Source: a virus (taxonomy: Duplodnaviria; Heunggongvirae; Uroviricota; Caudoviricetes). Taken from it: a stretch of 7,311 nucleotides of DNA. Under the pieces are notes generated by a model. That model did not search any database and was not told the origin of the DNA. It saw only the letters and a list, made by a program, of their open reading frames with translations. Of the stretch, positions 1 through 7,311 are shown one piece after another. The DNA lies in the IMG/VR virus record IMGVR_UViG_2541047433_000022. One strand, written 5' to 3'. Every line of letters starts with the position of its first letter. Within the stretch, counting starts at the first letter, position 1. A program made the position numbers and the translations under genes.

Positions 1-50
1 CCTCGCGATACAGCTTTGCGAAGCTTACCGGAATTGAAGCAGTTTTTACG

Positions 51-605
51 TCAAAAAGCAATAACTTTTTTCTCTATACCAAAAGCCATAACCATTGGTT
101 TGTACAAAATAAATTCTGCCACCTTTAGCCAATGCTCAATGCGTCTTTCACAGGTTCTTAAACTCCATTCCGGATGTGCATCATTCAGCAGTTCAGCCAT
201 TTTGCGCTTAGTCATCCCCCGCCCCACATAACGCTGACTCAGAACATTGAGCAGCCCGGGATAACCTGCCAGTACTTCACCAATAACCCTGTCGATTATT
301 AACGCCTCTGAATCGGTACAATGCACCAGCCAGCTTTTTTGCTTGCCGTTGATCATATCCCGCAAAAAAGCCTCAAGTTTAGGTTTGTCCAGACCTGCTT
401 TTTTCATCCTCCGGAGCGCCTCGTTAATTGCCGTTTTTGTCAGCTTTTTAGAGGTCAGCAACTGGTTGAACATATTTCCCGTCTTACCGCCGCCAATATA
501 CGACCAGCGCCCCCACATACGTAGTTTCCCCTGAATCCAGACACTTTCCAGCGTGGTGAGACGAAGGTGCTCTCCGCTTTTTCCTGTGTTCGTTGGGTAA
601 ATCAT
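51..605 (-). CDS. Putative lambdoid late-gene antiterminator (Q-like) or other nin-region protein, 184 aa
   Basis: Listed ORF 51..725 trimmed to the ATG at 603-605, which forms an ATGA start/stop overlap with the upstream gene (stop 602-604) and follows an AAGGA/GGAG Shine-Dalgarno (revcomp of 612-624). Product is inferred from position (last, tightly coupled gene after DUF1367/DUF1364-type genes) and from memory of the family; not verified by search. Confidence 0.4.
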   Translation of the reverse strand: MIYPTNTGKSGEHLRLTTLESVWIQGKLRMWGRWSYIGGGKTGNMFNQLLTSKKLTKTAINEALRRMKKAGLDKPKLEAFLRDMINGKQKSWLVHCTDSEALIIDRVIGEVLAGYPGLLNVLSQRYVGRGMTKRKMAELLNDAHPEWSLRTCERRIEHWLKVAEFILYKPMVMAFGIEKKVIAF

Positions 606-892
606 AAATAACCGTCCTTTCTCCAGATCTCTTGTGTGCGAAAAACACCTTCTGCATGCATCAGGCGCAATTCTTCTTTGGTGTAATCGCTGGTTTTTAC
701 TCTCCCGTCGATTAAATCGTGGCATGAGTTACAGGCAATCGCTGCCTGCATATCGTGTGGCTTTATCGCTGTTCCGCACGTTCCCGCCAGCCTGTAATGC
801 GCCAGCACAGAGGTTTCGGGATTGTGATTGCAGTAGCCAGGGATTCTGATCTGGCATATCTGGCCTTTAGCCGCTTTACGTAAATTCACCAT
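602..892 (-). CDS. DUF1364 / YbcO-like Cys-rich putative zinc-binding phage protein (putative nuclease), 96 aa
   Basis: Minus-strand ORF with five Cys (C13, C21, C39, C54, C57) plus His in a pattern I recognise as YbcO/DUF1364-like. TAATG stop/start overlap with the upstream gene at 890-894 indicates translational coupling. Confidence 0.6.
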   Translation of the reverse strand: MVNLRKAAKGQICQIRIPGYCNHNPETSVLAHYRLAGTCGTAIKPHDMQAAIACNSCHDLIDGRVKTSDYTKEELRLMHAEGVFRTQEIWRKDGYL

Positions 893-1491
893 TACGCAAA
901 CTCCAGTAGTTGTGCGGCCACATTTTCAACTTCCTCCTGAGAGGAGAATTTACGGAACAGAATCCAGTTCCACAGCACATTCAGTACAGATTTATAAACC
1001 TGCTGAAACTCGACTTCGTCCATATTCGCAAAAGCGATGGATTTTGCCCGACGCCCACGGCTACCGTCCGGATAAATATGCTCGGTGTAAAATCCGGCCT
1101 GAATGGTTACCCACTCGCGGAAAGCCTCAAACGACTTTAGCAACGCCGTATCCCGGGTTCTACGAGTCGCAACGGTGTTAAGGTATTGCTCTGCGGCATC
1201 ACTCAGGGCTGGCGTGTGTTCCCGACCAACTGATTCGCACAGGTAATCAACGAAACCAGACAGCAGTTCTCGTTCGCGAGGCGTGATCGCCCCACCGACC
1301 GGAGTCCAGTAATCGAATCCCAGTTGCAGGAGTTTGAAAAAACGCTTGTGGAATGCGTAGTTACGCACACGCTTAAAATCTGCGTGTATCCACTCACCTA
1401 TTTTGATTTGATGCAGAAAATCGCAACTCTCCGGCGTCGCCGGGAGAAGTAAACCAGAAGAAGTTTGTTTGACCAGTTGTATATGCGCCAT
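892..1491 (-). CDS. DUF1367-family lambdoid nin-region protein, 199 aa
   Basis: Minus-strand ORF, ATG at 1489-1491 preceded by GAGAGATTGAGAA. The sequence (...FFKLLQLGFDYWTPVGG...) resembles DUF1367 proteins found next to DUF1364 and Q genes in enterobacterial prophages. About 53% G+C in a sampled block. Confidence 0.5.
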   Translation of the reverse strand: MAHIQLVKQTSSGLLLPATPESCDFLHQIKIGEWIHADFKRVRNYAFHKRFFKLLQLGFDYWTPVGGAITPRERELLSGFVDYLCESVGREHTPALSDAAEQYLNTVATRRTRDTALLKSFEAFREWVTIQAGFYTEHIYPDGSRGRRAKSIAFANMDEVEFQQVYKSVLNVLWNWILFRKFSSQEEVENVAAQLLEFA

Positions 1492-1910
1492 TTCTCAATC
1501 TCTCGATGGCGCAGTGCAGCAGATGCCAGTTGTTCAAGCTAGCACGCAAATTGTAAACCAGAATGCCAGGAAAAAACAAAACCCGCCGAAGCTGGTTGTG
1601 TGCGGTTGCGTTGAAGTCTCCTAGCCAAAGAGTAGCGGTGACCACTCCCCGCCGATAATCTTAGTTGTTTAATTTCGTAAGCTAACTAGGCTAAAAGCTC
1701 TCTGTTGTCTGCCTGTTGTACAATTAACAAAATGAACAACGAACTAGATATACCAACGCCAGAATGGTGCAACAAATCCCAAACAACACAGCAATGCAAC
1801 AATAACATATGTTATTTTCCTCTCACGGGATTCAGTCCTGAATTCTCATAAAGCTAATCTTTTTTTAAAAACATACTGTTAGATCACATGCACTTTCTTT
1901 CTTAACATCG

Positions 1911-1938
1911 TTGACTTCGCATGCGAAGCGTTTAAAAT
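1911..1938 (+). promoter_or_regulatory. Sigma70-type promoter for the ATPase operon: -35 TTGACT (1911-1916), 16-nt spacer, -10 TAAAAT (1933-1938)
   Basis: Hexamers read directly from the sequence. The predicted start site near 1945 leaves a ~45-nt leader before AGAGAG (1979-1984) and the ATG at 1991. Confidence 0.45.
1915..1928. promoter_or_regulatory. Perfect 14-bp palindrome CTTCGCATGCGAAG overlapping the -35 and filling the spacer; candidate operator
   Basis: The sequence is identical to its reverse complement. Its position inside the promoter is the classic place for a repressor site. No regulator gene was identified in the window. Confidence 0.45.
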
Positions 1939-1990
1939 CAACAATTTGCACTTAAGGTATTTATTTTCCCAAACACATAGAGAGTAAATT

Positions 1991-3382
1991 ATGACTGAGA
2001 ACACGACTCCAACAGCAGACTTTAGTCCTAGTAAAAGATTTTTTGTAAGTATGCTAACTCGAGATATCGACTTAAACGATGCCATACTTGATCTGCTTGA
2101 TAACTGCGTCGATGGGGCTTTACGTACAATAAAAGACACAAAAAAAACTTCAAAACCATATGAAGGATTTTATGCGAAACTTACGATTAATAAAGATGTC
2201 TTTATTATAGAAGACAATTGCGGAGGTATCCCTAAAAGCTTCCGAGAATATGCTTTTAAAATGGGACGACCCCATCAAAAAGAAGAAGAAAATGAAGGCA
2301 CCGTTGGCGTCTATGGTATTGGTATGAAAAGAGCCATTTTTAAAATGGGTAGAGATTGCTCAATACAATCGAATAATCCCGATGGCGCATTCACTGTAGA
2401 TATAACACCTGATTGGATCGATGGTGATGGTTGGAAAATACCGATGCACGAGAGTGACTATGATAACAAAAATCCAACAGGCACAACTATAGAGATAAAA
2501 AAACTCCATTCTAATGTGGCACAAAAATTTAATGAGAGCACATATCTTACTGATCTCTTTTTACAGATAAAACACTCATTGTCATTTATTATTCAAAAAG
2601 GATTTAAAATAGAATTAAATGGAGTTGTTGTTGAACATAATCCGATTAACATCATAACTGATCATTCTAAAATAGAACCATACATATATAAAGCTAAAAT
2701 AGACGATGTTGATATCGATTTAGTTGTTGGCTTCTATAAAAATTTAGAAGATGACAATGATGATGTTTTAGAAAAAAGGAGTTCTGATGATGCTGGATGG
2801 ACTGTCATTTGCAATGACCGCGTTGTTCTATATTGTGATAAGACACATCTCACAGGTTGGGGCTTTGCTAATGTACCAAGGTTTCATACCCAATTTATAG
2901 CAATTTCTGGGGTTGTTCGCTTTACCAGTAAAAACCCAGAAAAATTACCAATAACAACAACGAAACGAGGTGTCGATCTTAGTTCTACATTGTACAATGA
3001 TGTACGAAATAAAATGATTGAAGGGATGATGCATTTTATTCGATTCACCAATCAGTGGAAAGGTGAGCATCTTGAAGAAGGGAAAAAATTACTTAAGTCA
3101 GCTCAGTCACATGAAGCTCAATCTTTATTTGAAATTACCCCACAATCAACTCCAGAAGATAAAAAAAATAACTGGTCCAACCCTAATAGAAACAAAAATG
3201 AGTGGCGATATACACCTAAGCTGCCTACCCCAGTAAAAAAAAGCTCTACTGTACGAATAATCTTCACCAGAGAGAAAGAAGATGTTAAAATTTTATCTAA
3301 ATATTTCTTTGGACATGAAGATGCTAGCGCTTCTGATGTGGGGATGCAATGCTTTGATACGGTGATTGAAGAGGTGAAGTGA
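1991..3382 (+). CDS. GHKL (Bergerat-fold) ATPase, MutL/MORC-like (HATPase_c_3-type) N-terminal domain with an unassigned C-terminal half, 463 aa
   Basis: Three motifs in canonical order: N-box ILDLLDNCVDGA (aa 33-43, nt 2087-2119), G1 box IEDNCGGIP (aa 73-81, nt 2207-2233; compare MutL DNGCGI) and G2 box GVYGIGMKRAIF (aa 106-117, nt 2306-2341). No membrane segment or histidine-kinase dimerisation region precedes the ATPase domain. The C-terminus is Lys/Asn-rich. Confidence 0.8.
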   Translation: MTENTTPTADFSPSKRFFVSMLTRDIDLNDAILDLLDNCVDGALRTIKDTKKTSKPYEGFYAKLTINKDVFIIEDNCGGIPKSFREYAFKMGRPHQKEEENEGTVGVYGIGMKRAIFKMGRDCSIQSNNPDGAFTVDITPDWIDGDGWKIPMHESDYDNKNPTGTTIEIKKLHSNVAQKFNESTYLTDLFLQIKHSLSFIIQKGFKIELNGVVVEHNPINIITDHSKIEPYIYKAKIDDVDIDLVVGFYKNLEDDNDDVLEKRSSDDAGWTVICNDRVVLYCDKTHLTGWGFANVPRFHTQFIAISGVVRFTSKNPEKLPITTTKRGVDLSSTLYNDVRNKMIEGMMHFIRFTNQWKGEHLEEGKKLLKSAQSHEAQSLFEITPQSTPEDKKNNWSNPNRNKNEWRYTPKLPTPVKKSSTVRIIFTREKEDVKILSKYFFGHEDASASDVGMQCFDTVIEEVK

Positions 3383-4371
3383 TGTCTGGACAATACATTC
3401 CCTATCACTTAAGGCATAATAAGTCTATTGATAGAGAGATTTTTCTCGAAAGCCTAAACCTCTTAAGCAAAAGACTAAATATTCAAGAATATACATATAT
3501 AGGTTTTGGTGGTCCGATGCTTGAAGATTTTAGAATCATGCATAATCGTATCGCTCTTTCTGATATGATTTCTCTCGAAGAACAAGAGTCTACTCACATC
3601 AGACAAAAATATAATTTGCCTTATAATTGTATTGATTGTAAGCTAATATCAGCTCATGACTTTATTCTTGATTATAGTTTTTCTAAACCATCAATAACAT
3701 GGTTAGACTATGCCTCCCCGAAAAAAATACAAACGGATCTAGATGATATACACTTACTAAGTACTAAAGTAAGCTCTTTTGATATTTTGAAGGTCACCTT
3801 CCCCATAAATCCTAGTTCTTATTACCAACGTAGAGTTGGAGAAAGTTTAGATATTTTTAAAGAAGCTTTTATTAATTCATTAAAATCATTGCTTGGGAAA
3901 AAGTATCTTGATTTTAATCTTCAGATATCAAATGCAGATCTTTCAGATCGTAAGATTAAAGCTCTTTTAATACGAATTATTACAAACGCTTTTAGATCAG
4001 CAATAGAACGTGGTCTTTCAGGACGTAAGGATAAGATTCAGTATTACCCATTATCCTTAAATCAATATAATGATGGCAGTCATACCATGTTGACAATATC
4101 AGGTTTTTTCTCCTCAGAACAAGAATATATAGAGTTATCTAAGGCATGCGACCTTTCTAACTGGCAATTTTATTCAACAAATTGGGAAGACGTGCAAGAA
4201 ATAGCAATACCAACACTAACAATTAAAGAAAAGATAAATTTAGATAGTAAACTGCCTGATAAAGAAGCATATCAGGCAGCCGCTGAAGAGTTCTCTTTAA
4301 ACGAAAATGAACGGGATAACTATTATAAATACTATAGGTTATACCCTAACTTCCAAAGAATTATGGTTTAA
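3382..4371 (+). CDS. Hypothetical protein, 329 aa, operon partner of the GHKL ATPase; function unknown (candidate effector)
   Basis: The ORF track starts at GTG 3379, but ATG 3382-3384 overlaps the ATPase stop (TGATG, 3380-3384), so the two genes are translationally coupled. Same ~30% G+C as the ATPase gene. I found no clear PD-(D/E)xK, HNH, HEPN or Walker motif by eye. Confidence 0.7.
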   Translation: MSGQYIPYHLRHNKSIDREIFLESLNLLSKRLNIQEYTYIGFGGPMLEDFRIMHNRIALSDMISLEEQESTHIRQKYNLPYNCIDCKLISAHDFILDYSFSKPSITWLDYASPKKIQTDLDDIHLLSTKVSSFDILKVTFPINPSSYYQRRVGESLDIFKEAFINSLKSLLGKKYLDFNLQISNADLSDRKIKALLIRIITNAFRSAIERGLSGRKDKIQYYPLSLNQYNDGSHTMLTISGFFSSEQEYIELSKACDLSNWQFYSTNWEDVQEIAIPTLTIKEKINLDSKLPDKEAYQAAAEEFSLNENERDNYYKYYRLYPNFQRIMV

Positions 4372-5490
4372 ATATTCGGGCTGTACTCTTTTATTTAATA
4401 AATTGTACAGCCCCTTTAATATATATTCAGCAACTATTGGTGACACGCTATTTCCTATTTGTCTGAAACTATGCCATTTAGTTACATGAAAGCGAAACCA
4501 ATCAGGGAAGCCTTGTAATCTAGCAGCTTCTCTTGGTGTAATCACTCTTGGATGATAAGGGTGGATCGGCCTGACGGCTTGAAAGCTTCCTTTATCTCTA
4601 GCGGTTCCCGCCCTTAAAGTCGGGCAAAAACCATTTGGATCTAATCTTGTAGATCTTGAAATTTTATCAGTTTCCCCAAAAGATAAGGAAGCATAACGCT
4701 CTTGGACGATTTTGCTATGTAATGTTCCGGTACATCCAGATATGATATTATTTTTTAACTTAGCGATCGATTCTGTATCACCAACATTCCGAGGGATCTG
4801 CCCCCATAATTTTTCATAAAATCCCCCTTTTCGATCTTTTTTAATTGTTCGCCAACTCTCAGAGTCTGATTGCCAATTGGCATCGATAATATCTGGTAAT
4901 CCATACAAAGCATCTTTTACAGTAACCGGATCAATCATTTTAGGCATAAATACTTCATCTGAAATATCAAGCTTCAATGATTTTTTTACACCGATAAAAA
5001 AATATCTAGTTCGAATAGTTGGAGCACCATAATCAGATGCTTTTACCTTGATGGGATCAAGAATATCATAATCACCGCTAACCAAATTAAATGCTTTATT
5101 TCTAATGCCAGAATATTTCTCTTGCATAATACCTGGAACATTTTCTGCCAAAAAGAATAATGGCTGTAATTCTGATACTAAACGGTAGAAATGCATGTAA
5201 AGCTGATTCCTGCTATCATCAGGATTCCCCTTGCCTATTGAACTAAATCCTTGGCACGGAGGACCGCCAATAATACCATCTATGGGCATATCGTTTTTAA
5301 AAAAACCCTTAATTATTTCTGCATTTAGTAAAGAAACATCTTCTTGGACGTGCAAACTTCTTGGAAAATTAATTGCGTGAGTATTAATAGCATGTTGATC
5401 AATTTCAACTGCCATTTTAACATCAAATCCAGCACGTGCAGCACCAAGACTTAGACCTCCAACGCCAGAAAACAAATCTATTACATTCAT
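4339..5490 (-). CDS. DNA (cytosine-5)-methyltransferase, 383 aa
   Basis: Canonical motifs in order: I DLFSGVGG (aa 5-12, nt 5455-5478), IV GGPPCQGFS (PCQ = aa 78-80, nt 5251-5259), VI FLAENVPG (ENV = aa 116-118) and X QIGNSVSP near the C-terminus. A variable target-recognition region lies between VIII and IX. The 3' end overlaps the partner gene by 33 bp (4339-4371). Confidence 0.9.
   Translation of the reverse strand: MNVIDLFSGVGGLSLGAARAGFDVKMAVEIDQHAINTHAINFPRSLHVQEDVSLLNAEIIKGFFKNDMPIDGIIGGPPCQGFSSIGKGNPDDSRNQLYMHFYRLVSELQPLFFLAENVPGIMQEKYSGIRNKAFNLVSGDYDILDPIKVKASDYGAPTIRTRYFFIGVKKSLKLDISDEVFMPKMIDPVTVKDALYGLPDIIDANWQSDSESWRTIKKDRKGGFYEKLWGQIPRNVGDTESIAKLKNNIISGCTGTLHSKIVQERYASLSFGETDKISRSTRLDPNGFCPTLRAGTARDKGSFQAVRPIHPYHPRVITPREAARLQGFPDWFRFHVTKWHSFRQIGNSVSPIVAEYILKGLYNLLNKRVQPEYLNHNSLEVRV
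4378..4413 (+). terminator. Hairpin (9-bp stem GGGCTGTAC / GTACAGCCC, 18-nt AT-rich loop) followed by CTTTAATATATATT; possible terminator of the plus-strand operon
   Basis: Inverted repeat read directly, 7 nt after the partner stop codon. It lies inside the last codons of the convergent MTase gene. The long loop and interrupted T-tract make it a weak terminator candidate. Confidence 0.3.
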
Positions 5491-5522
5491 ATAGTTGCAA
5501 CGTCTCTTATTAGTTTCTATGT

Positions 5523-5531
5523 ATTATAACA
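5523..5531 (-). promoter_or_regulatory. Extended -10 promoter element (TGT-TATAAT on the minus strand) upstream of the MTase gene
   Basis: Revcomp of 5523-5528 is TATAAT and is preceded by TGT (5529-5531). It sits ~32 nt upstream of the MTase ATG (5488-5490), with AAGAGA as a weak ribosome-binding site. No good -35 is present, which is consistent with an extended -10 promoter. Confidence 0.35.
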
Positions 5532-5742
5532 CAACTGTTCTTGATGTTTTAACCCCATAAGATAACCTCATAAAGGCTATCCCTTGAAAATACCGGATCG
5601 CATAAATTTAATCTTTCAAAACTACTTGTCTATTAATCGAGCAATTTAAGGTTGTTTTAGTCATGTCGATACCGACATAGTTAACTAAACCCATTTCATC
5701 GTCCAACAAATGGGGGTAATACACTTTGATTTATAGTCGGGT

Positions 5743-5778
5743 GGGTTTTTCTCTATCTGCCTTTGGTGTTCATGCCCA
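5743..5778. repeat. Perfect 11-bp inverted repeat CTATCTGCCTT / AAGGCAGATAG with a 14-nt loop at the right border of the low-GC insert
   Basis: Read directly from the sequence. It is not followed by a U-tract on either strand, so it is not a typical intrinsic terminator. Function unknown. Confidence 0.5.
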
Positions 5779-5921
5779 AGGCAGATAGCCTCAAGCACCC
5801 GCAGCAATTCTACTTAACTCTCCTTTTCCCGCAAACCGTTTTTATCTCCAGCGACAAATCGAATACACAACCAGCACCACCGCCATTACTGTTCCTACAT
5901 TTGCGAATGCTTCAGGCCAGG

Positions 5922-6317
5922 TCATTGATTCACCTTCTGCTCAATATTTTTAAGGTCATTTTCCGCATACAGTATTGCAGTTCTTGCTGCCCGCAACCGT
6001 GCTTTGGTGTTCTTTTCTTCACGCTCGAGGCTGGCAACAGATTCTCGGAGCTGATCGTGTCTGTTATGAAGCTGTCTAATCTCTCTCACCACAGCCTCAC
6101 CATCGTTCGCACACCGCAGAACATACTGAAAAGGGTCCACAACACATCCGCACTGCAAGCACAGGATAACGTGATCCTGTTCATGAACCTCAATGGCCCG
6201 ATGCTTACAGCTCTGTTGTGTGTAGTTTTTTCTGCCAGTTACTGTAATGTTCAGCAGCTTCTCTTCATCGCGCTTTGGCTGCACCAGTGTGATGATATTA
6301 TCGCCTTCATTTTCCAT
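5922..6317 (-). CDS. Hypothetical phage protein, 131 aa, with a Cys cluster (possible zinc ribbon) and C-terminal coiled-coil-like region
   Basis: Listed ORF 5922..6392 trimmed to the ATG at 6315-6317, which overlaps the upstream stop (TGATG) and follows a perfect AGGAGGT (revcomp of 6324-6330). Cys pattern: SCKH...ILCLQCGC...LRCAND. Confidence 0.6.
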   Translation of the reverse strand: MENEGDNIITLVQPKRDEEKLLNITVTGRKNYTQQSCKHRAIEVHEQDHVILCLQCGCVVDPFQYVLRCANDGEAVVREIRQLHNRHDQLRESVASLEREEKNTKARLRAARTAILYAENDLKNIEQKVNQ

Positions 6318-6976
6318 CAGTTCACCTCCTGCGGCGGTTCTGGTAGCGGCATCCAGTGTGACGGTTTCCACGACGCACCAGGAATTATCCACCCATCATT
6401 AGCGTCAGGATGCCCCGGGATGTAAGTCGCCCACTTCATTCGCCAGTCACCTTTCCTGTCAAACTCCACGGCAACAAGAACGGCTGTTTTGGTATCCGGC
6501 ATTCGCTCACTACAACTTATCCAACCATCCGGAGTTACCGGAGAGTTGCCAGACAGCGCATTCTGCAACCGTTCCAGCTTAACGTATTCCTGAACCCTGT
6601 TTCCGTCGCACGCCTGAAGCCATTGCTCAGCCTTTTGCGCATCAGTGTGAAAGGCACAAGTGCGACCGTCATCAAATTGCATTTCGTAGAGGTTAGCAAT
6701 CTGTTCAAACTGCGTGTGTGGCAACTTGTAAGTTTGGCTTACGAGTTCGGCTTCCAGTTCTGCTATGCGCTTCTCTGATGCTTCAAGTAACGCCTGCTTA
6801 TCGCGTAGCGCTTCTTCCAGTTCAGCAACATGGCATTCACTATCAATAAGGTTGTTCTCTGCTGCTCCCAGCTCAACTCTCAGCTTCCCAACCGTAAGCG
6901 CAATCTCCTCGTTCTCCTGGTCGCGGCGTTTGATGTATTGCTGGTTTCTTTCCCGTTCATCCAGCAGTTCCAGCAC
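6317..6976 (-). CDS. C-terminal part of an Ead/Ea22-like protein with a DUF551-type end (...SHWMPLPEPP), 219 aa as listed
   Basis: The listed start is a GTG. The same frame stays open upstream to 7033 and reads ...NAEFIAEANPATVLELLDE, which looks like genuine protein sequence. Coiled-coil-like heptads (AELEEALRDKQALLEASEKRIAELEAEL) precede the conserved W/P-rich C-terminus. Confidence 0.5.
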   Translation of the reverse strand: MLELLDERERNQQYIKRRDQENEEIALTVGKLRVELGAAENNLIDSECHVAELEEALRDKQALLEASEKRIAELEAELVSQTYKLPHTQFEQIANLYEMQFDDGRTCAFHTDAQKAEQWLQACDGNRVQEYVKLERLQNALSGNSPVTPDGWISCSERMPDTKTAVLVAVEFDRKGDWRMKWATYIPGHPDANDGWIIPGASWKPSHWMPLPEPPQEVN

Positions 6977-6996
6977 GGTAGCCGGGTTAGCCTCTG

Positions 6997-7215
6997 CTAT
7001 GAATTCAGCGTTGCATAAGCCTGAGCATCTGTTTCAACCAGGCAGTTAACATGACATTCTGCAATCACGCCACCGGGTTCTCCTTTCCATTTTTGGCAAA
7101 CAAAAACTCCTGTTAAATTGCCGTGCTGGTTAACAGATGTATGCCCTACGATGTAGCTTCCTTTAGTTGCTTTCTCTGCCTTTTCACGCAGTGCCTGATA
7201 GTCAATCTTGCTCAT
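6997..7215 (-). CDS. N-terminal Ead/Ea22-like segment (MSKIDYQALREKAEKATKG...), 72 aa; probably the 5' part of the downstream gene, separated by a frameshift
   Basis: ATG at 7213-7215 preceded by GGAGTGAAGAGAAAA. The listed ORF starts 8 codons earlier (7239) without a ribosome-binding site. It ends at TAG 6997-6999, one base out of frame with the 6317-7033 reading frame. Confidence 0.45.
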   Translation of the reverse strand: MSKIDYQALREKAEKATKGSYIVGHTSVNQHGNLTGVFVCQKWKGEPGGVIAECHVNCLVETDAQAYATLNS

Positions 7216-7311
7216 TTTTCTCTTCACTCCGGTATACAAGGATTACTACGCCCCCTCTGCTAATTGCGCGAGCTGGATCCCCTGGTTCCATGCCGTCAAT
7301 ACCGAAGGCTT

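Follow-up and report, generated by a model that had tools for sequence, protein, structure and literature searches.

The low-GC 4.2-kb insert of a Rac-like lambdoid prophage (Escherichia coli O157 type) carries a cassette of three genes, encoding a MORC-type GHKL ATPase, a partner protein modelled as a class I SAM-dependent methyltransferase fold, and a C5 cytosine DNA methyltransferase (Dcm). On balance, we lean towards the view that this cassette is a self-contained, horizontally mobile and as yet unnamed methylation-based immunity system, which would follow a restriction-modification (RM)-like logic and has its nearest analogues, in spirit, in BREX and DISARM. The three genes are conserved together from enterobacteria to archaea and reside in anti-phage hotspots, and the cassette is therefore interpreted here as a probable defence system.

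The window, i.e. the whole 7,311-nt stretch analysed (IMG/VR record IMGVR_UViG_2541047433_000022), contains the insert at approximately positions 1544–5742. Its GC content is 0.29–0.40 across approximately 1600–5800, compared with 0.45–0.53 in the flanks, and homology with other Rac-like and with Stx phages stops at approximately 1543 (Rac-like phages) and restarts at 5743 (Stx phages). The prophage context is defined by intR, xisR, recET, kilR, sieB, and capsid and terminase genes, with ttcA adjacent. The insert lies in the lambdoid nin region, where the ATPase–partner pair is oriented opposite to the phage early operon, in the manner of cargo expressed in the lysogen, and the Dcm gene lies in the sense direction of that operon. 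The insert contains three ORFs only, namely those of the ATPase (1991–3382, plus strand; 463 aa), the partner (3382–4371, plus strand; 329 aa when counted from the ATG, the program-made ORF list beginning it at a GTG at 3379), and Dcm (4339–5490, minus strand; 383 aa). The Dcm gene converges with the pair, and its 3′ end overlaps that of the partner gene by 33 nt (4339–4371), as indicated by both the ORF coordinates and the RefSeq annotation. Because positions 3380–3384 read TGATG, the stop codon of the ATPase gene and the start codon of the partner gene overlap. The same three genes are annotated by RefSeq in 172 E. coli genomes. Thus, the gene layout, the translational coupling of the pair, and the low-GC insert with the methyltransferase as its only other gene, all of which had been proposed in a first-pass annotation, were borne out. 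The proposal that Dcm has its own promoter is unproven: a promoter-like site (TTAAAA-18-TGxTATAAT; 5523–5552, minus strand, with the hexamers read from 5552 to 5523) is located 33 nt 5′ of the Dcm start, and a candidate promoter of the two-gene operon (TTGACT-16-TAAAAT; 1911–1938, plus strand) 53 nt 5′ of the ATPase start, both being consensus matches only in a region where such sites (19) are not in excess over shuffled sequence (18 ± 5).

The ATPase matches HATPase_c_3 above the threshold (E = 2.9e-9; 37.5 bits against a cut-off of 25). It carries GHKL (Bergerat-fold) motifs I–IV, namely DLLDNCVD (residues 34–41), DNCGG (75–79), GVYGIG (106–111), and GT (164–165), all of which are invariant in 25 relatives. 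Asp34 occupies the position of the usual GHKL catalytic Glu in motif I, and motif II reads DNCGG instead of DxGxG. Beyond the GHKL domain, the protein has an S5-fold transducer domain bearing the conserved basic residue and ends in 110 residues of helical, poorly conserved sequence. The MORC S5 motif GhXhhpXXRhl, as defined by Iyer et al. (2008; PMC2292703), is represented by GWTVICNDRVV at residues 269–279 and is kept in 134 of 135 family members, as judged by regular-expression matching. The structures nearest to the ATPase are MORC3, SMCHD1, and MORC2; a sequence search of the PDB with the ATPase profile yielded only a weak match to MORC3. The ATPase is thus a true prokaryotic MORC, in agreement with the MutL/MORC-like form of the Bergerat motifs recognized earlier. 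According to the 2008 survey, paraMORC1–5 lack the MORC motif and bear C-terminal RE-fold nuclease, TIR, or HxH modules or an ExxxH motif in S5. Assignment of the ATPase to paraMORC1–5 was rejected, since the MORC motif is present and neither a nuclease nor a TIR domain was found by Pfam.

The partner had initially been described as a protein without recognizable motifs, which proved to be wrong. It matches the Pfam family PF20553 (Methyltransf_35) from end to end (residues 2–329; E = 2e-89; 300.4 bits against a cut-off of 27), and all 21 aligned relatives match this family too, no second Pfam family being found for them at E ≤ 10. In its modelled structure, the protein adopts the class I SAM-dependent methyltransferase fold: seven strands in a Rossmann-like arrangement, a motif I rich in glycine, and, behind strands 2 and 4, an acidic and a motif IV residue, respectively. 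Its N-terminal tail contains the conserved sequence IPYHLRxNKxxxR. Structurally, it comes closest mainly to RNA base N- and C-methyltransferases, and a PDB sequence search with the partner profile returned noise. The O-methyltransferase label given by Pfam and RefSeq is unsupported, there being no sequence match to characterized O-methyltransferase families. The KDKE tetrad of 2′-O-methyltransferases and a PD-(D/E)xK motif were both rejected, as the candidate residues are insufficiently conserved or wrongly spaced. The family comprises ~2,100 clusters at 50% identity; the best 150 relatives are stand-alone proteins of 280–381 aa, and no fusions hinting at function were found among them. Judging from the conserved ATP-binding and SAM-binding motifs, the enzymes of the cassette look active.

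Dcm is the canonical C5 methyltransferase that it was first taken to be. It matches PF00145 (E = 2.6e-61; 208 bits) and the PADLOC model MTase_II (2e-98), possesses motifs I, IV, VI, VIII, and X (FSGVG at 7, PPCQ at 77, ENV at 116, TIRTR at 158, and GNSV at 346) together with a variable target-recognition region (180–280), and is near-identical to a protein of solved structure (PDB 3g7u; E = 1e-254). Its recognition site was not found in the methylome papers searched.

Neither PADLOC nor NCBIfam matched the cassette to a named defence system. Searches of the window with PADLOC, Pfam, and NCBIfam also found no signature genes of DISARM (DrmA and DrmB, with or without DrmC), BREX (PglZ and BrxC), MZA (MzaA–E), Ambrosia (REC and HNH), or GHKL-Shedu (DUF4263). 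The literature searches gave the same picture: PF20553, Methyltransf_35, and the three RefSeq accessions were not found in any paper, the triad is not described in the retrieved literature on GHKL proteins with cytosine methyltransferases and anti-phage activity or on bacterial MORC defence, and the locus is not mentioned in the EDL933 defence-island paper or the YprA/ARMADA paper. No nuclease domain was detectable in the ATPase or the partner, and the ‘restriction arm’ that the first-pass annotation had assigned to them is therefore not supported in its classical sense.

The association of the three genes was recovered from all three seeds. In all 62 partner-seeded genome loci, which represent many bacterial phyla and one archaeon, the gene directly 5′ of the partner encodes an ATPase homologue. 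In the ATPase-seeded scans, the partner adjoins the ATPase in 67 of 69 metagenome and 61 of 63 viral loci, and a Dcm gene is no more than 3.5 kb away in 42/43 and 60/60 of them, respectively. When viral contigs were scanned with Dcm, the pair was present beside all 47 relatives of at least 59% identity and none of the 12 of at most 46% identity. The distance between the ATPase stop and the partner start is 0 nt or less in 140 of 158 pairs, and the two proteins co-evolve, their pairwise identities being correlated (r = 0.86). Dcm varies in position and orientation as an independent unit (63 convergent, the commonest arrangement, 54 upstream, and 11 downstream; n = 158), in an RM-like layout. 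Near-identical pairs are accompanied by very different Dcm enzymes, closely related pairs by unrelated ones, and some pairs have no linked methylase at all. Therefore, the sequence-matched logic of type II RM does not fit, and a classical type II system was rejected, given that the cassette contains no cognate endonuclease with a nuclease fold and that Dcm is exchanged between related pairs. The search for a further conserved neighbour in the 62 loci returned only Vsr (19 loci; the majority, like the window, are without it) and antisense shadow ORFs. The single E. coli genome devoid of Dcm has also lost two-thirds of the partner gene. Taken together, this comparative evidence supports the three genes forming a conserved, mobile unit.

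The cassette is present on 64 viral contigs, and the pair is also widespread in non-phage chromosomal contexts. Among complete E. coli genomes, 172 contain the version described here and 46 a 78%-identical copy, O157:H7 EDL933 being among the carriers; the 78%-identical copy is the sole cargo between the portal gene gpQ and the replication gene gpA of P2-like prophages. This locus is an anti-phage hotspot (Rousset 2022; PMC9122126) and mostly holds exclusion genes expressed in the lysogen. Elsewhere, DISARM-like operons enclose the pair in Microvirga (drmD-drmMI-[pair]-drmA-drmB-drmC) and in a Myxococcota MAG (SNF2-[pair]-DrmA-like-DUF1998), and another copy is found at one end of a Pf inovirus. 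Together with the insert in the lambdoid nin region, these locations support the idea that the unit occupies places where anti-phage cargo is expected.

We propose that Dcm marks resident DNA with 5-methylcytosine and thereby would provide both site recognition and the mark of self, while the MORC-type ATPase and its methyltransferase-fold partner, produced from one coupled operon and probably acting as a complex, may constitute an ATP-dependent, probably SAM-binding sensor/effector directed against incoming unmarked DNA. A MORC dimer could be loaded via the partner onto DNA that remains unmethylated, where it would clamp or compact the DNA and block its replication or transcription, or else hand it over to a host nuclease. 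This working model was adopted because neither the ATPase nor the partner has a nuclease domain and because the pair tolerates exchange of Dcm. A bolder version, which we regard as doubtful, is that immunity is entirely nuclease-free: a methyltransferase-like adaptor would load the bacterial MORC dimer at unmethylated sites of the linked methylase, and the dimer would topologically clamp and silence the invading DNA. Such a system would be the prokaryotic precursor of the connection that exists in eukaryotes between MORC ATPases, cytosine methylation, and the silencing of foreign DNA. If the cassette restricts DNA without a nuclease, it would represent a new effector principle in bacterial immunity. 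The prediction made in 2008 that MORCs arose in methylation-based conflict systems is now directly testable, since the three-gene unit can be cloned in E. coli and a crystal structure is available for one component. The cassette is common, yet the defence-system models searched do not detect it. It also provides a simple model of how MORC ATPases read or act on DNA methylation.

Other functions may account for parts of these data. The cassette may serve as a DNA-modification machine with anti-restriction or epigenetic functions, in which both methyltransferase-fold proteins modify DNA and the MORC clamp assists as loader or processivity factor, the fully modified element thereby escaping host restriction. 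The presence of two methyltransferase folds and no nuclease, the indifference of the pair to the accompanying Dcm, the frequent carriage by phages (64 viral contigs, the Pf inovirus, and P2-like and lambdoid prophages), and the sense orientation of Dcm in the early operon, a common place for methylases in lambdoid phages, are all consistent with this function. We nevertheless consider it unlikely, because the pair is found inside DISARM-like operons that already have their own methylase, as solo pairs without any methylase, and in widespread non-phage chromosomal contexts; moreover, the pair in the window is antisense to lytic transcription, and the P2 hotspot is populated mainly by exclusion genes of the lysogen.

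Rather improbable is a selfish role, in which the pair and Dcm stabilize the carrier element through post-segregational killing or epigenetic regulation and have no anti-phage function. Tight linkage, mobility, the convergent layout typical of RM addiction modules, and the joint loss of the partner and Dcm in the single deletion variant would be explained by such a role, but it requires a toxic activity, none of which is recognizable, and is difficult to reconcile with pairs lacking a linked methylase; the defence hotspots and DISARM-like operons point instead to immunity. Finally, a MutL-like ATPase and its partner might assist very-short-patch (VSP) repair of the T:G mismatches generated by deamination of 5-methylcytosine at Dcm sites. 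This role appears highly improbable, given that the ATPase shows the MORC signature and has MORC3, SMCHD1, and MORC2 as its closer structural relatives, that most loci are without Vsr, that the pair also occurs with adenine methylases in DISARM-like operons or with no methylase, and that VSP repair as known has no place for a methyltransferase-fold partner.

The methylation-based immunity system favoured here has several relatives among known proteins and systems. Iyer, Abhiman and Aravind (2008; PMC2292703) reported DNA methylases in the neighbourhoods of prokaryotic MORC and paraMORC genes and predicted RM-like systems; those neighbourhoods share with the cassette a GHKL and S5 ATPase with intact ATP motifs, an adjacent cytosine methylase, and sometimes Vsr, whereas the survey stresses SF2 helicases, RE-fold or HNH nucleases, and TIR proteins as partners, and the PF20553 methyltransferase-fold partner is not mentioned in its searched text. 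MzaB of MZA and the Shedu-type VcSduA/paraMORC3 likewise employ a MutL/MORC-like GHKL ATPase for anti-phage defence, but the MzaB model scores 12 bits on the ATPase against a cut-off of 850, and the DUF4263 nuclease domain of VcSduA is absent from the cassette. Compared with eukaryotic MORC2, MORC3, and SMCHD1 (~15% identity), the bacterial ATPase lacks CW, coiled-coil, and chromatin-reader domains and has Asp for Glu in motif I, and DNA clamping by it is putative. Ambrosia (AbrR/A/B/C/D; bioRxiv 10.1101/2025.09.30.679545), which contains a HATPase and has been validated as an RM-like system with demonstrated anti-phage activity, and the related HEF_HK/Response_reg_2 loci with a C5 methyltransferase (PMC8011034) also combine a DNA methyltransferase, a GHKL-family ATPase, and a small partner. 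Ambrosia, however, includes an HNH nuclease and an XRE regulator, its methylase is an N6-adenine enzyme, and its HATPase is histidine-kinase-like and paired with a receiver-domain protein, whereas in the cassette the ATPase is of the MORC type, the partner has a methyltransferase fold, the methylase is a C5 enzyme, and there is no nuclease. BREX and DISARM are larger, with five to eight genes as opposed to three, and their PglZ, BrxC, DrmA, DrmB, and DrmC are absent from the window. The cassette nevertheless resembles them in that self would be marked by methylation, ATPases would be required, and there would be no classical site-matched restriction endonuclease step, and in two lineages the pair is physically embedded in operons of the DISARM-like type.

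The window is a portion of a Rac-like lambdoid prophage, and its region 1600–5800 is present at 100% identity in 172 of 5,426 complete E. coli genomes; most of these belong to O157:H7 and O111 strains, EDL933 among them. In O157:H7 PA20, the region is flanked by DUF1367/DUF1364/DUF1133 nin-type genes on one side and by replication, immunity, recET, and intR genes on the other, and the prophage integration site adjoins ttcA. Similarity to other Rac-like phages ends at ~1543 and that to Stx phages begins again at 5743, and the insert was therefore delimited to ~1544–5742; its GC content over ~4.2 kb is 29–40%, compared with ~50% in the flanks. The insert contains three genes and no others, namely those for an ATPase (1991–3382, + strand, 463 aa), a partner protein (3382–4371, + strand, 329 aa), and a cytosine methyltransferase, Dcm (4339–5490, − strand, 383 aa). 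The first two genes share a TGATG at 3380–3384, and the partner and Dcm genes are convergent with a 33-nt overlap. The ORFs, this TGATG, and the composition profile agree in full with the first-pass annotation, which had reported the same coordinates, lengths, translational coupling, and low GC content. Transcription of the ATPase–partner pair opposes the phage early operon, as is usual for cargo expressed in the lysogen, and Dcm is transcribed in the same direction as that operon.

A 99-nt segment at the left boundary of the insert (1516–1614) is 90% identical to DNA of phages Evi and vB_EcoS-640R1 that carries the annotation ‘mobile element protein’, and may represent an insertion-sequence remnant marking the arrival of the cassette. 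Across the right junction, Rfam gives a match to the sok antitoxin RNA that stays below threshold (RF01794; 5676–5800, − strand; 50.2 bits, gathering score 59; E = 3.6e-9). A hairpin with 14-nt arms is located at 5753–5788 and a 27-aa hydrophobic ORF at 5842–5925 (− strand); no clear Hok-like peptide was seen.

Linkage of the three genes was examined by searches seeded separately with the partner, the ATPase, and Dcm. With the partner as seed, 62 loci were identified in one-genome-per-species contigs, all 62 with an ATPase homologue directly upstream and 50 with a full-length Dcm gene; they are distributed among Gamma-, Beta-, and Deltaproteobacteria, Cyanobacteria, Acidobacteriota, Latescibacterota, Poribacteria, Planctomycetota, Verrucomicrobiota, Bacteroidota, Nitrospirales, Myxococcota, and one Methanoregulaceae archaeon. 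With the ATPase as seed, 67 of the 69 metagenome loci that could be evaluated had the partner next to it, as did 61 of 63 loci in viral contigs; Dcm was located within 3.5 kb in 42/43 and 60/60, respectively. Relatives of Dcm in viral contigs were accompanied by a convergent pair in 47 of 47 cases at ≥59% identity, and the pair was absent in 12 of 12 at ≤46%. The first-pass annotation had named a lack of co-occurrence in other genomes as counting against its module; this is decisively contradicted, since the genes were found together from all three seeds. Gene order within the pair is fixed, with overlap or abutment in 140 of 158 non-identical cases. Dcm behaves as a unit separate from the pair, being convergent in 63 cases, co-directional and upstream in 54, co-directional but downstream in 11, and divergent in 3; pairwise identities of ATPase and partner are correlated with r = 0.86, compared with only 0.51 for either against Dcm. 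The partner family comprises ~2,100 clusters at 50% identity, the best 150 of which are all stand-alone proteins.

The ATPase yields an HATPase_c_3 match above the Pfam threshold that spans the ATP-binding and S5 transducer domains, and retains the GHKL motifs DLLDNCVD, DNCGG, GVYGIGMKR, and GT, with Asp34 at the usual position of the catalytic Glu. The motif GhXhhpXXRhl, a mark of true MORCs (Iyer et al., PMC2292703), is present as GWTVICNDRVV (269–279) and in 134 of 135 relatives; judged by this motif, the protein is a prokaryotic MORC and not a paraMORC. The partner had initially been described as motif-less, a description contradicted by an end-to-end match to PF20553 (‘Methyltransf_35, putative O-methyltransferase’; E = 2e-89). 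Its structural model (pLDDT 89) is a seven-stranded class I methyltransferase fold, and G43 in the glycine loop, the acidic E66 after strand 2, D109 after strand 4, and a disordered N-terminal tail (IPYHLRxNKxxxR) are all ≥95% conserved in 135 sequences. The partner probably binds SAM. RefSeq names it ‘O-methyltransferase’, but no support for the ‘O-’ was found when its relatives were scanned against Pfam. PHROGs places both pair proteins in families of unknown function, and no nuclease, helicase, TIR, or other effector domain was detected in either by Pfam, PADLOC, NCBIfam, or fold comparison. Dcm is a textbook C5 DNA methyltransferase by Pfam match and motifs, and its sequence hardly differs from that of the crystal structure PDB 3g7u (E = 1e-254 over residues 1–367), a structural-genomics entry labelled ‘cytosine-specific methyltransferase’ to which no functional study was found to be tied. 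The title of that entry refers to a methyltransferase of prophage CP-933R.

A classical restriction-modification reading is opposed by the absence of a nuclease and by the occurrence of closely related pairs beside Dcm enzymes that are unrelated to each other. Between the homologous loci L057 and L007, identity is 83% in the ATPase and 88% in the partner, but 45% in Dcm and 26% in its target-recognition region; loci L106 and L118 show a similar pattern. L007 (Rhodoferax MAG, 6616–13709) carries two divergent pairs around a single Dcm, one convergent and one co-directional; the proteins of the second pair share 33 and 23% identity with those of the window, and both partners match PF20553. In DISARM-like contexts the methylase beside the pair is an adenine enzyme, no methylase lies near the pair in Parabeggiatoa loci or in cyanobacterial loci surrounded by NADH dehydrogenase genes, and the ATPase gene lacks a partner in L096 and L145. 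Because of these Dcm swaps, the two-pair locus, the adenine or absent methylases, and the partnerless ATPases, the pair cannot have a site specificity tied to a single methylase. In six loci (L010, L013, L014, L018, L027, and L057), a second HATPase_c_3 protein (546–610 aa), with only 22–26% identity to the cassette ATPase and no Pfam match in its C-terminal half, precedes or follows Dcm, so that one methylase is flanked by two different GHKL ATPases.

The evidence in favour of a defence role is all contextual, and includes the orientation of the pair against the phage early operon in the window. The gpQ–gpA interval of P2 is a hotspot of anti-phage systems (Rousset et al., PMC9122126), and in the P2-like prophages of 46 E. 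coli genomes the sole cargo between the portal and replication endonuclease genes is a cassette copy that shares 78% DNA identity with a P2-like viral contig. This divergent three-gene version, exemplified by E. coli elppa5 (NZ_CP083503.1, 6001–9516), shares ~43% (ATPase) and ~65% (Dcm) protein identity with the window; E. coli therefore harbours two cassette lineages in two kinds of prophage. Dcm-less pairs are embedded in DISARM-like operons at L065 (Microvirga terrae plasmid pR24_2, 4576–6990), L034 (3657–5992), and viral contig L160 (19–2339), where drmA lies on one side of the pair and an adenine methylase or SNF2 gene on the other. The Microvirga plasmid has drmD, MmeI-like methylase, pair, drmA, DUF1998, and drmC, with overlapping gene ends; the order is SNF2 helicase, pair, DrmA-like, and DUF1998-like in a Myxococcota MAG; and pair, Vsr, PLD–SNF2 fusion, and MmeI-like methylase in L160. 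In Pseudomonas phage PfAC20 (PP058144.1), a 13.6-kb filamentous Pf inovirus, ATPase, partner, and Dcm form a co-directional operon at one end (280–3711) that takes up a quarter of the genome; a second, short cytosine methylase gene is located at 5438–6082. A decayed copy on Sinorhizobium meliloti pSymA (4731–13952) has ~3 kb of inserted DNA between the ATPase gene and an N-terminally truncated partner gene, with Dcm 3 kb beyond.

The reading that we favour, as somewhat more likely than not, is that the cassette is a methylation-based immunity system. Folds, motifs, linkage, and contexts are established by the analysis; as to activity, we infer from them that Dcm would mark self DNA and probably also provide site recognition, like the methylase subunit of type III and BREX systems, and that the MORC ATPase and methyltransferase-fold partner would form an ATP-dependent arm. 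Active/inactive methyltransferase heterodimers are common, and the partner may be an adaptor pairing with the DNA methylase; alternatively, it might act as a SAM-dependent sensor. In the weakest part of this scheme, unmethylated DNA might be clamped and compacted, by analogy with eukaryotic MORCs, or a host nuclease might be recruited.

Only one E. coli genome, that of O157:H7 F6294 (NZ_CP038372.1, 6392–6895), has a damaged cassette, and it is also the only one without Dcm: one deletion takes out Dcm completely together with the 3′-terminal two thirds of the partner gene but spares the ATPase gene. In favour of a defence role, this would be consistent with selection against a pair that has lost its methylase, although it is a single case. 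Two proteins with methyltransferase folds could also make up a modification machine serving the phage, which we regard as unlikely beside the hotspot and DISARM-like contexts; that the triad is an addiction or regulatory module of purely selfish nature seems slightly less likely still, and a role as a repair accessory for 5-methylcytosine deamination very improbable.

As the first-pass annotation had held for the ATPase and partner, the triad corresponds to no named system among those compared: it fails the membership tests for Ambrosia, MZA, GHKL-Shedu, type II restriction-modification, BREX, and DISARM, and literature and defence-model searches turned up neither a name nor a model or experiment for it. 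Further GHKL proteins with a role in defence are MzaB and VcSduA, the latter of the GHKL-Shedu type. In 2021, a different HATPase_c_3 family was described whose partner is receiver-like (PMC8011034); Ambrosia, a relative of that family which also includes an HNH nuclease, is a validated defence system (bioRxiv 10.1101/2025.09.30.679545). The juxtaposition of a GHKL ATPase and a cytosine methylase was already described computationally in 2008 (Iyer et al., PMC2292703); the triad of ATPase, PF20553 partner, and Dcm is a real, widespread, and cloneable unit with a putative function.

Follow-up and report, generated by a model that had tools for sequence, protein, structure and literature searches.

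Overlapping 3' ends and two embedded hairpins at the convergent junction of a mobile GHKL/PF20553/dcm gene set

In a stretch of 7,311 nucleotides from a virus of the Caudoviricetes (IMG/VR record IMGVR_UViG_2541047433_000022; the whole stretch is referred to as the window), a DNA methyltransferase gene and a facing partner gene overlap at their 3' ends, and a hairpin is embedded in the last methyltransferase codons. In a preliminary description this arrangement was attributed to a restriction-modification system, the two arms of which might be balanced by antisense control. This raises the question of which genes meet at the junction, and whether their overlap sets the ratio of their products or marks the place where two transcripts end.

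Proteins and genomic setting of the module

The island, its genes, and the promoter-like sites upstream of them are located as follows:

1650 to 5750, no strand: low-GC (~33%) three-gene island, from the composition profile, with flanks of ~49% GC
1911 to 1938, + strand: promoter-like site TTGACT-16-TAAAAT, 10/12 in the consensus scan (weak evidence), 5' of the GHKL gene, from which the + strand operon may be transcribed
1991 to 3382, + strand: GHKL ATPase with S5-like transducer domain, 463 aa, MORC/paraMORC-like (PF13589, E = 2.9e-9)
3382 to 4371, + strand: partner CDS, PF20553 (Methyltransf_35) 'O-methyltransferase', 329 aa
4339 to 5490, - strand: C5 DNA cytosine methyltransferase, dcm-type, 383 aa (PF00145, TIGR00675, PADLOC MTase_II)
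5523 to 5552, - strand: promoter-like site TTAAAA-18-TATAAT with upstream TG, 10/12 in the consensus scan (weak evidence), upstream of the dcm ATG

The GHKL protein comprises a GHKL domain followed by an S5-fold transducer domain (Foldseek and PF13589). Approximately 400 of the 463 residues of its AF2 model (pLDDT 82.7) align to the Hsp90 N and M domains, the ParE ATPase, and the SMCHD1 ATPase module in Foldseek; a PDB sequence search with this protein gave no match. Its gene is situated directly 5' of the PF20553 gene at every locus examined, and in the window its stop codon and the partner ATG have one base in common (TGATG). For the partner, the ORF list gives 3379 to 4371 (330 aa) and RefSeq/PGAP a start at 3382 in identical copies. 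The partner matches PF20553 with E = 2e-89 and 300.4 bits (gathering cutoff 27), its residues 2-329 corresponding to profile positions 1-308 of 309, and its AF2 model (pLDDT 88.5) adopts a class I Rossmann SAM-methyltransferase fold with distant matches only (TM 0.3-0.45). The PF20553 family contains 1187 representatives of 50%-identity clusters (E <= 1e-10). The dcm product is a DNA methyltransferase whose catalytic motifs are conserved, according to PF00145 (E = 2.6e-61 over residues 1-361), TIGR00675 (156.9 bits, cutoff 100.65), and PADLOC MTase_II (E = 2e-98).

The partner had been taken for the restriction arm of the system. Due to the PF20553 match, the Rossmann methyltransferase fold, the GHKL+S5 neighbour, and the absence of any nuclease family match in Pfam, NCBIfam, and PADLOC, its identification as a restriction endonuclease was rejected. 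Nuclease domains were found in none of the three proteins (Pfam, NCBIfam, PADLOC, and fold comparison), and domain and fold searches of the module revealed neither a superfamily II helicase nor an endonuclease. [quoted passage not shown] The three-gene set is not included in PADLOC-DB v2, and literature searches found no paper on it. The label of the locus is corrected here from a classical R-M pair to a widespread, uncharacterised set of a GHKL+S5 ATPase, a PF20553 protein, and a C5 methyltransferase. Some variants of this module carry an additional second, longer GHKL protein.

According to the annotated context in E. coli SD134209, the island occupies the nin region of a lambdoid/Rac-like prophage. 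Of 5426 complete E. coli genomes, 173 contain the island at >=99% identity, and prophages of Shiga-toxigenic E. coli are among the carriers of the GHKL/PF20553/dcm set. Related junctions with the 33-bp overlap occur in varied contexts, i.e., the nin region, downstream of Q, and chromosomal islands. In the prophage copies, dcm points in the same direction as the flanking phage operons, and GHKL-PF20553 runs against them. A megablast search of the phage collection gave no match, no tRNA gene was found in a tRNA gene search, and Rfam placed no family at the junction, its sole notable match lying elsewhere. The consensus scan for promoters yielded 19 promoter-like matches, including - strand matches within the partner gene (e.g., 4096-4050), which is no excess over the shuffle expectation of 17.1 ± 3.8.

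The overlap and its two hairpins

Four features were assigned at the junction:

4250 to 4281, - strand: HP2, stem-loop with a 10-12 bp stem and an 8-nt loop, putative 3'-end structure of the dcm transcript (folding, covariation)
4339 to 4371, no strand: 33-bp overlap of the two 3' ends, the partner (+) ending at 4371 and dcm (-) at 4339
4342 to 4395, - strand: C-terminal extension of dcm, ~18 codons (residues 366-383), from tail length comparison
4378 to 4413, + strand: HP1, stem-loop that may terminate the GHKL-PF20553 transcript intrinsically or protect its 3' end (folding, covariation)

The opposite-strand overlap described previously was recovered with the same ends in the ORF list and, for identical copies, in the RefSeq/PGAP annotation. 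Its length of 33 bp is unchanged in all 14 distinct homologous junctions, with partner identities of 54-100%, and dcm stops at a TAA that reads, on the other strand, as a Leu codon of the conserved partner tail YRLYPNFQRIMV. By clade, the overlap lengths are -18, -33, -40, -47, and -50 bp. The dcm extension crosses the loop and the 3' arm of HP1, enters the partner gene, and is missing from most dcm homologues. Following motif X (GNSV), the dcm tail comprises 38-39 aa in the clade, compared to a minimum of 20-21 aa and, for co-directional loci, a median of 23.5 aa; it exceeds that of homologues elsewhere by about 18 aa.

The 9-bp-stem hairpin noted earlier inside the methyltransferase frame is likewise present. 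Its arms GGGCTGTAC (4378-4386) and GTACAGCCC (4405-4413) form nine of nine Watson-Crick pairs, six of them G-C, plus three inner pairs, and enclose a loop of 18 nt, or of 8 nt with an internal loop. HP1 begins 7 nt past the partner TAA (4369-4371) and spans dcm codons G360-P371, i.e., a stable stem-loop is situated close to the stop as in a terminator. On the + strand it folds with a dG of -17.2 kcal/mol (z = -4.1), and none of 200 dinucleotide shuffles reaches this stability. When the + strand folds of the 4-kb low-GC island are ranked by stability in sliding 44-nt segments (mean -4.4, sd 2.9), HP1 and HP2 occupy the top two places.

Across the 14 distinct junctions, HP1 is paired in 89.8% of cells on the + strand versus 79.1% on the - strand. 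Compensatory change was observed at 11 of 14 pairs, with up to five pair types at a single position. Overall, pairing amounts to 84% versus 24-43% in slid controls, and the observed values are matched by none of 500 shuffles. In the homologues, HP1 contains 22 G·U pairs and 20 mismatches when read on the + strand, and 1 G·U pair and 41 mismatched cells on the - strand; its stability favours the + strand in 13 of 14 sequences, by a mean ddG of -4.1 kcal/mol. Due to the conserved overlap, the compensatory changes, and the + biased G·U pairs, HP1 is assigned to the transcript of the partner operon as an RNA structure. The alignments indicate that HP1 is not due to chance and that selection maintains it as a + strand RNA structure, with compensatory pairs kept on one strand; the strand bias of HP2 is weaker.

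HP2 mirrors this arrangement 59 nt past the dcm stop, within partner codons K290-A300 of a variable linker. It is a stable stem-loop as well (dG -18.7 on the - strand, z = -3.3), is paired in 85.7% of cells on the - strand versus 78.0% on the + strand, and shows compensatory change at 5 of 12 pairs. It is stabler on the - strand in 9 of 14 sequences. Because its core of 10 bp pairs equally on both strands, the strand of HP2 is uncertain, and its assignment is weaker than that of HP1.

Both hairpins depart from the textbook form of an intrinsic terminator, their U tracts being short and the loop of HP1 long, and neither was called by the consensus terminator scan. HP1 is followed by CUUUAAUA with 4 U in 8 nt; most homologues have 4-5, except for loci L066 and L116 with only 1-2. 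Two to four U in 8 nt are present 3' of HP2. By our reading, HP2 escaped the scan due to a G·U extension of its stem, which consumes the first U residues.

Gene order and hairpins at related loci

In most of 62 genome-contig loci a dcm homologue is situated within 6 kb of the GHKL-PF20553 genes, on either side and in either orientation, so that linkage of a GHKL+S5 gene to a DNA methylase gene is conserved. Co-directional GHKL/PF20553/dcm operons were found at no less than 24 distinct loci (i.e., at least 24) from many phyla, and other lineages possess convergent pairs with spacers between dcm and partner. Due to the variable and often co-directional position of dcm, convergence is not essential to the three-gene set, and since co-directional operons and spaced convergent pairs both exist, convergent antisense control cannot be intrinsic to the system. 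Loci L002, L004, L005, and L034 harbour GHKL-PF20553 without a dcm gene within 6 kb; these loci do not support a strict dependence on dcm and would be compatible with an unlinked methyltransferase.

Hairpins at the position of HP1 also occur between non-overlapping genes. In L073, AAAAGCTCTCA-actg-AGAGCTTTT forms an intergenic hairpin in a 28-bp gap, and in L072 an intergenic 12-bp stem is located in a gap of 58 bp. In a neighbour-joining tree without support values, L073 is sister to the whole clade. The clades with overlaps of -40 and -50 bp contain an embedded hairpin of their own past the partner stop, with compensatory synonymous changes; for these two clades RNAalifold gave no consensus structure 3' of the dcm stop, and individual sequences fold strongly there.

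For the 70 nt past the partner stop, the median z is -3.6 at 30 overlapping junctions, whereas no hairpin was found past the PF20553 stop (median z ~0) in 28 loci without a downstream dcm gene, namely 24 co-directional or divergent loci and 4 in which no dcm gene was found, a contrast with taxonomy as a confounder, given that most overlapping loci are from Enterobacterales. Since these 28 loci lack the hairpin, HP1 is not a generic feature of the PF20553 gene.

Readings of the junction and comparison with known systems

The best explanation, to which we assign a probability of about 0.6, is a 3' junction of convergent units with interlocked transcript-end hairpins, in which the dcm ORF has been extended through a former terminator. 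Both units are part of a mobile three-gene module with the GHKL+S5 ATPase and PF20553 genes on the + strand and dcm on the - strand. In the enterobacterial clade, the dcm ORF would have grown by ~18 codons through a once-intergenic terminator, the present HP1, and would thereby have reached the last 10 partner codons, where the complement of the conserved Leu codon serves as its stop. Termination of the GHKL-PF20553 mRNA and/or protection of its 3' end is the most likely role of HP1, and HP2 most likely has the same role for the dcm mRNA; both this termination or stabilisation function and the origin by dcm extension are what we infer. The interlocked hairpins would restrict mutual read-through as well as transcription running into the flanking phage operons, and mRNAs ending at HP1 and HP2 would retain complementary 3' ends of ~165 nt. 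As far as can be judged from sequence, the junction appears to be a compact variant of ordinary transcript-end signals.

The expectation that the two transcripts collide or read into each other agrees with the geometry of the locus: each mRNA must reach its own stop inside the opposite gene, consequently the transcripts are complementary over at least 33 nt, and polymerases on a single template must meet. Read-through, however, would be limited by HP1 and HP2. It is unlikely, in our opinion, that the convergent overlap is a regulatory device in which polymerase collision and/or 3'-end pairing sets the ratio of GHKL-PF20553 to methyltransferase, and antisense control of expression via the junction is possible but unsupported by the sequences compared. 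Such a device would be served by the unavoidable complementarity (probably ~165 nt), and overlaps recur with different lengths in several clades, the one of exactly 33 bp being kept down to 54% partner identity. Furthermore, the effector arm is opposed to the phage operons in prophages, and due to the co-orientation of dcm with these operons, antiterminated phage transcription would be antisense to GHKL-PF20553. In bacteria, RNase III is documented to digest transcripts that overlap (PMC7154746). In E. coli, 3'-end overlaps account for a very small part (0.5%) of the detected dsRNA regions (as cited in PMC7154746). The co-directional operons and the spaced convergent pairs also speak against a device of this kind, conserved strand-specific hairpins past each stop favour stopping transcription over prolonging it, and the conserved partner tail with its Leu codon complementary to the stop explains the retention of the overlap. 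In addition, domain and fold comparison provide no evidence that the partner is a restriction enzyme. Quite improbable is a role of the interlocked 3' ends as a switch in the phage life cycle, serving a new immunity module that would be linked to methylation and have no nuclease. If true, HP1 and HP2 would insulate both units in the lysogen; upon induction, antiterminated phage transcription, which would have the same direction as dcm in all prophage copies examined, would pass HP2, dcm expression would rise and progeny DNA would be methylated, and a full-length antisense RNA would silence the GHKL-PF20553 effector arm.

The remaining readings concern HP1 itself. An action on the dcm mRNA, e.g., by ribosome pausing or message stabilisation near its 3' end, is very unlikely. 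HP1 is indeed located within the dcm reading frame, and in the window its perfect Watson-Crick stem is slightly stabler on the - strand (-17.6 vs -17.2), but among the homologues the - strand is the one rich in mismatches and weaker in all but one of the 14 sequences, and in the non-overlapping relatives the hairpin keeps its position but falls outside the dcm ORF. As an inverted repeat with 9 perfect bp that adjoins the gene of a DNA-modifying enzyme, HP1 might also be a DNA element, e.g., a palindrome bound by a protein, a site of recombination, or the target of a methyltransferase. This possibility was rejected as highly improbable, since conservation extends to the pairing but not to the sequence of the arms (the window has GGGCTGTAC/GTACAGCCC, L112 has AAAAGTTGCGCG/CGCGCAACTTTT), and the strong asymmetry between the strands in G·U versus C·A is meaningless for duplex DNA. 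Practically no weight is left for HP1 as a functionless by-product of coding constraints or of chance in an AT-rich region. Both arms consist of in-frame dcm codons (GLY ... VQP), and the first lies within the last conserved helix of dcm; this explanation was nevertheless rejected due to the folding z-score, the covariation, neither of which was equalled by shuffled sequences, and the position of the second arm in the non-conserved extension.

Regarding its proteins, the module resembles the RM-like operons of MORC/paraMORC proteins, in which the genes of a DNA cytosine methylase and a GHKL+S5 ATPase are likewise linked (Iyer, Abhiman & Aravind 2008, PMC2292703). Both are sporadic across phyla and occur on mobile elements. 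MORC/paraMORC neighbourhoods typically hold a superfamily II helicase and/or an endonuclease (PMC2292703), whereas the module described here lacks both nuclease and helicase and has a methyltransferase-like Rossmann protein of PF20553 instead. Antisense regulation of the EcoRI type (PMC3141266, PMC3874152) similarly involves a methyltransferase gene in a mobile conflict-type module, and in both cases expression could be tuned by transcription from the opposite direction. For EcoRI, dedicated reverse promoters within the co-directional R and M genes give rise to antisense RNAs (PMC3141266, PMC3874152), unlike the window, where the reverse promoters in the consensus scan do not exceed the chance expectation, it is the two mRNAs that oppose each other, and the partner is no demonstrated endonuclease.

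Bidirectional or paired intrinsic terminators, overlapping 3' UTRs, and 'excludon' layouts (PMC7154746) likewise have a GC-rich stem-loop past both facing stops, and 3'-overlapping transcripts are common to them and the junction. At the HP1 position, L073, which is closely related, carries an ordinary bidirectional terminator within its 28-bp spacer. In contrast, the junction of the window has no spacer but two separate strand-biased hairpins, each inside the opposite CDS and kept by covariation against coding constraints. The covariation evidence suggests that functional transcript-end structures can persist inside the CDS of an opposite, overlapping gene. Terminator predictors restricted to intergenic regions would miss such embedded elements, as did the consensus scan used here. 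If the junction regulates both arms, it would serve as a compact model of how antisense 3' ends can couple the arms of a defence-type module.

Phage 'morons' are autonomous promoter-gene-terminator cassettes inserted in prophage operons. The island shares with them the low-GC insertion between phage genes, promoter-like sites of its own, and 3' hairpins. Unlike morons, it consists of two facing units with one interlocked 3' end, and the cassette occurs outside prophages as well.

Hairpins at the convergent junction

The features of the island are as follows.
1991-3382, plus strand: gene of an ATP-binding GHKL-domain protein (PF13589, domain match)
3382-4371, plus strand: partner gene, "O-methyltransferase" PF20553/Methyltransf_35 (E = 2e-89)
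4339-5490, minus strand: dcm, C5 DNA cytosine methyltransferase gene (PF00145, E = 2.6e-61)
4378-4413: hairpin HP1, after the partner stop, within dcm
4250-4281: hairpin HP2, after the dcm stop, within the partner gene

Both gene ends and the resulting 33-bp overlap (4339-4371) agree with the preliminary description, as does HP1, whose arms GGGCTGTAC (4378-4386) and GTACAGCCC (4405-4413) are perfectly complementary. HP1 starts 7 nt past the partner stop, covers dcm codons G360-P371 and has a dG of -17.2 kcal/mol (z = -4.1), with 0 of 200 shuffles folding equally well. HP2, which was absent from that description, pairs CTGCCTGATA (4252-4261) with TATCAGGCAG (4270-4279) around a loop of 8 nt (dG -18.7, z = -3.3) and is located 59 nt beyond the dcm stop, within partner codons K290-A300; on the minus strand, two G·U pairs lengthen its stem to 4250-4281. 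In a sliding-window scan, HP1 and HP2 are the two most stable plus strand folds of the island. Besides these, two more strong local structures occur inside coding sequence, namely GGTTTTTGCCCG...CGGGAACC within dcm (4589-4632, minus strand, dG -18.6) and a 20-nt imperfect inverted repeat with 80% complementarity inside the PF20553 gene (3913-3960).

Both hairpins were evaluated in an alignment of 14 junctions and a mirror alignment. Overall, 84% of the cells pair, vs 24-43% with partners slid by 1-3 columns, and the observed pairing or covariation was reached by 0 of 500 shuffles.

Pairing of HP1 and HP2 in 14 junctions (plus strand vs minus strand)
Cells paired: HP1, 89.8% vs 79.1%; HP2, 78.0% vs 85.7%
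G·U cells: HP1, 22 vs 1; HP2, 8 vs 21
Mismatched cells: HP1, 20 vs 41; HP2, 37 vs 24
Pairs changed on both sides: HP1, 11/14; HP2, 5/12
More stable strand: HP1, plus in 13/14 junctions (mean difference 4.1 kcal/mol); HP2, minus in 9/14 (mean difference 3.2 kcal/mol)

A single position of HP1 can show as many as five pair types, and the arms of HP1 may differ completely among homologues, e.g., AAAAGTTGCGCG/CGCGCAACTTTT in the homologous locus L112. Such a pattern in the alignment marks HP1 as an RNA structure under selection on the plus strand transcript. A by-product of coding is excluded by the pairing being kept with varied pair types and arm sequences, and a DNA palindrome by arms that differ fully between homologues while pairing persists. 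For HP2, compensatory change is exemplified by CTGCC/GGCAG to CTTCC/GGAAG. Its strand assignment is less secure, since in the core of 10 bp the strands tie in G·U cells (8 on plus, 10 on minus).

Overlap, dcm extension and gene order in related loci

An exact 33-bp convergent overlap was observed in every relative with a partner identity of 58-90%, plus one at 54%, and is kept in several settings (the nin region, a site immediately downstream of Q, and chromosomal islands); these relatives supplied the 14 junctions, all distinct, of the alignment. Strong conservation of the partner tail YRLYPNFQRIMV extends to non-overlapping relatives. The reverse reading of this tail constitutes the last ten residues of dcm, and the complement of a Leu codon (TTA/CTA) within it provides the dcm stop. 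Past motif X (GNSV), the dcm tail comprises 38-39 aa in the clade of the window, vs a minimum of 20-21 aa elsewhere and a median of 23.5 aa in co-directional loci, and therefore dcm carries an extension of approximately 18 codons in this clade, which spans the HP1 loop, the HP1 3' arm and the overlap. In L073 and L072, two homologous loci without overlap, the spacer contains a hairpin as far from the partner stop as HP1 is: in L073 a bidirectional terminator of textbook form (AAAAGCTCTCA-actg-AGAGCTTTT; gap of 28 bp), and in L072 a 12-bp stem adjoining an intact dcm (gap of 58 bp). In a neighbour-joining tree of the partner protein (no support values), L073 branches as sister to all others, with the 33-bp state on both sub-branches. 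The simplest history suggested by these sequences is that extension of the dcm ORF swallowed an intergenic terminator.

Other overlapping clades possess their own embedded hairpin downstream of the partner stop. In the clades with overlaps of 40 and 50 bp (partner about 34%, dcm about 64% identical), the hairpin is made from dcm motif-X codons and exhibits compensatory synonymous changes. In detail, in L011, L016, L019, L020, L083, L084, L101, L103, L104, and L107 it is conserved and lies about 26-70 nt past the PF20553 stop; the motif-X sequence GGTAACAGC, encoding G-N-S, pairs with downstream Leu-Leu-Pro codons (GCTGTTACC), with paired synonymous changes from AAC/CTG to AAT/CTA. Strong hairpins past the dcm stop occur in individual sequences of these clades and do not align. 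For 30 overlapping convergent junctions, median z was -3.6 in the 70 nt past the partner stop and -2.6 in the 100 nt past the dcm stop, vs -1.2 and -0.2 for 10 convergent junctions with a short gap, and about 0 past the partner stop for 28 junctions with dcm not downstream (co-directional, divergent or absent). Hairpins accompany facing, overlapping genes, a contrast confounded by taxonomy, since the overlapping loci are mostly from Enterobacterales.

The PF20553 family comprises 1187 representatives of 50%-identity clusters (E <= 1e-10). In 62 of 62 loci, drawn from one-genome-per-species contigs, a GHKL gene is situated directly upstream of the PF20553 gene. A dcm homologue is mostly present, in varying position.

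Position of dcm relative to the GHKL-PF20553 pair
Upstream, co-directional: at least 24 distinct loci (Latescibacterota, Poribacteria, Verrucomicrobiota, Planctomycetes, one Methanoregulaceae archaeon)
Downstream, co-directional: 7 loci
Upstream, divergent: 1 locus
Downstream, convergent: layout of the window
Not found within 6 kb: a few loci

In L002, L004, and L005 (cyanobacteria) and in L034, the 6 kb to each side of the pair contain no dcm homologue; therefore the pair can exist without a linked cytosine methyltransferase. Judging from these loci, the convergent layout is one option of several and, since position and orientation of dcm differ, cannot be intrinsic to the working of the system. 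In a four-gene variant (L071, L114, L115, also L010, L013, L014, L018, L027, and L057), the gene after dcm encodes an additional, longer GHKL protein (PF13589, ~608 aa); in the close relatives L071, L114, and L115, dcm and this gene face GHKL-PF20553 over a gap of ~220-290 bp.

Proteins and prophage setting of the module

The sequence TGATG (3380-3384), where the stop codon of the GHKL gene and the start codon of the PF20553 gene have one base in common, suggests translational coupling of both genes. According to a confident model (pLDDT 88.5), the partner adopts a class I Rossmann SAM-methyltransferase fold with only distant structural relatives, e.g., BamL and Trm1 (TM 0.3-0.45). About 400 residues of the GHKL protein model (pLDDT 82.7) align to Hsp90 N+M domains, the ParE ATPase and the SMCHD1 ATPase module; the predicted structure is that of a GHKL+S5 module of MutL/MORC-type proteins. 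Both proteins are listed in PHROGs as families of unknown function. Searches with Pfam, NCBIfam and PADLOC and comparison of folds revealed neither a nuclease nor a helicase domain in the three proteins; the label "restriction enzyme" is therefore unsupported for the partner. Literature searches returned no published description of this three-gene set, an uncharacterised module that may merit study by itself.

The window belongs to the nin region of a lambdoid/Rac-like E. coli prophage. Among 5426 complete E. coli genomes, 173 carry its central 3.9 kb (identity >=99%), in all cases on the chromosome, and a sequence search of the deposited phage collection did not find it. The region ~1650-5750 is regarded as an inserted island because of its G+C content (~33% vs ~49% in the flanks). 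In strain SD134209, it is flanked by phage replication genes and by DUF1367/DUF1364/DUF1133 (ninB-, ybcO-, and Q-like) genes, the dcm unit pointing toward the Q-like gene. In every prophage copy examined (L001, L064, L070, L072, L112, L113, and L116), dcm has the orientation of the flanking phage operons and GHKL-PF20553 the opposite one, irrespective of the site occupied by the module (nin region, or the interval from Q to the lysis genes). At the island boundary on the dcm-promoter side, a match to Rfam RF01794 'sok antitoxin (CssrC)' (5676-5800, minus strand; 50.2 bits, under the gathering score of 59; E = 3.6e-9) overlies the hairpin that is strongest in the window (5753-5766/5775-5788; dG about -20). 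A 27-aa hydrophobic ORF is situated nearby (5842-5925, minus strand), and the region may represent a hok/sok-like type I toxin-antitoxin remnant.

Possible roles of the hairpins and the overlap

In the most economical reading, HP1 would end and/or protect the GHKL-PF20553 mRNA and HP2 the dcm mRNA, each being tolerated where the opposite protein is poorly constrained, HP1 in the dcm extension and HP2 in a variable linker of the partner. The hairpins would thereby keep either unit from transcribing far into the other or into adjacent phage operons. Due to the short U tracts (CUUUAAUA after HP1; 2-4 U in 8 after HP2), the long HP1 loop and a consensus terminator scan that called neither hairpin, they may be weak terminators or 3'-end protecting stems that act once transcription has been terminated in some other way. 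Were the transcripts to end at the hairpins, both mRNAs would still be complementary over ~165 nt (4250-4413).

The preliminary description had proposed that collision or mutual read-through of the transcripts from the two arms gives scope for antisense control of the ratio of restriction to modification. Entry of the convergent transcripts into each other's gene is indeed unavoidable, but a regulatory role was not supported by any test run. Precedents are well established for 3'-end overlap between convergent genes, for antisense transcription by read-through and for RNase III processing (PMC7154746), as well as for antisense regulation of R-M systems via reverse promoters (PMC3141266, PMC3874152). 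In favour of this less probable reading, overlaps recur at several lengths (18 to 50 bp), and antiterminated phage transcription in the prophage copies would be antisense to the effector arm (GHKL-PF20553), because of the opposed orientations, although the insertion contexts are too few for significance. Against this role stand the variable gene order, hairpins that resemble terminators and are strand-specific, and a module without a recognisable restriction enzyme. GHKL ATPases linked to cytosine methylases are known from RM-like neighbourhoods (Iyer et al., PMC2292703), which, in contrast to the module described here, have helicases or endonucleases. Compared to known convergent 3'-end overlaps, the occurrence of two separate strand-biased hairpins, interlocked so that each is located inside the coding sequence of the other gene and both kept by compensatory evolution, is unusual.
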